A stretch of 64,000 bases of DNA from an uncultured Fibrobacteraceae bacterium (GCA_964399195.1 CAYNPY010000002.1:15129-79128); one strand, 5' to 3'; positions 1 through 64,000 are shown, numbered from the stretch's first letter. Notes: a model not told the origin generated them from the sequence alone. Made by a program: numbers and translations.

Positions 1-138
1 CAGCAGGTCGCGGTACCCGGCCGTGCCCAGCTTGAATTGCGCGGCCCAGGACGGCAGGTTCGCCTCGGCGCAGAGCGCCGCATCCAGACGGATCGACTCG
101 CGACGCTGCGCGAACGGCGTGAACAGGGCGCTGGACAT
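1..138 (-). CDS. 5' end (46 codons) of a CDS running off the window; possible phosphohexomutase-family N-terminus
   Basis: The reverse complement of 1-138 reads MSSALFTPFAQRRESIRLDAALCAEANLPSWAAQFKLGTAGYRDLL, from the ATG at 136-138 with GGGAG 8 nt upstream. FKLGTAGYR resembles the GTxGxRG N-terminal motif of phosphogluco/mannomutases. 46 aa is too little to be sure. Confidence 0.3.
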   Translation of the reverse strand, partial: MSSALFTPFAQRRESIRLDAALCAEANLPSWAAQFKLGTAGYRDLL

Positions 139-298
139 GGTTCGGACTCCCGGCGTGGAACGGTCGCGATGAGGGGAAGCTCGGCGCGGCGGACGCCGCA
201 GGCGGCGCGCCGAATATAGCGGCGCGGCGGCGCGCCACCAAGCGCCCGGCGCTGCCGCCTCGGGGAGTCTGCGGGGTCTCCGGGTCCGGCGTGGGCGG

Positions 299-943
299 TC
301 AGCGGGACAGGCGGCGCGGGGACGTCGCCTCTCGGTCGGCGGGCGACCCGGCCAGCGGCAGCTCCACGTGGAAGTGGAAGGCGGCCCCGCGGCCGTGGAC
401 GCTGGACACGCCCAACCCGCCGCCCATCAGGCGCGCCAGCCTCTGGCTGACGCACAACCCCAGCCCGGCGCCCTCGTGCGCGAGGGTCCGGCTGCCGTCC
501 GCCTGCGCGAACAGCGCGAAGATGCGCTCGAGGTCTTCCGGCCGCATGCCCGGGCCCGTGTCGCGCACGCTGACCGTCAGCTCGCAGGTCCCGCCGGGGC
601 GCGGACGGGCGTGCAGAAAGACGCTGACCGCTCCCGCGCTGGTGAACTTCACGGCGTTGCCGACCAGGTGCCCCACGACCTGACAGAAGCGCAGCCGGTC
701 GCCCTCGACCACGAGCGGCGGTCCTTCGCCTCCCTGCACGGACAGCTCCAGTCCCTTGGCGGCGGCGGCGGTGGCGAACCGCGACACCGTCTCGGCCAGG
801 CCCGCGCGGACGTCGAACGGCAGGCTCTTCAGTTCGAGCCGGCCGGCGTCCAGCAGACCGGCGTCCTGGCGGGCGGTCGTCTCCCGCGCGGGGGATGCCT
901 CGAGTTCCGCCAGACGCGCCGTCAACTGGGCATCGCGATCCAT
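299..943 (-). CDS. Histidine-kinase-like ATPase domain protein, N-terminally truncated (possible gene remnant)
   Basis: Uses the internal ATG (941-943) of ORF 299-1531, giving 214 aa. It has the N box HLVGNAVKFT, G1 VRDTGPGM, F box IFALFAQ and G2 GAGLGLCVS. Only the tail of a dimerisation domain precedes them (RLELKSLPFDV). There is no H-box histidine, sensor or TM segment. The frame upstream of 943 is Arg/Ala/Pro junk, and 944-1071 is a low-GC spacer. Confidence 0.6.
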   Translation of the reverse strand: MDRDAQLTARLAELEASPARETTARQDAGLLDAGRLELKSLPFDVRAGLAETVSRFATAAAAKGLELSVQGGEGPPLVVEGDRLRFCQVVGHLVGNAVKFTSAGAVSVFLHARPRPGGTCELTVSVRDTGPGMRPEDLERIFALFAQADGSRTLAHEGAGLGLCVSQRLARLMGGGLGVSSVHGRGAAFHFHVELPLAGSPADREATSPRRLSR

Positions 944-1071
944 GGGCGTCGACCTCGCCGGCTGCAGGGGCTGTCTCGGGACCGCGCGGCTCCGCCTGCG
1001 GGCGGACGCCGCGCGCGCCGCGAAGCGTAGTGTAAAGATCGACCGTAGGCAAACAGATATGAGTGAAATCT

Positions 1072-1632
1072 TTAGTCCACGAACGAGACGTCCACCGCCC
1101 GCCGCACGGAGGCCTTCTCGACCTCGAAGAACTCGACCGCCTTGAAGCCGGCCGAGGCGGCCACGAGGTTGCTCGGGAACACCTCCACGCGCGTGTTGAG
1201 GTCCCGCACGTTCGCGTTGAAGAACCTGCGGGCGGCCTGGATCCGGTCCTCGGTGTCGGCCAGCTCGTGCTGCAGCTGCAGGAAGTGCGCGCTGGCCTTC
1301 AGGTCGGGATAGGCCTCTGCCACGGCCAGCAGGCGGTCGACGCCGGCAGTCAGCTCGCGCTCCTGCGCCGCCTGCTCGCCCGGCGTGCCGCCGAAGGCCG
1401 CGGCCCGGTCGCGCGCCACGACGACGTTCTCCAGCACCCGGCTCTCGTGCGCGGCGTAGCCCTTGACGACGTCGACCAGGTTGGGGATCAGGTCGTAGCG
1501 CCGGCGCAGCTCGGTGTCGATGCCGGACCACGATTCATCCACCTGCTGGCGCAGCCGCACCAGCGCGTTGTAGGTCAGGACGAACCAGCCGATCAGCAGG
1601 GCCGGCGGGATCAGGAACACCCAGGCGCTCAT
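1072..1632 (-). CDS. lemA: LemA family membrane protein
   Basis: Uses the internal ATG 1630-1632 of ORF 1072-1842, giving 186 aa. It has an N-terminal TM helix (WVFLIPPALLIGWFVL). LemA-type sequence follows: YNALVRLRQQVDESWSGIDTELRRRYDLIPNLVDVVKGYAAHE and IQAARRFFNANVRDLN. Confidence 0.85.
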   Translation of the reverse strand: MSAWVFLIPPALLIGWFVLTYNALVRLRQQVDESWSGIDTELRRRYDLIPNLVDVVKGYAAHESRVLENVVVARDRAAAFGGTPGEQAAQERELTAGVDRLLAVAEAYPDLKASAHFLQLQHELADTEDRIQAARRFFNANVRDLNTRVEVFPSNLVAASAGFKAVEFFEVEKASVRRAVDVSFVD

Positions 1633-2309
1633 GGCGATTCGCCCCTCTGTTGGCGGATGACGAATTCGGGGATGCGTTCGCGCACGCCGTTCAGAAGCCT
1701 CAGGGCCTGTTCGTGCTCGGTTACGCCCGGGTAGCCGCGCCGGTAGACGGCGATCTCGTGGCTGCCCATCTCCAGCGCGAACCCCGCGGGCGCGCCCAGC
1801 AGGAACTCCATCATCCGCGGATGGATGACGTCGTACGCCCACTTGCGGTCCGCAGCCGCGACGTGGAATCGCGCGCTGAACTCGGCCGATTCGAAGTCGA
1901 TGTCGTCGGCGCCGAAGAACTCGCCCACCTTGTCGAAGGCGTGCTCCGGCCGCACGCGCAGCGGACGCACCGGGAACGGCAGGTCCAGCACCGCCACGCC
2001 GTAGCGGTGCGTCGCGCGGTTCTTCCCGTGGCCGGTCACGTAGCGGTAGTCGAACAACGCCACCGCCTGGCCGTCCAGTTCACCGCGCACCAGGCAGCCG
2101 CAGCGCCGCGAATGGCCGCGCTCCAGCAGGCTCAGCCCCGGGTGTTCGTGCAGGGGGCCGCCCTCGCCGCCGGGCCAGGCGCGCCAGCCGCGCGCCAGCG
2201 CCCAGGCCCGAATCGCCTCCTGGCGCTTCTGGTCCTTCTGCCAGGTCCAGACGCCGAAGGCGGCCAGCCCGGCCAGCACGACCAGGAGAAACCACGGCTG
2301 CTCGGCCAT
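1629..2309 (-). CDS. LemA-associated membrane-anchored hypothetical protein (possibly DUF3137-type)
   Basis: Uses the internal ATG 2307-2309 of ORF 1629-2558, giving 226 aa. It has an N-terminal TM helix (WFLLVVLAGLAAFGVWTW) followed by a soluble domain. Its stop overlaps the lemA start by 4 nt (ATGA). The family name is from memory of LemA neighbourhoods and is not verified. Confidence 0.55.
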   Translation of the reverse strand: MAEQPWFLLVVLAGLAAFGVWTWQKDQKRQEAIRAWALARGWRAWPGGEGGPLHEHPGLSLLERGHSRRCGCLVRGELDGQAVALFDYRYVTGHGKNRATHRYGVAVLDLPFPVRPLRVRPEHAFDKVGEFFGADDIDFESAEFSARFHVAAADRKWAYDVIHPRMMEFLLGAPAGFALEMGSHEIAVYRRGYPGVTEHEQALRLLNGVRERIPEFVIRQQRGESP

Positions 2310-2317
2310 CGCGCTCC

Positions 2318-4105
2318 TCAGTCCAGCCCGCGCAGCAGCGACGACGGCACGGGCACTTCCATCTGCAGCAGCGCCTGGCTGAGCGTCTTGCCCTGCGGGT
2401 CGACCAGCAGGCTCGTCGTCCCGCCGCCGCCGAGCGCCCCCTCGAGCAGGAAATTGAATCCCTCGAGGTTGTCCAGCCGGTGGCGCGTGACCGGCCCCTT
2501 GACCATCGGGCCGAAGAACCGCTTCACGCGCGCGGCGGTCAGATACCCGGCCAGCCACTCGTAGATGCCGGGCGAGCGCGCCAGCACGCCGATGTTCGAA
2601 GTGTCGCCCTTGTCGCCGCTGCGCGCGTAGGCCAGGCGCCGCAGCGGGACCAGTCGCGGGGCGCCCTTCGGTTTCGCGCGCGGCAGCGGGCGCGGGCGGA
2701 TGCCGCTGCGCGCGGGTTCGCCGCCGTCGCCGCGCACCGGGAAGGCGATGCGGCGCCGCGTCTCGGCGCCGTCGGGCCCGAGCGCGATGACCTCCGCCTC
2801 GACGCGATCCCGCCTCAGCAGCGCCGGCCAGTAGGCCACCACCTGCTGCGCGCGCGGACGGCCGCGCGTGGAGACCGCCATGCCCGACGGACCGGCCAGG
2901 ATCAGCGCCGGCAGGGCCTTGGCGAAGTCCTCCAGCTTGGCCGGGTCGGGATCGCAGGCCCCGAAGCGCAGGTAGATGCCGTCCGGCTCGCCGCCGGCCA
3001 GTTGCGGCGGCCAGATGCCGCCCGCTCCGACCAGCGCCGTGTGGGTCTTCGCGAAGCGGTGCCCGGCCTTCCGCCAGAACACGTCGCCGACCACCTTCGC
3101 CTTCGCCCGCACGTCCGGGCCGCTCAAGAGCACCTCGCCCTCGGCCTTCCAGCCGTCCTCATACGCCATCGAGACCTTGAAGCGCTCGGGCGCCGGACCG
3201 CCGCGCACCCCGCTGACCGCCACGCGGTCGCGGCCCAGCTCCCGCACCGTGATCGTGTCGAAGAACGCGACGCCGTCGGGCGAGATGTACTGGCCCGGAT
3301 CGCCCATCTCGTACACGAGCTGCTCCTTGACGGTCTTCCCGCTGACCATCCCGCCGGTGCGCTTGTGTTTGGTGACGACGAAGGACCCGTCGGCGGACAT
3401 CTCGATGATCGGATAGCCGATGTCGCGGAAGCTGCGCACCTCGCGCCAGTCGGTCAGGTTGCCGCCGGAGGCCTGCGCGCCGCACTCGATGATGTGCCCG
3501 GCCACGATGCCGGCGGCCAGGCGGTCCCAGTCGTCCATGGCCCAGCCGAACTCGTGGATCATCGGCGCCAGGGTGATGCCGGTGTCGGTGACCCGCCCGG
3601 TCACCACGATGTCGCAGCCGGCGGCCAGCGCGGCCACGACCGGCTCGGCGCCCAGATAGACGTTGGCGGCGATGACGCGGTCCCTGACCGGGGCGAACGG
3701 CGCGCCGGTCTCCATGTTCGTGAACGCCTCGCCGGCGGCGCCCAGCTCGTCCAGCCGGCCGGCGATGTCGTCGCCCTGCACGACGCCCACCTTCAGCGAC
3801 AGCCCGCGCTCGCGGACCATGTCGCGAATGCGCCGCCCGAGGCCCTCCGGGTTGATGCCCCCGGCGTTGGTGATGACCTTGACGCCCGTCTCGGCGATGA
3901 TCGGCAGGCAGGTCTCCAGCTGCGTCACGAAGTCGCGCGCGTAGCCCAGCCGCGGGTCCTTCAGCTGCTGCTTGCGCAGGATGGACATCGTGATCTCGGC
4001 CAGGAAGTCCATCGTCACGTAGTCCAGCGGGCCGCCGGTCAGCTGCCGCCGCAGGGCGTCCAGGTCGTCTCCCCAGTAGCCGCCGGCATTGCCGATGCGG
4101 ATCAT
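2318..4105 (-). CDS. AtuA / DUF1446 family protein (acyclic terpene utilisation AtuA-like)
   Basis: 595 aa starting MIRIGNAGGYWGDD. Other matching strings are VITNAGGINP, GHIIECGAQASGGN, and the C-terminal YARSGDKGDTSNIGV...GFNFLLEGALGGGG typical of this family (from memory). I moved the start from 4177 to ATG 4103-4105, because the upstream ATG lies inside the predicted promoter of the divergent gene. Confidence 0.75.
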   Translation of the reverse strand: MIRIGNAGGYWGDDLDALRRQLTGGPLDYVTMDFLAEITMSILRKQQLKDPRLGYARDFVTQLETCLPIIAETGVKVITNAGGINPEGLGRRIRDMVRERGLSLKVGVVQGDDIAGRLDELGAAGEAFTNMETGAPFAPVRDRVIAANVYLGAEPVVAALAAGCDIVVTGRVTDTGITLAPMIHEFGWAMDDWDRLAAGIVAGHIIECGAQASGGNLTDWREVRSFRDIGYPIIEMSADGSFVVTKHKRTGGMVSGKTVKEQLVYEMGDPGQYISPDGVAFFDTITVRELGRDRVAVSGVRGGPAPERFKVSMAYEDGWKAEGEVLLSGPDVRAKAKVVGDVFWRKAGHRFAKTHTALVGAGGIWPPQLAGGEPDGIYLRFGACDPDPAKLEDFAKALPALILAGPSGMAVSTRGRPRAQQVVAYWPALLRRDRVEAEVIALGPDGAETRRRIAFPVRGDGGEPARSGIRPRPLPRAKPKGAPRLVPLRRLAYARSGDKGDTSNIGVLARSPGIYEWLAGYLTAARVKRFFGPMVKGPVTRHRLDNLEGFNFLLEGALGGGGTTSLLVDPQGKTLSQALLQMEVPVPSSLLRGLD

Positions 4106-4170
4106 CTTCTTCAACGGTGCTCCTTCGGGGTCGCGCGGCCGAAAGGGGCGCGCCGCCTTGCAGACCGGGC

Positions 4171-4198
4171 TTGTCATTTCACGGGCCGTCCTGATAAT
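4171..4198 (+). promoter_or_regulatory. Candidate sigma70-type promoter of the GH13 gene
   Basis: TTGTCA (4171-4176), a 16-nt spacer, then GATAAT (4193-4198) preceded by T. It sits about 50 nt upstream of ATG 4247 in the 141-bp divergent intergenic region. Confidence 0.35.
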
Positions 4199-4246
4199 GG
4201 GTGCGGCCCGCCGCCCGAGGCAAGCAGGAAAGGCTCACGCGACGCC

Positions 4247-7200
4247 ATGGCACCCGACCCCGCTCCGCCGCCGCGCCACGACTGGTTCGTGTTCGCGTTT
4301 CCGCTCTCGGTCGAGGCCTGGGACCGCTTCGCCGTCGAATCGCTGCTGCCGCCCGGACTGCCGGGGATTCCGGCCGATCCAGCCTGGGAGATCCGTCGCC
4401 TGGCCGACCGCCTGACCCGCCAGCGGCCGGCGGGCCCGCCCGCCGAGGTGCTGCTGGCGCTGCGCACGCTCAACCAGGTGTTGCGGCACGTCGCGGTCCG
4501 CTACTTCGAGGTCGAGAACCCGGGCAGCCTGGACCGCGGGCGCGCCTGGGCCGCGCGCCGCCTGGGCGAGGACGGCGTCGAGGGCGTGCTGCGCGCGTTC
4601 ACCGATCTCTACCCGCCGCTGGACGTGCGCGCGGGCCGCCGCAACGCCGTCCAGTACCTGGCGCTCGGCGCCGGTCCGCTGGGCGGGCGCGACCGGGCGA
4701 CGGTCGAGTTGCTGCTGCTGCACCTGAACGTCGGCAACCCGGCCGCCACCGAGGCTTCGCCGCTGTTCGCCGACGACACGCTTCGCGAGCGCGTCTCCTA
4801 CGTCCCGTTCGTGACCGGCTTCGAGGCCTACCTGGCGGAGCACGAGGCGCCCGGCGGCGAGGGCGTGCCTCTGCTGCAGCTGCTGCGGGCGCCGCTGCTG
4901 GCCAGCCCGGACTCCCTTTACGGCCAGCTGGCCTGGATCCGCGAGCGCTGGGCCCACCTGCTGCCGGACGACCTGCTGCGCGGCCTGCAGCTGGCGCTGG
5001 ACGTGCTCAAGGAGATCGACCTGCGCCGCGCGCCCGGCCCGGGCGGGCCGGCGCCGGTGCTCGAGTTCGGCCCCGGCCGCGCCGGCTGGCAGGGCGGCCT
5101 GCCGGAGCCCGAGGCCTTCAGCCGCGACGCCGAATGGATGGCCAACGTCGTGCTCATCGCCAAGTCGGTGCACGTGTGGCTGGACCAGCTCTCCCGGCGC
5201 CACGGCCGCGCCATCGCGCGGCTGGACCAGATCCCGGACCAGGAGCTGGACCGTCTGGCCGCCTGGGGCGTCAACGGGCTGTGGCTGATCGGCCTGTGGG
5301 AGCGCTCGCGCGCCTCGGCCCGCATCAAGCAGTACATGGGCAACCCGGAGGCCGCCGCCAGCGCCTACGCCCTGCACGACTACCGCATCGCCGACGAGTT
5401 GGGCGGCGAGGACGCCTGGCGCGATTTGAGCGAGCGCGCCGGACGGCGCGGCATCCGCCTGGCCAGCGACATGGTGCCCAACCACATGGGCATCGACAGC
5501 CGCTGGGTGGTCGAGCACCCCGAGTACTTCCTGCAACTGCCGCAGCCGCCCTACCCGGCCTACCGTTTCACCGGCGGCGACCTCTGCGACGCGCCGGGCG
5601 TGGCCGTGCGCATCGAGGAGGGCTACTGGAACCGCACGGACGCCGCGGTGGTGTTCCAGCGCGTCGACGAGGGCACGGGCCAGGCGCGCTACATCTACCA
5701 CGGCAACGACGGCACCAGCATGCCGTGGAACGACACCGCCCAGCTCGACTTCCTGCGCGCGGACGTGCGCGAAGCGGTCATCCGCGTCATCCTGGACGTG
5801 GCGCGGCGCTTCCCGATCATCCGCTTCGACGCGGCGATGACGCTGGCCAAGAAGCACTACCAGCGCCTGTGGTTTCCCGCGCCCGGCGACGCCGGCGCCA
5901 TCCCCTCGCGCGCCGAGCACGGCCTGACGCGCGAGCAGTTCGACGCCGCCATGCCGGTGGAGTTCTGGCGCGAGGTCGTCGACCGCGTGGCCAGGGAGGC
6001 GCCCGACACCCTGCTGCTGGCCGAGGCCTTCTGGCTCATGGAAGGCTACTTCGTGCGCACGCTCGGCATGCACCGCGTCTACAACAGCGCCTTCATGAAC
6101 ATGCTCAAGATGGAGGACAACCAGAAGTACCGGCAGACGCTCAAGAACGTGCTCGAGTTCAGCCCCGCGGTCCTGCAGCGCTTCGTGAACTTCATGAACA
6201 ACCCGGACGAGCGCACCGCCATCGAGCAGTTCGGCAAGGGCGACAAGTACTTCGGCTGCATGCTGCTGATGGTGACGCTGCCCGGCCTGCCGATGATCGG
6301 CCACGGCCAGATCGAGGGTTTCACGGAGAAGTACGGCATGGAGTACCGGCGCGCCTACTGGGACGAGCAGGCGGACGAAGACCTCATCAGGCGCCACGAA
6401 CGCGACATCTTCCCGCTGATGCGGCGGCGCGGCATCTTTTCCGGCGCCGAGAACTTCGCGCTGTTCGATCTGGAGAGCGACGGCGGCTGGGTGGACGAAA
6501 ACGTCTTCGCCTACGCCAACCGCGGCGCCGCCGGCAAGGCGCTGATCGTCTACAACAACTGTTACGAAGGAACCAGCGGGCGCCTGCGCCTGGCGGCGGC
6601 CGTCAACATCGGCAGCGCCGAGCAGCCCCACCTGGTGCGCCGCTCGCTGGCCGAGGCGCTGGACCTCGACGCCGCGCCCGGCATCTGGCACGTGTTCCGC
6701 GACCACCTGGACGGCTGCGAGTACCTGCGCACCGGCGAGGAGCTGATCCAGGGCGGCCTGCACGTCTCGCTGCGCGGCTACCAGTCGCGCGCGCTGGTCG
6801 ACTGGCGCCGCGTCCACGACACCGACGGCACCTGGGCGCGGCTGGCCGCCCAGCTCGGCGGCGGCGGCACGCCGGACCTCGGCCGCGCGCGGCGCCGGCT
6901 GCAGCTGGAGGGCGAACTGGCCGAGGTGCGGGCCTGGTTCCCGCCCGCGTTGCTGTCGTGGCTGGAAACGGCTGCCGTGCCCGCCGCGCCCGCGAGCGGG
7001 GATCCCGGCGCGGACTCCCGTGCGGCGACCGCTCCGCCCGCCGGCCCGCCCCGCCTGCCCGAGGATCTGCCCCGGCTGCCCCAGGGCCTGGCGGCCCTGG
7101 CGCGCTCCCTCGGCGCGCTGCCGGCTGCCCTGGCCGACTTGGCTGCGGATGCGAGCCTCGGCGCCCGCACGCGCCGGGACCTGGCGGCCTGGGCCGGCGA

Positions 7201-7756
7201 CCTGCCCGGCAGCCGGACGCTGGAGGTCGTCTACCTGGCGGCCGTCCTGCGGCGGGTCCGCGACCCGGGAGGCGCCGGCGCGGCCACGCGCTCGCCGGTG
7301 CCCGCGGGAGACGCCGACCTGGTGGCCGAAGACATGGCGCGGACACTGCGCGACTGGTCCGGCCACGCCTATCAGGCCGAGCGCGACGCCGCCCTGGCCT
7401 GGGCGCTGGCCCAGGCGGACGACGCGGTGCGCGCCCTGGCCGTCGGCCGCGCCGACTGGCTGCCCGACGCCCTGGCGCGCCCTGACTTCGCCCGCGCCGC
7501 CGGCGTAAACGTCCACGACGGCGTGGCGTGGTTCGGCAAGGAAGAGCTCGAATCGATCCTGCAGGCGATGCTGGTCGAGGCCCTGGCGACCACCCCCACC
7601 CCGCAGGCGCCGGGCAGCGCTCGCCCGCAGGCGGACCGACCTGCCGCAGCGCCGCTCCTGGTCACGCTGCTGGACGCCCGCGCCCTGGCCCTGGAGGCGG
7701 CCGCCCGGGCCGGCTACCGGTTGGACCGGCTGGATGCTGAACTGTCCGGCCGGTGA
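4247..7756 (+). CDS. Large GH13 (alpha-amylase superfamily) protein with long N- and C-terminal extensions
   Basis: Uses the in-frame ATG 4247 of ORF 2480-7756 (AGGAAAGG upstream), giving 1169 aa. GH13 regions are present: I SDMVPNHMG, II PIIRFDAAMTLAKK (nucleophile Asp), III LLLAEAFWLMEG (acid/base Glu), and IV FVNFMNNPDE (NPD instead of NHD). About 330 aa before and about 370 aa after the catalytic core have no motif I recognise. Confidence 0.8.
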   Translation: MAPDPAPPPRHDWFVFAFPLSVEAWDRFAVESLLPPGLPGIPADPAWEIRRLADRLTRQRPAGPPAEVLLALRTLNQVLRHVAVRYFEVENPGSLDRGRAWAARRLGEDGVEGVLRAFTDLYPPLDVRAGRRNAVQYLALGAGPLGGRDRATVELLLLHLNVGNPAATEASPLFADDTLRERVSYVPFVTGFEAYLAEHEAPGGEGVPLLQLLRAPLLASPDSLYGQLAWIRERWAHLLPDDLLRGLQLALDVLKEIDLRRAPGPGGPAPVLEFGPGRAGWQGGLPEPEAFSRDAEWMANVVLIAKSVHVWLDQLSRRHGRAIARLDQIPDQELDRLAAWGVNGLWLIGLWERSRASARIKQYMGNPEAAASAYALHDYRIADELGGEDAWRDLSERAGRRGIRLASDMVPNHMGIDSRWVVEHPEYFLQLPQPPYPAYRFTGGDLCDAPGVAVRIEEGYWNRTDAAVVFQRVDEGTGQARYIYHGNDGTSMPWNDTAQLDFLRADVREAVIRVILDVARRFPIIRFDAAMTLAKKHYQRLWFPAPGDAGAIPSRAEHGLTREQFDAAMPVEFWREVVDRVAREAPDTLLLAEAFWLMEGYFVRTLGMHRVYNSAFMNMLKMEDNQKYRQTLKNVLEFSPAVLQRFVNFMNNPDERTAIEQFGKGDKYFGCMLLMVTLPGLPMIGHGQIEGFTEKYGMEYRRAYWDEQADEDLIRRHERDIFPLMRRRGIFSGAENFALFDLESDGGWVDENVFAYANRGAAGKALIVYNNCYEGTSGRLRLAAAVNIGSAEQPHLVRRSLAEALDLDAAPGIWHVFRDHLDGCEYLRTGEELIQGGLHVSLRGYQSRALVDWRRVHDTDGTWARLAAQLGGGGTPDLGRARRRLQLEGELAEVRAWFPPALLSWLETAAVPAAPASGDPGADSRAATAPPAGPPRLPEDLPRLPQGLAALARSLGALPAALADLAADASLGARTRRDLAAWAGDLPGSRTLEVVYLAAVLRRVRDPGGAGAATRSPVPAGDADLVAEDMARTLRDWSGHAYQAERDAALAWALAQADDAVRALAVGRADWLPDALARPDFARAAGVNVHDGVAWFGKEELESILQAMLVEALATTPTPQAPGSARPQADRPAAAPLLVTLLDARALALEAAARAGYRLDRLDAELSGR

Positions 7757-7799
7757 CCGCAGCCGGGACGTCGCCGCCGGGACACCGCCCCCCTGGCTC

Positions 7800-7828
7800 T
7801 TGTGGTTTGGGCATATCTGTGGTATGAT
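7800..7828 (+). promoter_or_regulatory. Candidate sigma70-type promoter
   Basis: TTGTGG (7800-7805), a 17-nt spacer, then TATGAT (7823-7828). It lies in the local low-GC patch about 75 nt upstream of ATG 7902. Confidence 0.4.
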
Positions 7829-7901
7829 CAGACAAAGCAGCGGCGGCCGGCGCGCCGCCTGTCCCCTGTGCCGCATATCAGCCAGCCCACCCGGGTGAGA
7901 C

Positions 7902-8669
7902 ATGCACCGGCCTCTGCCGCGACCGAAGCGACCGCTCCCGGCCCTGCCGTCCTGCAGCCGGCTCCTGCCGGCGCTGGCCCTGCTGCTGGTGGCCGGCCCT
8001 GGCGCGGCCGCCGTCGGCATCGGCACCAGCCCGCCGGCCATCGTCGATACCGTCGCGCCGGACCTGGCCCTGGAGCCCCTGCCGCCCCACCTGCTGCTGC
8101 GGGGTGGCGAAAGCGTGACGTTCCGGTGGACGACGGCCGACAGCCACCCCGGGACGACGGCCGCCGATTTCACGGCGCAGGTGAACGACGGCGAAACGCC
8201 GCTGGCGACGATCGACTATCTGGCCTCCTACGCCGACGCCGCCTGGACCTGGGAGGCGCCGGAGATGTCGTCGGGCCACCTGAACGCGCGGGTCACCTGC
8301 CGCGACGCGTTCGGCAATACGGCCACCGCGCGCACGGACGACTTTTCGGTGATCCTCTCGACCAGCGGCGCGCCGCTGCCGGGCCTGCCCGCCGGCGTGG
8401 TGCTGGAGGGCGCCCGTCCCAACCCCTGCAACCCGCGCACGGTGATCCGCTTCAGCCTGCCGGCGGCCGGACCGGTGGCGCTGGACCTGCACGACGCGGG
8501 CGGCGCGCGCCTGCGCCGGCTGGCCGACGGCCACTTCGCCGCCGGCGCGCACGAACTGGCCTGGGACGGTCGGGACGATCTGGGCCGCGAGGCGGCGTCC
8601 GGCACCTATCTGCTGCGCCTGGTCTCCGGCGAAGCCGTGCGGACGGCCAAGGTGTCGCTGGTGCGCTGA
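7902..8669 (+). CDS. Secreted protein with FlgD-Ig/T9SS-like C-terminal domain
   Basis: 255 aa with a signal peptide (LLPALALLLVAGPGAAA). The central region looks Ig-like. The C-terminal ~85 aa are PNPCNPRTVIRFSLPAAGPVALDLHDAGGARLRRL...HELAWDGRDDLGREAASGTYLLRLVSGEAVRTAKVSLVR. Confidence 0.75.
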   Translation: MHRPLPRPKRPLPALPSCSRLLPALALLLVAGPGAAAVGIGTSPPAIVDTVAPDLALEPLPPHLLLRGGESVTFRWTTADSHPGTTAADFTAQVNDGETPLATIDYLASYADAAWTWEAPEMSSGHLNARVTCRDAFGNTATARTDDFSVILSTSGAPLPGLPAGVVLEGARPNPCNPRTVIRFSLPAAGPVALDLHDAGGARLRRLADGHFAAGAHELAWDGRDDLGREAASGTYLLRLVSGEAVRTAKVSLVR

Positions 8670-8688
8670 GGGCGCGGGCCCCGGCGAC

Positions 8689-9423
8689 TCAGCGCGCCGC
8701 CACCAGGATCTCGGTCGCCAGCCATGGCCAGCGCGCGCGGTCGGCGCGGAAGATCGTCGCGCGCAGCGCCCGGCGGAGCGCGCCGTCCGGCAGCACGTCC
8801 AGCGGCGCGGTCAACCGCGCGGTGCCTTCGCTGACGAACCCGCACTCCCGCAGCAAGGCCACGATCTCGCGCCGCCGGTAGATCCGCGCGCGCGCCCAGC
8901 GGTCGTGCAGGCGCCGGGGCCACCAGCTGACCAGCGGCACGCGGTTCCAGGGCAGGAGCGGCAGGTCGCAGCCGTGGGTCTCGAACAGCCACCAGCGGTT
9001 CGGCACCGTGACCACCAGCAGGCCGCCCGGCTTCAGCACCCGGCGCAGTTCGCGCAGCGCCCGGCGCTCGTCCGCGACGTGCTCCAGCACCGTGAACGAG
9101 GTGACCACGTCGGCGCAGGCGTCGGGCAGCGGCAGGGTCGCGCCCTCGGCGAGCACGCCGCGCACCCTGTCCTGGACGCCCAGCCTCGCGCACTCGTGCG
9201 CGAACGCCGCCAGTTCCGCCGGCGCGATGTCGATGCCGGTGATCTCGTCGAACCGCTCCCGGAAGCGCAGGGTCTGCGCCCCGTTGCCGCACCCGAAATC
9301 GACCAGGTGGCCGGCCCGCGGCGGCAGCAGCGGCAGCACCAGGCGCGCGCGGCGCTCGAGCACGAATTGCCCCGGGTCGGCGGGCTTGCCGGTGGCCAGG
9401 TGGGCGGGAACGGCGGCGTCCAT
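8689..9423 (-). CDS. Class I SAM-dependent methyltransferase
   Basis: Uses the internal ATG 9421-9423 of ORF 8689-10236, giving 244 aa. Motif I is VDFGCGNGAQT. Post-I/II are ITGIDIAP and DVVTSFTVLEHV, and LKPGGLLVVTVPN is also present. Confidence 0.8.
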   Translation of the reverse strand: MDAAVPAHLATGKPADPGQFVLERRARLVLPLLPPRAGHLVDFGCGNGAQTLRFRERFDEITGIDIAPAELAAFAHECARLGVQDRVRGVLAEGATLPLPDACADVVTSFTVLEHVADERRALRELRRVLKPGGLLVVTVPNRWWLFETHGCDLPLLPWNRVPLVSWWPRRLHDRWARARIYRRREIVALLRECGFVSEGTARLTAPLDVLPDGALRRALRATIFRADRARWPWLATEILVAAR

Positions 9424-10175
9424 CAGCGCGTCTTCACGAACACCGCGTGGCCGTTCAGGTTCTGCACGCAGACGCGATCGGGCGCGGCTTCCGCCTCGTG
9501 GACCAGGGTCGCGATGCCGCGCGTGCTGGCGAACCCGAAATCGTCGAAGACGACGACGCCGCCGATCTCCATTCGCGGCCACACCCACTCCAGCACGTCC
9601 TTGCCCGACTGGTACACGTCGACGTCGATGTGGCAGAGCCGGAAGCGCCGTTCGGCGACGCGGGCGCCGGTGTCCTCGGGGAAGATGCCGCGCAGGATCG
9701 ACAGGTTGGCCAGGCCGAGCCGCGTCGCGCATTCCTCCACGACGGGGATGGAGGTGTCGGCGTGCTCGCCGCCGCGGTAGCTGTCCGCGGCCCCGGTCTT
9801 GACCACGCCCGCGAAGGTGTCGCACAGGAAGATCGTGGCCGGCAGACCCAACTGCGCGGCGCGGCGCCCGAGCAGGCACCCCGTGCCGCCGCGCCACGTG
9901 CCGACCTCCAGGACGTCGCCGCCGAGGTGCCGCGTCTGCCCGAGCAGGTGCCAGAGCTCCCAGCAGCGATAGAGGTCGACCAGCGTGTAGTCGCGGATCA
10001 CGGCGTGGCAGGCCTGGAAGTCCTCGTCTCGCAGCCAGGGACTGTAGGTCGCCCAGGAGAGCAGCACCGAGTCGCGTGAGGGGTCCAGCTGCTTCTCGAC
10101 CAGGGCCTTGCGCACCGCGAAGAGCGCCCGCTCGACTGCCTTCTTGCCGGACCTGGCGACGATCTTCCTGTTCAT
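9423..10175 (-). CDS. TylF/MycF-like (macrocin-O-methyltransferase family) SAM-dependent methyltransferase
   Basis: 250 aa. Matching strings are GDVLEVGTWRGGTG, FLCDTFAG, LCHIDVDVYQS and GGVVVFDDFG, as in the TylF family (from memory). Its stop overlaps the next start (TGATG at 9421-9425). Confidence 0.75.
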   Translation of the reverse strand: MNRKIVARSGKKAVERALFAVRKALVEKQLDPSRDSVLLSWATYSPWLRDEDFQACHAVIRDYTLVDLYRCWELWHLLGQTRHLGGDVLEVGTWRGGTGCLLGRRAAQLGLPATIFLCDTFAGVVKTGAADSYRGGEHADTSIPVVEECATRLGLANLSILRGIFPEDTGARVAERRFRLCHIDVDVYQSGKDVLEWVWPRMEIGGVVVFDDFGFASTRGIATLVHEAEAAPDRVCVQNLNGHAVFVKTR

Positions 10176-10216
10176 GCCTCAGCTTCCCGGGCCTTTGGTG
10201 GACGCGGAACATAGCG

Positions 10217-10251
10217 CAGCCCCGACGGCCGGGCAACGGCTATCGGGGCTG
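10217..10251 (-). terminator. GC-rich hairpin downstream of the beta-helix gene (candidate U-less terminator)
   Basis: CAGCCCCGA (10217-10225) pairs perfectly with TCGGGGCTG (10243-10251). The 17-nt loop itself contains a GCCG/CGGC pair. It lies about 57 nt beyond the stop at 10308, with no U tract. Confidence 0.35.
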
Positions 10252-10307
10252 ACTATCGCGGCGGACTTGCCATCGGGGCCGGCCAGGCCGGCAACGGCAG
10301 GGCGCCC

Positions 10308-11378
10308 TCAGCGGAAGGTGCACTTGAGCCGGCCCCAGCTCGCCCCCTCGGTGCCGATCGGGCCGCAGGTGCAGCCCTCGCCGAAGGCGCCCCTGGCGCC
10401 GCAGCCGCCGTCGTCGATCAGGGCCGGGGACCCGGAGCAGAGCTGAAGGTTGTCGGCGGCGGCATCGCAGTACAGCGGATCGGCCACCACTTCGCCCGCG
10501 CCCAGCGGCTGGCTGACCGCGCCGGCGTGGTTGTCGTGATAGAGATTGCAGGTGTGCGACGTGTAGGCGACGGTCTGCAGGCCGAAACCGCGCAGCTCGC
10601 CGCTGATGATGTTGTGGGTGAAGAACGTGTAGTCCGAAAGCCGCACGGTGCCGCCGGAGCCGGAATTGGCGTGGAACGTGTTCTCGCTCACGATGCCGTT
10701 GCAGTATTCCAGGGTCAGGGCGCCGACCGATCCGCCGGTGTTGCGCAGGAAGAGGCAGCGCTGGATCTCGACATGGGCGCTCTGCGCGTTCATCGCCCCG
10801 TGGCCGGTGTTCGACTTGTTCTCCTGGAACAGGCAATCCTCCACGTACAGGCTCGCCCCCATCGACGCGCTCAGGGCGCCGCTGTGGACCTCGGCGCGGT
10901 TGCCCACGAAATCGCACTTGCTCAGCCGCAGGCTGGTGTTGGGATGGCGCGCGTGCACGGCATTGGAGCCCATGGCGCGGTTGTCGGCGAAGACGCAGTC
11001 CTCGACCACGACGCGCGCCTGCTGCCAGACCAGCAGCGCCGCCCCCTCGTCCGCCCCGGCCCGCGTGAAGGTGAAGCCGCGGAACGACACCTGGACGGCG
11101 CCCTGCACCACGAACAGGCGCTGCGCGTTGAGCCCGTCGAGCAGCGTGACGGCCGCCCCGCCCTCCCCCTCGAAGTCCACCGAACGCGTCACGGTCAGGT
11201 ACTCGGAGTACGTGCCGGGCCCGACCAGGATCACGTCGCCGCCCGCGGCGGCGGCCAGCGCGGCCCCGATGGTGGAGTAATCACCGGTGCCGTCCTGGCG
11301 GACGGTCAGCGTGGCGGCGTCGGCGGCGGCCCACGTCAGCATCGCCAGGAGAACTGCGGAAAGTGCGTGACGGAACAT
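10308..11378 (-). CDS. Secreted right-handed parallel beta-helix repeat protein with Cys-rich C-terminus
   Basis: Uses the internal ATG 11376-11378 of ORF 10308-11672, giving 356 aa. It has a signal peptide (MFRHALSAVLLAMLTWAAADA). Degenerate ~22-aa repeats with the F.[DN]N/C.F..N pattern follow (EDCVFADNRA, SKCDFVGNRA, EDCLFQENKS, QRCLFLRNTG, SENTFHANSG). The last ~53 aa hold 6 Cys and end SWGRLKCTFR. Confidence 0.75.
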   Translation of the reverse strand: MFRHALSAVLLAMLTWAAADAATLTVRQDGTGDYSTIGAALAAAAGGDVILVGPGTYSEYLTVTRSVDFEGEGGAAVTLLDGLNAQRLFVVQGAVQVSFRGFTFTRAGADEGAALLVWQQARVVVEDCVFADNRAMGSNAVHARHPNTSLRLSKCDFVGNRAEVHSGALSASMGASLYVEDCLFQENKSNTGHGAMNAQSAHVEIQRCLFLRNTGGSVGALTLEYCNGIVSENTFHANSGSGGTVRLSDYTFFTHNIISGELRGFGLQTVAYTSHTCNLYHDNHAGAVSQPLGAGEVVADPLYCDAAADNLQLCSGSPALIDDGGCGARGAFGEGCTCGPIGTEGASWGRLKCTFR

Positions 11379-11477
11379 GCAATGACCCCCCAGAGGCATT
11401 CGGCATCCAGAAGCGGAATCATGGCGACCGCAGGCGGCGGGGACCGATCGATGGCCATGCGTCAGGATCTCCGGATG

Positions 11478-11506
11478 AGCATAGCGGATGTGAGCGCGCA
11501 GAACAA
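11478..11506 (-). promoter_or_regulatory. Candidate sigma70-type promoter of the beta-helix gene
   Basis: On the minus strand: TTGTTC (11506-11501), a 17-nt spacer, then TATGCT (11483-11478). This implies a ~95-nt leader before ATG 11378. Confidence 0.3.
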
Positions 11507-11610
11507 GCGGATCGGGCGCGCGCGGCCGGCTGATTCGCCGAAACGACCCGCAATCGCTCCCGTATCCGGGCGAACTGCGCGAGCGGCGTGGCCGCGATCC
11601 GGTCTTCGGT

Positions 11611-13359
11611 TCAATCGATCGCGAGCCAGCCGACGCCGCGCAGCAGCTCGCGCGCGGTGGTCGCCGCGGCACCCTCGGCGCTCCCTGGGGCCGGCGGCCC
11701 GGACACCAGCCACCCCTCCCGTCCCCGCGCCTCCCACGCCGCCGCCTCGGTGTACAGCCGCGGCTTGACCTGCCAGGGCGCGCCGCGCTCGGGGCAGAAG
11801 GTGGTGCAGTTGCCGCACTCGTTGCACAGCTCCGCCAGCACCAGGTACTGCCAGCGCGACTTCAGCGGCGGCCGCGCGCCGGTCGGCACGGCCAGGAAGG
11901 CGTTGTTCGGGCACACCGTCACGCAATTGCCGCAGGCCAGGCAGTCGAACATCTCCAGCTCGTGGTCGACCGCGCGCAGCGGCTCCTGCACCGCCTCGCG
12001 GCCGTAGCGCACGCTGCCTTCGCTGGTGGCCAGCCGCGCCGCGGCCGCGGCGACGGCGCCGGCGTGGCCGCCCGCGGTGGCCTCGCGTTCGCAGCGCGCG
12101 CGCCAGGCGGCCAGGTCGCGCGCCTTGGCGGTCTTCATCCGCCTGGCCAGCGCCCGCAGCCCCTGCGCCAGGCGCCCGTAGCCGCCCGGCCGCAGCAGGT
12201 CGCTGCACACGGTCACCGGCAGCAGGCCCAGCCCCACGGTCTCGGCCAGGTTGTCCTTGTCCACGCCGGCGCTGAAGGCCACGGGGATCCCGTCCTCGCG
12301 CGTCCCCAGCCGCAGGCGGCCGGGCAGCGCGGCGTCGAGCCGCGCGAGCAACGTCACGGCCAGCACGTGCAGCGGGGCGCCGCTGAGGTACATGCGCTCG
12401 CCGGGCATCACGCCGCGGTGGTTGCGCACGACCAGCGTGTTGGTCAGCTTCAGGCCGAACTCGCGGCCCTCGCGCCGCCCCACCGCCTGCAGGCGGTCGA
12501 TCATCGCCAGCGCGCGCTCCCACTGCAGGTCGCCGGCGAAGGCCTCGGCAGCCAACGGGACTTCGCGATAGCCCAGTCGCTCGTGCAGGATGTCCGCCAC
12601 GGTCTCGCGTCCCAGCAGCGTCGGGTTGAGCTTGACCGTCACGTCCAGGCCGTGGCGGGTCATGAGGTGCTCGACGATGCCTTCGATCTCGTCGGGCGGG
12701 CAGCCGTGGAACGTGCTGAGCGTCGCCGCGCGCACGATCCTCGGGTCCGCCACGACGTCGCGCAGGTGCGCGAACGGCCCGCCGATCCCCGCGCGCAGCG
12801 CGTCCAGTCGCGGACCCGCGTCCATCAGGCCGTCGATGAACGCCGCCATGCGCTCGTGCCGCAGGCCGGCCAGGTCGTAGCCCACCGACAGCTCGAAGGC
12901 GTGGTCGCCCGGCTCGCCGATCGCCGCGCGCAGAGGCTCCCACTCGCGCAGCACCGCCAGCAGCAGCCAGCCCTTGACGTACTCGTCCAGCGACTGCGGC
13001 AGCGTCAGCTCCTGGCTCCACTCGACGTTGTAGCCCTCGTGTTCCATGTCGATGCACGGGCGCGGGATGTCCAGCTGGTCGAGGATCTGCACCGTCTTCA
13101 GCTCGAACGTGCGCGCGCCGGACAGCCAGCCCAGGGCGAGGTTCTGCGCCAGTTGCGTGTGCGGCCCCGCGGCCGGCCCCACCGGCGTGGCCACGCGGCG
13201 GCCCGCGACGGTGCACGAGAGGTCCAGCCCGGGCTCGGCCTTCCAGAACCGCCGTCCGGCCAGGCTGAAGATCGCCTTGTCGCGCGCCCACTCCTGCGCG
13301 ACGCGGCCGAGCAGCCGCTCGAGCGGCCACGGGTGCAGAGGCGGGATCCGGTCGGTCAT
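11611..13359 (-). CDS. DHOD/DPD-like flavoprotein with C-terminal 2x[4Fe-4S] ferredoxin domain (resembles the N-terminal half of YgfK)
   Basis: 582 aa. There are two cluster motifs, CLACGNCVTVCP and CNECGNCTTFCP. The N-terminus HPWPLERLLGRVAQEW..AIFSL and a TIM-barrel-like middle (VKLNPTLLG, GLKLTNTL) recall the YgfK N-terminal module (from memory). Confidence 0.75.
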   Translation of the reverse strand: MTDRIPPLHPWPLERLLGRVAQEWARDKAIFSLAGRRFWKAEPGLDLSCTVAGRRVATPVGPAAGPHTQLAQNLALGWLSGARTFELKTVQILDQLDIPRPCIDMEHEGYNVEWSQELTLPQSLDEYVKGWLLLAVLREWEPLRAAIGEPGDHAFELSVGYDLAGLRHERMAAFIDGLMDAGPRLDALRAGIGGPFAHLRDVVADPRIVRAATLSTFHGCPPDEIEGIVEHLMTRHGLDVTVKLNPTLLGRETVADILHERLGYREVPLAAEAFAGDLQWERALAMIDRLQAVGRREGREFGLKLTNTLVVRNHRGVMPGERMYLSGAPLHVLAVTLLARLDAALPGRLRLGTREDGIPVAFSAGVDKDNLAETVGLGLLPVTVCSDLLRPGGYGRLAQGLRALARRMKTAKARDLAAWRARCEREATAGGHAGAVAAAAARLATSEGSVRYGREAVQEPLRAVDHELEMFDCLACGNCVTVCPNNAFLAVPTGARPPLKSRWQYLVLAELCNECGNCTTFCPERGAPWQVKPRLYTEAAAWEARGREGWLVSGPPAPGSAEGAAATTARELLRGVGWLAID

Positions 13360-14081
13360 GGCTCGCCCTCCGGCAAAGAGTCGGCCGCGTCCGCGTACAG
13401 CGCCGCCAGTTCCAGCGGCGCCTCGAGCAGGTGGTCCGGCGCCAGGGCGCGCAGGTCCGCCGCGGGCGCCAGTCCCCAGGCGCAGCCCACGGCCACGGCG
13501 CCGAGAGCCCGCGCGGCCAGGATGTCGTTGGGGCTGTCGCCGACCACGACGACCGCGCCGGGCGCCACGTCCAGCCCCGCCAGGCAGGCCCGCAGGTGCG
13601 CGGGGTCCGGTTTGCGCCGGGGCGCCTCGTCGCCGCCGACCACGCAGCGGAAGCGACCGGCCAGCCCCAGCCCGGCCAGGATCGCGCGGCTGAAGCCGCC
13701 CGGCTTGTTGGTGGCGACCGCCAGCGGCACGCGCGGCAGGCGCGCCAGCATCTGCGCCACGCCCTCGTAGGGCCGCGTGTGGTCCAGCAGGTGCCGGCCG
13801 TAGTGGTCCAGGTAGGCGGCGAGCGCCGGCGCCAGGCGAGGATCGCCTTCATCGGCGAGCGCGCCGGGTCCCGCGTCGTGGCCCAGGGCGCGACGCAGCA
13901 GCAGGGCCACGCCGTCGCCGACGTAGCCGCGCAGCACGGGCTCGGACAGCGGACCGAGGCCGACCGCCGCGCGCGCCACGTTGGCGGCCGCCGCGATGTC
14001 CTGCCGCGAGTCGACGAGCGTCCCGTCGAGGTCGAAGATGAACGCCCCGGGCCGGGGCGCGCCGCCGTTGCGTGGTGCCAT
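13356..14081 (-). CDS. HAD-IA hydrolase, phosphoglycolate-phosphatase-like
   Basis: Uses the internal ATG 14079-14081 of ORF 13356-15299, giving 241 aa. HAD motifs are present: I FIFDLDGTLVDS, II VATNK, and III/IV RRKPDP...VVVGDSPNDILAA. Its stop overlaps the next start by ATGA (13356-13359). Confidence 0.8.
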   Translation of the reverse strand: MAPRNGGAPRPGAFIFDLDGTLVDSRQDIAAAANVARAAVGLGPLSEPVLRGYVGDGVALLLRRALGHDAGPGALADEGDPRLAPALAAYLDHYGRHLLDHTRPYEGVAQMLARLPRVPLAVATNKPGGFSRAILAGLGLAGRFRCVVGGDEAPRRKPDPAHLRACLAGLDVAPGAVVVVGDSPNDILAARALGAVAVGCAWGLAPAADLRALAPDHLLEAPLELAALYADAADSLPEGEP

Positions 14082-14241
14082 GTCCCTGTCCTGCGTGGCG
14101 GGTCCGCTCCGTGCGGGGCCTCCCGGTGGAGGATACCTGCCGGCGCGGGCGGCGGCAAGGACGCCGGACGCGGGCCCGCGCCTTGCAGGCGTCCCGTCGC
14201 CGGCGGCGGTTCGGGGCGGAACGCCCCCCGCAGGTAAGGTG

Positions 14242-14270
14242 TTGATCGCCGGACGCGGCCGGTCTAGGAT
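14242..14270 (+). promoter_or_regulatory. Candidate sigma70-type promoter of the SPOR-fabH unit
   Basis: TTGATC (14242-14247), a 17-nt spacer, then TAGGAT (14265-14270), about 58 nt upstream of ATG 14328. Confidence 0.3.
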
Positions 14271-14327
14271 TCGCGGGCCCCGGGGGTCGGCCCCGCCGGT
14301 CAGCGCTCCGGAAAGGATGCTGGAGTC

Positions 14328-15086
14328 ATGACGACCGAATCCGCCGAGAAGAAGCCCACCGTCCGCCGTCGCAGACGCGCCCCGCGGAACGGCAAGGGCG
14401 GCATGCCCCGCATCATGTGGCTGGCCATCCTCGTCTGCATCGCCGGCGCCGTCGCGCTGTTCCGGTCCGGCGGCGGCGGACCGATGCCCACCGGTCTGGG
14501 CGAGAACCGCACCGTGGTCACGGCGCCGGAAGCGGGCGGCGAGCCGGTCTCCGGCGACGTCGAGATCGCGAGCGAAGGCCTGCAACTCACGCCGGAGCAG
14601 CCGGTGGCCGGCGGGGACCTGGGCGGCGCCGACAACGCGCCGCTTGAGCTCACCGTGTCGCGGCCCCTGGCCGACGACGGCGCCGGCGGCGAGGCCGGAC
14701 AGGCCGCAGCCGAGAGACCCGCGTCCGCAACGCCGGCGACGCCCGCCCCGGAACCGACGCGCGAGACCACAGCCAAGGCCGGGGTCGAGGCCGAAGAGCC
14801 CGCCCGCCCCGAGCCGTCCGGCGCCCTGCCGCCGCGCGTGGTTCCCCAGGCGCGCGGCCCCTATCTGGTCCAGGCCGGCTCGTTCGGCGACACCGAGAAC
14901 GCGCAGAAGGAGGCCGACCGCCTGCGGGGCTTCGGCTGGGAGGCCACGGTGCGCGTCGGCAACACGGCCAGCGGCGGTCTGACCTATCGCGTGCAGATCG
15001 GCTACTTCGCCACGCGCGAGGACGCCCAGACCTTCATCGACCAGAACCGCGTCCGCCTGCCCGGGGCCATCCCCGCGCACCGGTAG
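14328..15086 (+). CDS. SPOR domain-containing membrane protein
   Basis: 252 aa. It has a basic N-terminus, one TM helix (IMWLAILVCIAGAVALF) and a Pro/Ala/Glu-rich linker. The C-terminal SPOR-like fold is YLVQAGSFGDTENAQKEADRLRGFGWEATV...YRVQIGYFATREDAQTF. Confidence 0.75.
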   Translation: MTTESAEKKPTVRRRRRAPRNGKGGMPRIMWLAILVCIAGAVALFRSGGGGPMPTGLGENRTVVTAPEAGGEPVSGDVEIASEGLQLTPEQPVAGGDLGGADNAPLELTVSRPLADDGAGGEAGQAAAERPASATPATPAPEPTRETTAKAGVEAEEPARPEPSGALPPRVVPQARGPYLVQAGSFGDTENAQKEADRLRGFGWEATVRVGNTASGGLTYRVQIGYFATREDAQTFIDQNRVRLPGAIPAHR

Positions 15087-15090
15087 CCGC

Positions 15091-16101
15091 GTGACGCGCG
15101 CGGCCGTCATCGGCGCCGGCTTCTGGGTGCCCCCGCAGGTCGTCACCAACGACGACCTGGCGGCGCGCATCGACACGTCCGACGCCTGGATCACCGAGCG
15201 CAGCGGCATCCGCGAGCGCCGCTGGCTGGCAAGGGACGCCGAAGGCAACACCGAGATCACGGGCGCCGAGATGGGCGCCCGCGCCGCGCGCGAGGCCATC
15301 GTCGCGGCGGGCCTCGCGCCGCGCGAGATCGAACAGGTGATCTACGCGACGCTCAATCCGGACCTGTTCTTCCCCGGCAACGGAGTCTTCCTGGAGCACC
15401 TGCTGGACCTGGGCACCGCGGGCGCCCTGGACGTCCGCAACCAGTGCACCGGTTTCGTCTACGGCCTGGCCGTCGCCGACGGCTACATCCGCTCGGGGCT
15501 GGCGCGCACGGTCCTGCTGGTCGGCGGCGAGATCCAGTCGACGGCCCTGGACGTGACCGACCGCGGGCGCGACGTGGCCGTGCTGTTCGGCGACGGCGCC
15601 GGCGCGGTCGTGCTGCAGGCCACCGAACAGGAGCGCGGCATCCTGGCCAGCGTCCTGCGCAGCCAGGGCCGCCACGCGCGCGAGCTGTGCGTCGAGGCGC
15701 CGGTGGCCACGGCGACCGGGCGCATCACGCCGGCGATGATCGCCGCCGGGCGCCACTTCCCGCACATGAACGGCAAGCTGGTGTTCCAGCACGCCACGCG
15801 CCGGTTCAGCGAGGCGATCGACGAGGTCCTGCGCAAGGGCGGCGTCAGGCCGGACGACGTGGCGCTGTACGTCCCGCATCAGGCGAACCAGCGGATCACC
15901 GACGCCGTGACCGCGCGCCTGGGCGTGCCGCCCGAGCGGGTCTACAGCAACATCGCCCGCTACGGCAACACGACGGCGGCCTCCATCCCCATCGCCCTCG
16001 CCGAGGCGGTGCGCGAGGGGCGCCTGTCCCGCGGCGACCTGGTGGTCACCGTCGCCTTCGGTTCGGGCTTCACCTGGGGAGCCAACCTGATCCGCTGGTA
16101 G
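15091..16101 (+). CDS. fabH: 3-oxoacyl-ACP synthase III (KAS III)
   Basis: 336 aa from a GTG start 4 nt after the SPOR stop. The catalytic triad context is intact: Cys in DVRNQCTGFVYG, His in YVPHQANQRI, Asn in RYGNTTAASIP. The C-terminus is FGSGFTWGA. Confidence 0.85.
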   Translation: MTRAAVIGAGFWVPPQVVTNDDLAARIDTSDAWITERSGIRERRWLARDAEGNTEITGAEMGARAAREAIVAAGLAPREIEQVIYATLNPDLFFPGNGVFLEHLLDLGTAGALDVRNQCTGFVYGLAVADGYIRSGLARTVLLVGGEIQSTALDVTDRGRDVAVLFGDGAGAVVLQATEQERGILASVLRSQGRHARELCVEAPVATATGRITPAMIAAGRHFPHMNGKLVFQHATRRFSEAIDEVLRKGGVRPDDVALYVPHQANQRITDAVTARLGVPPERVYSNIARYGNTTAASIPIALAEAVREGRLSRGDLVVTVAFGSGFTWGANLIRW

Positions 16102-16111
16102 CGGGCCGGCC

Positions 16112-17791
16112 TCAGGGCCGCGCCAGGCGGGCGAGCGCCGCGCGCAGCTTCGGGTGCCGGTCGAACCGCGCCACGAATTCGCGCTCGCTGCGGCCGCCCT
16201 TGGCGCGGACCACGGCCGCCAGCGCCCGCTTCTCGGCGGCGGTCCACCGCCCCAGACCCGGCAGCAGCAGCACCAGCGGTCCCCAGCGCTCCCAGGCCAG
16301 CCGTTCGCCCGCCGCGCGCGGGGCCGCCCCCGGCTGCCCGAGCCGCAGCCGCGCCTCCCTGGCGCAGACCGGCCCGGCCAGATCGCGCCGCGCCCCGAAG
16401 CGCCGCGCCAGATAGGCCGACACCTTCAGGCCCGCCTCGGCCAGCGCCAGCCGCCCGATGATGTCCTCGCGCGGGGCGCCGCGGTCGTAGTACACGTTGC
16501 CCTCGACCAGACGGCGGAGCACGGACGGACGGGTGCGGTGGCCGGGCCGCCGCTTCATCAGCGCCAGCTCGGCGCGCATCAGCTTCAGGATGGCCCGGTC
16601 GCGCGAGCGGAAGCCCAGCTTCTGGTAGAACCACCAGGCGCCGGTGCGCAGGCCCTCGTCGTTGCCGTCGCCGCCCAGCTGGTACGGGTAGACGGTGAAG
16701 GTGTCCGCCGCGAACACGCGCAGGAGTCCCGCGAGCAGCCGCGCGTAGAGGCGGCCGGCCTCGGCGCCGCGGAACGTCTCGAACAGGTTGAAGGCCACCT
16801 CGATGGAGCCGTACAGCGCGCTGACCACGCCGTAGCCCACGGGCACGCCGTTGCGCAGGATGAGGTAGCCGTACACCGCCTCCAGCAGCAGCCGGCGCTC
16901 GGGCGTCATCCCGATCAGCGCGAACTGCAGCCCCTCGCCGTCGTCGATGAGCAGAACGTCGCGCGGGTCGGCCCAGGCGAAGGCGTCCAGGTCGCGGCTG
17001 CGCGTGATCATCGCTTCGCGCGCCAGGTCAACCACCGCGCGGCCGACCGCCGGGCCGGCGGCGCGCACGGCCCGCGGCGGCCGGTCCAGCTCCAGGGCCA
17101 GGTCGGGACGCCGACCGTCCGGCGGCGTCGCCTGCCAGTGGACCGGCGAGCCCGCCAGGCGCGCCAGCGTCCGCGACGGACCGCCGACGCCGCCCTCGAG
17201 CGTCAGCCACAGGTCCAGCCGCTCGTAGAGGTACTCGTGCGCGAACGTGCCCAGCCCCAGGCGGCCCAGGCGCTCGGCGACGAAGGCCCCGTCGGCCTCG
17301 CGCGGCCCCTTCAGCCGTTCCAGCCACTCGCGGGCGCCGAAGCCCAGTTCATCCAGGGCCGGAGTTTCGCTCCACGTGGCCAGCAGCGGCAGCACGCCCT
17401 CCACCTGGGCAGGGTCGCAGGCTTCCCAGTCGATTCGCAGCCGATCGGGCCAGCGCGCCGCGGCCCAGCGCGCCATCGCGGCGTAGAACCGGTACTGGAT
17501 GTCGGCGCCGGCCACGCCCGTGTCGGCCAGCTCGGCGCGGAGCCGGCCGAGATCCTCGCGGCGGGCGAAGCCGCGCAGCAGCCTCTCGACCAGCACCAGG
17601 ACGCCCGCATCGTCGGGGTAGGCGCGGCTGAAGCAGAGCAGTTCGTGGAACCGCAGCAGGTCGCCCGCGCGGCGCCAGGAGACGCGGCCGGCCTCCCGCA
17701 GCAGCCGACGGCGCCGGCGGGCGGGTTCGGGGCCGAACTGCAGACGCAGCGCCTCGAGCTGGCGGAGCAGGCTGGCGGGCGTGGCGGACAT
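16112..17791 (-). CDS. Conserved-looking hypothetical protein (559 aa) with a possible GNAT-like segment
   Basis: Uses the internal ATG 17789-17791 of ORF 16112-18196. The frame reads as ordinary protein sequence throughout. I recognise no motif in the first ~300 aa. The segment LILRNGVPVGYGVV...IEVAFNLFETFRG...GAWWFYQKLGFR loosely recalls an acyl-CoA N-acyltransferase fold. Confidence 0.6.
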   Translation of the reverse strand: MSATPASLLRQLEALRLQFGPEPARRRRRLLREAGRVSWRRAGDLLRFHELLCFSRAYPDDAGVLVLVERLLRGFARREDLGRLRAELADTGVAGADIQYRFYAAMARWAAARWPDRLRIDWEACDPAQVEGVLPLLATWSETPALDELGFGAREWLERLKGPREADGAFVAERLGRLGLGTFAHEYLYERLDLWLTLEGGVGGPSRTLARLAGSPVHWQATPPDGRRPDLALELDRPPRAVRAAGPAVGRAVVDLAREAMITRSRDLDAFAWADPRDVLLIDDGEGLQFALIGMTPERRLLLEAVYGYLILRNGVPVGYGVVSALYGSIEVAFNLFETFRGAEAGRLYARLLAGLLRVFAADTFTVYPYQLGGDGNDEGLRTGAWWFYQKLGFRSRDRAILKLMRAELALMKRRPGHRTRPSVLRRLVEGNVYYDRGAPREDIIGRLALAEAGLKVSAYLARRFGARRDLAGPVCAREARLRLGQPGAAPRAAGERLAWERWGPLVLLLPGLGRWTAAEKRALAAVVRAKGGRSEREFVARFDRHPKLRAALARLARP

Positions 17792-18002
17792 GGGCTGCCT
17801 CCGGGTTGCGGACGGGTCGCGGCGCGGGCGATTGTAGGGTCGGCGCGGGCCGGCTGGCCACGCCCAAGTGCACAACGTCCAAGCGCGCCAAGCCCGGGTG
17901 GGGCCGCGGCGGTGAACGCCGCACGCGCCCGGCAACCCGGCAGCCTTCCGCGACGTAGCACCGCGGTCACGCGCACCACCCAACTGGACGGAGAGTCGCC
18001 TC

Positions 18003-20336
18003 GTGCCCATCCCGCGCCGCCCTCGCCCCCTGTACGCCGCCGCCGCCGATGCGGCGCGCACCCCGGTCCTGGTCGCCCTGGCGGCCGCCGTTCTGGCGTT
18101 CGCGGGGGTCGCCCCGGCGCCCGCAGCGCCGCCGGCGGGCCCCTGGCAGCCCGAGCGGCACCCGCGCCTGGAGACCCGCCGCGCCGCGGGTCCCATCGCG
18201 GTGGACGGGCTGCTGGACGATGCCGGCTGGCGGGACCTGCCGCGGGCGACGAACTTCGTCGAGCACTCGCCCGGCGACCAGATCCAGCCGCCGCACCCGA
18301 CAGAGGCGATGCTGACCTGGGACGACGAGCACCTCTACGCGGCCTTCATCTGCTGGGCCGATCCCGAACAGGTGCGCGCCTCCTTCAGCGAGCGCGACCG
18401 CATCTGGGACGACGACTACGTCATCCTGGCCCTCGACACCTTCGGCGACCAGGCCTGGGCCTTCGAGCTGGCCTCCAACCCGCACGGAGTGCAGGGAGAC
18501 CTGCTGTGGTCCGCCGGCAACGGCGAGGACATCACCTACGACGTGCTGTTCCACTCCGCCGGCCGCATCACCGACGAGGGCTGGCAGGTCGAGATGGCCA
18601 TCCCCTGGAGCAGCCTGCGCTTCCCCGACCGCGAGCACCAGGAGTGGCGCGTCGACTTCTGGCGCAACGACCACCGGCAGGTGCGCGGCCAGTATTCGTG
18701 GGGCATCTACGACCGCGACCAGGACTGTTGGCCCTGCCAGTGGGGCACGGTCACCGGCATTTCCGGCGTGCGCCCCGGCACGGGGCTGACGCTGCTGCCG
18801 GCGCTCGTCGCCTCGCAGGTCGGCGGCCGCGAAGCCGGTCCCGGCGGCGAAGCCGGCCCCTGGAGCAACGGCAAGATCATGGGCGAGCCGTCGCTCGGGG
18901 TGGCCTACGGCGTCACGCCGTCAGTCACCGTCGAGGCGACGCTCAACCCCGATTTCTCGCAGGTCGAGAGCGACGCCGCGCAGATCGACGTCAATTCCGC
19001 GTTCGCCCTCTCCTACCCCGAGAAGCGCCCGTTCTTCCAGGAGGGCAGCGACCTCTGGAACACGAACTTCGCCGCGGTCTACACGCGCGCCCTGAACCGG
19101 CCGTTCTTCGCCGCCAAGCTCACCGGCCGGCCGGGCCGCACCAACTTCGCCGCCCTGGTCGCGCAGGACGACGCCACGCCGTTCCTGCTGCCGTTCGCCG
19201 AGGGCAGCGCGCTGCTGGAAGGCGGCCGCAGCTGGTCGTTCCTGTCGCGCGTGCGCCACACCCTTGGCAGGCAGTCGCACGTCGGGCTCATCTCGACCGC
19301 GCGCTGGCACGAAGGCGGCGGCTACGGCGCGGTGCAGGGCGTCGATACGCGGCTGAACCTGTCGGACCAGTGGCGGGTGGAGTCGCAGGCCGTGCTGAGC
19401 ACCACCGCCGAGCCCGACGACCCGGCCCTGACCGCCGGCTTGGGCGACCGGACCTTCGACGGCGGCCGCCACACCGCGGCCTTCGACGGCGAGTACTTCA
19501 CGGGGCACGGCCTGTATGCCAGTCTCGAGCGCAGCGGCCGCCACTGGAACCTGGACGCGGACTACTGGCAGCGCAGCCCCACCTTCCGCGCGGAATCCGG
19601 CTTCGAGCCCCGCAACGACCAGCGCACGTTCAACGGCTGGACCGGCTACACCTTCTACCGGGAGGCGGGCCTGCTCGAGCGCCTGCAGCCGACGCTGGCG
19701 GCGGGGCGCGTCTGGGACTTCGACGACGTGCGCAAGGACGAGTGGCTGATGGGCAGCCTGCGGGCCTGGCTGCGCGCGGCGCAGACCCAGGTCTGGGTCG
19801 AGGCGATGCAGAGCAACGAGCTCTACCACGGCATCCAGTTCGACGGCATCAGCAGCCGCGAGGCGGGCATCCAGGCGCGCCCGTCCGAGCAGTTCGTCGG
19901 CGGCGCCGAGGTGAGCTACGGCCACCGCATCGCCCGCTTCGCCGACGTCATGGGCCGCCAGCTCAACCGGAGCTTCTGGTTCAACCTGAAGCCCTGGCAG
20001 CGACTGCTGGTGGAGCAGAGCTACAACGACACGCGCAGCGACGACCTGGGCGGAAACGGGCGCCTGTTCGAGGGCTGGATCGCGCGCACGCGCCTGAACC
20101 TGCAGCTGTCCCGCGAATGGTCGGTCCGGCTGGTCGTCCAGTACGACGACTTCCGCCGCGCCTGGGACGCCGACCCGCTGGTGACGTTCCGGCTGAACCC
20201 GTTCTCGATCTTCTACGTGGGGTCCACGCGCAGCTACGCCGAGTACGCCGCGCAGCCCGCCCCGGGCGGGCAGGAGGAATGGCGCCTGGGCGCGCGCACC
20301 TACTTCCTGAAGCTGCAATACCTCTGGCAGATCTGA
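18003..20336 (+). CDS. Outer-membrane/secreted protein, CBM9-like N-terminal module plus DUF5916-like barrel
   Basis: 777 aa from a GTG start, with a signal peptide (VLVALAAAVLAFAGVAPAPA). Matching strings are IAVDGLLDDAGW, HLYAAFICW, DDDYVILALDTF and WQVEMAIPWSSLRF. A long beta-rich region ends in an aromatic tail (LKLQYLWQI). The family name is from memory. Confidence 0.7.
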   Translation: MPIPRRPRPLYAAAADAARTPVLVALAAAVLAFAGVAPAPAAPPAGPWQPERHPRLETRRAAGPIAVDGLLDDAGWRDLPRATNFVEHSPGDQIQPPHPTEAMLTWDDEHLYAAFICWADPEQVRASFSERDRIWDDDYVILALDTFGDQAWAFELASNPHGVQGDLLWSAGNGEDITYDVLFHSAGRITDEGWQVEMAIPWSSLRFPDREHQEWRVDFWRNDHRQVRGQYSWGIYDRDQDCWPCQWGTVTGISGVRPGTGLTLLPALVASQVGGREAGPGGEAGPWSNGKIMGEPSLGVAYGVTPSVTVEATLNPDFSQVESDAAQIDVNSAFALSYPEKRPFFQEGSDLWNTNFAAVYTRALNRPFFAAKLTGRPGRTNFAALVAQDDATPFLLPFAEGSALLEGGRSWSFLSRVRHTLGRQSHVGLISTARWHEGGGYGAVQGVDTRLNLSDQWRVESQAVLSTTAEPDDPALTAGLGDRTFDGGRHTAAFDGEYFTGHGLYASLERSGRHWNLDADYWQRSPTFRAESGFEPRNDQRTFNGWTGYTFYREAGLLERLQPTLAAGRVWDFDDVRKDEWLMGSLRAWLRAAQTQVWVEAMQSNELYHGIQFDGISSREAGIQARPSEQFVGGAEVSYGHRIARFADVMGRQLNRSFWFNLKPWQRLLVEQSYNDTRSDDLGGNGRLFEGWIARTRLNLQLSREWSVRLVVQYDDFRRAWDADPLVTFRLNPFSIFYVGSTRSYAEYAAQPAPGGQEEWRLGARTYFLKLQYLWQI

Positions 20337-20342
20337 CGGCGC

Positions 20343-21005
20343 CTATTCCGCCCCGCAGTCGCCCTCGAGGATGCACTTGACCTTGAAGCTGAGCGCCATG
20401 ATGCCCACGGCCAGGCGCTCGTTGCGCACGGCCACCGTGCCGGGCACCTTCAGGTCGGTCGGCGCGAAGTTGACGATGCCGACGATGCCCGCCTTCACCA
20501 GCCGGTCGGTCACCGCCTGCGCGTGCTGCGCCGGCACGGTCAGGATCGCGATGCGGATGCCCTCGCCGGCGACGACCGCCTCCAGTTCGTCCATGTCCCG
20601 CACGGGCTGGCCGCGGATCTCCAGGCCCGCCAGCCGCGGGTTGGCGTCGAAGATCCCCCGCACGGGGAAGCCCTGCACCTCGAGGTTGCCGTAGTTGGCC
20701 AGCGCCTGGCCCAGGTGGCCGGCGCCGACGATCGCCACCGCCTGCGGCTCGGCCACGCCGATGATCTTCTCCAGCGCCGGCACCAGCTTGCCCACCTGGT
20801 ACGGGCGGCCGGGCCGGCTGAACCCGCCGAAGTAGTGGAAGTCGTGCCTGAGCTGGCTGGCCTTGATGTCCAGCGACTCGGCCAGCTGCCGGCTGGAGAC
20901 ATCCTCGACGCCCATCGCCTGCAGCAGCTTGAGCTTCTCCAGGTAGCGCGGGAGCCGGTGGATGGTCGCCTCGGGAACCTCGGAATGCCGCCTGATCTTG
21001 CGCAC
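20343..21005 (-). CDS. rex: Redox-sensing transcriptional repressor Rex
   Basis: 220 aa from a GTG start. The winged-helix N-terminus is IHRLPRYLEKLKLLQAMGVEDVSSRQLAESLDIKASQLRHDFHYFG. The Rossmann motif is VAIVGAGHLGQALANY, followed by IAILTVPAQHAQAV and GIVNFAP. Confidence 0.9.
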   Translation of the reverse strand: MRKIRRHSEVPEATIHRLPRYLEKLKLLQAMGVEDVSSRQLAESLDIKASQLRHDFHYFGGFSRPGRPYQVGKLVPALEKIIGVAEPQAVAIVGAGHLGQALANYGNLEVQGFPVRGIFDANPRLAGLEIRGQPVRDMDELEAVVAGEGIRIAILTVPAQHAQAVTDRLVKAGIVGIVNFAPTDLKVPGTVAVRNERLAVGIMALSFKVKCILEGDCGAE

Positions 21006-21097
21006 TGACCGCCTCCCGGCTGTCTCCGTAAACGCATCGGCGCCGGCACGGCCCCGAATCCGGCCATCCCGGCGGCTTGTTACCTGTTTGACGATTC

Positions 21098-21126
21098 ACC
21101 ATATTCGGAATCTAATCACGTGTCAA
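21098..21126 (-). promoter_or_regulatory. Candidate rex promoter
   Basis: On the minus strand: TTGACA (21126-21121), a 17-nt spacer, then TATGGT (21103-21098). The -35 element is one arm of the palindrome at 21121-21136. Confidence 0.45.
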
Positions 21127-21136
21127 CCGGTTGACA
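21121..21136. promoter_or_regulatory. Perfect 16-bp palindrome, candidate Rex operator
   Basis: TGTCAACCGGTTGACA is its own reverse complement. It lies in the 210-bp rex/gatE divergent spacer. It differs from the Rex box TGTGAAC-NN-GTTCACA (from memory) only by a symmetric G-to-C change in each half-site. Confidence 0.5.
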
Positions 21137-21148
21137 GGCGTCCGGTTT

Positions 21149-21169
21149 CGGGGCCCGCCGCGGGCCCCG
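21149..21169. other. 9-bp GC hairpin in the rex/gatE spacer
   Basis: CGGGGCCCG (21149-21157), loop CCG, then CGGGCCCCG (21161-21169). The stem is perfect. It is preceded by TTT on the plus strand and has no following U tract on either strand. Role unknown. Confidence 0.3.
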
Positions 21170-21215
21170 CGCCTGCCTGCCGGGCGCCAGAGCAGCCGCA
21201 GGAAGGTGGGCCCCC

Positions 21216-23159
21216 TTGTCCCTGTCCAGCCGCTACCGACTGTCCGACCCCTGGCTCCTGCAGCCGCTGCCCGCCTGGGGCACGCTGGGCGACGACGACT
21301 ACCACGCCCTGGGCTTCCGCTGCGGGCTGGAGATCCACCAGCAGCTGCTGACCGCGCGCAAGCTCTTCTGCCGCTGCCCGGCCGGCCGCTACCACCGCGA
21401 CCGGCACGACGCCGAGATCCTGCGGCACATGCGCCCCACGCTGTCGGAGATGGGCGAGTACGACGGCACCGCGCTGATGGAGTTCAAGACGCGCAAGGAG
21501 ATCGTCTACCTGCTGGACCGCGAGACGGTGTGCACCTACGAGATGGACGACGCCCCGCCGTTCGAGATGGACGACGTCGCCCTGGACGGCAGCCTGCTGA
21601 TGGCGATGCTCCTGGGCTGCAACGTCGTCAGCGAGGTGCACATCACGCGCAAGCAGTACCTGGACGGCAGCATCCCGACCGGCTTCCAGCGCACGGCCAT
21701 CGTCGGCACCGACGGCCGCATCCCCTTCGGCGCGCGCAGCGTGCGCATCCGCCAGATCAGCCTCGAGGAGGACAGCTGCCGCGAGGTCAGCGACAAGGGC
21801 CACCGCCGCATCTACCGCACCGACCGCCTGGGCATGCCGCTGATCGAGACCGTGACCGACCCGGACATGCGCACCCCGCACGAGGCGATGGCCGTCGGCC
21901 AGCTCCTGCGCTGGCTCGCGCGCAGCGGCGGCATGGTGCGCACGGGCGCCGGCGCCGCCAGGCAGGACGTGAACGTCAGTGTCGAGGGCGGCACGCGCAT
22001 CGAGATCAAGGGCGTGCCCAGCCTGCGCGAGGTGGGCCGCCTGACGCACAACGAGGCCCTGCGCCAGCGTTCGCTGCTGGGCATCCGCGGCGAGCTGGCG
22101 CGGCGCGGCGTCACCGCCGAGTCGATCGGCGACCGGATGGTGGACGTCACGCCGCAGGTGAGGGGCACGGCCTGCGGCTACATCGCGCAGGCGGTGGCGC
22201 AGGGCGCCGTGGTGGGCGCCGTGGCGCTGCCGGGGTTCCAGGGCCTGCTCGAGGCGCCGACCCAGCCGCGCACGTCGTTCCTCAAGGAGATCAGCGACCG
22301 CGTGCGCGTGATCGCCTGCCTGGACGACCTGCCCAACCTGGTGGCCTCCTCGCAGAACGCGCCGTCGCTCTCCAGCGGCGAGTGGGAGCGCGTGACCAAG
22401 GCCGTCGGCGCCGAGGCGGACGTGCCGGTGATCGTGGTCTGGGGAGCGCGCGCCGACGTCGAGACGGCCGCGCGCGAAGTGGTCCTGCGCGCCCGCGACG
22501 CCGTGCGCGGCGTGCCCAACGAGACGCGCCAGGCCCTGGACGACGGCACCAACGGCTTCGAGCGCATCCTGCCCGGCGCCGACCGCATGTACCCGGACAC
22601 CGACCTGCCGCCCATCCGCCTGGAGGACGTCCGGATCGACGGCATCGCCGCGCGCCTGCCGCTGCGTCCCTGGGAGCGGCGGGAGCGCCTGCGCGACCTC
22701 GGCGTGGGCGAGGATCTGGCGTCGCGGCTGGCCCGCCACCGGGCCTGGGACCTGTTCGAGCATCTGGCGGCCCTGCTGCCGGACGGCTGCGCGTTCGGAC
22801 CCCACAGGCTGGCCTCGCTGCTGCTGGACCGCGAGTGCCCGCGCCCGGCCAGCCTGCGGGCGGCCGGCCCCTGGTGGGAGGCGCTGGTGCGCGACCTGGC
22901 CGCCGGCGCCGTCATCCCCGAGGGCGCCTGGACCGCCGAGGACGAGGTGCCGCGCCGCGCGGACGACGCCCAGGCGCGCCGGCTGTTCGCCGCCGCCTGG
23001 GCGGACGCGCTGGCCGACGGGGGCGCCGGGCTGCCGGACGAGGCCGCGAGGCGCGAACACGCGCTGATGGGCCGGGTCATGCCGCGGCTGCGCGGCCGCG
23101 TGCCGGGCCGCCGGGTCCGCGAATGGGTCGCCGCGGCGGCGAAGGAGGCGCACCGATGA
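21216..23159 (+). CDS. gatE: Archaeal-type Glu-tRNA(Gln) amidotransferase subunit E
   Basis: 647 aa from a TTG start, with GGAAGGTGGG 5 nt upstream. Matching strings: GLEIHQQLLTARKLFCRCP, MRPTLSEMGEYD, GFQRT, ISLEEDSCR, DRLGMPLIETVTDPD, RQDVNVSVEGGTRIEIKGVP. An inserted ~130-aa domain follows. Then come GVPNETRQALDDG..RMYPDTDLPP and a YqeY-like tail (LMGRVMPRLRGRVPG). Confidence 0.85.
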   Translation: MSLSSRYRLSDPWLLQPLPAWGTLGDDDYHALGFRCGLEIHQQLLTARKLFCRCPAGRYHRDRHDAEILRHMRPTLSEMGEYDGTALMEFKTRKEIVYLLDRETVCTYEMDDAPPFEMDDVALDGSLLMAMLLGCNVVSEVHITRKQYLDGSIPTGFQRTAIVGTDGRIPFGARSVRIRQISLEEDSCREVSDKGHRRIYRTDRLGMPLIETVTDPDMRTPHEAMAVGQLLRWLARSGGMVRTGAGAARQDVNVSVEGGTRIEIKGVPSLREVGRLTHNEALRQRSLLGIRGELARRGVTAESIGDRMVDVTPQVRGTACGYIAQAVAQGAVVGAVALPGFQGLLEAPTQPRTSFLKEISDRVRVIACLDDLPNLVASSQNAPSLSSGEWERVTKAVGAEADVPVIVVWGARADVETAAREVVLRARDAVRGVPNETRQALDDGTNGFERILPGADRMYPDTDLPPIRLEDVRIDGIAARLPLRPWERRERLRDLGVGEDLASRLARHRAWDLFEHLAALLPDGCAFGPHRLASLLLDRECPRPASLRAAGPWWEALVRDLAAGAVIPEGAWTAEDEVPRRADDAQARRLFAAAWADALADGGAGLPDEAARREHALMGRVMPRLRGRVPGRRVREWVAAAAKEAHR

Positions 23160-24553
23160 GCAACGTCAGCGACAACGGCGAGTTCAAGGGCTACCGCCCC
23201 CCCACGCTGGACCTGCTGCGCGCCCAGGGGGCGCCGGTCTGGAGCGAAGCCACGCTGCACACCTCGCGCGGCGACTTCACCGGGTTGATCCTGCCGCGCA
23301 GCGAGACGGCCGACGCCGACCACATCGTGCTGAAGCTGGAGACCGGCTACAACATCGGCGTCCGCCACGACACCGTGCGCCGCATCACCGTGCACGGCCG
23401 CAAGGAGGCGCGCTACCAGATCCCGGAGCGCCAGTTCCCCCACGACCCCGGCAAGCCGCGCGTGAAGCTGCTGGGCACCGGCGGCACCATCGCCAGCCGG
23501 CTGGACTACCGCACCGGCGCGGTGATCCCCGCCTTCAGCCCCGGCGAGCTGTACGGCTCGGTGCCGGAGCTGGCCGACATCTGCAACATGGAGACCGAGA
23601 AGCTCTACGGCGTCTTCTCGGAGAACATGGGACCCGAGCAGTGGATGGGGACGGCGCGCGCCATCGCCGCCGAGGTGGAGAAGGGCGTCGCCGGCATCGT
23701 GGTCGGGCACGGCACCGACACCATGCACCACACCGCGGCGGCGCTCAGCTTCATGCTGCAGGACCTGCCGGTGCCCGTGGTCATGGTCGGCAGCCAGCGC
23801 AGCAGCGACCGGCCCAGCTCCGACGCCGCCATCAACCTGATGAACGCCACGCGCACCGCCGCCACCTCCGACATCGCCGAGGTGATGGTCTGCATGTTCG
23901 GCCCCACCAGCGACGAATACGGCCTGCTGCACCGCGGCACGCGCGTGCGCAAGATGCACAGCAGCTACCGGTCCACGTTCCGCACGCTCAGCGACATCCC
24001 GCTGGCCAAGGTCGACGCCGGCGGCGTCACGCCGCTGCGCGACGACTACCGCCGGCGCACCGTGGCCCGCAAGGTGGACCTGAAGGCCGTCTTCGACGAC
24101 CGCGTCTCGCTGGTCTACTACTACCCGAACATGAAGCGCGACATCATCGACTCGCTGATCGACAACGGCTACAAGGGCATCGTCATCGCGGGCACGGGAC
24201 TGGGCCACGTGAACAAGCCGCTGTACCCGACGCTGGACCGCGCGCGCGCCGCCGGCGTGCACGTCTACATGACCGTGCAGACGCTGTGGGGCTACGTGCA
24301 GATGTACGTCTATGAGACGGGGCGCGAGCTGATGGAACTGGGCGTGATCCCCGCGGCCAACATGCTGCCGGAGGTCGCGTACGTGAAGCTGGGCTGGGCG
24401 CTGGGCCAGTCGGACGATGCGGCCGAAGTCCGGCGCCTGATGCTGACGCCCGTCAACGGCGAGATCACCGACCGCGAGCCGCACGACGGCTACCTGGTGC
24501 TGCAGGGAGGCAGCCCGGAGGTGTCGGACTTCATCTCTTCCCACTGGAAGTAG
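23156..24553 (+). CDS. gatD: Archaeal-type Glu-tRNA(Gln) amidotransferase subunit D (asparaginase-like)
   Basis: Uses ATG 23156 within ORF 21131-24553, giving 465 aa, and overlaps the gatE stop (ATGA). A ~90-aa N-terminal domain is followed by an asparaginase fold. Matching strings: KLLGTGGTIASRLDYRTGAV, VVGHGTDTMHHTAAALSF, VGSQRSSDRPSSDAA, IAGTGLGH, MLPEVAYVKLGWALGQ. Confidence 0.9.
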   Translation: MSNVSDNGEFKGYRPPTLDLLRAQGAPVWSEATLHTSRGDFTGLILPRSETADADHIVLKLETGYNIGVRHDTVRRITVHGRKEARYQIPERQFPHDPGKPRVKLLGTGGTIASRLDYRTGAVIPAFSPGELYGSVPELADICNMETEKLYGVFSENMGPEQWMGTARAIAAEVEKGVAGIVVGHGTDTMHHTAAALSFMLQDLPVPVVMVGSQRSSDRPSSDAAINLMNATRTAATSDIAEVMVCMFGPTSDEYGLLHRGTRVRKMHSSYRSTFRTLSDIPLAKVDAGGVTPLRDDYRRRTVARKVDLKAVFDDRVSLVYYYPNMKRDIIDSLIDNGYKGIVIAGTGLGHVNKPLYPTLDRARAAGVHVYMTVQTLWGYVQMYVYETGRELMELGVIPAANMLPEVAYVKLGWALGQSDDAAEVRRLMLTPVNGEITDREPHDGYLVLQGGSPEVSDFISSHWK

Positions 24554-24571
24554 GCGCGGCGAAGCCGCTGG

Positions 24572-26647
24572 TCAGCGGACCACCGTGAACTTGCGCACCG
24601 AGCGGCGGCCGCCCAGTTCCAGCGTCGCCCAGTACACGCCCGACGCCACGCGCGCCCCGCGGGCGTCGCGCACGTCCCAGCCGACCTCGTTCAGCCCGGC
24701 CTGGCCGGACGGCAGGTCGCGCGCGAAGACCGTCGCGCCGCGGGCGTCGAGGATCGCCAGCCGGCCGGGCCGCGCCGTCTCCAGCCAGTAGCGCAGCACG
24801 ATCCAGCCGCCCCGCGAGGGGTTCGGGAAGGCCGACTGCAGGCCCTCGGCGAGCAGACCCTCGCCCAGCGGCGTCCACAGCAGCCAGCGGTCGGGATCCA
24901 GTTCGGCCCCGCTGACCGCCGACTCGAACTCGAACGTCGCGGCGGCCGCGGCGCCTGCCAGGCGCAGCGAGACGTCCCGGGGGCCCTGCGCGGTCGCCAC
25001 GCGGATGGGGTACACGTTGGCGAAGAGCGGCTGCTGGTGCTGCGACAGCGACACCCGCAGGCGCGTGCCGGGCCCGGCGTCGCCGTCCTCGACCGCAAAG
25101 CGGGCGGCGATCCGGGGCAGTTCCGTGCTTTCCAGGTACGGCCAGAGGAACGGGCCCAGGTCCTCCCCCGCCAGCGTCGAGGCCAGGGCCAGGAACTCCG
25201 TCGTCGTCACGTTGCCGCCGGGGCGCCCGCCGCCGTCCGCCCATTGCCGGACCAGGTCGAAGAAGACGGCGTCGCCCAGGCGACCGCGCAGCATGTGCAC
25301 GATCCAGGCGCCCTTGTCGTAGATCACGCGCCCCGGGAACACCGGCACCGGGTCGTGGACGGGGCCCTGCTGCTCCCACTCGGCCTCGTTGCGCGCTTCG
25401 GCCATGAACGCGTGGTAGGCCGCGACCCCGCCGGTGTGCTCGGCCCAGAGGGCCTCGCTGTAGGTGGCGAACCCCTCGTTCAGCCAGATGTCGGCCCAGG
25501 TGGCCGGCGTCAGGCTGTCGCCGAACCACTGGTGCGCCAGCTCGTGCATCACGAGCCAGGCGCCCGAGCCGTCGCCGTCCAGCGCCACCGAGCCGATCGA
25601 GGTGACCGTCTGGTGCTCCATGGCGCCGGGCCAGATGAACTCGGCGTGGCCGTACTTCTCGCCGGCGAAGGGGTAGGGGCCGAAACGCGTCTCGGCCACG
25701 TCCATCATCTCGCACAGCGGCGCGAATTCGACCGCGGCGTCGGCCGCGTCCTCGGGGAACACCCAGTTGCGCAGCGGCACCGCGGTGCCGCCCGAGGTGA
25801 GGCACTCCGACTGCAGCAGCACGTGGTTGCCGACGACCACCGACACCAGGTAGGACGCGATCGGGTACGCCTCGCGCCAGCGCCAGCGGTTGCGACCGGC
25901 GCCCGCCGCCTCGACGCCCAGGAGCGCGCCGTTGGAGACGGCGACCAGCGTGTCGGGCACGGTGAGCGCCAGCGAGACCAGGAACTTGTCGCCGGGCTTG
26001 TCCTTGCAGGGCCACCACGACTGCGCGTACGCCGGCTGGCTCATGCTGGCGATCAGCGGCACGGTCTCCTGCGGCCTGTTGATGTCGGGCACGCGGTCGC
26101 GGAACATCAGCCCGCGGTTGAGCGCCGGCAACAGCGGGCGGCCGCCGTAGCGGACGGTGAACGAGTCGACCTGGCCGTCGGCCAGCGCCGCCGGCAGCGT
26201 CACCGTCAGCGTGTCGCCGGCGTGCGCGAACGGCAGGCTGCCGGAAGCATGGTCGACGCCCGCCACCGTGAGCGTCGTGCGCAGGTCGCAGGTGATGTCG
26301 CGCAGGCCGGCGCGCCTGGCTGAGAAGACCATCGCCACGGCGCCGTCGACGGTCCGCTCCGCGGGATCCAGCGCCAGGTCCAGGTCGCAGCGCAGCATGT
26401 CGTAGAAGTCGCTGTTGGCCGCGGCGTCGCCGAAGGCGCCGTTGTGGCCCTCGTCCGCGGCGCCCGCGACCGGCTCGATCAGGGACTTGGCGGCCTGGAA
26501 TTCCGCGCGCGTCAACCCCGGGTGCACGGGCGCGCGGCGGTCCGGCGCGGCGTCCGCCGCCGTCGCGGTCGCCAGGACCAGCAACAGGGTCCGTGCCTGC
26601 GTGAGGAGCGATGACGGGCGGCAGCGGGTCGGCAGCAGGTTCATCAT
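24572..26647 (-). CDS. M1-family zinc aminopeptidase with FlgD-Ig/T9SS-like C-terminal domain
   Basis: 691 aa with a signal peptide. The GAMEN-type motif is WPGAMEHQT. The zinc site is HELAHQWFG-x18-WLNEGFATYSE. The C-terminus is PNPSRGGWIVLRYWL...GVYWATLELGGRRSVRKFTVVR. There are two adjacent ATGs (26647 or 26644). Confidence 0.85.
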   Translation of the reverse strand: MMNLLPTRCRPSSLLTQARTLLLVLATATAADAAPDRRAPVHPGLTRAEFQAAKSLIEPVAGAADEGHNGAFGDAAANSDFYDMLRCDLDLALDPAERTVDGAVAMVFSARRAGLRDITCDLRTTLTVAGVDHASGSLPFAHAGDTLTVTLPAALADGQVDSFTVRYGGRPLLPALNRGLMFRDRVPDINRPQETVPLIASMSQPAYAQSWWPCKDKPGDKFLVSLALTVPDTLVAVSNGALLGVEAAGAGRNRWRWREAYPIASYLVSVVVGNHVLLQSECLTSGGTAVPLRNWVFPEDAADAAVEFAPLCEMMDVAETRFGPYPFAGEKYGHAEFIWPGAMEHQTVTSIGSVALDGDGSGAWLVMHELAHQWFGDSLTPATWADIWLNEGFATYSEALWAEHTGGVAAYHAFMAEARNEAEWEQQGPVHDPVPVFPGRVIYDKGAWIVHMLRGRLGDAVFFDLVRQWADGGGRPGGNVTTTEFLALASTLAGEDLGPFLWPYLESTELPRIAARFAVEDGDAGPGTRLRVSLSQHQQPLFANVYPIRVATAQGPRDVSLRLAGAAAAATFEFESAVSGAELDPDRWLLWTPLGEGLLAEGLQSAFPNPSRGGWIVLRYWLETARPGRLAILDARGATVFARDLPSGQAGLNEVGWDVRDARGARVASGVYWATLELGGRRSVRKFTVVR

Positions 26648-26678
26648 CGTCCGATCCTATCACGCCCGCGGGGCGCCG

Positions 26679-27611
26679 TCACTCGACGATGCGCGCGCCC
26701 GCCGGCACCGAGGCGGTGATCCAGGCCCCGCCGCCGATCACCGCGCCGGCGCCGATCTGCGTGGCGCCGCCGAGGATGGTGGCGTTCGCGTAGATGGTGA
26801 CGCCGTCGCCGATCGTCGGGTGCCGCCGGCCGCCCTTGACCAGCGAGCCGTCGGGATTGCGCGGGAAGCTCAGCGCGCCCAGCGTGACGCCCTGGTAGAC
26901 CTTGACCCCGGCGCCGATGCGCGTGGTCTCGCCGATCACGACGCCGGTGCCGTGGTCGATGAAGAAGGCCGGCCCGATCACGGCCCCCGGATGGATGTCG
27001 ATGCCGGTCTGCCGGTGGGCCCACTCGCTGAGCATGCGCGGCAGCAGGGGCACGCCCAGCCCGTGCAGCGGGTGGGCCAGGCGGTGGACGGCCACCGCCA
27101 GCAGACCGGGATAGCAGAGGATCACTTCCTCGCGGGAGCGCGCCGCCGGGTCACCCTCGAACGCCGCCTGCACGTCGCCGGCGGCCAGCTCCCGCACGGC
27201 GGGCAGCTGCCGCAGGTAGTCCAGGGCCAGCCGGCGGGCGGCCGCCGCGTAGCGGTCGCTGTCCGGCCCGTCGTCCGCCGCCAGTTCCGGCGGGGGGTTC
27301 CAGAGCTCCTCGCACCGGCTGCCCCGGCGGTGGCAGAAGCGGAAGATGTCCGCCATGACGCCCGCCAGGGTCCGGCTCACGTCGTCCAGGCGCCCGCCCA
27401 GCTGCAGCTCCAGATCCGCTCCCGGCGGCACCGGGGCGCCGTGGTAGCCCGGGAACACCAGGGCCAGCAGGTCCCCGAGAAGCCGCTCGATGACCGCCGG
27501 CGACGGCAGATCCTCCCGCCCGGCGCGGTTCAGGACCTCCAGGCGGCGATAGCTGTCGGCCAGCGCCCCGGCCAGCTCCCGCAGGCGCCCGCCCCGTTCC
27601 GCTTCGGTCAC
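26679..27611 (-). CDS. cysE: Serine O-acetyltransferase (long form)
   Basis: Uses the GTG at 27609-27611 with AGGAGGGG 5 nt upstream, inside ORF 26679-27809, giving 310 aa. Matching strings are AAFEGDPAA, ILCYPGL and HRLAH. The hexapeptide-repeat C-terminus is IDIHPGAVIGPAFFIDHGTGVVIGETTRIGAGVKVYQGVTLG...RHPTIGDGVTIYANATILGG. Confidence 0.8.
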   Translation of the reverse strand: MTEAERGGRLRELAGALADSYRRLEVLNRAGREDLPSPAVIERLLGDLLALVFPGYHGAPVPPGADLELQLGGRLDDVSRTLAGVMADIFRFCHRRGSRCEELWNPPPELAADDGPDSDRYAAAARRLALDYLRQLPAVRELAAGDVQAAFEGDPAARSREEVILCYPGLLAVAVHRLAHPLHGLGVPLLPRMLSEWAHRQTGIDIHPGAVIGPAFFIDHGTGVVIGETTRIGAGVKVYQGVTLGALSFPRNPDGSLVKGGRRHPTIGDGVTIYANATILGGATQIGAGAVIGGGAWITASVPAGARIVE

Positions 27612-27869
27612 GCGATCCCCTCCTGCCGCGCCCGGATGGTCGCGGCGCGGCCGGCAAGATACGTCCGCCGGGCGCCCCCCTGCCAGCGGCGCCCGCCCGC
27701 GGCGCCCCGTGGCCCGGCCGCCCGCCGGGGCTTGCCAGCGCCCGTGTTCGGTCGCATCCTGTCGGGACGGTTTCCGCCGGAACCCGCCCGGCCCGACCGG
27801 GGTATGCACCGGGTCCGCCGCCCGTCAGGCGAGCGGCCGGTCCCACCCATCCAACCGGAGAGTTCGCGC

Positions 27870-28874
27870 ATGCGCCGCCTGCTGCCGATCCTGTTCCTGC
27901 TGGCCGCCCTGGTCGCGGCCGGCGCGGCCACGGCCCAGTCGATCAAGCTCGAGCCGACGTTCCTCGACTTCGGCAAGATGAAGCAGATGGAGACCCGCAC
28001 CACGAAGGTGAAGATCACCAACGTCGGCGCCGGGCTGCTGGTCATCGAGAACGTGCAGGCGGACTGCGGCTGCACGGTGCCCGAACTCCAGGTCAAGGCG
28101 CTGAAAGCCGGCGAGTCGACCGACCTGACCGTCCACTTCGACAGCAAGACGTTCAGCGGCCCGGTCCACAAGCTGGTCAAGATCACATCCAACGATCCGG
28201 ACCGCCGCCTGGTCGAGCTGCCCCTGTCGGCGGAGGTCCGCGCCGTGCTCCTGATCGATCCCGTCAGCGAGCGCGTCGGCTTCAGCAGCGGGTTCCTGGG
28301 CGAAGTGGCGTCGCGCACGGTGACCTTCACGGCCCCGGACGTGGCGCTCAAGCTGCAGGCCGACAAGACGCAGAAGGGCCTGTTCGACGTGAAGGTGACC
28401 AATGGCGTGGGCGGGGATCCGCACAAGTCGCAGTTGGAGATCATTCGCCCGGCGCGCATGAAGGTGGGCCAGCACGACGACGTGGTGCGGGTCGCGACCA
28501 ACGTCCCGGAACGTCCCACGATCGACATCAGCATGCGCGCGGCGGTCACCGCCGAACTCAGCGCGACTCCCGAGGTGGTCAGCTTCCTCTACCGGCCGAC
28601 GTTCGACCAGAGCGTGAAGGTCTTCGCGGCCAAGCCGCCATTCGATTTCAAGGTCACCAAGGCGGAGATCGACCTGCCCGAGATCAAGCTCGAGGTCGTC
28701 GAGACCGTGCCTCGCCAGGAGACGCACATCAAGCTCACGGGCAAGCCCATCCCCGCTTCCGATCCGCGGGTCGCCGCCGCCAAGGGACGCATCACCGGCA
28801 CCCTGCGCATCCATACGAACCTGAAGTCCGTGCCCCTCATCGAGGTGCCGGTCTCCTACATGGTCCGGATGTAG
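27870..28874 (+). CDS. DUF1573 domain-containing secreted protein (three Ig-like modules)
   Basis: Uses ATG 27870 in ORF 26415-28874, giving 334 aa, with a signal peptide (LLPILFLLAALVAAGAATAQ). The first module is FDFGKMKQMETRTTKVKITNVGAGLLVIENVQADCGCTVPE, with the CGCT motif typical of DUF1573 (from memory). Two further beta-rich modules follow. Confidence 0.75.
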   Translation: MRRLLPILFLLAALVAAGAATAQSIKLEPTFLDFGKMKQMETRTTKVKITNVGAGLLVIENVQADCGCTVPELQVKALKAGESTDLTVHFDSKTFSGPVHKLVKITSNDPDRRLVELPLSAEVRAVLLIDPVSERVGFSSGFLGEVASRTVTFTAPDVALKLQADKTQKGLFDVKVTNGVGGDPHKSQLEIIRPARMKVGQHDDVVRVATNVPERPTIDISMRAAVTAELSATPEVVSFLYRPTFDQSVKVFAAKPPFDFKVTKAEIDLPEIKLEVVETVPRQETHIKLTGKPIPASDPRVAAAKGRITGTLRIHTNLKSVPLIEVPVSYMVRM

Positions 28875-28877
28875 CCG

Positions 28878-29411
28878 ATGGCCCGCCCCTGGTCCGGCGC
28901 CGCCAGCCCCGCCGCGCCGCCGCCCCTGCGGGTGGCCGCGCGCCAAGCGCTCGTCCTGCTGCTGCTGGCGGTCGCGCTGGCGGGCGCGCGCTGGGCCGCC
29001 TGGCCGCCCCGGCTGCCGCTGGCGGCGGACGCCGCCGACTACGAGCTGGACCTGAGCGCGCCGCTGGTCGAGGTGGCCCAGGCGCAGCGCTACTTCGAGG
29101 AAGGCGCGCACCTGTTCATCGACACGCGCGACTACGGACCCGCCGCGTCCGAGGCCGTGCCGGGCGCCTTCACGCTGCGGCCGGAAGCGTTCGACGACGA
29201 CCTGCTGGCGCTGCTCGACATCGTCGGCCCGCAGGAGCGGCTGGTGCTCTACGGCGACGGCAACCTGGCGCTGGCGAACAACGTCGCCGCCCGCCTCAAG
29301 CAGCGCGGTTACGAGAACGTGGAACTGCTCAAGGGCGGGCTGGACGCGTGGCGCGCGGGCGGGGGACCGGTCTCGCCGCGCCAGCCGGCCGCGGAAGCGG
29401 AGGCCCCGTGA
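28878..29411 (+). CDS. Membrane-anchored rhodanese-homology-domain protein lacking the catalytic cysteine
   Basis: 177 aa with an N-terminal TM helix (ALVLLLLAVALAGA). The rhodanese-like core is HLFIDTRD...ERLVLYGDGNLALANNVAARLKQRGYENVELLKGGLDAW. The position of the active-site Cys (usually YC..G.RS) reads YGDGN, and the whole protein has no Cys. Confidence 0.7.
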   Translation: MARPWSGAASPAAPPPLRVAARQALVLLLLAVALAGARWAAWPPRLPLAADAADYELDLSAPLVEVAQAQRYFEEGAHLFIDTRDYGPAASEAVPGAFTLRPEAFDDDLLALLDIVGPQERLVLYGDGNLALANNVAARLKQRGYENVELLKGGLDAWRAGGGPVSPRQPAAEAEAP

Positions 29412-29839
29412 TGCGTTGGGTGTCGCTGGCCTGCCGCCTGCTGGTCGGCGGCGTCTTCATCTGGGCCTCGCTGGACAAGCTGGCCCACCCCGCCGAGTTC
29501 GCCAAGGCGATCCACCACTACCGGCTGGTGCCGTACGCGCTGCTGCACCCGTCCGCGCTGCTCCTGCCGGCGCTCGAGCTGGTGGCGGGACTCGCGCTGG
29601 TGGCCGGCTGGCGGCGCCGGGGCGCCGCGCTGCTGTGCGCGGTCATGCTGGTGGTGTTCATCGCCGCGATCGCCAGCGCGCTGGTGCGCGGGCTGGACAT
29701 CAGCTGCGGCTGCTTCGACACCGACGGCGGCCATGCCGTGGGCCTGGACCTGCTGTGGCGCGACGTGCTGCTGCTGGTGGCCTGCCTGCCGCCGCTGCTG
29801 GGGCGGCGCTGCGGCCCGGGACTGGACCGCGAGCGCTGA
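29411..29839 (+). CDS. MauE/DoxX-family redox-associated membrane protein
   Basis: Uses ATG 29411 in ORF 29348-29839 and overlaps the rhodanese stop by 1 nt. The 142-aa product has four predicted TM helices. Matching strings are IWASLDKLAHPAEFAKAIHHYRLVP and the loop motif DISCGCFD. Confidence 0.7.
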   Translation: MRWVSLACRLLVGGVFIWASLDKLAHPAEFAKAIHHYRLVPYALLHPSALLLPALELVAGLALVAGWRRRGAALLCAVMLVVFIAAIASALVRGLDISCGCFDTDGGHAVGLDLLWRDVLLLVACLPPLLGRRCGPGLDRER

Positions 29840-29850
29840 GGAGAATCCGC

Positions 29851-29880
29851 ACCGATTCGCGGCCGATTCGCATAATCGGT
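29851..29880. repeat. Short direct plus inverted repeat cluster just after mauE-like stop
   Basis: CCGATTCGC occurs at 29852-29860 and again at 29863-29871. ACCGATT (29851-29857) or CCGATT (29863-29868) is complementary to AATCGGT (29874-29880). Confidence 0.4.
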
Positions 29881-29924
29881 TGCAAACGCTGGGCTTGAGC
29901 CGGCAATTGAGAACCAAGGTCAAT

Positions 29925-29953
29925 TTGACAGAGCAGGTTCAAGGCGTCATTAT
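29925..29953 (+). promoter_or_regulatory. Candidate sigma70-type promoter of the ferredoxin gene
   Basis: Consensus TTGACA (29925-29930), a 17-nt spacer, then CATTAT (29948-29953). It lies in the lowest-GC stretch of the 175-bp spacer, about 60 nt before ATG 30015. Confidence 0.4.
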
Positions 29954-30014
29954 TCCCGCGTAAACCGCCGCCCCCCGGGTGCGGCGCCGGAAACGTCCCC
30001 CAGGAGGATGAGCG

Positions 30015-30194
30015 ATGCCCGCCATTGTCGATAAGAGCCTCTGCAACGCGTGCGAATCCTGCATCGAAGCCTGCCCGACCGAAGTGATCTCGATGGTCGA
30101 CGGCAAGGCCTGGGTCAACCCCGAGGAGTGCATCGACTGCGAGGCGTGCATCGATGCCTGCCCCGAGGACGCCATCAGCATGGTGGACGCCTGA
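30015..30194 (+). CDS. 2x[4Fe-4S] ferredoxin (59 aa; absent from the ORF track)
   Basis: Hand translation gives MPAIVDKSLCNACESCIEACPTEVISMVDGKAWVNPEECIDCEACIDACPEDAISMVDA, then TGA at 30192-30194. It contains two CxxCxxCxxxCP motifs. AGGAGGA sits 6 nt upstream of the ATG. Confidence 0.8.
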   Translation: MPAIVDKSLCNACESCIEACPTEVISMVDGKAWVNPEECIDCEACIDACPEDAISMVDA

Positions 30195-30226
30195 GCGGCG
30201 CCTGCGCCCGCATCTGAGCGATCGTG

Positions 30227-30255
30227 AAGAGGGCGCCCCCGCGGGGCGCCCTCTT
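30227..30255. terminator. Hairpin between convergent ferredoxin and ybjQ-like genes (candidate bidirectional terminator)
   Basis: AAGAGGGCGCCC (30227-30238) pairs perfectly with GGGCGCCCTCTT (30244-30255) around a 5-nt loop. On the plus strand it ends CTCTTT-CGCTT. It lies 33 nt from each stop codon. Confidence 0.5.
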
Positions 30256-30288
30256 TCGCTTCCGGACCGCGGTCGCTCCGGGCGGCCG

Positions 30289-30621
30289 TCAGATGTCCTC
30301 GATCACGACGGCGGTGCCGTAGGCCAGCAGCTCGGCGGCGTGCTCCATCATCTCGGCCGAGGCGAAGCGCATCCCGACCACCGCGTTGGCCCCGTTGGCC
30401 TGCGCCTGCGCGATCATGCGGTCGAGCGCCTCCTCGCGGCACTCGGCGATCATCTTCGTGTACTCGGAGATCTCGCCTCCGACCAGGTTCTTCAGCCCGG
30501 CCAGGATGTCGCGCCCCACCGAGCGGGACCGGATGGTGTTGCCGCGCACCAGGCCGATGGTCCGGACGATGCGCTTGCCAGCGACCTGCTCGGTCGTCGT
30601 GACGATGATGGGATCCCGCAC
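30289..30621 (-). CDS. YbjQ/UPF0145 family protein
   Basis: 110 aa. Matching strings are IIVTTTEQVAGKRIVRTIGLVRGNTIRSRSVGRDILAGLKNLVGGEISEYT, EALDRMIAQAQANGANAVVGMRF and AYGTAVVIE, characteristic of the family. Confidence 0.85.
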   Translation of the reverse strand: MRDPIIVTTTEQVAGKRIVRTIGLVRGNTIRSRSVGRDILAGLKNLVGGEISEYTKMIAECREEALDRMIAQAQANGANAVVGMRFASAEMMEHAAELLAYGTAVVIEDI

Positions 30622-30631
30622 GGACGCCTCC

Positions 30632-31090
30632 TCAACGGACGATATCGTCGTATCGCGTGTGTCGACGCGCGAACAGCCGTTCGCGCAGCACCGAGACCAG
30701 CAGCACGGTCAGTCCCGCCGCCCCGGCCGCCAGGGCCAGCTTGACCAGCAGCGGCAGTTCTGCGGCAAGGATCGCGCGGCCGGCCTGCCAGAGCGCCCAG
30801 CCGCCGACGACCGCGATGCCGGCGACCATCAGCACCCAGCCCACGGAGCGCTCGGTGCGGTTGTAGGCGCCTTCCCAGAACGCTTCCCAGTCCTCCGGCG
30901 GCGCCTCGCGCAGGCGCAGTCCGGCCGCGGCGCGGTTGAACGCGCGCAGGCGCTCCACCTCGCGGCGGGCCTCGGCGCTGGCGGCCAGGTGGGCCTCGAC
31001 GCGGGCGAGGTCGTCGCCCTCCAGTTCGCCGTCGACGTAGGCGGACAGCAGGGGCGCGTCGCGCTCGGGATCGAAGGGCCGGCCGCTCAT
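30632..31090 (-). CDS. Anti-sigma factor (membrane-spanning, non-zinc type)
   Basis: Uses the internal ATG 31088-31090 of ORF 30632-31645, giving 152 aa, and overlaps the sigma stop (ATGA). The anti-sigma N-terminus is LLSAYVDGELEGDDLARVEAHLAASAEARREVERL, with Ala/Ser where a ZAS protein has CxxC. Two TM helices follow. Confidence 0.65.
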   Translation of the reverse strand: MSGRPFDPERDAPLLSAYVDGELEGDDLARVEAHLAASAEARREVERLRAFNRAAAGLRLREAPPEDWEAFWEGAYNRTERSVGWVLMVAGIAVVGGWALWQAGRAILAAELPLLVKLALAAGAAGLTVLLVSVLRERLFARRHTRYDDIVR

Positions 31091-31746
31091 GGCGCCTCCT
31101 CCAGGCCGAGCGCCGGGCGCAGCCGCTGCCGCGCCGCGTGCAGGCGCGACATCACGGTGCCCAGCGGGATGCCCATCGCCGCGGCGATCTCGCGGTACTT
31201 GCGGCCCTGGAAGTGGTACATCATGAACACCGTGCGCATCTCGGGCGGCAGCTCCGCCAGCGCGCGGCCGAGCCGCTCGCGCAGATCGTTGGCCTCGGTC
31301 GTCGCCAAGGCGTCGGGCGCGCCGTCCGGGCGCTCGACGAATTCGAGCGGAACATCGCCCCGGTGGCGCTGCTCGTCGCGGCGCTGGTTGAGCGCCGTGT
31401 TGCGGACGATGCGGTAGAGCCAGGGGAAGAACGGCTCTTCGAGCCGGAAGCGGGGCAGCGAACGGTGGACGCGCAGGAACGACTTCTGGACGGCGTCCAT
31501 CGCGTCGTCGTGGTTGCCGGTCAGGCCCAGCGCGATGCCGTAGGCCGGCTGCCGGTAGCGATTCATCAGCTGCTCGAATCCGTCCGTGTCGCCCGCCAGG
31601 AAGCGTTCGATGTCGGCGCGGTCCCGGCGGCGCTCCTCGGCCCACGGATCGACGGCCGGCGCCCCCGGGACGCCCGGTGACGCGGTCCCTACCCGGGCCT
31701 TGGCCCGGTTATTCGAGCGGGCGCCGCCGAACGCCGCCGGCAGCAC
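31087..31746 (-). CDS. ECF-type RNA polymerase sigma-70 family factor
   Basis: 219 aa from a GTG start directly abutting the upstream stop. Region 2 is FEQLMNRYRQPAYGIALGLTGNHDDAMDAVQKSFLRVHRSLPRFR...FFPWLYRIVRNTALN. Region 4 is LPPEMRTVFMMYHFQGRKYREIAAAMGIPLGTVMSRLHAAR. Confidence 0.85.
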   Translation of the reverse strand: MLPAAFGGARSNNRAKARVGTASPGVPGAPAVDPWAEERRRDRADIERFLAGDTDGFEQLMNRYRQPAYGIALGLTGNHDDAMDAVQKSFLRVHRSLPRFRLEEPFFPWLYRIVRNTALNQRRDEQRHRGDVPLEFVERPDGAPDALATTEANDLRERLGRALAELPPEMRTVFMMYHFQGRKYREIAAAMGIPLGTVMSRLHAARQRLRPALGLEEAP

Positions 31747-32325
31747 TCAGGCGTCCTTCCCCGCCCGCCAGGGCACGTCCGCGACGCCGGCGGCGAGGTT
31801 GGCCGCCCGGGCGGCCGTGAACAGGTAGTCGCTCAGGCGGTTGAGGAAGATCAGGGCGCCGGCCGGCACCGGCTCGGAACCGGACAGGGCCACCGCGGCC
31901 CGCTCGGCCCGGCGGCAGATCGTCCGGGCCAGGTGCAGGTGCGCGGCCGCCGCCGTGCCGCCGGGCAGGATGAACTGGCGCAGCGGAGGCAGACGGGTGT
32001 CGTGGGCGTCGATCAGGCGCTCCAGCGCGGCCGCCTCGAAGGGGTCGCCCGGGGCGCCGGGCGCGCAGAGTTCGGCCGAGCGCCGGGGGTCGGCCAGCAC
32101 CGTGCCGAGGTCGAACAGGCGGCTTTGCAGGGCCGTCAGTTCGGCGGCCAGATCGCGCTCGCCGGCGGCGCCACTCGCCAGCAGGGCCACGCAGCAGCCC
32201 AGCGCGCTGTTGAGCTCGTCGATGTCGCCGTAGGCGCCGACCCGCCCGCTGGTCTTGGGCACGCGGGCGCCGTCGCCCAGAGACGTCTCGCCGCGGTCGC
32301 CGCCGCGGGTGTAGATGCGGATCAT
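31747..32325 (-). CDS. PduO-type ATP:cob(I)alamin adenosyltransferase
   Basis: 192 aa. Matching strings are MIRIYTRGGDRGETSL, GDIDELNSALG, LQSRLFDLG, FILPGG, AAHLHLARTICRRAER and LNRLSDYLF. Confidence 0.85.
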   Translation of the reverse strand: MIRIYTRGGDRGETSLGDGARVPKTSGRVGAYGDIDELNSALGCCVALLASGAAGERDLAAELTALQSRLFDLGTVLADPRRSAELCAPGAPGDPFEAAALERLIDAHDTRLPPLRQFILPGGTAAAAHLHLARTICRRAERAAVALSGSEPVPAGALIFLNRLSDYLFTAARAANLAAGVADVPWRAGKDA

Positions 32326-32446
32326 GGGGCGGTCTCCTTGCTGGCGCGGGTCCCAAGGCCGGAGTGGTCTCGGCCGGCGCGGTCCCGGCAGGCGGCGTCC
32401 CGGCGGCGCCCATTGTGGGCGACGAACCCGGGCCGGGAAAGGGAAA

Positions 32447-35400
32447 TCACGCCGCCGGCCGGCGCCGGCGCAACCAGCCGAACCGCAGCAGCCGGCCCGC
32501 CGCGGCGAAGCCGTCCTCGGTCAGCGCGGCCAGGGTCGGCAGCAGCACCGTCGTCAGGAAGGCGCTGACCAGCAGCCCCCCCATGATGACCAGCGCCATC
32601 GAATAGTAGTAGACGCCGCCCAGCGAGGGGCGCTGCACGACGATCGGCACCAGGCCGATCAGGGTGGTCAGCGCGGTCATGATGATGGGGCGCAGGCGTT
32701 CACGGCCGCCCAGCAGCATCGCCGCCTCGCGCGCCATGCCGCGGCGGCGGTACTGGTTGATGTGCTCGAGCATGACGATGCCGTTGTTGACCACGATGCC
32801 GATCAGCAGCAGCAGGCCGATGGCCGCGGGCTGGTCGAAGCCGGTGCCGGTCAGGTGGAGCGTCCAGAAGGCGCCCGCCAGGGCGAACGGCAGGGCGACC
32901 ATCAGCGCCACGGCCTGGCGCGCCGACTCGAACAGGCCGGCCATCACCGCGTAGACCAGGAGCAGGGCCAGCGCCAGGTTGACGCCGAATTCGCGCGACT
33001 GCTCGCGCTGGCGGTTCTGCCAGGCCCCGAAAGTCCAGCGGTAGCCGTAGGGGAACTCCATGCCGGCCAGCGCGGCCTCGATGCGCGGCATGAACTCCTC
33101 GCGCGTGCCGCCCTCGTAGCGCGCGTTCACCCAGACGCTGGTCAGCCGGTTGTCGCGTTCGATGTGCTCGCGGCCCGGGCGCTCGACGAAGTCGGCCACC
33201 GCGCCCAGGGGCACGCGGCCGCCCGCCGCCGGCCACAACGGCAGCTGCGCCAGCTGCTCGACGCTCTCCTCGGCGCGCTCGTCCAGCGTCAGTCGCATCT
33301 CGCGCTCGCCGTCGGGGGTGCGGAAGCGGCGCAGGCGCTGGCCGCGGTAGGTCAGGCCGACCACCTCGGCCACCTCGGTGGCGGGCAGCCCGAAACGAGC
33401 CGCCAGGTCGCGGTCGGGCTCGATATGCAGCTCCTGCCGGGCCTCGGCCCGCCGGGCCTGCGGCTCGACCAGCCCGGGCACCGCCTCCAGCCGCTCGACG
33501 GCCTCGTCGGCCAGCCGCATCAGGACCTCGGTGTCCTCGCCCACGATCTGGAAGGCCACGAAGTTGCCGCCGCCCCGCCCCCCGCGCCAGCCCTGGCGAC
33601 CTTCCTCGACCTGCAGCCGCACGCCGGCGACCTGAGGCAGCACCTCGCGCAGGCGCCGGCGCACCAGCGCGATGTTGTCCTCGCTGGCCTGGCCCTCCTT
33701 GAGGTAGACCCGCGTCATCACCCAGTTGTCGTTCCAGAAGCTGTAGAGCGACCGGGCCAGCAGGTGCTCGCGGTGGGGCTCCAGCGCCGCCTCCACCTTC
33801 GAGACCAGTTCCTGCTTGCGCTCGAGGCTCAGCTCCTCGCTGATGTCGTAGCGCAGCTGGACGAAGAGTTCGCTTTCGCTGGTGTCGAAATTCTTGTCCA
33901 CCTTCTGGAACGGGTAGACGGCCGAGACGACCACGACCAGGCCGGCCACCAGCGCCGCCCAGCGGCGGCGCAGGCTCCAGCCCAGCAGCCGCTCGTAGCG
34001 GGTCTCGAGCGCCGTGAGCCAGCGCTCGCGCGGCCGCGGCGCCGACCGGATGTAGCGCGACGTGGCCAGCGGAATGAGCGTCTGGCTGATGAACAGGGAG
34101 GCCAGCAGCGTCAGGCAGACCGTGACGCCCAGCTCCTTCAGGTAGATGTTCATCTCGCTGGGCTTGTTGAAGATCAGGGGCAGGAAGACGATCACCGAGG
34201 TCAGCGTGGCGGCCGTCACCGCCACGGCCACCTCGCGCGAGCCCTCGCGGGCGGCGGTGGCCGGGTCGGCGCCCAGCTCGCGGTGGCGGAAGATGTTCTC
34301 CATCACCACCACAGCGTTGTCCACCAGCATGCCGATGCCGACGATCAGCCCCAGCAGCGTCAGCGTGTTCAGGGAATGTCCCTGCGCCCAGACGACGCCG
34401 CAGGTGACCACCAGCGAGAAGGGGATGCACGCGACGGCGACCATGGTCGTGGATAGTCGCCGCAGGAAGAAGAACAGGACGACCGTGGCCAACACCGCGC
34501 CGAAGACGCCGGTGAAGGCCAGGTCGCGCAGGGTCTTGCGGATCTCGTCGCCCTGGCTGAACCAGACCAGGAAGTTGACTCCCTCCAGTTCGGGATCGTC
34601 CGCCATGCCGGCGATCACGCGCTGCAGCTCGTCGCAGACGGCCACGGTGTTGGCGCGTGCTTCCTGCGCCACGGTGACGCCCACCGCGAAGTCGCCGTCC
34701 AGGTGGCGGCCGTATTCCAGCGGCGGCTCCTCGTAGACGACTTCCGCGACGTCGCCCACGCGCAGGCCGTCCGCGCGCAGGGGCAGGCTGCGGATCGCCT
34801 CCACGTCGCCCAGGGTGCCCACCGTGCGGAGGGTCCAGCGCGCGTCGCCGCCGGACACGCGGCCCAGGGACTGGTCGAAGTTGCCGGCGCGCAGGGCGCG
34901 CGCCACCTCGCGCACGTCCACCCGGTGCCGCTCCAGGTCGTCCGTGCGCAGGTTCACCCGCACCTCGCGCGGGTTCACGCCGTCCAGGCGCACCTGCGCC
35001 ACGCCCGGCACGCGCTCGAGCGGCCTGATGATCTTTCGCTCGAGCAGGTCGTAGCTCTCGCTCAGGTCCCGCGGCGAGCTGAGCCGCCCCTCCAGCACCG
35101 GCATGTCGGCGTCGCGGGCGTCCCAGTTGGTGGACACCTGGATGTCGCCCAGGTCGTCCGGCAGCTCGCCGCGGATGCGGTCGAGCCGCTCCCAGACCTC
35201 GACTCTCGCCAGCTGCATGTCGGTGGCCCAGTCGAACTCCAGGCGCAGGCGCCCGCCGTCGGTGCCGCAGCTGGACCACAGGCTGCGCAGGCCGCGCACC
35301 GAGCCGACCGCGTCCTCGACCGGCCGCACCACCATGCGCTCGACCTGCTCGGGCGAGGCGCTGTCCCAGGGCAGGTGGATGAACAGCTGCGGCTGCTCGA

Positions 35401-35536
35401 CCTCCGGCATGAAGGCCAGCGGCAGGCGGGTCAGCGCCACCGCGCCTAGGACGACCAGGCTGACCAGGACCGTCAGCGCCGTCACCGGGCGCCGGATGGC
35501 CAGTTCGGGCAGGCTGAAGCCGCGCCGCTCGTCCAT
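32447..35536 (-). CDS. RND efflux permease (second of a tandem pair; MdtC-like position)
   Basis: Uses the internal ATG 35534-35536 of ORF 32447-38326, giving 1029 aa. Matching strings are LAIRRPVTALTVLVSLVVLG, LLGLIVGIGMLVDNAVVVMENI and LLLLIGIVVNNGIVMLEHI. The product has the 12-TM AcrB-like architecture. Confidence 0.9.
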   Translation of the reverse strand: MDERRGFSLPELAIRRPVTALTVLVSLVVLGAVALTRLPLAFMPEVEQPQLFIHLPWDSASPEQVERMVVRPVEDAVGSVRGLRSLWSSCGTDGGRLRLEFDWATDMQLARVEVWERLDRIRGELPDDLGDIQVSTNWDARDADMPVLEGRLSSPRDLSESYDLLERKIIRPLERVPGVAQVRLDGVNPREVRVNLRTDDLERHRVDVREVARALRAGNFDQSLGRVSGGDARWTLRTVGTLGDVEAIRSLPLRADGLRVGDVAEVVYEEPPLEYGRHLDGDFAVGVTVAQEARANTVAVCDELQRVIAGMADDPELEGVNFLVWFSQGDEIRKTLRDLAFTGVFGAVLATVVLFFFLRRLSTTMVAVACIPFSLVVTCGVVWAQGHSLNTLTLLGLIVGIGMLVDNAVVVMENIFRHRELGADPATAAREGSREVAVAVTAATLTSVIVFLPLIFNKPSEMNIYLKELGVTVCLTLLASLFISQTLIPLATSRYIRSAPRPRERWLTALETRYERLLGWSLRRRWAALVAGLVVVVSAVYPFQKVDKNFDTSESELFVQLRYDISEELSLERKQELVSKVEAALEPHREHLLARSLYSFWNDNWVMTRVYLKEGQASEDNIALVRRRLREVLPQVAGVRLQVEEGRQGWRGGRGGGNFVAFQIVGEDTEVLMRLADEAVERLEAVPGLVEPQARRAEARQELHIEPDRDLAARFGLPATEVAEVVGLTYRGQRLRRFRTPDGEREMRLTLDERAEESVEQLAQLPLWPAAGGRVPLGAVADFVERPGREHIERDNRLTSVWVNARYEGGTREEFMPRIEAALAGMEFPYGYRWTFGAWQNRQREQSREFGVNLALALLLVYAVMAGLFESARQAVALMVALPFALAGAFWTLHLTGTGFDQPAAIGLLLLIGIVVNNGIVMLEHINQYRRRGMAREAAMLLGGRERLRPIIMTALTTLIGLVPIVVQRPSLGGVYYYSMALVIMGGLLVSAFLTTVLLPTLAALTEDGFAAAGRLLRFGWLRRRRPAA

Positions 35537-35538
35537 GC

Positions 35539-38500
35539 TCAGCCCCCCGCCTCGTCGTCGCGCCCCGGCAGGAGCGCGTACACGGCCGGGATCACGATCA
35601 GGGTCAGCAGCGTGCTGAGCGACAGCCCGCAGGCCACCGTGATCGCCAGCGGCGCCCGCAGTTCGGCGCCCTCGCCCGCGGCCACGGCCATCGGCAGCAG
35701 GCCCAGCACCGTGGTCAGCGTGGTCATCAGGATCGGGCGCAGGCGCAGGTGCCCCGCGCGGACCAGCGCCGCCTCGCGCGGCAGGCCCTCCTCGCGGCGC
35801 AGGCGGTTGACCGTGTCGATCAGCACGATCGCGTTGTTGACGACGATGCCGGTCAGCATCACGGCGCCGATCAGGACGATCACGGTCACCGTCGTGCCGG
35901 TGGCCAGCAGGCCGCCGACGACGCCGACCAGCGCCAGCGGGATCGTGAACAGCACGATGAACGGGTGGACGAAGGACTCGAACGTGGCGGCCATGACCAG
36001 GTAGACCAGGAACACGGCCAGGCCCATCGCGAACAGCAGGCTGTCGAAGCTGGTGCGCATCTCGGCGTCCTGGCCGCCCAGCTCGGTCACCAGCCCGCGC
36101 GGCGGCGGGAAGGCCCGCAGCACCGCCTGCACGTCGGCGATCGCGGCGCCCAGGGCGCGGCCCTCGAGGCTGGCCGAGACGACGGCCGCGCGCTGCTGCT
36201 TGAGGCGGTGGATCTCCGCCGGGCCGCGCGCCTCGCGCACGTCCGCGACCGCCAGCAGGCGCAGCGGCGCGCCGCCGGGCCCGGGCAGCACCAGGTTGCG
36301 GACGTCCTCGAGCGAGCGCCGGTCCTCCTCGCGGTTGCGCAGGCGCACGTCGATCTGCCGGTCCGCCTCCTTGTAGCGCGTGGGCACCACGCCCAGCACG
36401 CGGCCGCGGAGCGTCTCCGACAGCACGCCCATGTCCAGCCCCAGCGCGGCCAGCCGCTCGCGGTCGAAGACCACCTGCAGCTCGGGGTTGCCCGCCTCCA
36501 GCGAAGAGCGCACGTCCGCCAGGCCCGGCACGGCGGCCAGCCGGCGGCCCAGGTCCAGCGAGTAGGCGCGCAACTGCTCGAGATCCTCGCCGAAGATGAC
36601 CACCTCGACCGGCGTCTTGAGGCTGAAGTAGCTGGGCCGGCCGAACTTCACCTCCACGTCGGGCAACCCGGCGAAGCCGGCGCGCAGGCGCTCGACGACG
36701 GCGGCCTCGCCGGCATCGTCGGCGCGGTCGCGCATCACCAGGTTCAGCTGCCCCAGGTTCTCGGCGCGCGTGACGAGCGACATGCCCCCGGCCGCCAGGC
36801 GGCTGCCGACGGTGGCGTACTGCCGGTCCAGGACCGGCTCGGCCGCGGCGACGCGTTCCATCGCCTGCAGCGTGCGGTCGGTCGCCGCCAGCGAGGCGCC
36901 CTCCGGCAGCTTGACCTCGAAGTGGAACTCGCCCTCGCTGAGCTCCGGGATCAACTCGGTGTCCAGGAAGCGCATCCCCCAGACCGAGGCCGCGAGCAGC
37001 CCGAACGCCACCGCCACGGTCAGGCCGCGGCGGCGCAGGGCCGCCCGCAGCGCGCGGCCGTAGGCCGCCGAGAGCCAGCCGAGGGTGGCCGGCTCGCCGC
37101 CGTTCGCGGCGACCGCCGGCGCGGCCTGGTCCTCGCCGCGGCGCGGCAGGCGGGCGCCCAGCGCGCTCAGCATCGGGATCAGGGTCACCGCCACCAGCAG
37201 CGAGGCGAGCAGGCTGATCGTGACCGTCAGCGCCTGGTCCTTGAACAGCTGGCCGGCCACGCCCTCGACGAAGACGATGGGCAGGAAGACGGCGACCGTC
37301 GTCAACGTGGAGGCGGTGACGGCCGGCCCCATCTCGGCGGCGCCGTCGACGACGGCGCGGAAGAGCGACAACCCCTGCTGCCGCTTCTGGTGGATCGACT
37401 CCAGCACCACGATCGAGTTGTCGACCAGCATGCCGATGCCCAGCGTCAGGCCGCCCAGGGACATCACGTTCAGCGAGATGTCCAGGCGGTACATCGCCAC
37501 GAAGGTGGCGATGACGGAGATGGGGATCGAGGCGCCGACGATGAGCGTGCTGCGCAGGTCGCGCAGGAACAGGAACAGCACCGCCACCGCCAGCAGGCCG
37601 CCGACTAACGCGGCGTCGCGGACGCCGTCGACCGCCTGCCGGATGAACGTCGACTGGTCGAAGAGGACGGTCAGCTCGTAACCTGGCGGGAGCTTGCCGT
37701 CCTGCCAGGCCGCGATGCGCTCGCGCAGCCGCGCCACGGTGCCGACCGTGTTGGCGTCGCCCTCCTTGTAGACGGCGATCTCGACCGACTCGCGGCCGTT
37801 CACCCGGGTGATCTCCTCGCGCTCGCGAGCGCCGCGGCGGACCGTCGCCACCTCCTTCAGGCGCACGGGCGCCTCGCCCGGAAGGCTGACGATCAGGTCG
37901 CCGATCTCCTCGACGTTGTCGAACTCGTTGATCGTGCGGACCAGGAACTGGCTGTCGCGTCCGCGCAACGCGCCGCCCGGCAGGTTCACGTTGCCGACGC
38001 CCACCACCTGGCGCAGCCGGTCCAGCGGGATGCCGAGCGCGGCCAGGCGCTCCTGGTCGACCTCGACCTGGATCTCCTCCTCCAGACCGCCCTTGATGCC
38101 GGCGGCGGCGACGCCCTTGACGGTCTCGAGGTCCTGCTTGATCTGGCGTTCGGCCAGGCGGCGCTGCGCCGCGAGGTCGCCCGGGCCGGTCAGCGCCAGC
38201 CGCACGACCGGATCCAGCGCCGGATCGAAGCGCAGCACGACCGGATCGAGAGCCTCCTCGGGCAGCACCAGGCGGTCCAGCTTCTCGCGCACCTCCATCG
38301 CGAGCTGGTCCATGTCGGCGCCCCACTCGAACTCGAGGATGACCTCCGATTGGCCCGGGCGCGAGACGGAGTGGATGGACTGCAGGCCGCGCAGCACGCC
38401 CACGGCCTCCTCGACCGGCCGCGTGACGAGGTTCTCGACCTCCTGCGGCGCCGTGTCCGGGAACGAGGTCTGCACGGTGATCGAGGGGTAGCTGATCTCG

Positions 38501-38616
38501 GGGAACAGCTCCAGCGACAGGCGGCTGTAGCCTACGATGCCGAAGGCGATCACCGCCAGCGAGGCCATCACGACGCTGACGCGGCGGCGGACCGCGAGTT
38601 CGACCAGCGCGCGCAT
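35539..38616 (-). CDS. RND efflux permease (first of a tandem pair; MdtB-like position)
   Basis: 1025 aa from ATG 38614-38616 (the track starts at TTG 38619). It overlaps the MFP stop by 1 nt. Matching strings are LAVRRRVSVVMASLAVIAFG, GGLTLGIGMLVDNSIVVLESI and VLIGAVMLTGIVVNNAIVLIDTV. Confidence 0.9.
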   Translation of the reverse strand: MRALVELAVRRRVSVVMASLAVIAFGIVGYSRLSLELFPEISYPSITVQTSFPDTAPQEVENLVTRPVEEAVGVLRGLQSIHSVSRPGQSEVILEFEWGADMDQLAMEVREKLDRLVLPEEALDPVVLRFDPALDPVVRLALTGPGDLAAQRRLAERQIKQDLETVKGVAAAGIKGGLEEEIQVEVDQERLAALGIPLDRLRQVVGVGNVNLPGGALRGRDSQFLVRTINEFDNVEEIGDLIVSLPGEAPVRLKEVATVRRGAREREEITRVNGRESVEIAVYKEGDANTVGTVARLRERIAAWQDGKLPPGYELTVLFDQSTFIRQAVDGVRDAALVGGLLAVAVLFLFLRDLRSTLIVGASIPISVIATFVAMYRLDISLNVMSLGGLTLGIGMLVDNSIVVLESIHQKRQQGLSLFRAVVDGAAEMGPAVTASTLTTVAVFLPIVFVEGVAGQLFKDQALTVTISLLASLLVAVTLIPMLSALGARLPRRGEDQAAPAVAANGGEPATLGWLSAAYGRALRAALRRRGLTVAVAFGLLAASVWGMRFLDTELIPELSEGEFHFEVKLPEGASLAATDRTLQAMERVAAAEPVLDRQYATVGSRLAAGGMSLVTRAENLGQLNLVMRDRADDAGEAAVVERLRAGFAGLPDVEVKFGRPSYFSLKTPVEVVIFGEDLEQLRAYSLDLGRRLAAVPGLADVRSSLEAGNPELQVVFDRERLAALGLDMGVLSETLRGRVLGVVPTRYKEADRQIDVRLRNREEDRRSLEDVRNLVLPGPGGAPLRLLAVADVREARGPAEIHRLKQQRAAVVSASLEGRALGAAIADVQAVLRAFPPPRGLVTELGGQDAEMRTSFDSLLFAMGLAVFLVYLVMAATFESFVHPFIVLFTIPLALVGVVGGLLATGTTVTVIVLIGAVMLTGIVVNNAIVLIDTVNRLRREEGLPREAALVRAGHLRLRPILMTTLTTVLGLLPMAVAAGEGAELRAPLAITVACGLSLSTLLTLIVIPAVYALLPGRDDEAGG

Positions 38617-39767
38617 CAACGGGCGGCCGCGGTCGCCGGCGCGGGCGCGACGGGGACGACGGCGTCGGCGGCCAGGATCCGCACCGCGGCGCCGTGCTTG
38701 AGCGAGCGCTGGCCGCGCACGACGACCTGCTCGCCCGCCGCCAGGCCGGCCGTGATCTCCGTGCGCGCGTCGTCGCTGAATCCCGTGGTCACGACCCGGC
38801 GCTCGGCCGTCGGGCCGCCCTCGCCCTCCGCGGGCGGGACCACGTAGACGACGGATTCTCCCTTGTCCGCGAGCACGGACTCGCGCGGCACCAGCACCAC
38901 GCCCTCGCGGCGCTCGGTGACGACCTTGACCTGCGCGAAATCTCCGGGTCGCGTGCCGGGCGGGTAGCGGTCGACCTCGATGGTCAGTTTGATCGTGCCG
39001 CTGGCGGGGTCGATGACCGGGCTGATGAGCTTGATGCGGCCGTCCAGGCGGGAGCCGTCGCTGTCGAGCACCAGCGCGACCGGCTGGTCCGCCTGCAGGC
39101 GCGCGAATTCCTTCGCCGGCACGTGCACGCGCCCGAGCAGCGGCTGGAAGTCGGCCAGCGCGAACAGCTCGGTGCCGACGGAGAGGTTCTGGCCGGGACT
39201 GACGCGGCGCGCCGTGACGCGGCCGCTGAACGGCGCCGTGACGGTGGTGTACGAGAGGTTCAGGCGCGCCAGGCCCTCGTCCGCCTCGGCGCTGGCCAGT
39301 TCGGCCCGCGCGGCCTGGAACTCCTCCTCGGTCGCCAGCTGGCCGGCCACCATCGCCTCGAGGCGCTCGAAGCGCGCGCGCAGGTTGGCCGTCCGCGCCT
39401 CGGCCTGCGCCAGGCGCAGGCGGTACTCGTCGTTGGCGACCACCAGCAGCGCCTGGCCCTGGCGCACGTCATCGCCCTCCTCGGCCAGGAGGCGCTCGAC
39501 GACGCCGGTCACGCGCGCCAGGACGACCGCCTCCTTCTCGGCCTCGAGCGTGGCGGTGGCCTGGTAGTGCCGGGCGATGTCGCCGACCGCTGCCGCTTCC
39601 ACCGCCACGGGCAGGGCCTGCTCCGGCGGCGCGGCGGGCGCGCCGCCGGCGGGCGTGGCGGCGGCGCCGTCCTTGCGGCCGCAGCCGGCGGCCGAGGTCA
39701 GCAGCAGAATCAGCAGGAGCAGCGCGCCGGCGGCGGCGGGCGCGCGGGTGCGGACCGCAGGAACCAT
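38616..39767 (-). CDS. RND periplasmic adaptor (membrane fusion protein), lipoprotein
   Basis: 383 aa with a lipobox (LLLTSAAGC). The biotinyl-lipoyl-like segment is VLARVTGVVERLLAEEGDDVRQGQALLVV. It also has a coiled-coil hairpin, VTAPFSGRVTARRVSPGQ, and a beta-barrel/MPD region. Confidence 0.85.
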   Translation of the reverse strand: MVPAVRTRAPAAAGALLLLILLLTSAAGCGRKDGAAATPAGGAPAAPPEQALPVAVEAAAVGDIARHYQATATLEAEKEAVVLARVTGVVERLLAEEGDDVRQGQALLVVANDEYRLRLAQAEARTANLRARFERLEAMVAGQLATEEEFQAARAELASAEADEGLARLNLSYTTVTAPFSGRVTARRVSPGQNLSVGTELFALADFQPLLGRVHVPAKEFARLQADQPVALVLDSDGSRLDGRIKLISPVIDPASGTIKLTIEVDRYPPGTRPGDFAQVKVVTERREGVVLVPRESVLADKGESVVYVVPPAEGEGGPTAERRVVTTGFSDDARTEITAGLAAGEQVVVRGQRSLKHGAAVRILAADAVVPVAPAPATAAAR

Positions 39768-39904
39768 CAGGGGTCGCTTCCCTTCAGAAGGTGCGGGGAC
39801 GTGCCGGGTGGCGATGAAAGCCGTTACTACGTCGCGGACGCCGCCCGGGTTGCGGTCGCAGGGCGGCGGTCGGGACGGTGCGCCCGCCGGGGCGGCCCGT
39901 CGGC

Positions 39905-41002
39905 TCAGGCCCCAGGGTAGTCGCGGTCGAGGACCCGCCGCCAGATCAGGCGGTGGTCCTCCTCGGCGGGGCTGGCCAGCAGCAGCGTGTCCGCGTCCCC
40001 CTCGGCCGCCGGCGTGCGGGCCTGCAGCAGGGACTCCTCACCGAGGGCCAGGAAGTCGGCGCGCGTCCAGGGGTGGTAGCGGTGCCAGAAGCCGCAGTGC
40101 CAGAGAAAGAAGCGTTCGACGCGGCCGAGCCCCTTGGCGTCGTCGCCGAAGTGCTCGCAGGCCAGGTCGACGAAGCGGCGCAGCAGGGCCCAGCGCTCGG
40201 CCGGAGTCGGGCACCACGGCTCGCCCGCGAGCAGTTCGCGGAAGATCCACGGCTTGATCAGGGCGCCGCGGGCGATCAGGAACGACCGCACGCGCGTCTG
40301 CTCCCGGCGCCGCTGCAGATCCCAGGGCGTCAGGATGTCGCCGTTTCCGAGCACGGGGATCGCCACCGCCGCCGCGGCCTCGTCGATCAGCTCCCAGCGC
40401 GCGCTCTGGCGGTAGCGTTGGGCGCGCGTGCGCCCGTGGATGCCCAGGGCGTCGGCGCCGGCCCCTTCGCAGCGCCGCGCCAGGTCCACGACATTGAGCT
40501 TGTCCTCGCTGTAGCCCAGCCGCAGCTTGACCGACAGGGGCAGCGTCACCGCGGCGCGCACGGCGCCGACGATCTCCGCCAGCTTCGCCGGCCGCTGCAG
40601 CAGCGCGGCGCCGGAGCCGCGCTTGACGATCAGGTCGATCGGGCAGCCGAAATTGAGGTCGATGAAGCGGGCGCCGGCGTCGGCGGCCAGCCGCGCGCCC
40701 TCGGCCATCGCCTCGGGGTGCTTCCCGGCCAGCTGGACCCCGAAGGCGTCCTCCTCCGGGTGGTGTCGCAGGAGCGGCTTCTCGCCGCCGGCCACCAGCT
40801 TGTGAGCCAGCACCATTTCGCTGCAAGTCAGCTGCGCGCCGAATGAACGGCAGAGGCGGCGGTAGGGCAGGTTGCCGCCCATGGCCATCGGCGAAAGCGC
40901 CAGAACGTTGCGGAACAGGTCGCTGCCCGTCCCGGCGCCTGGACGCTCGTTCTGGCGCTCTTCCTGCGGGCCGCGGCCCCCGTCGCTGCCGGCCGCGCTC
41001 AC
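39905..41002 (-). CDS. tRNA-dihydrouridine synthase family protein
   Basis: 365 aa from a GTG start (uncertain). Matching strings are LSPMAMGGNLPYRRLC, FIDLNFGCPIDLIVKRGSGAALL, SVKLRLG, LGIHGRTRAQRY and IPVLGNGDI. A ~110-aa C-terminal extension follows. Confidence 0.75.
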   Translation of the reverse strand: MSAAGSDGGRGPQEERQNERPGAGTGSDLFRNVLALSPMAMGGNLPYRRLCRSFGAQLTCSEMVLAHKLVAGGEKPLLRHHPEEDAFGVQLAGKHPEAMAEGARLAADAGARFIDLNFGCPIDLIVKRGSGAALLQRPAKLAEIVGAVRAAVTLPLSVKLRLGYSEDKLNVVDLARRCEGAGADALGIHGRTRAQRYRQSARWELIDEAAAAVAIPVLGNGDILTPWDLQRRREQTRVRSFLIARGALIKPWIFRELLAGEPWCPTPAERWALLRRFVDLACEHFGDDAKGLGRVERFFLWHCGFWHRYHPWTRADFLALGEESLLQARTPAAEGDADTLLLASPAEEDHRLIWRRVLDRDYPGA

Positions 41003-41006
41003 GGAC

Positions 41007-41540
41007 CTAGCCGCCGTCCAGCATCGGGTTGCCGTCGAAGCCGGCGAAGCCCTCGGGGTCGGCCAGGTAATCGTACGTGTTCTTCAGCAGCGCGTAATGG
41101 TTGCGCTCCTCGGCGGCCAGGTGGGCGAAGATGCCCTTGGCGCGCGGGCTGGTCACCTTGGCGGCGGCGCCGTCGTACAGCGCGAAGCCGCGCCGCTCGA
41201 CCTCCATTGCGCCCTTGAGGATCTCGAGTTCCTCGGGCAGGTAGTCGTAAGGGTCGTGCGCGGCAGCCAACGCCGTGTCGAAGATGCGCCGCACGTCGAC
41301 GATGTGGTCGTCGTCGACGTCAGGCAGCACGTCGAGGTTGCGCTCGCGCAGCAGGTCCTCGCGCATGCGCACCAGGTGCGCCTTGTGCCCGGCCTCGTCC
41401 TTGGCCAGCGAGTTGAACAGGTTGCGCTCGAACGTGGTCGGCGCCTTCTCGGCCCGGTTCTGGAAGAAAGCCATGCCCTCTTCCTCGAAGGCGATGGCCT
41501 TCTCCAGGATCTCCACGCACAGCCTCAGGTCGTCGCTCAT
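41007..41540 (-). CDS. Ferritin-like/rubrerythrin-type diiron four-helix-bundle protein
   Basis: Uses the internal ATG 41538-41540 of ORF 41007-41609 with GGAGGAG upstream, giving 177 aa. Two E...ExxH pairs are present: FEEEGMAFF...AKDEAGHKAHL and MEVERRGFALY...AAEERNHYALL. Confidence 0.75.
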   Translation of the reverse strand: MSDDLRLCVEILEKAIAFEEEGMAFFQNRAEKAPTTFERNLFNSLAKDEAGHKAHLVRMREDLLRERNLDVLPDVDDDHIVDVRRIFDTALAAAHDPYDYLPEELEILKGAMEVERRGFALYDGAAAKVTSPRAKGIFAHLAAEERNHYALLKNTYDYLADPEGFAGFDGNPMLDGG

Positions 41541-41637
41541 GGGGCTCCTCCAGTCGTTCCCGGTCGTTGCGGTCCGGGCAATGGTAATCACGCGGGGTGC
41601 GAATGCCATGAAAAATCAGGCCCCCCGCAGCAACCTG

Positions 41638-41666
41638 TTGAAAAAAGGCCAGGGGCCTGCTAGGCT
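41638..41666 (+). promoter_or_regulatory. Candidate sigma70-type promoter of citrate synthase
   Basis: TTGAAA (41638-41643), a 17-nt spacer containing GGCC-AGG-GGCC, then TAGGCT (41661-41666). This would give a ~155-nt leader. Confidence 0.3.
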
Positions 41667-41720
41667 GCCCTCCGGGTCGTTCCGCACTGTTACAAGTGCA
41701 ATGAACTCCTGATTTTAGCG

Positions 41721-41760
41721 GACCCGGCGCAGGCGGCGGTCGAACGCCCGGCGCCGGGTC
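41721..41760 (+). other. 40-nt hairpin in the citrate synthase leader
   Basis: GACCCGGCGC (41721-41730) is the exact complement of GCGCCGGGTC (41751-41760). An inner GGCG/CGCC pair is also present. No U tract follows. Confidence 0.4.
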
Positions 41761-41820
41761 GCCGAACGGTAATTCCAGCCTGCCGCCCGCCCCCACGACG
41801 GCGCGGTCCCACAGGAGGGC

Positions 41821-43119
41821 GTGATGGCCAAGCTCCAGAATGCACTTGCCAAGAAGATCCCCGTCTGGCGCGACGAGATCAAGGAACTGAACAAGGTCCA
41901 CGGCAACGTCAAGATCGACACCGTGAACATCGGCCAGGCGTACGGCGGCATGCGCGGGATCAAGTGCATGGTGTGCGACACCTCGGAAGTGCCGCCCGAC
42001 AAGGGCCTGCTCATCCGCGGCATCCCGGTCGGCGAGCTGACCGACAAGACCGCCGAGGACACCTTCTACCTGCTGTGCACGGGCGAGCTGCCGTCGGCCG
42101 CCGACCGCAAGGCGCTGGTCGAGGAGTTCAACGCGCGCGCCAAGGTCCCGGCCTACGTGTGGAAGGTCCTGGAAGCGATGCCGAAGGACTCCCACCCGAT
42201 GACCATGCTGGACACGGCCATCCTGTGCATGCAGCGGGAGAGCGAGTTCGCCAAGGCCTACCACGGGCTGGCCAAGGCGGACTACTGGAAGCCGACGCTC
42301 GAGGACAGCCTGAACATGCTGGCCCGCATCCCCGTGATCGCCGCGGGCATCTACCGCCTGCGTTTCAAGAAGGGCCCCCGCATCGCCCCCAAGAAGGGCC
42401 TGACGATGGCCCAGAACTACGCGCGCATGCTGGGCATCCCCGACAAGAGCGGCGAGTTCGCCGACTGCATGCGGCTGTACCTGGTGCTGCACAGCGACCA
42501 CGAGGGCGGCAACGTCTCGGCGCACGCCTGCCACGTCGTCGGCTCGGCGCTGAGCGACCCCTACTATGCCGTGTCGGCCGGCCTGAACGGCCTGGCTGGT
42601 CCGCTGCACGGTCTGGCCAACCAGGAGTGCCTGGACTGGGTGCTCGAGGTCATGAAGAAGTTCAAGGGCGTGCCGACCGACGAACAGCTCTACAAGTTCT
42701 CGTGGGACACGCTCAACAGCGGCCACGTCATCCCCGGCTACGGCCACGCCGTGCTGCGCATCACCGACCCGCGCTTCACCGCGTTCCGCGACTTCGGCAT
42801 GAAGCACTTCCCCGACGATCCGGTGATGTGCCTGGTCGACAAGATCTTCAACATCGTGCCGAAGGTGCTGGTCGAGCAGGGCAAGGCCAAGGATCCGTGG
42901 CCGAACGTGGACGCCGCCAGCGGCGCGCTGCTGTACCACTACGGCCTGCGCGAGTTCTCGTACTACACGGTGCTGTTCTCGGTCTCGCGCGCGATGGGCA
43001 TGGCCGCGCAGCTCATCATCAACCGCGCGATGGGCACGCCCATCGAGCGGCCCAAGAGCGTGACCACCGAGTGGATGAAGAAGCAGGCGGCCGCCGCGGC
43101 CGCCGCGCCGACGGCCTGA
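41821..43119 (+). CDS. gltA: Citrate synthase, eukaryotic-like type
   Basis: 432 aa from GTG 41821, or ATG 41824, after AGGAGGG. Matching strings: GGMRGIKCMVCDTSEVPPDKGLLIRGIPV, LVLHSDHEGGNVSAH, GLAGPLHGLANQE, VIPGYGHAVLRITDPR, NVDAASG. Confidence 0.9.
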   Translation: MMAKLQNALAKKIPVWRDEIKELNKVHGNVKIDTVNIGQAYGGMRGIKCMVCDTSEVPPDKGLLIRGIPVGELTDKTAEDTFYLLCTGELPSAADRKALVEEFNARAKVPAYVWKVLEAMPKDSHPMTMLDTAILCMQRESEFAKAYHGLAKADYWKPTLEDSLNMLARIPVIAAGIYRLRFKKGPRIAPKKGLTMAQNYARMLGIPDKSGEFADCMRLYLVLHSDHEGGNVSAHACHVVGSALSDPYYAVSAGLNGLAGPLHGLANQECLDWVLEVMKKFKGVPTDEQLYKFSWDTLNSGHVIPGYGHAVLRITDPRFTAFRDFGMKHFPDDPVMCLVDKIFNIVPKVLVEQGKAKDPWPNVDAASGALLYHYGLREFSYYTVLFSVSRAMGMAAQLIINRAMGTPIERPKSVTTEWMKKQAAAAAAAPTA

Positions 43120-43139
43120 CCGCCGGCGTCCGCCAGACG

Positions 43140-43188
43140 GACCGCCCGGGAGTCCCCGGCCTGACGGCCGGGCGAACCCCGGGCGGTC
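43140..43188 (+). terminator. Two-tier GC hairpin after citrate synthase (candidate U-less terminator)
   Basis: The outer 11-bp stem is GACCGCCCGGG (43140-43150) with CCCGGGCGGTC (43178-43188). The inner 7-bp stem is CCCGGCC (43155-43161) with GGCCGGG (43166-43172) around the tetraloop TGAC. It begins 21 nt after the stop. Confidence 0.5.
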
Positions 43189-43248
43189 GCCTGTGTACCT
43201 GCGGGCGCCGCCGCGCGCGGGCGCCGTGAGCGAAGGGGGCGACGGGCG

Positions 43249-43452
43249 ATGAGGACATTCCTGAGGCGGCGCGGCCCCGCGATCCAGGTCGCGGTCGGCA
43301 TCCTGGTCACCGCGCTGGCGGCAGCGGACATGGTCGGCCAACCGGCGCGCGCCGTCGGACTGTTGACGGTCAGCGCCGGCATGTTCGGCGCGGGATTGGG
43401 ATTGGGCACGATCCTCGGGCGTCGCCGTGCGAGCGGCAGATCCAAGCCCTGA
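43249..43452 (+). CDS. Small hypothetical membrane protein (67 aa, two TM helices)
   Basis: ORF-track entry with AAGGGGG upstream. There are two hydrophobic segments (AIQVAVGILVTALAAA and LLTVSAGMFGAGLGLGTIL) flanked by Arg-rich ends. Third-position GC is high, as in neighbouring genes. No family recognised. Confidence 0.4.
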   Translation: MRTFLRRRGPAIQVAVGILVTALAAADMVGQPARAVGLLTVSAGMFGAGLGLGTILGRRRASGRSKP

Positions 43453-43505
43453 ACAACCGGTGTCCTGGCTGTTCCACGCGGAGTTCTGGACCGTATTCAA
43501 ACAAA

Positions 43506-43536
43506 CGCTTGACTTATGCAAGCGCTCGATTATATT
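43506..43536 (+). promoter_or_regulatory. Candidate promoter with overlapping inverted repeat (possible TetR operator)
   Basis: TTGACT (43509-43514), a 16-nt spacer, then TATATT (43531-43536). The inverted repeat CGCTTG (43506-43511) / CAAGCG (43519-43524) straddles the -35 element. Confidence 0.45.
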
Positions 43537-43563
43537 CAAGTCACCACCACAGGAGAGCCGATC

Positions 43564-44301
43564 GTGACCGAGCAGCCCCCCCGCTACCCCTCGACGCCGA
43601 CATCCGCCGCCGAGCGCCTTCGCGCACTGCTGCTGCAGGCGCCCGTCGGGATGGCGCCGCCGCCGCCGGATTCGCCGCCCGGCCGCATGTTGGCCGCCAC
43701 CCGCGCGCTGTTCGCCGAGGGCGGGTTCGCGGGCGTCACGGTGCGCGCCGTGGCGGCCCAGGCCGGCGCCAACGTGGCGATGGTCAACTACTACTTCGGG
43801 ACCAAGGAGCGGCTCGTGGACGCCGTCCTGCTGCAGGAGATCCAGCTTCTGCTGCACGACGTCGTGACAGGGATCGACAACGAGGCCCCGCCCGCTCAGG
43901 TGCTGGCCGAGTTTCCCCTGCGCATCCTCGCCTCGCTGCGCCAGGACTCCCAGCGGCTGCGGCTGATGCGCCTGGCTGTGTCGACCGAGCCGGAGCGCCT
44001 CCGCAGGCTCATCCGCTCGCTGGGCCCGGCCGGGATGCTCGGCGTCAGCCGCGTGCTGGCCGAACTGGTCGCCGAGGCGCAGGCGGACGGGGAGCTGCCG
44101 TCGATACCGGCTCGCTCGGTGCTCCTGTTCCTGGTGGCCAACGCCTATGGCCTGGTGTTCATGGAGCCGATCGCGCGCGAGGTCGTCGGGTTCGCGCTGG
44201 ACGACGAGGCGCAATGGCAGGAGCACCGCGGTTGCCTGGCGCAATTGCTGCGCTCGGGATTGCTCGGTGCTGCCGGCTCCGGGGAGGACACATATGCGTG
44301 A
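43564..44301 (+). CDS. TetR/AcrR family transcriptional regulator
   Basis: The HTH is VTVRAVAAQAGANVAMVNYYFGTKERL. I chose the GTG at 43564, 6 nt after AGGAGAG, because the track's ATG 43516 lies inside the predicted promoter. ATG 43651 is another possible start. The stop overlaps the next gene by 8 nt. Confidence 0.8.
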   Translation: MTEQPPRYPSTPTSAAERLRALLLQAPVGMAPPPPDSPPGRMLAATRALFAEGGFAGVTVRAVAAQAGANVAMVNYYFGTKERLVDAVLLQEIQLLLHDVVTGIDNEAPPAQVLAEFPLRILASLRQDSQRLRLMRLAVSTEPERLRRLIRSLGPAGMLGVSRVLAELVAEAQADGELPSIPARSVLLFLVANAYGLVFMEPIAREVVGFALDDEAQWQEHRGCLAQLLRSGLLGAAGSGEDTYA

Positions 44302-45655
44302 AGCGATGCGGCAAGGCGAGCGGCGATCCCCGCCCGGTCTGTTCCTGGCGGCGGCACTGGCGATCCTGGGGCCGGCGTTGGCGGCGGCAGGCGCGAATGC
44401 GGGCGCGCCGACGACCGGGGACACGCTGCGCCTCGATCTTGCGGCCTGTCTGGCGCAAGCGCGGGTGGCGTCGCCCTGGCTCGCCGCGGCCGCCGCGGGC
44501 AGCGACGAAGCGGCGGCCCTCGCGGCCGAGGCCGCCGCCCGGCGCCGGCCGGTGCTGGGGCTGGCCGGCGCCTACCAATACGCGACGGAGCACATGAAGC
44601 GCGAACTGCAGCTCGGTCCCGGGCTGCCGTCCGGAACGCTCGAGTTCGGCGACGGCCATGCGGCCGATCTGAACCTCGGGCTGGCCGTCCCCCTGTACAC
44701 GGGGGGCGAGCTGGCGCGGGCGGCCGCCGCTGCCGGCGCCGGCGAGGCCGCCGCGCGCGCACGCGAGCAGGCCGCGCGCCTGGACCTGGACCGCGGCGTC
44801 CGGCAGGCCCACAGCGGCGCGCTGGGGCGCAGGGCGCAGGTCGAGGCATCGCGCCTGGCCGTCGCCCGCCTGGCGCGCCACCTCGGGTCCGTGGCCGGCG
44901 CCCGCGACGCCGGTGCGGCAACCGACGAGGCTTGCGTCCGCGCCGAGGCGCGCCTGCTGGCGGCGCGCCAGCGGCTGGCCGTCGCCGAGGCCGCGCTCGA
45001 CTCCGCGCAGCTGGCGCTGGGGAAACTGGTCGGGCGGGCGGGCTCGGCGGTGCTGCCGCTGGGCGACGTGGGCCGGTCGCTGCTGCCGGACGCCCCCGGC
45101 GCGCTGGCCGCCGCGGCGGACCGGGCGGACCTGACCGCCCTGGAGCACGAGGCCGGACGCCAGCGCGAGCTGGCCGCGGCCGCGCGCGGTCGGCTGCGGC
45201 CGCGGGTGCTCGCGGACGTGCGCGCCCATTACGGCCGGCCCGGCGTGGATGCCCTGGCCAACGAGTGGATGGCATACGGAACCGCCGGCGTGAGCGTCGA
45301 CTGGCCGCTGTGGGACTCGGGGGCGCGGGGGCAACGCGCCCGGCAGGCGGAGGCGCGCGCCGCGCTGATCGAGGCGCAGCGCCGTGACCTGGCCGAGGCC
45401 GTCGCCACCGCGGCCGCCACGGCCCGCGCCAACCTTGCGGCAGCGGTGACGGCCGAGTCGCAGGCGACCGCGCGCGTCGCGCTGCAGGAGCGCCTTCTGG
45501 CGATGGTCGAGGGCCGGCAGGCGCAGGCCGCGGCCACCGGGACCGAGTACCTCGACGCCCAGGACGACCTGGCGCAGGCGGAGATCGAACTGGCGCTGGC
45601 GCGCACGCGCGTGCGGCTGGCGGAAGCGGCCCTGCTGTGGGCCCTGGGGCTGTAG
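44294..45655 (+). CDS. TolC-like outer-membrane efflux factor
   Basis: Uses ATG 44294 in ORF 44147-45655 with GGGGAGGA upstream, giving 453 aa, with a signal peptide (LFLAAALAILGPALAAAGA). The product is two-fold repeated and Ala/Leu/Arg-rich. OMF-like segments are LDLAACLAQA, PLYTGGEL and WPLWDSGAR. Confidence 0.75.
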   Translation: MREAMRQGERRSPPGLFLAAALAILGPALAAAGANAGAPTTGDTLRLDLAACLAQARVASPWLAAAAAGSDEAAALAAEAAARRRPVLGLAGAYQYATEHMKRELQLGPGLPSGTLEFGDGHAADLNLGLAVPLYTGGELARAAAAAGAGEAAARAREQAARLDLDRGVRQAHSGALGRRAQVEASRLAVARLARHLGSVAGARDAGAATDEACVRAEARLLAARQRLAVAEAALDSAQLALGKLVGRAGSAVLPLGDVGRSLLPDAPGALAAAADRADLTALEHEAGRQRELAAAARGRLRPRVLADVRAHYGRPGVDALANEWMAYGTAGVSVDWPLWDSGARGQRARQAEARAALIEAQRRDLAEAVATAAATARANLAAAVTAESQATARVALQERLLAMVEGRQAQAAATGTEYLDAQDDLAQAEIELALARTRVRLAEAALLWALGL

Positions 45656-45702
45656 CGGGGGACCGCGGCGAAGGCCGGCCCGCGCAAGCGGAAGGAAGGA
45701 CG

Positions 45703-46605
45703 ATGAAGCGAGTCCATGCACACCGCCGGACCCTGGCCCTGGCGGCGGTCGCCGCCGGCGCCGCGGCGCTGGGCGGCTGCCGCGGCGGCGCTCCCGCCCC
45801 GCCGGCCGGCACCTTCGAGGCCACGATCGTCGAGGTGGCGCCGGTGCTCGGCGGACGCGCGCTGGCGGTCGGCGCGCGAGAAGGCGAGCGCGTCGCCGCC
45901 GGCGACACGCTGATCGTCCTGGACACCTCGCTGGTCGCGCTGCAGCGGGCGCAGGCGGCGGCCGGCGGCGCCGCGCTGCTGGCCCAGCGCGCGGTCGCCG
46001 ACGCCGACCTCGCCCAGGCGCGGCGGCAGCTCGCCCTGCTCGAGACCACCTACGCCCGCACCAGCACGTTGCGCGACCAGGGCACGGCGACCGCTCAGCA
46101 GGTCGACGAGCTGGCCGCCCAGCGGGACGTGGCGCGCGCGGCGATCGACGCCGCCCGCGGTCGCCGTGCGGCGCTGGACGCCGAGCTGGCCCACCTGGAC
46201 GCGAGCCTGGCGGTGTTCGACCGCCAGCTGCAGGACAGCGTCGTGCTGGCGCCGATCGGCGGCACGGTGCTGACGCGGTCGCTGGAGCCGGGCGAGGTCG
46301 CGGCTCCCGGCCGCCCGGCGCTGCGCCTGGCCGACCTGTCGACGCTCGAGCTGCGGGTGTTCCTGGAGGCCGGCGAGCTCGATCGCGTGCGCGCGGGCCA
46401 GCAGCTGCCCGTGCGCGTCGACGCGCTGCCGGACGTTCCGCTGACGGGCACCGTCGCCTGGGTCGCCGACGAGGCCGAGTTCACGCCCAAGAACGCGCAG
46501 ACCCGTCACGCGCGCGCCCAGCTGGTCTACGCGGTGAAGCTGAGGGTGCCCAATCCCGACGGCGCGCTCCACATCGGCATGCCGGCCGAGATCGACCTCC
46601 CGTGA
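45703..46605 (+). CDS. HlyD-family periplasmic adaptor (YbhG-like), lipoprotein
   Basis: Uses ATG 45703 in ORF 45637-46605 after GGAAGGAAGGA, giving 300 aa, with a lipobox (ALGGC). Matching strings are REGERVAAGDTLIVLD, a coiled coil, LAPIGGTVLTR, and EAEFTPKNAQTRHARAQLVYAVKL. Confidence 0.85.
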   Translation: MKRVHAHRRTLALAAVAAGAAALGGCRGGAPAPPAGTFEATIVEVAPVLGGRALAVGAREGERVAAGDTLIVLDTSLVALQRAQAAAGGAALLAQRAVADADLAQARRQLALLETTYARTSTLRDQGTATAQQVDELAAQRDVARAAIDAARGRRAALDAELAHLDASLAVFDRQLQDSVVLAPIGGTVLTRSLEPGEVAAPGRPALRLADLSTLELRVFLEAGELDRVRAGQQLPVRVDALPDVPLTGTVAWVADEAEFTPKNAQTRHARAQLVYAVKLRVPNPDGALHIGMPAEIDLP

Positions 46606-47561
46606 ACGCGGGCGGCGGCAACGGCGACCGGCCCGAGGGCGCCATCGTCCTGGAGGACCTGCACAAGGCCTTCGGCGCCAGGCCGGCGGTGCGGGGACTG
46701 TCGCTGACGGTCCCGCGCGGCGGCATCTGCGGGCTGATCGGCCCGGACGGCGCCGGCAAGACCACCGCCATGCGCGTGCTCTGCGGCCTGCTGGCGCCCG
46801 ACCGCGGCCGCGCGCGGGTGCTGGGCCGCGACTGCGCAACGGACGCTCGCGAGGTCAAGCGGCATCTCGGCTACATGCCGCAGCGCTTCGGCCTCTATCC
46901 CGACCTGACCGTCGGCGAGAACCTCCGCTTCTTCGCCGATCTGTACGCGGTGCCGCCGGCCGAGCGCGCCGCGAAGGAGCGTGAGCTGATGGCGTTCAGC
47001 CGCCTCGAGCCGTTCCGCGGCCGGCGGGCGGGCCGGCTGTCGGGCGGCATGAAGCAGAAGCTCGCGCTCAGCTGCACACTGATCCACACGCCGTCCGTCC
47101 TGATCCTCGACGAGCCGACCACCGGCGTCGACCCGGTCAGCCGGCGCGAGTTCTGGCGGATCCTGCGCCGGCTCGCCGGGGACGGTCTCGCGCTCCTGGT
47201 CAGCACGCCCTACATGGACGAGGCCGCTCTCTGCGACGAGATCGTGCTGATGCACGGCGGCGCGGCGATCAGCCGCGGGACGCCGGCCGCCGTCGCCGCT
47301 TCCTTTCCGCGTCGGCTGCTGGCGCTGACGGCGCCCGACCTGGCCGCCGCGGGCGAGCGGCTGCGCCGGGCCGGCATCGCCGGGCTTGAGGTCAGGCGCT
47401 TCGGCGACCGGCTCCATCTGGTCCACGATGACCGGGCGCAGGCCGCCGCCGCGGCCGCCGCGCTCGAGGGAACGGGCGCCGCCCTGGTTCCCGCCGCCGC
47501 CGGCATCGAGGACGTCTTCGTCGAGATGATGGCCCGCGCCGGAGCGGAGGGCGGCGCGTGA
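46602..47561 (+). CDS. ABC transporter ATP-binding protein (first of two)
   Basis: 319 aa from a GTG start overlapping the upstream stop (GTGA). Walker A is GPDGAGKTT, the signature is LSGGMKQKL, and Walker B is LILDEPTTGVD. Confidence 0.9.
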   Translation: MNAGGGNGDRPEGAIVLEDLHKAFGARPAVRGLSLTVPRGGICGLIGPDGAGKTTAMRVLCGLLAPDRGRARVLGRDCATDAREVKRHLGYMPQRFGLYPDLTVGENLRFFADLYAVPPAERAAKERELMAFSRLEPFRGRRAGRLSGGMKQKLALSCTLIHTPSVLILDEPTTGVDPVSRREFWRILRRLAGDGLALLVSTPYMDEAALCDEIVLMHGGAAISRGTPAAVAASFPRRLLALTAPDLAAAGERLRRAGIAGLEVRRFGDRLHLVHDDRAQAAAAAAALEGTGAALVPAAAGIEDVFVEMMARAGAEGGA

Positions 47562-48292
47562 GCGGCGCGGCGCAGCCGGCCGTCCTGGCCCGCGGCCTGA
47601 CGCGCCGCTTCGGCGACTTCACGGCCGTCGACGCGCTCGACCTCGAGGTCATGCCCGGCGAGATCTTCGGGTTCCTGGGCGCCAACGGCGCCGGCAAGAC
47701 GACCGCGATCCGCATGCTCTGCGGACTGCTGCCGCCGTCCGGAGGCGAGGCGACGGTGGCCGGCGTGCCGGTGGGGCGCCACGCGCGCGAGCTGAAGCGG
47801 CGGATCGGCTACATGAGCCAGCGCTTCTCCCTCTACGACGACCTGACCGTCGCCGAGAACGTCGAGTTCTTCGGCGGCATCTACGGCCTGCACGGCGAGG
47901 ACCTGCGCGCGCGCCGCGAGGAACTGCTGCCGCGGCTTGATCTCGGCGGCCTTGAACCCCGCCTGACCGGCTCGCTGCCTCTGGGCTACAAGCAGCGCCT
48001 GGCGCTCGGCTGCGCGCTCCTGCACCGGCCGCGGGTCCTGTTCCTGGACGAGCCGACCGGCGGCGTCGACCCCGTCGCCCGGCGGCGGTTCTGGGACCTC
48101 ATCTACGGGCAGGCCGCCGAAGGCGTCACGGTTTTCGTCACGACGCACTACATGGACGAGGCCGAGTACTGCGGCCGCGTCTCGATCATGGTCCAGGGGC
48201 GCCTGGCGGCGCTCGACACGCCCGGCGGGCTGAAGGCGGCCACGGGCGGGCGCGACATGCAGGACGTCTTCCTCAGGCTGGTGGACGCATGA
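47558..48292 (+). CDS. ABC transporter ATP-binding protein (second of two)
   Basis: 244 aa from a GTG start (GTGA overlap). Walker A is GANGAGKTT, the degenerate signature is LPLGYKQRL, and Walker B is LFLDEPTGGVD. Confidence 0.9.
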   Translation: MSGAAQPAVLARGLTRRFGDFTAVDALDLEVMPGEIFGFLGANGAGKTTAIRMLCGLLPPSGGEATVAGVPVGRHARELKRRIGYMSQRFSLYDDLTVAENVEFFGGIYGLHGEDLRARREELLPRLDLGGLEPRLTGSLPLGYKQRLALGCALLHRPRVLFLDEPTGGVDPVARRRFWDLIYGQAAEGVTVFVTTHYMDEAEYCGRVSIMVQGRLAALDTPGGLKAATGGRDMQDVFLRLVDA

Positions 48293-49392
48293 AGCGCGTG
48301 CTGGCCCTGGCGGCGAAGGAGCTGCTGCACATCGTGCGCGACGGGCGCAGCCTGGCCGTGGCGGTGGCGATGCCCGTGGCGATGGTGCTGCTCTACGGAG
48401 CGGTCATCGACATGGAGATGCGCGACCTCCCGGTGGCCGTCGTCGACCACGACCGCAGCGACCGCAGCCGCGCCTTCGCCCGCGAGCTGGAGTCGGGTGG
48501 ATTCATCGACGCCGTGGCGTTCCTGGAGCAGCCGGCGCAGGTCGAACCCGGATTCCGCCGGGGCCGCTGGCTGGCGGCGCTGGTCATTCCGCGCGGCTAC
48601 GCCGAGTCCGTCGCGCGCGGCGAGCCGGCCCTCGTCCAGGTGCTCGTCGACGGCTCGGACGCCGCGACGGCCGCGCTGGCGGCGAACTACCTGCAGGCCG
48701 TCGTGCAGCGACAAGCCGCGTCCCTGGGCCGCGAAGCCGCCGCCCCCCCGCCCGCCTTCACGATCCGCCAACGCGCCTGGTTCAACCCGGAGCTGCGCAG
48801 CGCCCACTTCGTCGTGCCCGGCCTGGTCGCCCTGGTGCTGATGATGATCTGCGCCATCCTGACCAGCATCGCCATCACGCGCGAGAAGGAAACCGGCACC
48901 CTCGAGCAGATCCTGACCACGCCCATTCGCCCGGCGCAGGTGATCGCGGGCAAGGTGCTGCCCTACATCGCGCTGGGCGCCGTGGATGCCGCGCTCATCC
49001 TCGCCATCGGGCGCCTCGTCTTCGACGTGCCGATGAACGGGTCCTGGCTGGCGGTCGCCGCCTACTGCCTGCTGTTCGTGGTGATCGCGCTGGGAGTGGG
49101 CCTGCTCATCTCCGCGAAGGCGCGCACCCTGCGCGTGGCGATGATGGCCGCGGTCACGGCCACGATGCTGCCGACGATGATCCTGTCGGGCTTCCTCTAC
49201 CCCGTCTCCAGCATGCCGGCGCCCCTCCAGGTCCTGTGCAACCTGCTTCCGGCGACGCATTTCCTGGAGGTGCTGCGCGGAATCATGCTGCGCGGCGAGA
49301 ACTGGCACCCGCAGCAGACCGCGATCCTGGCCGCCCAGGCCGCGCTGCTGCTGACCGCCGCGACGCGCAGCTTCCGGCTGCGGCTGGAGTGA
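48289..49392 (+). CDS. ABC-2 type transporter permease (YbhS-like position)
   Basis: 367 aa from an ATG overlapping the upstream stop (ATGA). The N-terminus is KELLHIVRDGRSLAV, followed by a large periplasmic loop and then 5 TM helices. ITREKETGTLEQILTTPIR is also present. Confidence 0.85.
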   Translation: MKRVLALAAKELLHIVRDGRSLAVAVAMPVAMVLLYGAVIDMEMRDLPVAVVDHDRSDRSRAFARELESGGFIDAVAFLEQPAQVEPGFRRGRWLAALVIPRGYAESVARGEPALVQVLVDGSDAATAALAANYLQAVVQRQAASLGREAAAPPPAFTIRQRAWFNPELRSAHFVVPGLVALVLMMICAILTSIAITREKETGTLEQILTTPIRPAQVIAGKVLPYIALGAVDAALILAIGRLVFDVPMNGSWLAVAAYCLLFVVIALGVGLLISAKARTLRVAMMAAVTATMLPTMILSGFLYPVSSMPAPLQVLCNLLPATHFLEVLRGIMLRGENWHPQQTAILAAQAALLLTAATRSFRLRLE

Positions 49393-49396
49393 TCCG

Positions 49397-50509
49397 ATGC
49401 GGTTGCTGCGGACGCTCGTGCGCAAGGAAATTCGCCAGCTGCGGCGGGATCCGGCGTTGCTGCGACTGGTGCTGCTCCTGCCGGTCATGCAGCTCATGGT
49501 CATGTCCTACGCCCTGAACAGCGACCTGAAGGACCTGCGCGTGGCGGTGCTGGACGAGGACCGCACTCCGCTGAGCCGCCGCCTGATCGAAGCGTTCCCG
49601 CACGGCACGACCTTCGCCGCGGGCCCCCGCGCGGCCGACGCCGCGGGGCTCGCCGAGTTGCTGGGCCGCCACGCGTGCGACCTGGCCGTGCACATCCCGC
49701 CCGGCTTCGCGCGCGACGTGGCCGCCGGCCGGGCGCCGGCGATCGGCCTGCTTGTCGACGGCTCCAACAGCAGCGTCGCCGGCCGCGGCGCGGGCTATGC
49801 CGAGGCGCTGCTGGCCCGCGAGGCGCGGCGGCTGGCCGCCGAGAGCGGCGCCGCCGCGGGCCGGCCGCCTGTCGGCGCCGCCGTGCGCTTCTTCTACAAC
49901 CCGGAACTCGAGAGCCGCCTCTACATGGTGCCCGGGATCATCGTCATTCTGGTGACGATCATCTCGGCCCTGGTGACCGGCCTGGCCGTCGTCCGCGAGA
50001 AGGAGCTGGGCACTCTCGAGCAGATCTCCGTCACGCCCCTGACGCCGCTGCAACTGATCGCCGGCAAGACGATTCCGTTCGCGGTGATCGCGCTGCTGGA
50101 CTTCGTGCTGGCGATGGCCATCGCCATGGCCTGGTTCGGGGTGCCCTTGACGGGCGCGCCCTGGGCCCTGGTCCTGGGCGTGCTCTGCTACCTGCTGGTG
50201 ACCCTGGGTCTGGGCCTGCTGGCCTCGGCGGTGAGCGACACGCAGCAGCAGGCCGTGTTCACCGTCTGGTTCTTCCTCGTCTTCGCGATCATGCTGTCGG
50301 GCTTCTTCTTCCCCGTGCAGAACATGCCGGAGTGGGCGCGGGTCTTGACGTGGCTCGATCCCATGCGATTCTTCATGGCCGTCGTGCGCGGCGTGCTGCT
50401 GCGCGGCGCCGGCGTGGCCGATCTGGCTGGAGAACTGGCGGTGCTGCTGGCGATGGGCATCGCGGCCTTCGGCTCGGCGGTGTGGCTATTCCGACGTTCG
50501 GCGACATGA
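49397..50509 (+). CDS. ABC-2 type transporter permease (YbhR-like position)
   Basis: 370 aa and a paralogue of the preceding gene. Matching strings are KEIRQLRRDPALLRL and VVREKELGTLEQISVTPLT. Confidence 0.85.
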   Translation: MRLLRTLVRKEIRQLRRDPALLRLVLLLPVMQLMVMSYALNSDLKDLRVAVLDEDRTPLSRRLIEAFPHGTTFAAGPRAADAAGLAELLGRHACDLAVHIPPGFARDVAAGRAPAIGLLVDGSNSSVAGRGAGYAEALLAREARRLAAESGAAAGRPPVGAAVRFFYNPELESRLYMVPGIIVILVTIISALVTGLAVVREKELGTLEQISVTPLTPLQLIAGKTIPFAVIALLDFVLAMAIAMAWFGVPLTGAPWALVLGVLCYLLVTLGLGLLASAVSDTQQQAVFTVWFFLVFAIMLSGFFFPVQNMPEWARVLTWLDPMRFFMAVVRGVLLRGAGVADLAGELAVLLAMGIAAFGSAVWLFRRSAT

Positions 50510-50541
50510 GACGCGGGCGTCGAACCCGGGACGGTGACGCG

Positions 50542-50928
50542 ATGAACGGATCCTGGCTGATGGCGGCGGCCGGCAACGGCTTCCTGGCCGTGGCGCTGGG
50601 CGCCTTCGGGGCGCACGGCCTCAAGCGGATGCTCGCCGCGGCGCCCGACGCCGCGCAGCGCCTGGACTGGTGGCAGACGGCCGCCCACTACCACCTGGCG
50701 CACGCGCTGGCGCTGGGCCTGGTGGCCGCGCTGGCCCCGCAGGTGGCCGGGCGGCTGCCGGCCGCCGCAGGCTGGCTGCTGCTCGGCGGCATCCTGCTGT
50801 TCAGCGGCAGTCTCTACGCGATGACGCTGACCGGCGTGCGCGCGCTGGGCGCCGTGACGCCGGTCGGCGGCGTCTGCCTGCTCGCCGGCTGGCTCTGCCT
50901 GCTGGCCGCCGGGTGGCGGCTGCGCTGA
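50542..50928 (+). CDS. DUF423 (YgdD/TMEM256-like) membrane protein
   Basis: Uses ATG 50542 in ORF 49675-50928, giving 128 aa. Matching strings are GFLAVALGAFGAHGLK, AAHYHLAHALAL, ILLFSGSLY and PVGGVCLLAGW. Confidence 0.8.
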   Translation: MNGSWLMAAAGNGFLAVALGAFGAHGLKRMLAAAPDAAQRLDWWQTAAHYHLAHALALGLVAALAPQVAGRLPAAAGWLLLGGILLFSGSLYAMTLTGVRALGAVTPVGGVCLLAGWLCLLAAGWRLR

Positions 50929-50940
50929 CGCGGCTGCGCG

Positions 50941-52842
50941 TCAGTGCCCGCTGACGACTTCCGCGCGCACCTCGCGGCCGCCCGAAGCGATCGCCACGAT
51001 GTAGACGCCCGACGGCAGGCGGCGGCCGCCGTCGTCGCGGCCGTCCCAGGTCAGTTCGTTCTCGCCCTCGACGCCGGCCTGCGTCCGCTGCCCGCGCACC
51101 AGCCGGCCGCGGACGTCGAAAACGCGCCAGGACACGGGGGCCGCCACGGGCAGCGACACGCGGATGGTGACGGCGTCGCGGAAGGGATTCGGGCCCAGGC
51201 CGGTGACCGTCGGCGTGGGCGCCACGACCATGAGCTCGACCGTCCGCGTGGCGTCGCTGCCGCGGCCGGGATTGGCGATCGTGACCAGCGCCGCGTGCGC
51301 GCCCGCGCGCAGCGCGCCCGCCGCGGCGCTCACGGCCACGGTGACGACGACCTGCCCGCCCGCCGGGACGTTTCCCGACGCGGGCGCGACGGTGAGCCAG
51401 TCACGGTCGACCGTCGCCTCAAAGGGCGCCGCGAGGGCGCCGTCGTTGGCCAGCGTGAACTCCCAGGACGCCGGCGTGAACGGCCCGCCCACCGGGCCGC
51501 GGCCGATCTGCCCTTCGGCAGGCGCGACCGCGAACTCGCCGGCCGTCGGGTCCAGCAGCGGCGCCGTGACGGCGCCGGTGGCGCCGGGGTCCAGCCAGTC
51601 GGACAGGCGCGTGGCGGGGGTGCCCCCGCCCTCCCAGGACAGGTGGAGGCGCCCGTACCAGTCGGAATCGTTGTTGCCGCAGGCGGCATAGCCGCCGTGG
51701 AGCTGGCCGACGACCAGGTGGTCCTGGTCGAAGAGCGGCGAGCCCGACGATCCGGGCTCGGTCGTCCCGAGATCCCAGTCGATGACCCGCAGGTGCGTGC
51801 CGTTGCCGGGCGTCGTCGAGGCCAGGTAGGAGGCCGGCACGACGGCGGCGGTCTCGAAGGAGATGCTCTTCTCGTCGGAGGAGGGGTGGTGGATCGCCGT
51901 CGCCGACGTCGGCGGCGTCTCGCCCCGGTTCCAGCCGGCGTACTTCACGCCGAACGCCGGGTCCGGCGCCTCGTCCAGCTCCAGCAGCGTGAAATCGGTG
52001 GTCGCCCAGGTGGCCCGCAGCACGGCGCCGCTGGTGAACTGCGCCAGCGAGCCGCCGCCCTGCTGTCCGCAGGTCGGACTCTCGAAGTTCCAGTACACGA
52101 CAACCGAAGGCGCCCTGATCGCGCTGATGCCGCAGTGGTCCGCCGTCAGCAGGTACGGGGTGGCGTCGGCGGCGGTGTTGTTGACCAGCGCCCCGGTGCA
52201 GACGAACGAGCCGGCGATCGAGATCAGGCCGACGGTGGCGATCTCGTCGCGCCAGCCGTCTGCGTCCGGGCAGACGACGTCGATGTTGCAGGAGCCGGAC
52301 TTCGCCGCGGGCGCCCGGCCGATGACGCGGTAGCCGCTGTTGACGAACCCCAGCTCCAGCAGGGGTTCGGCGACCGCGGCGGCCGGCACCGCCAGTTCCA
52401 CGACCAGCGCGTCGGCGGCCACGACCGGCGTCCACAGTTCGCCGTGATCGGCGTTGTCGGCCGCCGTGAAGACCAGCGGCGCGGCGCTCCCGTCGGCCGC
52501 GCTCACGGTGAGCGTGGCGCCGACGGGCAGCCAGAACACGGTGAAGCCGAGGTTCAGCGACAGCGCGCCCGGCGAAGCGACTTCCAGCCGCCAGGTTCGA
52601 CCGCCGTCCGCGCGGCGCTCCCAGACGCCGGCGGTGCCCGGCTCCGCCCGCACGGCTTCCGGCACCGCGAACCGCCAGGGCAGGCCGGCGGCCTCGCGCG
52701 CGGCGTCCTCGGCGGCCAGATCCGCGAGCGGGGGCAGGGCGACGGCCAGCCGCGCGGCGGCGGCCCGTGCCGACGGCGCTCCGATCAATGAGCACGCCGC
52801 GACCGCAACCACGAATCCAAGTGCCTTCACCTGCGCGTTCAT
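50941..52842 (-). CDS. Secreted S1-family serine protease (lysyl-endopeptidase-like) with FlgD-Ig/T9SS-like C-terminal domain
   Basis: Uses the internal ATG 52840-52842 of ORF 50941-53286, giving 633 aa, with a signal peptide. A propeptide-like N-domain comes first. The catalytic His is in LLTADHC and the catalytic Ser in EPGSSGSPLF. An Ig-like module follows. The C-terminus is PNPFRDAVTIRVSL...LTWDGRDDGGRRLPSGVYIVAIASGGREVRAEVVSGH. Confidence 0.8.
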   Translation of the reverse strand: MNAQVKALGFVVAVAACSLIGAPSARAAAARLAVALPPLADLAAEDAAREAAGLPWRFAVPEAVRAEPGTAGVWERRADGGRTWRLEVASPGALSLNLGFTVFWLPVGATLTVSAADGSAAPLVFTAADNADHGELWTPVVAADALVVELAVPAAAVAEPLLELGFVNSGYRVIGRAPAAKSGSCNIDVVCPDADGWRDEIATVGLISIAGSFVCTGALVNNTAADATPYLLTADHCGISAIRAPSVVVYWNFESPTCGQQGGGSLAQFTSGAVLRATWATTDFTLLELDEAPDPAFGVKYAGWNRGETPPTSATAIHHPSSDEKSISFETAAVVPASYLASTTPGNGTHLRVIDWDLGTTEPGSSGSPLFDQDHLVVGQLHGGYAACGNNDSDWYGRLHLSWEGGGTPATRLSDWLDPGATGAVTAPLLDPTAGEFAVAPAEGQIGRGPVGGPFTPASWEFTLANDGALAAPFEATVDRDWLTVAPASGNVPAGGQVVVTVAVSAAAGALRAGAHAALVTIANPGRGSDATRTVELMVVAPTPTVTGLGPNPFRDAVTIRVSLPVAAPVSWRVFDVRGRLVRGQRTQAGVEGENELTWDGRDDGGRRLPSGVYIVAIASGGREVRAEVVSGH

Positions 52843-53570
52843 GACGACTCCTCGTTCGCGTTCTCGCCCGGCGGCGTCGTTCCCCGGTAGTCCACGGCCG
52901 CCACGGCCTGCCAGGCCAGGAACCAGCCCAGGCCGACCTGCGAAACATAGTGCTTGCGGTCGTGCAGGCGCGACCAGCCCGAGAGCCAGGAAGCCGCCCA
53001 CAGCGGCGGGCGCCAGCGGCGCAGCCCCGCCGCCCGCGCCGCGTTCAGCCACGGCACGGCGCCGACGAACGCATGGCCGGAGGCCGCGTGGTCCTTGCGG
53101 AACGGCTTCCAGTCGGGCGTCGGGAAGTCGGCGCTCGGCCGGTCGGCGCCCAGCACGCGCTGCACGGTCCACAGCATGGGCAGGCCGACGATCATCGCCT
53201 CGAAATTCGCGCGGCCCCACCGGCTGAACGGGCCGGAGCGCCACCAGGCGTCGATGGCCGCCACGGCGGCCCAGACCAGGAACCACGGGCGCTGACCGCC
53301 TTCGTAGCCCACCCGGGCCACGCGTTCGCTGGCGGCGGAGCGCAGATGCCGGTCATGCGCGGCGGTCACGGCCTCGTCGAGCCCCGAATAGATGACGACT
53401 CCCGCCCCGGCGATGGCCGCCCCCAGCTTGAGAAAGGCGCGGCGTCCGTAGCGCCGGCGCCAGTGCGGGCCGGTGCCCGCGAACAGGGGCGCCATCGCGC
53501 CACGCCGGCGGCGGCAGCCCGGGGCCGCCAGCAGCGCGCAGACCAGGATCAGGCCGGCCGCTACCCACAT
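52839..53570 (-). CDS. PAP2-superfamily-like membrane protein (divergent motifs)
   Basis: 243 aa. Partial PAP2 motifs are present: LGADRPS (the Lys of KxxxxxxRP is Gln), ASGHA (for PSGH), and SRLHDRKHYVSQ (SRxxxxxHxxx with the final Asp as Gln). Its stop overlaps the protease start by ATGA. Confidence 0.55.
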   Translation of the reverse strand: MWVAAGLILVCALLAAPGCRRRRGAMAPLFAGTGPHWRRRYGRRAFLKLGAAIAGAGVVIYSGLDEAVTAAHDRHLRSAASERVARVGYEGGQRPWFLVWAAVAAIDAWWRSGPFSRWGRANFEAMIVGLPMLWTVQRVLGADRPSADFPTPDWKPFRKDHAASGHAFVGAVPWLNAARAAGLRRWRPPLWAASWLSGWSRLHDRKHYVSQVGLGWFLAWQAVAAVDYRGTTPPGENANEESS

Positions 53571-53622
53571 GGCAGCGCCGCCGTCCCGGCGCCCGGCGCC
53601 GCCGCGGATCCGCCCGGCGGCC

Positions 53623-54774
53623 TCATGCGGCGTCCGCTTCCGCCACCAGCCGCCCCACCTCGAGCGCGAGGGCCGCCGCGCTGGTCAGGCCGGGCGACTC
53701 GATGCCCACCAGGTTGACCAGTCCCTGCAGTTCGCCCTCCTCGCGCCGGACGACGAAGTCCGCGAACCCCGTCGGCGCCAGCTTCGGCCGCAGTCCGCTC
53801 AGCGCGGGCTCGAGGTCCTCCGGCGCCAGCCAGGGCAGAAAGCGGTGGGCGCCCTCCCAGAACGCCTGGCGCCGGGCGGGATCGACGCGCCAGTCGAAGC
53901 CGGCGTCGCGCGGATCGCGGTCCAGGTGCTCCACGTCGGGTCCCAGCTTCATCTGGCCGCCGAGATCCAGGCACACGTGCACCCCCAGGCTGGCGCCGTG
54001 CGCCGGCGGCACGGGATAGACAAGCCGGCCGACGCGGCCGTGGTGGACGCTGGACACGGCGAAGTAGTTGCCTTTGACCAGGTGCAGAGTCCAGCCGCGG
54101 GCGACGGTGTCGACGCCGGCCAGCGCAGCCACCCGGTCGGCGTACAGTCCGGCCGCGTTGACGACGTGCCGGCTGCTGTGGCTCCAGCCCTCGCGTCGTC
54201 CGGGGCCGGACGCCGCGACCTGCACGGTCCAGGCGCCCCCGCGCCGCTCCAGGCCTGCCACGCGCGCCGACGTCAGCACCTGGCCGCCGCGCTCGCCGGC
54301 CAGCCGGGCCCAGGCCCGAGCGGCGCCCTCGGCGTCGAAGATCCCCGTGCGCGGCGAGTGGAGGGCGGCGCAGGCGCTGACCTGCGGCTCGAGCGCGCGC
54401 ACCTCGCCGCCGTCGAGCAGGCGCAGTTCCTCGACGCCGTTGTCCAGGCCGCGCGCCAGCAGCTTTTCCAGGTAGGGGATCTCGCCGGGTTCGGTGGCGA
54501 CGATCAGCTTGCCGCATTCGCGGTAGCCGACGTCGGCGCTCGCGCAGAACGCCTTCAGCAGGCGGCGTCCCTCCACGCAGAAGCGCGCCTTCAGCGAGCC
54601 GGTCGGATAGTACATCCCGCCGTGGGCCACCTCGCTGTTGCGCGAGGTGGTGCCGCGGCCGAGGCCGTCCTCCATCTCCACCAGCACCGTGGACAGGCCG
54701 CGGCCGGACAACTCCGCCGCCACGGCGCAGCCCACGATCCCCCCGCCGATGATCGTGCAGTCGACGTCGGCCAT
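53623..54774 (-). CDS. FAD-dependent oxidoreductase (DAO family; L-2-hydroxyglutarate oxidase / glycerol-3-phosphate dehydrogenase-like)
   Basis: 383 aa. The dinucleotide-binding motif is DCTIIGGGIVGCAVAAEL. Matching strings are TTSRNSEVAHGG, VVNAAGLYAD and GIESPGLTSAAA. Confidence 0.8.
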   Translation of the reverse strand: MADVDCTIIGGGIVGCAVAAELSGRGLSTVLVEMEDGLGRGTTSRNSEVAHGGMYYPTGSLKARFCVEGRRLLKAFCASADVGYRECGKLIVATEPGEIPYLEKLLARGLDNGVEELRLLDGGEVRALEPQVSACAALHSPRTGIFDAEGAARAWARLAGERGGQVLTSARVAGLERRGGAWTVQVAASGPGRREGWSHSSRHVVNAAGLYADRVAALAGVDTVARGWTLHLVKGNYFAVSSVHHGRVGRLVYPVPPAHGASLGVHVCLDLGGQMKLGPDVEHLDRDPRDAGFDWRVDPARRQAFWEGAHRFLPWLAPEDLEPALSGLRPKLAPTGFADFVVRREEGELQGLVNLVGIESPGLTSAAALALEVGRLVAEADAA

Positions 54775-54780
54775 GGCTCC

Positions 54781-55320
54781 TCAGCGTCCGCCCCGGCGCT
54801 CGAGCCAGGTCGCGTAGTCAGCGTGCTGCCAGGCGCGCGAACCGGCATAGGTCGCCACGCGCAGGTACGAATCGGCGCCGTGATCTCCCCGCAGGACGAC
54901 CAGCGGTTCGCCGCGCGGCGACAGGACCAGCAGCGCCGGCGGCTCAGCCACCCCGTAATGGCGCGCGACGGCCGCCGATTCCTGGAACTCCACGCGCGCG
55001 GCCACCAGGTGCTCCGCGACGTAGCGGCGCAGCCTCCTGTCGGTCCAGACCTCGCGGTCGAGCCGGTTGCCCGTCGTGCTCCAGGAGGCGGTGAAGAAGA
55101 CCAGCAGGGGCAGGTCGCGATGGCGGGCTTCGGCCTTGCCCTCGCGCAGGCTGAGCCAGGCGACCGGCGGCGGGGCTTCCGCCCGGTCCGCCGGCGCGGC
55201 CTCCGAGGCAGGCGCGCCCGCCGGCGCGGCGGCGACGCCGGCCGCCAGCGCGAGCGCCACGGCCAGCGGCGCGGACAGGCGCCCGGCGCGGGACAGCGAG
55301 GTACCGATCAGTGCCGCCAT
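54781..55320 (-). CDS. Secreted thioredoxin-fold protein lacking the CxxC motif
   Basis: 179 aa with a signal peptide (PLAVALALAAGVAAAPA). LLVFFTASWSTTGNRLDREVW aligns to the usual F.A.WC..C...E pattern, but with SWSTTG in place of WCxxC. The mature protein has no Cys. Confidence 0.6.
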   Translation of the reverse strand: MAALIGTSLSRAGRLSAPLAVALALAAGVAAAPAGAPASEAAPADRAEAPPPVAWLSLREGKAEARHRDLPLLVFFTASWSTTGNRLDREVWTDRRLRRYVAEHLVAARVEFQESAAVARHYGVAEPPALLVLSPRGEPLVVLRGDHGADSYLRVATYAGSRAWQHADYATWLERRGGR

Positions 55321-55335
55321 CGGCGTCTCCCGTCG

Positions 55336-56040
55336 TCACGGCGAAGGCGGCGGCCAGGGCCAGTCCGCCGGCAGGGGACATTCGAAACGCATCGGGCGCC
55401 CGCCCACCGGGTGCGCGATGCCGAGCGCCGACGCGTGCAGCGCCACGCGCTGCTCCGGCAACCGCCGCCTGGCGCCGTACTTGACGTCGCCCAGCAGCGG
55501 GTGCCCGCACAGGGCCAACTGCGCGCGGATCTGGTGCCGGCGCCCGGTCTGCGGGCGCACCTCCAGCAGGCTGCCGCCGGGCGCGGACTCGAGCACGCGG
55601 TAACGCAGGCGCGACTCGCGTCCGCCCGGAAACGGCGCCGTCTCGGCCCGCGTCACGCCCCGCGCGTCGCCGGCCGCGGCCAGCCAGTGCACCAGGGCGC
55701 CGTCGCCCGGCTGCGGTCGCCCTTCGCAGACCGCAAGGTAGACCTTCTCCACCCGGTCGTCACGGAAGCACGCCGACAGGCGCGCGGCCGCCTTGCTCGT
55801 GCGCGCCAGCACCACGACGCCGCTGGCGTTGCGGTCCAGGCGGTGCACCAGGCCGACGTAGACGTTGCCCGGCTTGGCGTAGCGCTCCCTCAGCCAGTCG
55901 CGGGCCAGATCGACCAGCGAAGGCTCGCCGCTGGCGTCGCCCTGTGACAGCAGCCCGGCCGGCTTGGCCACCACCAGCAGATGGTTGTCCTCGTGGATGA
56001 CGTCCAGCGGCATCGTCGGCTCCGGTCCGGTGGCGCCCAT
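55336..56040 (-). CDS. RluA-family pseudouridine synthase
   Basis: 234 aa. Matching strings are IHEDNHLLVVAKPAGL, the catalytic Asp context GLVHRLDRNASGVVVLA, YLAVCEG, LEVRPQTGRRHQIRAQL, and PLLGDVKYG. Confidence 0.85.
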   Translation of the reverse strand: MGATGPEPTMPLDVIHEDNHLLVVAKPAGLLSQGDASGEPSLVDLARDWLRERYAKPGNVYVGLVHRLDRNASGVVVLARTSKAAARLSACFRDDRVEKVYLAVCEGRPQPGDGALVHWLAAAGDARGVTRAETAPFPGGRESRLRYRVLESAPGGSLLEVRPQTGRRHQIRAQLALCGHPLLGDVKYGARRRLPEQRVALHASALGIAHPVGGRPMRFECPLPADWPWPPPSP

Positions 56041-56097
56041 TGTACGTGGGCGCGCGCAGCGGTGACAACCGCGCCTTTACGACGGCCCTGTGCCGCG

Positions 56098-56991
56098 TCA
56101 GGCCGAGGACCGCTTCGCGGCGCGGTCCGCCGCAGGCGACGGCGACCTGTTCCCGGCCGTCCACAGCGCGGCCAGCAGCAGCCCGGTCCCCGCCAGCGCG
56201 ACGGGGCCGGGCGCCTGTTCGCCGAACACGAGCCAGGACACCGCCATCGCCAGGGGCACCTTCAGGTTGTTGGCCACGGCCAGAAGGGCCGGCGGGGTGC
56301 GCGCGGCGCCCCGGTTCCACAGCAGGAATCCGGCGGCCGTCGGGAGCGCGCCCAGATAGAGCACGACCAGCGCCGCGCGAGGCGTCCAACCGGTCAGCGG
56401 GCCGGCGCCCGTCGCCAGCGAAACCGCCGGCAGGGCCAGCAGCGTCGCGGCCGCAGCCCCGGCGTACATCCAGGCCAGAAGCGATGCGTCGGGGGCTCTG
56501 CTGCGCTCCTTCAGCGCCGCGTACCGCAGCTGGCCGCCGGCGAAGCAGAGGTTCGATCCCTGCAGCAGCAGGACGCCCGGCCACGCCGCCTGCCCGCCTT
56601 CGCCGCGCCCGGTGACCAGAGCGGCGCCGACGACCGCCAGCGCCGCCGCCGCCGTCGCGCGCCAGCGGGCGCGCCCGGCCGGCAGCCTTGCCAGCAGCAT
56701 CACGTAGATGGGCGTGAAGACCGTCAACAGCGCGACCTGCCAAGCCGCCAGCCAACGGAACGACGCCACGTACAGCACGTACATGAGGCCGAACTGCACG
56801 GCGCCCAGGCTCATCGCCTCCAGCCGGAGGCGCCCGGACGCGGCGCCGCGGAACGCGAACGGCAGGAACACCGCCGCCGCCACCAGCAGCCGCGCGGCGG
56901 CCACCGCTGCCGGCGACAGGCCCGCCAGTTCACCCTTGATGAGGCCGAAGGAAAAGGCCCACAGCAGCGATGCGGCCAGCAGCGACGGCAC
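56098..56991 (-). CDS. EamA/DMT-family transporter
   Basis: 297 aa from a GTG start sharing 1 nt with the upstream stop. The product has ten hydrophobic segments in two halves. Matching strings are LLWAFSFGLIKG and LLAVANNLKVPLAMAVSWLVFGE. Confidence 0.8.
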   Translation of the reverse strand: MPSLLAASLLWAFSFGLIKGELAGLSPAAVAAARLLVAAAVFLPFAFRGAASGRLRLEAMSLGAVQFGLMYVLYVASFRWLAAWQVALLTVFTPIYVMLLARLPAGRARWRATAAAALAVVGAALVTGRGEGGQAAWPGVLLLQGSNLCFAGGQLRYAALKERSRAPDASLLAWMYAGAAAATLLALPAVSLATGAGPLTGWTPRAALVVLYLGALPTAAGFLLWNRGAARTPPALLAVANNLKVPLAMAVSWLVFGEQAPGPVALAGTGLLLAALWTAGNRSPSPAADRAAKRSSA

Positions 56992-59072
56992 TACCGCACC
57001 AGCGTCAGCGCCAGCGTGCGCGTGTCGCCGCCGGCGCGCAGCCGAGCGAAGTAGGTGCCCGAGGCGGCGGCGCGCCCGTCACGGTCGCGTCCGTCCCAGG
57101 TCACGCCGTGTTCGCCGGCCGCGAAGCGAGCGCTGGCCAGCAGCGCGACCAGCCGGCCGGCGGCGTCATGCACGGCGAGCGTGACGTCACGCTCGTCGGC
57201 GAGTCGGAAGCGCACCGTCGTGCGCGGGTTGAACGGGTTGGGCGCCGCCGCGAGCGACAGCGCGACCGAGACCTCCGGCACGTCGGACGTGCCCAGGAAG
57301 CGCTTCTCGCACAGCACCCAGTTCTGGGGATCGAGCGCCACGGTCACCGGCGTCCACGGCACCTCCAGGGCATACCACTGCTCGGCGGCGTCGTTCTCCA
57401 CGACGAACACGTAGAGCCCGTTCTCCGTCGTGATGTGAACGTCCAGGGGCATGGCGAACACGCCCGCGCCCGTCTGCGTCTGCTTGATCCGCAGACGGAC
57501 GCGCCAGCCCGATCCGGCCGGCTCCATGCGCCAGGAGTAGTCGTAGCGCGGCACGTACTCGCCGTAGATCCACTGCTGGAAGAAGGCGTCGAGGTCGCGG
57601 CCGCTGGCCGCCTCCATGACGTCGCGGAACTGCTCGGTGGTCGCCGCGCCGAAGCCGTGCGCCTGCCGGTAATCCTTGAGCCCCGCGAAGAAGACGCTGT
57701 CGCCCACCACGTGGCGCAGCATGTGCGGCACCCAGCTGGCCTTCAGGTATGTGAGATACCAGTTGAAGATGGCCGAGAAGTCGGTCGGGTCCTCGACGAT
57801 GATGGTGCCCGGCCCCAGGTAGCGCGCCGCCGCCATCTCGGCGTGGTACGCGGCCGGACCGTAGCGGACCTCCTTCCAGTAGGCCTCCATCCAGGTGGCG
57901 AATCCCTCGTTCAGCCAGATGTGGGAGAAGTCGGCGCAGGTGATCAGATCGCCGAACCACTGGTGGCCCAACTCGTGGGCGATCAGGTACTCGTCGTAAT
58001 TGTTGTAGTACATGCTGCTGCAGGTCTGGTGCTCCATGCCGCCGCCCCAGGGGAACTGGGCGTGGCCGTACTTCTCGGCCACGAACGGGTATTCGCCGAA
58101 CGCGGCCGCGAACGCGTTGATCATGTCGATGGTCACGGCGTAGCCGCTGGTGGCCGGGCCCAGCTGCGAGGGCAGGACGTAGTGCGTGACCGGCATGGCG
58201 CCGCCCGCGGCGGGGTAGTAGACGTCGTTGATGACCGCGTACGGATGGACGGCCAGGGAGACGAGATAGGTCGCGATGGGGTAGCGCTCGCGCCAGTGGT
58301 AGGTCTTCTTCCCCGTCGCGGGCTCGCTGACGCCGGCCAGCACGCCGTTGCTGGCCACGATCAGGTTCGCCGGCACGGTGACGTCCAAGGCCACCGAATC
58401 GGCCTTGTCGGTCGCCGTGTCCTTGCAGGGCCACCAGATGCGCGCGCCGTACGGCTCGCTCAGGGTCCAGATGAGGGGCTGGCCCAGGTAGGTGTCCCAG
58501 CCGAAGGCGGAACTGCTCGGATTGCCGGCGTAGTCGATCGCCACCTCCACCGTCTCACCCGTCGCATAGGCGCGGTCCAGATCGACGCCCAGGATGCCGG
58601 CGTTCCAGGTGAAGGATGTCGACATCCCGGCGCTGCGCGCGCCCGAAGCCGTCATCTGGCTGCCGAAGTCCAGGTCCAGCCGCGTCAGCGGGCCGCCGAC
58701 CACCTCGGCGCGGACGGTGACCGTGCCGGTCACGATGCGCGTCGTCGGGTTCAGGTCCAGGGCCAGTCCATACCAGCGGACGTCGTAGTCGGCCATGGCC
58801 TTGTCCGCTCCCGCCGGCCGCGGGGTCTCCGCGGTCTGCCACCGCATCCCGGCGCGCGCCTTGGTCTCGGCCTCGCGCGCGCGGTGCTGCAGGCTGCGGT
58901 AGGTGCCGGACCAGGGGCCTCCGTCGGGCACCGGCGCCAGCGGGCTCAGCGGCTCGCGCGCGCCGGCGGCGCCGGCCAGCGTCAGGGCCAGCGCGGCCGG
59001 CAGCAGCGGGACGCCGAAGGCGGCGAACCGGGCGCGGCGACGGCCGCGAGGGCGGGGCGAACTGCGGGTCAT
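56991..59072 (-). CDS. M1-family zinc aminopeptidase with FlgD-Ig/T9SS-like C-terminal domain (paralogue of 24572-26647)
   Basis: Uses the internal ATG 59070-59072 of ORF 56991-59165, giving 693 aa, with a basic signal peptide. The GAMEN-type motif is WGGGMEHQT. The zinc site is HELGHQWFG-x18-WLNEGFATWME. The C-terminus is PNPFNPRTTVRFRL...VTWDGRDRDGRAAASGTYFARLRAGGDTRTLALTLVR. Confidence 0.85.
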   Translation of the reverse strand: MTRSSPRPRGRRRARFAAFGVPLLPAALALTLAGAAGAREPLSPLAPVPDGGPWSGTYRSLQHRAREAETKARAGMRWQTAETPRPAGADKAMADYDVRWYGLALDLNPTTRIVTGTVTVRAEVVGGPLTRLDLDFGSQMTASGARSAGMSTSFTWNAGILGVDLDRAYATGETVEVAIDYAGNPSSSAFGWDTYLGQPLIWTLSEPYGARIWWPCKDTATDKADSVALDVTVPANLIVASNGVLAGVSEPATGKKTYHWRERYPIATYLVSLAVHPYAVINDVYYPAAGGAMPVTHYVLPSQLGPATSGYAVTIDMINAFAAAFGEYPFVAEKYGHAQFPWGGGMEHQTCSSMYYNNYDEYLIAHELGHQWFGDLITCADFSHIWLNEGFATWMEAYWKEVRYGPAAYHAEMAAARYLGPGTIIVEDPTDFSAIFNWYLTYLKASWVPHMLRHVVGDSVFFAGLKDYRQAHGFGAATTEQFRDVMEAASGRDLDAFFQQWIYGEYVPRYDYSWRMEPAGSGWRVRLRIKQTQTGAGVFAMPLDVHITTENGLYVFVVENDAAEQWYALEVPWTPVTVALDPQNWVLCEKRFLGTSDVPEVSVALSLAAAPNPFNPRTTVRFRLADERDVTLAVHDAAGRLVALLASARFAAGEHGVTWDGRDRDGRAAASGTYFARLRAGGDTRTLALTLVR

Positions 59073-59189
59073 GGCGGGCACGCTCCGGTCGGGTGTACGC
59101 GGCCGGCGGAGGCCTGCGGCGGCCCCCCGGACCCATGATGATACGACGGATCGCGCGGCGGCCACAAGCCGCCGCCCGCAAGCCGCCGC

Positions 59190-60185
59190 TCACGCACCCG
59201 AAGCCAGCCGTTCGAGCAGGTCGCAGGCGCGGGCGGCACCCGCCCAGTCGGCATCGCACCAGGCCAGCACGCCCACCGCGCGCCCGGCGGCCACGCGCGT
59301 GCAGCCGGGATCGAACAGGCAGGACCAGGAATCTCCGGTGACGTCGGCCGAGACGAGCGGATCGTCCGCGATGCCGAGCACGCCCGGCAGCCCGGCGGCC
59401 GCCGCCCGCAGCGCCTCGTTGACGACAGCGGCGTCGACCGCCTGGCTCAGCCTGACGGACAGGTCGATCGCCGTGCCGGCGAAATTCGGCGTCCGCAGCG
59501 CGATGGCCGCCAGGCGGCCGGCCAGGTGCGGCAGGGCGCGCTCCGCCTCCCGCGCCGCGCCGCTGGCCACGGGCACCAGGCTGAACCCGGCCGCGCGCCC
59601 GCGCCGCATGTCGCCGTGCGCGGCGTCGACGACGCATTGGTCGGCCCCGGCCGGGCCGGTCACCGTGGCCAGCGCGTGCTCCAGGCCGAAGGCGCCGTCC
59701 AGCACGTGCGCCAGCACCGCCAACCCGTTGGCCGGTCCCGAGCCGGCCGTCAGCACGCCCGCGCCGGCCGGCAGTTCCCGGGCGCCGACGCCGCGGATCA
59801 CGACGGCCGCCGGTTCGCGGCGGGCCGGACCGACCAGCACCACACGGCGGGCGCCGGCCGCCAGCTGTTCGGCAGGCGCCGCCCGGCAGGGGCCGGCGGC
59901 GGCGGCCTGGACGACGACCTCGACCCCCAGGGCGCTCCAGTCCGGGGCCCGGCACTCGCGCGCCGGCAGCAGCCTCGCCGCGCCCTTCGCGGTGACCAGG
60001 CGGCCGTCCTCCAGTTCGCAGCCGCCGACCAGCGCGCCGCGCAGGGAATCGCGGCGGGCCAGCAGGGCCAGCGACTCGGGATCCGCCTCGTCGCGGATCG
60101 CGACCAGGTCAAGCCCGGGCCGTTCCTGCAGCGCCCGGAACACCGCCCGTCCCTGCGGGCCGAAACCGTCGAGGGCCACCCTCAT
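59190..60185 (-). CDS. GAPDH-family homologue lacking the catalytic Cys and His (probable pseudoenzyme)
   Basis: 331 aa and collinear with GapA. MRVALDGFGPQGR corresponds to INGFGRIGR. LTAGSGPANGLAVLAHVLDGAFG corresponds to SNASCTTNCLAPLAKV. ALATVTGPAG corresponds to MTTVHA.T. LVPVASGAA corresponds to IIPSSTGAA. LAWCDADW corresponds to SWYDNE. Confidence 0.7.
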   Translation of the reverse strand: MRVALDGFGPQGRAVFRALQERPGLDLVAIRDEADPESLALLARRDSLRGALVGGCELEDGRLVTAKGAARLLPARECRAPDWSALGVEVVVQAAAAGPCRAAPAEQLAAGARRVVLVGPARREPAAVVIRGVGARELPAGAGVLTAGSGPANGLAVLAHVLDGAFGLEHALATVTGPAGADQCVVDAAHGDMRRGRAAGFSLVPVASGAAREAERALPHLAGRLAAIALRTPNFAGTAIDLSVRLSQAVDAAVVNEALRAAAAGLPGVLGIADDPLVSADVTGDSWSCLFDPGCTRVAAGRAVGVLAWCDADWAGAARACDLLERLASGA

Positions 60186-60344
60186 GCTCTTCCCCTTCCG
60201 CGCCCGCAGGCGCCGACCGGCGGCGCTGGCGCCGGCGGACGACCGGTGCCATCATGGCCGCTCGTTCCGCGGCCCCGGCGAGCCGCGCGCGGTCGCCGGC
60301 CGGCCGCCCTCCGTTCACCCCGGCCGACACAGGGAGGACCGGCC

Positions 60345-60689
60345 ATGCCCACCTACGAATACCAGTGCCGCCGCTGCGGCACGTTGACCAGCGAATTCAA
60401 GCCCATGAGCGCCCCGCGGCGGCAGCGTTGCCCCGCCTGCCGCGGCAAGGTCGAGCTGGTGATCAGCGGCGGCCTGGGCGTCGTCTTCAAGGGCGACGGT
60501 TTCTACATCAACGACTCGCGCAAGGCGGCGGCCGCGCGCGGCGGCAAGCCCGCCGGCGAGCCGGCGGGCGGCGGCGCCGAAGGGGCCGGCGGCTCGGACC
60601 AGGCGAAGTCCGGCGCCGCCGCGAAAACCGATGCGCCCGCCGCCGGGAAGGTACATGATAGCGGGAGCGGGGCAGCGGACAAGGGTTAG
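60345..60689 (+). CDS. FmdB-family zinc-ribbon protein with Gly/Ala-rich tail
   Basis: Uses ATG 60345 in ORF 59526-60689 after AGGGAGGA, giving 114 aa. The core is MPTYEYQCRRCG...RCPACRGKVELVIS...FKGDGFY. A low-complexity tail follows. Confidence 0.8.
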   Translation: MPTYEYQCRRCGTLTSEFKPMSAPRRQRCPACRGKVELVISGGLGVVFKGDGFYINDSRKAAAARGGKPAGEPAGGGAEGAGGSDQAKSGAAAKTDAPAAGKVHDSGSGAADKG

Positions 60690-60742
60690 CCCGGCCCCAC
60701 CCCGGGCCGCCGGGGCCGGCCTCACCGAACGGGAGGGCGCGC

Positions 60743-62413
60743 ATGGCAGCCGAAATGATCGCGGTCGAGATCGACGGCAGGCGCCTCGACATCGCGCCCG
60801 GCATCACCGTCCAGCAATACCTCGAACAGGCCCACCCGACCTGGCTGCAGGGCGACAATCCCGTGGCGCTGGCCTCCATCAACGGCCGGCGCACGCCGCT
60901 GGCCGAGCCGTTGTCGGGCGACGAGCGCGTGCGGCTGATCCGCCTGCGCGACCCGCAGGCCCAGAGCACCATCCAGCGCACCGTGCAGTTCCTGGCCGCG
61001 GTGGCCGCCGAGCAGCTCTTCCCCGAGCATCGCCTCTATTTCCACTTCAGCTACGACAGCGGCATGTACTGCGAGCTGGAACGGCCGGAGCCCCTGACCG
61101 ACGACGAGATCGCCAGACTCGAGAACCGGATGCGGGATCTGGTGGCGCAGGACCTGCCGCTGACGCCGCAGCGCTTCGGCCTGCGCGCGCTGCTGAAGAT
61201 CTTCCGCCGTCGCGGCGATGAACGCGCGTGGCGCGCCGCCAAGTACCTCCGGCGCGAGACCATGCTCATGTACTCGATGCAGGGCGCCCAGCTGATGTAC
61301 TACGGACGGCAGCTGCCCTCGACCGGCTACGTGAAGGCGTTCCGGTTGCTGCCCGAGTCGCCCGGCTTCGTGCTGCTGACCAACGAGAAGGGCCGGCCCG
61401 ACGTGGTGCCGGCGTTCCATGCGCAGCCGAAGCTGCTGGAGACGTTGCGGGAGCACGCCCGCTGGGTCGAGATGATCGGCGTGCCCGACACCGGGAGCCT
61501 GAACGAGCACATCGTCGCCGGCCGCACGGGCGAGCTGATCCAGGTGGCCGAGGCGCGCCACAACCAGTTCTTCGTCGAGGCCGCGCAGCGGGTGGCGGAC
61601 CTGCCGGAGCAGGGACGGCTGGTCCTGCTGGCCGGCCCGTCCAGTTCGGGCAAGACCAGCAGCGCCAAGCGCCTGATGGTGCAGTTGCGCGTGCTGGGGC
61701 TGCGCCCGTTCGCGCTCTCGCTGGACAACTACTTCGTCGACCGCGACGACACGCCGCGCGGCGCGGACGGCGATTTCGACTTCGAGGCGCTGGGCGCGCT
61801 GAAGATCGACCTCTTCAACCGCCACCTGGCCGAACTGCTGGCCGGCCGCGAGGTGCACCTGCCCGAATTCGACTTCCGCAGCGGGACCAGCCGGGAGTCG
61901 CCGGTCGCCACGCGCCTGCCGCCCGGCCAGCCGCTCATCGTCGAGGGCATCCACGCGCTCAACCCGGCGCTGACCGCCAGCATCCCCGCCGAGGACAAGC
62001 TGCTGATCTACGTCTCGGCGCTCGCCCACCTGAACATCGACAGCCACAGCTACATCAAGACCACGCACAGCCGGCTGTTCCGCCGCATCGTGCGCGACGC
62101 CAAGTACCGCGGCTACACCGCCAGCCAGACGCTGGCCCGCTGGCCCAAGGTGCGGCACGGCGAGGAGACGCACATCTTCCCGCACCAGAACAATGCCGAC
62201 CTGTTCTTCAACTCGGGCCTGACCTACGAGCTGGCGGTGCTGAAGCTGTGGGCCGAGCCGCGGCTGGCCGCCGTCGAGCCGGACGACCCGTTCTTCTTCC
62301 TGGCGCGCACGCTGATCGACCAGCTGTCCCTGCTGCTGCCGATCGACGCCAGCCAGGTGCCGCCGACGTCGATCCTGCGGGAGTTCATCGGGGGCTCGAG
62401 CTTCGACTACTAG
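60743..62413 (+). CDS. Uridine-kinase/PRK-family P-loop kinase fused to a TGS/ThrRS-like N-terminal region
   Basis: 556 aa. The N-terminus has a TGS-like beta-grasp (IAVEIDGRRLDIAPGITVQQYL) and a ~200-aa domain. The P-loop is LLAGPSSSGKTS, followed by LSLDNYF, PLIVEGIHALNP and RRIVRDAKYRG. Confidence 0.75.
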   Translation: MAAEMIAVEIDGRRLDIAPGITVQQYLEQAHPTWLQGDNPVALASINGRRTPLAEPLSGDERVRLIRLRDPQAQSTIQRTVQFLAAVAAEQLFPEHRLYFHFSYDSGMYCELERPEPLTDDEIARLENRMRDLVAQDLPLTPQRFGLRALLKIFRRRGDERAWRAAKYLRRETMLMYSMQGAQLMYYGRQLPSTGYVKAFRLLPESPGFVLLTNEKGRPDVVPAFHAQPKLLETLREHARWVEMIGVPDTGSLNEHIVAGRTGELIQVAEARHNQFFVEAAQRVADLPEQGRLVLLAGPSSSGKTSSAKRLMVQLRVLGLRPFALSLDNYFVDRDDTPRGADGDFDFEALGALKIDLFNRHLAELLAGREVHLPEFDFRSGTSRESPVATRLPPGQPLIVEGIHALNPALTASIPAEDKLLIYVSALAHLNIDSHSYIKTTHSRLFRRIVRDAKYRGYTASQTLARWPKVRHGEETHIFPHQNNADLFFNSGLTYELAVLKLWAEPRLAAVEPDDPFFFLARTLIDQLSLLLPIDASQVPPTSILREFIGGSSFDY

Positions 62414-62423
62414 CCGCTGGCCC

Positions 62424-63074
62424 TCAGACGCCTGGAGGTCCGCCCCACTGCGGGAAGACCTGCCGCCACAGGATGAGCAGGCCCGCGAGCAGCAGAAGCA
62501 CGCCGAGCACCCGCAGGATCGCGTCGATCTGCCGCGCCGTCAGGCGGTGCCGGGCCGCCGAGAGCGCCCACAGCAGCACCGAGAACCAGGAGAACACGCC
62601 CAGCGCCACGCCGCCCGCGAACGGCGCCGACGGGATGTCCGGGTCCAGCCCCAGGGCCGTGGCCGCCGTGATCAGGACCAGCCAGTTGAACGGCACCAGG
62701 GGATTGGCCGCGATCAGCAGGACGCCGTTGCGAAGGTCCGCCCCCAGGCTCCGCCGCGGCGGCGCGGGGAAGCGGCCGGATGCGGGCAACGAGGTGTGCC
62801 GGCGCAGGAAGTAGGTGCCCAGGCCCAGGAGCACGATGCTGCCGACCCCGCGCGCGACCTCGCCGACGACGGGCCAACGCTCGAGCAGGTGGGCGGCGCC
62901 CGCGAGGATCACCAGGCACCAGGCCCCTTCGGCCAGCGCCGAGCCGCAGGCCAACGCCAGGCCGTTCCGCCACCTTCCCGCCAGCCCCCGCTGCGCGATG
63001 AACACCGAGACGGCGCCGCCGATGGGCACGGAGGCGACGAAGCCGAGCAGGAAACCCCAGGCCGGCGGCGCCAT
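62424..63074 (-). CDS. LysE/RhtB-type amino-acid exporter family protein
   Basis: 216 aa with about six hydrophobic helices. Matching strings are FLLGFVASVPIGGAVSVFI and LLIAANPLVPFNW. The start shares 1 nt with the upstream stop. Confidence 0.7.
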   Translation of the reverse strand: MAPPAWGFLLGFVASVPIGGAVSVFIAQRGLAGRWRNGLALACGSALAEGAWCLVILAGAAHLLERWPVVGEVARGVGSIVLLGLGTYFLRRHTSLPASGRFPAPPRRSLGADLRNGVLLIAANPLVPFNWLVLITAATALGLDPDIPSAPFAGGVALGVFSWFSVLLWALSAARHRLTARQIDAILRVLGVLLLLAGLLILWRQVFPQWGGPPGV

Positions 63075-63799
63075 CAGAGGCCGCCGAACTCGGAGCGGGC
63101 TTCCTCGAGGTCCGACGGCGTGTCGATCTCGCGGCAGGGCAGATCGCCGATGTCGACCGCGGCCACGTCGTGGCCGGCCTCGACGAGTTCGAGGAAGGAC
63201 GCCTCGTAGTACTCGTCCAGGCGCCGTTCGTCACGCAGGCGCCGGCGCAGGACAGGCCACAGGGCGCCGACGAATTCCGCGCCGAAGACCTCGATGCCGA
63301 CCGACTCGCCCGCCGCAGCGGACGGATCCAGGTCCTTCCCGAGCGCGCGCACGCGCCCGCGGCCGTCCAGCGCGACCTTCATCTCCTCGTCACCGATCCC
63401 GCCGCGGGTGCGCAGGGCCAGCCGGTTGGCGGCCGGGTGCGCGAGCAGCAGGTCGAGGATGCCGCCGGCGAAGACGATGTCGGCGTCGAGCAGCATGAGC
63501 GGCCCGGACGGCAGGTCCGCTGCCAGGTGCAGCGACCAGGCGTTGTTGGTCGCGGCATAGTCCGCGTTCCGGATGAACCGGAAGGCGACCTTCGGGAACT
63601 CCGTCGCCAGCGCCGCCCGGATCATGTCCCCGCGGTAGCCGTCGACGATCGTGATCCGCTCGAGGCCGCGCGCGACCAGCAGGTCCACCGCCCGCGAGAT
63701 GATCGGGCGGCCGCCCACCTCCAGCAGGCACTTCGGTCGGTCGTCGGTCAGCGGCCGCAGCCGCAGCGCGCGGCCCGCGGCCAGGATCAACACCTCCAT
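63074..63799 (-). CDS. Nucleotidyltransferase (NTP_transferase fold; LicC/sugar-phosphate cytidylyl/guanylyl-transferase-like)
   Basis: 241 aa. The N-terminus is MEVLILAAGRALRLRPLTDDRPKCLLEVGGRPII. Matching strings are NNAWSL and LMLLDADIVF. GGGGGAGG sits upstream of the ATG. Confidence 0.8.
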   Translation of the reverse strand: MEVLILAAGRALRLRPLTDDRPKCLLEVGGRPIISRAVDLLVARGLERITIVDGYRGDMIRAALATEFPKVAFRFIRNADYAATNNAWSLHLAADLPSGPLMLLDADIVFAGGILDLLLAHPAANRLALRTRGGIGDEEMKVALDGRGRVRALGKDLDPSAAAGESVGIEVFGAEFVGALWPVLRRRLRDERRLDEYYEASFLELVEAGHDVAAVDIGDLPCREIDTPSDLEEARSEFGGL

Positions 63800-63820
63800 G
63801 CAAGCCTCCCCCTCGTCCCC

Positions 63821-64000
63821 TCAGGCGACCCGCGACCGCGTCGTGCGCTCGCGGGCCGCCTGCACGGCCGACACGAGCAGACCCCACGTCACGCCGACGA
63901 CGAGACCGGTCCACAGGTAGTATTCCGGATGCCCGAGGAATCCCGCCGCGGCGATCAGCGTGACGTGCGTCGACGGCCCCATCAGGACCGCCAGGCGCAG
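63821..64000 (-). CDS. 3' end of an integral membrane protein CDS entering from outside the window
   Basis: The reverse complement of 63821-64000 is an open frame, LRLAVLMGPSTHVTLIAAAGFLGHPEYYLWTGLVVGVTWGLLVSAVQAARERTTRSRVA, followed by a stop. It has two hydrophobic helices. Its position upstream of a LicC-like gene would fit a CDP-alcohol phosphatidyltransferase, but that is a guess. Confidence 0.4.
   Translation of the reverse strand: MRLAVLMGPSTHVTLIAAAGFLGHPEYYLWTGLVVGVTWGLLVSAVQAARERTTRSRVA

Follow-up and report, generated by a model that had tools for sequence, protein, structure and literature searches.

How does an enzyme regarded as an archaeal signature come to be encoded among the genes of a bacterium, and what would it do there? 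The amidotransferase GatDE has been described as restricted to Archaea (PMC2330236, PMC9499178). Yet the DNA analysed here, a stretch of 64,000 nucleotides that we refer to as the window, carries two adjacent genes that a sequence-only reading took for gatE and gatD.

The operon and its two products

The features on which the argument draws are the following.

21200–21206, + strand: Shine-Dalgarno-like AGGAAGG, 9 nt 5' of the gatE TTG, read from the sequence
21216–23159, + strand: gatE, 647 aa, kinase/transamidase subunit of a GatDE-type tRNA-dependent amidotransferase, from profile, PDB and structure-model matches
21297–22103, + strand: GatE cradle (catalytic) domain, part 1, residues 28–296, with H41, E184 and E211 and the motifs LEEDS, DRLGMPLIE, RQDVNVS and EIKGV
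22104–22508, + strand: GatE-specific insertion domain, AspRS/GAD-like, residues ~297–431 with approximate boundaries, from Pfam and Foldseek
22509–22631, + strand: GatE cradle, part 2, residues 432–472, holding GVPNETRQALDDG and RMYPDTDLPP
22632–23156, + strand: GatE C-terminal helical and tail region, residues 473–647, strongly diverged in Krumholzibacteriota
23156–23159, + strand: ATGA overlap of gatE stop and gatD start, within GCACCGATGAGCAACG at 23150–23165
23156–24553, + strand: gatD, 465 aa, ATG start, glutaminase/asparaginase subunit of GatDE, from profile and PDB matches
23156–23455, + strand: GatD N-terminal domain, residues 1–100, with Pfam GatD_N (45.8 bits) at residues 40–78
23456–24442, + strand: GatD type I asparaginase fold, residues 101–429, Pfam Asparaginase and Asparaginase_C
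24473–24550, + strand: GatD C-terminal extension, residues 440–465, ending DGYLVLQGGSPEVSDFISSHWK

Both open reading frames lie where the sequence-only reading had placed them, and their junction does read ATGA, an overlap that is predicted to couple the translation of gatE and gatD; in most bacterial loci the two genes likewise overlap by 4 nt or 1 nt. The TTG at 21216 is the sole ATG, GTG or TTG within the first 60 codons of the gatE frame. All motifs listed in that reading were found, although GLEIHQQL and KLFCRCP are separated by four residues and not by five.

Equivalog profile searches with whole-protein models place both products. GatE reaches 463.8 bits against NF003107 (cut-off 456), a narrow margin explained by the 130 C-terminal residues that remain unaligned, and 405.4 bits against TIGR00134 ('gatE_arch', cut-off 319.55). 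GatD scores 517.4 bits with TIGR02153 (cut-off 324) and 509.3 bits with NF003217 (cut-off 310). A comparison with GatB models had been proposed as a check, and these fall far short: all six give 60–138 bits against cut-offs of 315–680 and align to GatE residues ~120–290 only. GatB of the GatCAB complex was rejected as an identity for the gatE product, because the insertion is present and even the best GatB model, at 137.6 bits, stays below its cut-off of 338. Sequence searches return as closest solved structures PDB 1zq1_C and 2d6f_C for GatE (E ~1e-91), and 1zq1_A (E 5e-125) and 2d6f_A (E 2e-119) for GatD. Along the same lines, an AlphaFold model of GatE (pLDDT 80) matches 1zq1_C and 2d6f in Foldseek at E ~1e-39 and GatB at ~1e-17. 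Profile scores, Pfam domains and solved structures thus uphold the assignment of the two frames to GatE and GatD.

Within the GatE cradle, H41, E184 and E211 align with H15, E157 and E184 of Methanothermobacter thermautotrophicus GatE, which are Mg2+ ligands essential for its kinase and transamidase activity (PMC2330236). These three residues are invariant in all 81 bacterial and archaeal GatE sequences compared, as are R457, Y459 and D463. The inserted domain noticed by eye was also recovered: Pfam GatB_N spans residues 36–472, that is 437 residues for 272 profile positions, and therefore an insertion of ~165 aa. Among the Foldseek matches of the structure model, AspRS chains follow GatE and GatB with weak E values of 2e-3 to 2e-2, and in the Asgard GatE as well as in related bacterial GatEs Pfam GAD is found at the equivalent position. 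Sequence and model together indicate that an AspRS/GAD-like insertion, absent from GatB, is present in the GatE cradle.

The tail is less regular. NCBIfam and PDB alignments stop near residue 520, and the YqeY-like tail reported earlier is only weakly detectable in the window protein, where Pfam GatB_Yqey gives 11.9 bits (E 0.21, cut-off 27), against 36–41 bits in GatE of Ignavibacteria and Phycisphaerales and a clear 68 bits in Asgard GatE. A profile of the krumholzibacterial tail nevertheless matches other GatE C-terminal ends, over only the last 55–60 residues (E 3e-8 to 6e-4), and the region is modelled as all-helical with a pLDDT of ~85–96. It is probably homologous to the YqeY/GatB-type tail and much diverged in this lineage.

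In GatD the catalytic residues are T111 (GTGGTIAS), T187 and D188 (HGTDTM) and K266 (VRKMH), invariant in 69 of 69 bacterial GatDs and corresponding to the Thr nucleophile and Thr-Lys-Asp triad of archaeal GatD (PMC2330236). An N-terminal 'GY' segment is common to most GatDs compared, Pyrococcus being an exception.

How does the pair compare with known systems? Like archaeal GatDE (M. thermautotrophicus 2D6F, Pyrococcus abyssi 1ZQ1), it comprises both subunits, with an N-domain and a type I asparaginase fold in GatD, and a cradle, an AspRS/GAD-like insertion and a C-terminal helical and tail region in GatE; all long motifs are common to both, with no difference in the Mg2+ ligands or in the Thr/Thr-Asp-Lys residues. 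It differs in its bacterial host, in an extra C-terminal segment of ~20 residues in GatD, and in GatE, whose core is ~39% identical and whose tail is barely recognisable. Stand-alone type I L-asparaginases (Thermococcus kodakarensis 5OT0, Pyrococcus furiosus 4Q0M) share the catalytic fold and residues of the C-terminal two-thirds of GatD but lack its N-terminal domain and a coupled gatE, and they match at E ~1e-37 compared with 1e-125 for GatD. Bacterial GatCAB carries out the same overall reaction, and its GatB is a paralogue of GatE that shares its cradle fold and the concept of its tail; however, GatB has no insertion domain, and the glutaminase is the amidase GatA with GatC instead of an asparaginase-type GatD. 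These similarities make it probable that the pair encodes a functional GatDE, a heterodimeric (alpha2-beta2) tRNA-dependent amidotransferase.

Occurrence among bacteria and physiological role

Species-representative genomes contain at least 588 relatives, the best 80 of which all come from bacterial MAGs, assigned to Krumholzibacteriia, Ignavibacteria, Aminicenantes, Phycisphaerae, Myxococcota and others. Of the 80 genome-scan loci, 74 carry both genes, with gatE ahead of gatD, and in 71 of those 74 gatD starts within ~300 nt 3' of gatE. More than 120 protein clusters at 64–83% identity were collected, several of them already named GatE of Krumholzibacteria by NCBI. By these sequence comparisons the operon is conserved across Krumholzibacteriota and is no single-genome oddity. 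The sequence-only reading had named such a distribution as something that would lower the novelty of the find; GatDE proves widespread in bacteria, while the call of GatE and GatD stands unchanged. Occurrence is not confined to Archaea, given the bacterial host context and the bacterial origin of the best 80 of at least 588 relatives, but as this concerns distribution and not the molecule, membership of the GatDE family is unaffected. A description of bacterial GatDE was not found in the searchable literature, although NCBI annotations already name the proteins.

The most likely function of the pair, judged by homology, is Glu-tRNA(Gln) amidation. If the archaeal model applies (PMC2330236), a non-discriminating GluRS would supply Glu-tRNA(Gln), which GatE would bind. 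GatD would hydrolyse Gln or Asn with its asparaginase-type Thr nucleophile and Thr-Lys-Asp triad, and the ammonia would travel through an intramolecular tunnel to GatE, where the gamma-carboxyl group, phosphorylated with Mg-ATP, would be amidated to yield Gln-tRNA(Gln). We infer that GatDE acts on the Glu-tRNA(Gln) of its own host.

The surroundings of the operon vary. Elsewhere its neighbours include a tmRNA gene (locus L084), chemotaxis genes and TsaD (L082), or FabH (several Krumholzibacteriia). Across 60 loci, the genes right beside the operon included no recurring pathway gene, aminoacyl-tRNA synthetase or gatCAB, a pattern suggestive of a housekeeping operon that stands alone. Neither a tRNA(Gln) gene nor GatB was detected in the ~1.4 Mb of loci searched (87 loci, 10 kb on each side of the match), nor a tRNA(Gln) gene in the window.

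Is GatDE then needed by its hosts? It might be active but redundant or specialised, with GlnRS and/or GatCAB coexisting and GatDE acting as a back-up, under particular conditions (for example redox control via the adjacent Rex) or on one tRNA(Gln) isoacceptor. This alternative departs from the best explanation in physiological role only, and we regard it as a serious possibility while leaning against it. A class with GatDE-bearing MAGs can encode other routes: GlnRS and GatCAB are both reported for the cultured Ignavibacterium album (PMC3927822), which shows that redundancy is possible in Ignavibacteria, and only that. In the window, rex and gatE are separated by a region with a putative Rex-type palindrome, which would suit conditional expression, but the adjacency of rex is not conserved, being seen in just 2 of 117 neighbour proteins. 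Moreover, conservation of the operon with invariant active sites throughout one phylum and in many more is what one would sooner expect of a gene that is needed.

Origin of the bacterial genes

Where did the bacterial genes come from? GatD trees were built by neighbour-joining only, with 100 bootstraps per tree and an asparaginase root that proved unstable. In these trees the bacterial GatDs, together with P0241, P0243 and P0278, form one clade in 97–100 of 100 bootstraps, and the named representatives outside it are all archaeal. Pairwise GatD identity among the bacterial sequences is at least 66.6% across at least eight phylum-level labels, compared with a median of 41.6% among archaeal representatives. 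The operon is therefore part of a single bacterial GatDE clade, shallow and well supported, with members in many phyla.

The nearest named group to this clade is that of Candidatus Sigynarchaeota (Asgard), which it joins in 71–82 of 100 bootstraps. The Sigynarchaeota pair (MDO8108662.1 and the neighbouring GatE, locus L085) has an archaeal host, but its genes are adjacent and in the order gatE-gatD, as in the bacteria, whereas Pyrococcus and a Methanobacteriales-like contig show gatD-gatE. The C-terminal extension of bacterial GatDs is recognisable in the Sigynarchaeota-like group (P0245, P0246, P0247) and absent from Pyrococcus and Methanothermobacter-like GatDs. Overall identity separates the archaeal groups little: the Sigynarchaeota and bacterial proteins are ~46–52% identical in GatD and ~39% in the GatE core, bacterial GatD is 52% identical to Asgard-like sequences and 51% to Pyrococcus or Methanothermobacter, a marginal difference, and GatE is not closer in identity to the Asgard sequence than to other archaea.

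Tree, shallow bacterial clade, shared gene order and shared extension all support the old archaeal origin that had been proposed for the pair. Archaeal GatDE would be the ancestor of the bacterial clade, the best candidate donor being a lineage on the Asgard/TACK side, and the clade appears to have spread later among bacteria, partly by transfer between phyla.

Vertical inheritance would tell a different story, in which GatDE was present in LUCA or the bacterial ancestor, was kept in few phyla and was lost elsewhere. Sheppard and Soll, as cited in PMC9499178, proposed that LUCA had both amidotransferases; the bacterial sequences are monophyletic, a tree without a root is compatible with rooting on their stem, and the outgroup root is unstable. 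This history is nonetheless unlikely. Bacterial GatDs at least 66.6% identical over so many phylum labels are far too shallow for a divergence at the base of Bacteria, and the asparaginase outgroup fell on the bacterial stem in 0 of 200 bootstraps. Gene order and extension are shared specifically with the Asgard-like subgroup, and Myxococcota, Ignavibacteria and similar labels are scattered inside the bacterial clade.

tRNA recognition in a bacterial host

Recognition of tRNA(Gln) by GatDE involves its first base pair and the size of its D-loop. Archaeal GatDE reads the A1-U72 pair (PMC2330236), whereas in the bacterial tRNA(Gln) studied U1-A72 is a determinant for GatCAB (PMC2330236, PMC4027206). 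The window enzyme presumably reads a bacterial-type tRNA(Gln), and a bacterial GatE would therefore have needed to alter its tRNA recognition. Divergence of the tRNA D-loop-binding tail in Krumholzibacteriota could reflect such retuning, or a different RNA partner.

Such a partner would fit a recruitment of the pair for another amidation, of Asp-tRNA(Asn), another misacylated tRNA or a non-tRNA carboxylate, as would the 1:72 pair expected in bacterial tRNA(Gln), which is unlike the archaeal one. We consider this recruitment very unlikely. The residues of the catalytic pocket and the motifs common with archaeal GatE are all kept, and other bacterial GatEs of the same clade retain a Pfam-detectable GatB_Yqey tail. 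The insertion domain is kept as well; its modelled clash with ND-AspRS has been suggested to make GatDE specific for Glu (PMC2330236). Nor do biosynthetic or other pathway genes recur beside the operon. Active sites, the GatE-specific insertion and the lack of a conserved neighbouring pathway gene favour archaeal-style Gln-tRNA formation over other amidations.

The host itself is bacterial and belongs to the candidate phylum Krumholzibacteriota. The genes flanking the operon encode Rex, SPOR, FabH, ECF sigma, an OEP/TolC-like protein and AcrB, in agreement with the bacterial flanks named at the outset. No compositional break had been seen by eye, and none emerges by calculation: G+C of the operon is 0.70–0.74 in a window range of 0.66–0.78, the codon usage of gatE (r = 0.993) and gatD (r = 0.988) correlates closely with that of the remaining window genes and is among the most host-like in the window, and the tetranucleotide correlation of the segment (0.971), a continuity check that had been proposed, lies in the window range of 0.966–0.989. 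An independent Logan assembly has the identical order DUF5916, rex, gatE, gatD, M1 peptidase. Bacterial flanks, host-like codon usage and the matching assembly together mean that the operon is not a chimera. The chance that mis-binning or chimeric assembly has put an archaeal fragment on a bacterial contig is negligible, and nothing was found in favour of it: the tetranucleotide correlation, although at the 5th percentile of window segments, stays in range with host-like codon usage and uniform G+C, the junctions on both sides are reproduced independently, and dozens of independent MAGs show the operon surrounded by bacterial genes, as do complete chromosomes. Complete chromosomes that bear GatDE include OY970271.1, OY760517.1, CP070718.1 and OY820579.1.

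What might this mean for the family? We tentatively propose that a single acquisition from an Asgard/TACK-like archaeon gave rise to a large bacterial branch of GatDE, undescribed so far, which is now present in FCB-group phyla (Krumholzibacteriota, Ignavibacteria, Marinimicrobia, Cloacimonadota, Calditrichota, KSB1), Phycisphaerae, Aminicenantes and Myxococcota. Many of these organisms may have no other route to Gln-tRNA(Gln), GatDE having taken over the Glu-amidotransferase role from GatCAB with its recognition retuned from A1-U72 to U1-A72. If this is true, GatDE would be no archaeal signature, and its proposed co-evolution with a uniquely archaeal tRNA(Gln) would need rethinking.

The gatE-gatD operon and its host

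The two open reading frames singled out by the sequence-only reading both exist as it described them and form an operon:

21216-23159, + strand, gatE, ORF of 647 aa
23156-24553, + strand, gatD, ORF of 465 aa

The TTG at 21216 is the sole possible gatE start within the first 60 codons of its ORF, with AGGAAGG located 9 nt upstream, and the gatE stop overlaps the gatD start in the ATGA that had been claimed. All of the motifs quoted in that reading are present, but the spacing from GLEIHQQL to KLFCRCP is 4 residues rather than 5.

NCBIfam scores of the two ORFs
First ORF, GatE model NF003107: 463.8 bits (cut-off 456)
First ORF, GatE model TIGR00134: 405.4 bits (cut-off 319.6)
First ORF, six GatB models: 60-138 bits (cut-offs 315-680)
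Second ORF, GatD model TIGR02153: 517.4 bits (cut-off 324)
Second ORF, GatD model NF003217: 509.3 bits (cut-off 310)

The first ORF passes both GatE cut-offs and stays below those of all six GatB models, which upholds its identification as GatE and not GatB; the second passes both cut-offs for GatD, as it had been called. The Pfam GatB_N match on GatE stretches a 277-position profile across residues 36-472, indicating an insertion of ~165 residues, while GatD is composed of GatD_N, Asparaginase and Asparaginase_C.

By sequence, both subunits are closest among solved structures to the two archaeal GatDE complexes, from Pyrococcus abyssi (1zq1) and Methanothermobacter thermautotrophicus (2d6f). 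GatE matches 1zq1_C and 2d6f_C over residues 28-520 (E ~1e-91) and GatD matches 1zq1_A (E 5e-125), whereas GatB structures (E 1e-27 or weaker) and asparaginase structures (E 1e-37 or weaker) fall behind the archaeal chains. An AlphaFold2 model of GatE, with 49 homologues as input and a mean pLDDT of 80.4, retrieves GatE chains in Foldseek at E ~1e-39 and GatB chains at ~1e-17; weaker hits to AspRS chains, ranked after both, are expected from the AspRS-like insertion. In M. thermautotrophicus GatE, His15, Glu157 and Glu184 coordinate Mg2+ and each is essential (PMC2330236). These three ligands and 14 further motif residues are invariant throughout an alignment of 77 bacterial GatEs, a GatE from Sigynarchaeota (Asgard), the partner of the GatD cluster representative P0241 and the two PDB sequences, with variation at Q250 (Q/E/A) and D461 (D/E). 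In GatD, T111, T187, D188 and K266 are invariant in 69/69 bacterial sequences.

The family-model and PDB matches of GatE end near residue 520. Beyond this point a YqeY-like tail had been proposed, which is probably correct by descent, although the window GatE scores only 11.9 bits with Pfam GatB_Yqey, compared with 26 bits for Aminicenantes, 36 for Ignavibacteriales, 41 for Phycisphaerales and 68 for Sigynarchaeota GatE. The support for descent comes from a profile of the krumholzibacterial tail, which gives a collinear match to other GatEs over the last 55-60 residues only (E 3e-8 to 6e-4), and from the AlphaFold2 model, in which this region is confidently modelled as helices. By these comparisons, the helical/tail module is strongly diverged in Krumholzibacteriota, and this divergence may reflect retuned tRNA recognition. 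The window also encodes a tRNA-dihydrouridine synthase (Dus) and an RluA-type pseudouridine synthase (39905-40888, 55336-56040 (-)); nothing ties them to gatED, though the GatE tail binds the D-loop.

A chimeric or contaminated contig is ruled out by several measures. G+C is uniformly high (about 0.70-0.78) with no break at 21-25 kb, and codon usage is host-like (r = 0.993 for gatE and 0.988 for gatD against the other window genes), in agreement with the earlier impression of unbroken composition. The tetranucleotide correlation of the operon segment, 0.971, is low-normal and lies inside the window range of 0.966-0.989. An independent Logan assembly has the same order of DUF5916, rex, gatE, gatD and M1 peptidase. 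A database protein on a 102-kb contig matches the window GatE at 100% identity, and more than 120 related protein clusters lie at 64-83% identity, several of them named GatE of Candidatus Krumholzibacteriota or Krumholzibacteria by NCBI. The bacterial flanking genes listed earlier (Rex, ECF sigma factor, SPOR-domain protein, FabH and an OEP/TolC-like protein) were all verified, and AcrB-type RND pumps with HlyD adaptors add to them. Scans of the window for tRNAs and RNA families gave no matches, and extending the source contig past both window ends via identical proteins revealed no aaRS or amidotransferase genes.

Window proteases carry FlgD_ig or Por_Secre_tail C-termini, which are typical of FCB-group bacteria. 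Two paralogous M1-family peptidases have an FlgD_ig-like C-terminal domain (24572-26647, 56991-59081 (-)), and a trypsin-like protease combines BACON and Por_Secre_tail domains (50941-52842 (-)). From their domain content all three look like type IX secretion cargo, fitting a diderm host of the FCB group.

Upstream of the operon, the gap to the divergent rex gene holds a further element:

20343-21005, - strand, rex, divergent to gatE
21121-21136, perfect 16-bp palindrome TGTCAACCGGTTGACA in the 210-bp gap between rex and gatE

A Rex-operator-like pattern, for which 0.05 chance matches are expected, occurs at this palindrome and nowhere else in the window; the palindrome overlaps a -35-like TTGACA that belongs to a promoter-like site of rex. 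Through it rex may regulate itself, and gatED could come under redox control. In other lineages the rex-gatE neighbourhood is not conserved.

Distribution among bacteria

When the window GatE was scanned against one genome per GTDB species, at least 600 stretches and at least 588 confirmed relatives were obtained; the best 80 of these at least 588 loci are all bacterial MAGs. Among the matches listed, GatEs of Krumholzibacteriia are 64-83% identical to the window GatE, and those at 46-60% come from Ignavibacteria and Melioribacteraceae (complete chromosomes included), Aminicenantes, KSB1, Cloacimonetes, Calditrichota, Phycisphaerae and Planctomycetota (one complete chromosome), Myxococcota and unclassified Bacteroidota. 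Marinimicrobia join the list through the names that NCBI gives to GatD homologues. Some ENA placeholder taxon labels are clearly unreliable: 'binchicken'-type MAG labels such as Fibrobacteraceae, Hyphomicrobiales, Rickettsiales, Eubacteriales and Cytophagia (loci L005, L008, L009, L012, L015, L021, L025, L065, L068, L070) conflict with the NCBI labels of the closest GatE relatives (Krumholzibacteriia, Ignavibacteria), and record titles are a poor basis for phylum counts.

Both genes are present in 74/80 scan loci, with gatE first in every one and 69 of the GatDs near full length. The gap between the two is at most ~300 nt in 71 loci, mostly a 4-nt or 1-nt overlap. Across phyla, bacterial GatDs are 68-86% identical to that of the window, and pairwise identity among the 69 is at least 66.6%. 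The immediate neighbours otherwise differ from lineage to lineage: Pfam counts on 117 of them show no recurring translation gene, aaRS, gatCAB or pathway gene, the commonest being PhoH/PIN (7/117) and FabH (5/117). A search for a GatB paralogue near the operon by tblastn with GatE returned a single match per locus, and ARAGORN found no tRNA(Gln) in 87 related loci.

The operon can also be split by unrelated genes, as seen in two lineages: two MTHFR-related genes lie between gatE and gatD in one locus (L018, 4647-6109), and DUF190, a C92-family amidase and CorA in another (L029, 12225-15273). In a KSB1 MAG (L038:4130-5107) and the complete Phycisphaerales chromosome CP070718.1 (L081:11983-13375) gatD matches in two pieces, without residues 75-210 in the former and in different frames in the latter; such broken matches represent frameshifts, deletions, pseudogenes or misassembly. 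The 943-aa protein P0242, from a 12.8-kb Logan contig, has ~496 GatE-like residues at its N-terminus, which seem to lack the tail, and continues into a full GatD, 63% identical to the window GatD; it is a natural fusion of GatE and GatD or else an artefact of a frameshift or of gene calling.

Probable archaeal ancestry of the bacterial clade

An exhaustive GatD search of 1.84 billion cluster representatives yielded 504 clusters at E <= 1e-30. Clustering at 50% identity leaves essentially a single full-length representative of the bacterial GatDs, P0241, along with fragments. Only a few of the clusters have names, and the named representatives outside the bacterial clade are all archaeal (Sigynarchaeota, Desulfurococcaceae, Thermoproteus, Marsarchaeota, Bathyarchaeia, Thermoplasmatota, Thermococcales). 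A profile from the two PDB GatDs retrieved almost only Thermococcales and Methanobacteriales, and one built from the bacterial clade's nearest relatives matched overwhelmingly bacteria. Among intact members of the bacterial clade P0241 branches deepest, and its contig is bacterial, with LPS heptosyltransferase-family and DtxR/ZnuABC genes and gatE again upstream of gatD. A tmRNA gene (tag ANTQFAMAA; L084:7554-7903) lies directly upstream of gatE and confirms the bacterial host of this lineage.

Neighbour-joining GatD trees of 145 sequences, with two archaeal asparaginases from PDB alignments as outgroup, unite the bacterial GatDs with P0241, P0243 and P0278 at 97-100% bootstrap support; at 71-82% this clade is joined to the group in which the Sigynarchaeota GatD lies. 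None of 200 bootstraps puts the outgroup on the bacterial stem, and its placement among archaea is otherwise unstable, so that we limit the claim to a root that is never on the bacterial stem. Two independent characters agree with an Asgard-side link. The Sigynarchaeota contig (L085:235-3586) has gatE then gatD, as in bacteria, while P. abyssi and a Methanobacteriales-like contig (L090:4001-7215, L091:4001-7163) have gatD then gatE; and a C-terminal extension of GatD is common to bacteria and the Asgard-like group but absent in the two euryarchaeal proteins. All 200 bootstraps of the GatE tree split bacteria from archaea, and with only three archaeal sequences the tree cannot identify the donor.

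Taken together, it is well supported that bacterial GatDE derives from archaeal GatDE and later spread among bacteria. An Asgard/TACK-like donor is only suggestive, since bacterial GatE is equidistant from the three archaeal GatEs (~39% identical to each) and the margin in plain GatD identity to the Asgard-like group is marginal (52% vs 51%).

P0243 and P0278, which branch beside the bacterial GatDs, have degenerate catalytic motifs, with GTGGTIAS changed to GAGGALAS or FGGASPLS and HGTDTM to TGVATM or HARATV; P0278 is without the catalytic Lys as well. By these changes both have the look of GatD paralogues without catalytic activity.

Proposed function and significance

The analyses establish family membership, intact catalytic residues, a retained Glu-specific insertion domain and a coupled operon. 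A canonical GatDE mechanism is the best-supported reading, with the substrate and tRNA determinants being those we infer: GatD would release ammonia from Gln or Asn and channel it to GatE, which would phosphorylate and then amidate Glu-tRNA(Gln) supplied by a non-discriminating GluRS (PMC2330236). Archaeal GatDE reads A1-U72 and the D-loop of tRNA(Gln) (PMC2330236), and bacterial tRNA(Gln) identity for GatCAB consists of U1-A72 and a small D-loop (PMC2330236, PMC4027206, PMC9499178). Ignavibacterium album has been reported with both GlnRS and GatCAB (PMC3927822).

Reviews from 2008 and 2022 describe GatDE as an archaeal signature enzyme and attribute the lack of GlnRS in Archaea to co-evolution of GatDE with archaeal-type tRNA(Gln) (PMC2330236, PMC9499178). 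The 'archaea only' part of this picture is contradicted by an intact, conserved and widespread bacterial clade, on which our full-text literature search found no paper. The enzyme family is known and the NCBI pipeline already assigns the names GatD and GatE to these bacterial proteins automatically; the finding is therefore a bacterial clade of a known family and not a new kind of system. The claim is modest, and the gap lies in literature and biochemistry.

For specialists in aminoacyl-tRNA synthesis, bacterial GatDE is of moderate to high interest. It presents a natural experiment: the same enzyme in cells with a tRNA(Gln) presumably of bacterial identity, possibly beside GatCAB or GlnRS. 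This makes it possible to test how an amidotransferase recognises tRNA identity, what leads certain cells to retain two such enzymes, and how readily core parts of translation pass from one domain of life to another. When genomes of these uncultured phyla are annotated or their metabolism is reconstructed, the absence of gatCAB and glnS should not be taken to mean that Gln-tRNA synthesis is missing.
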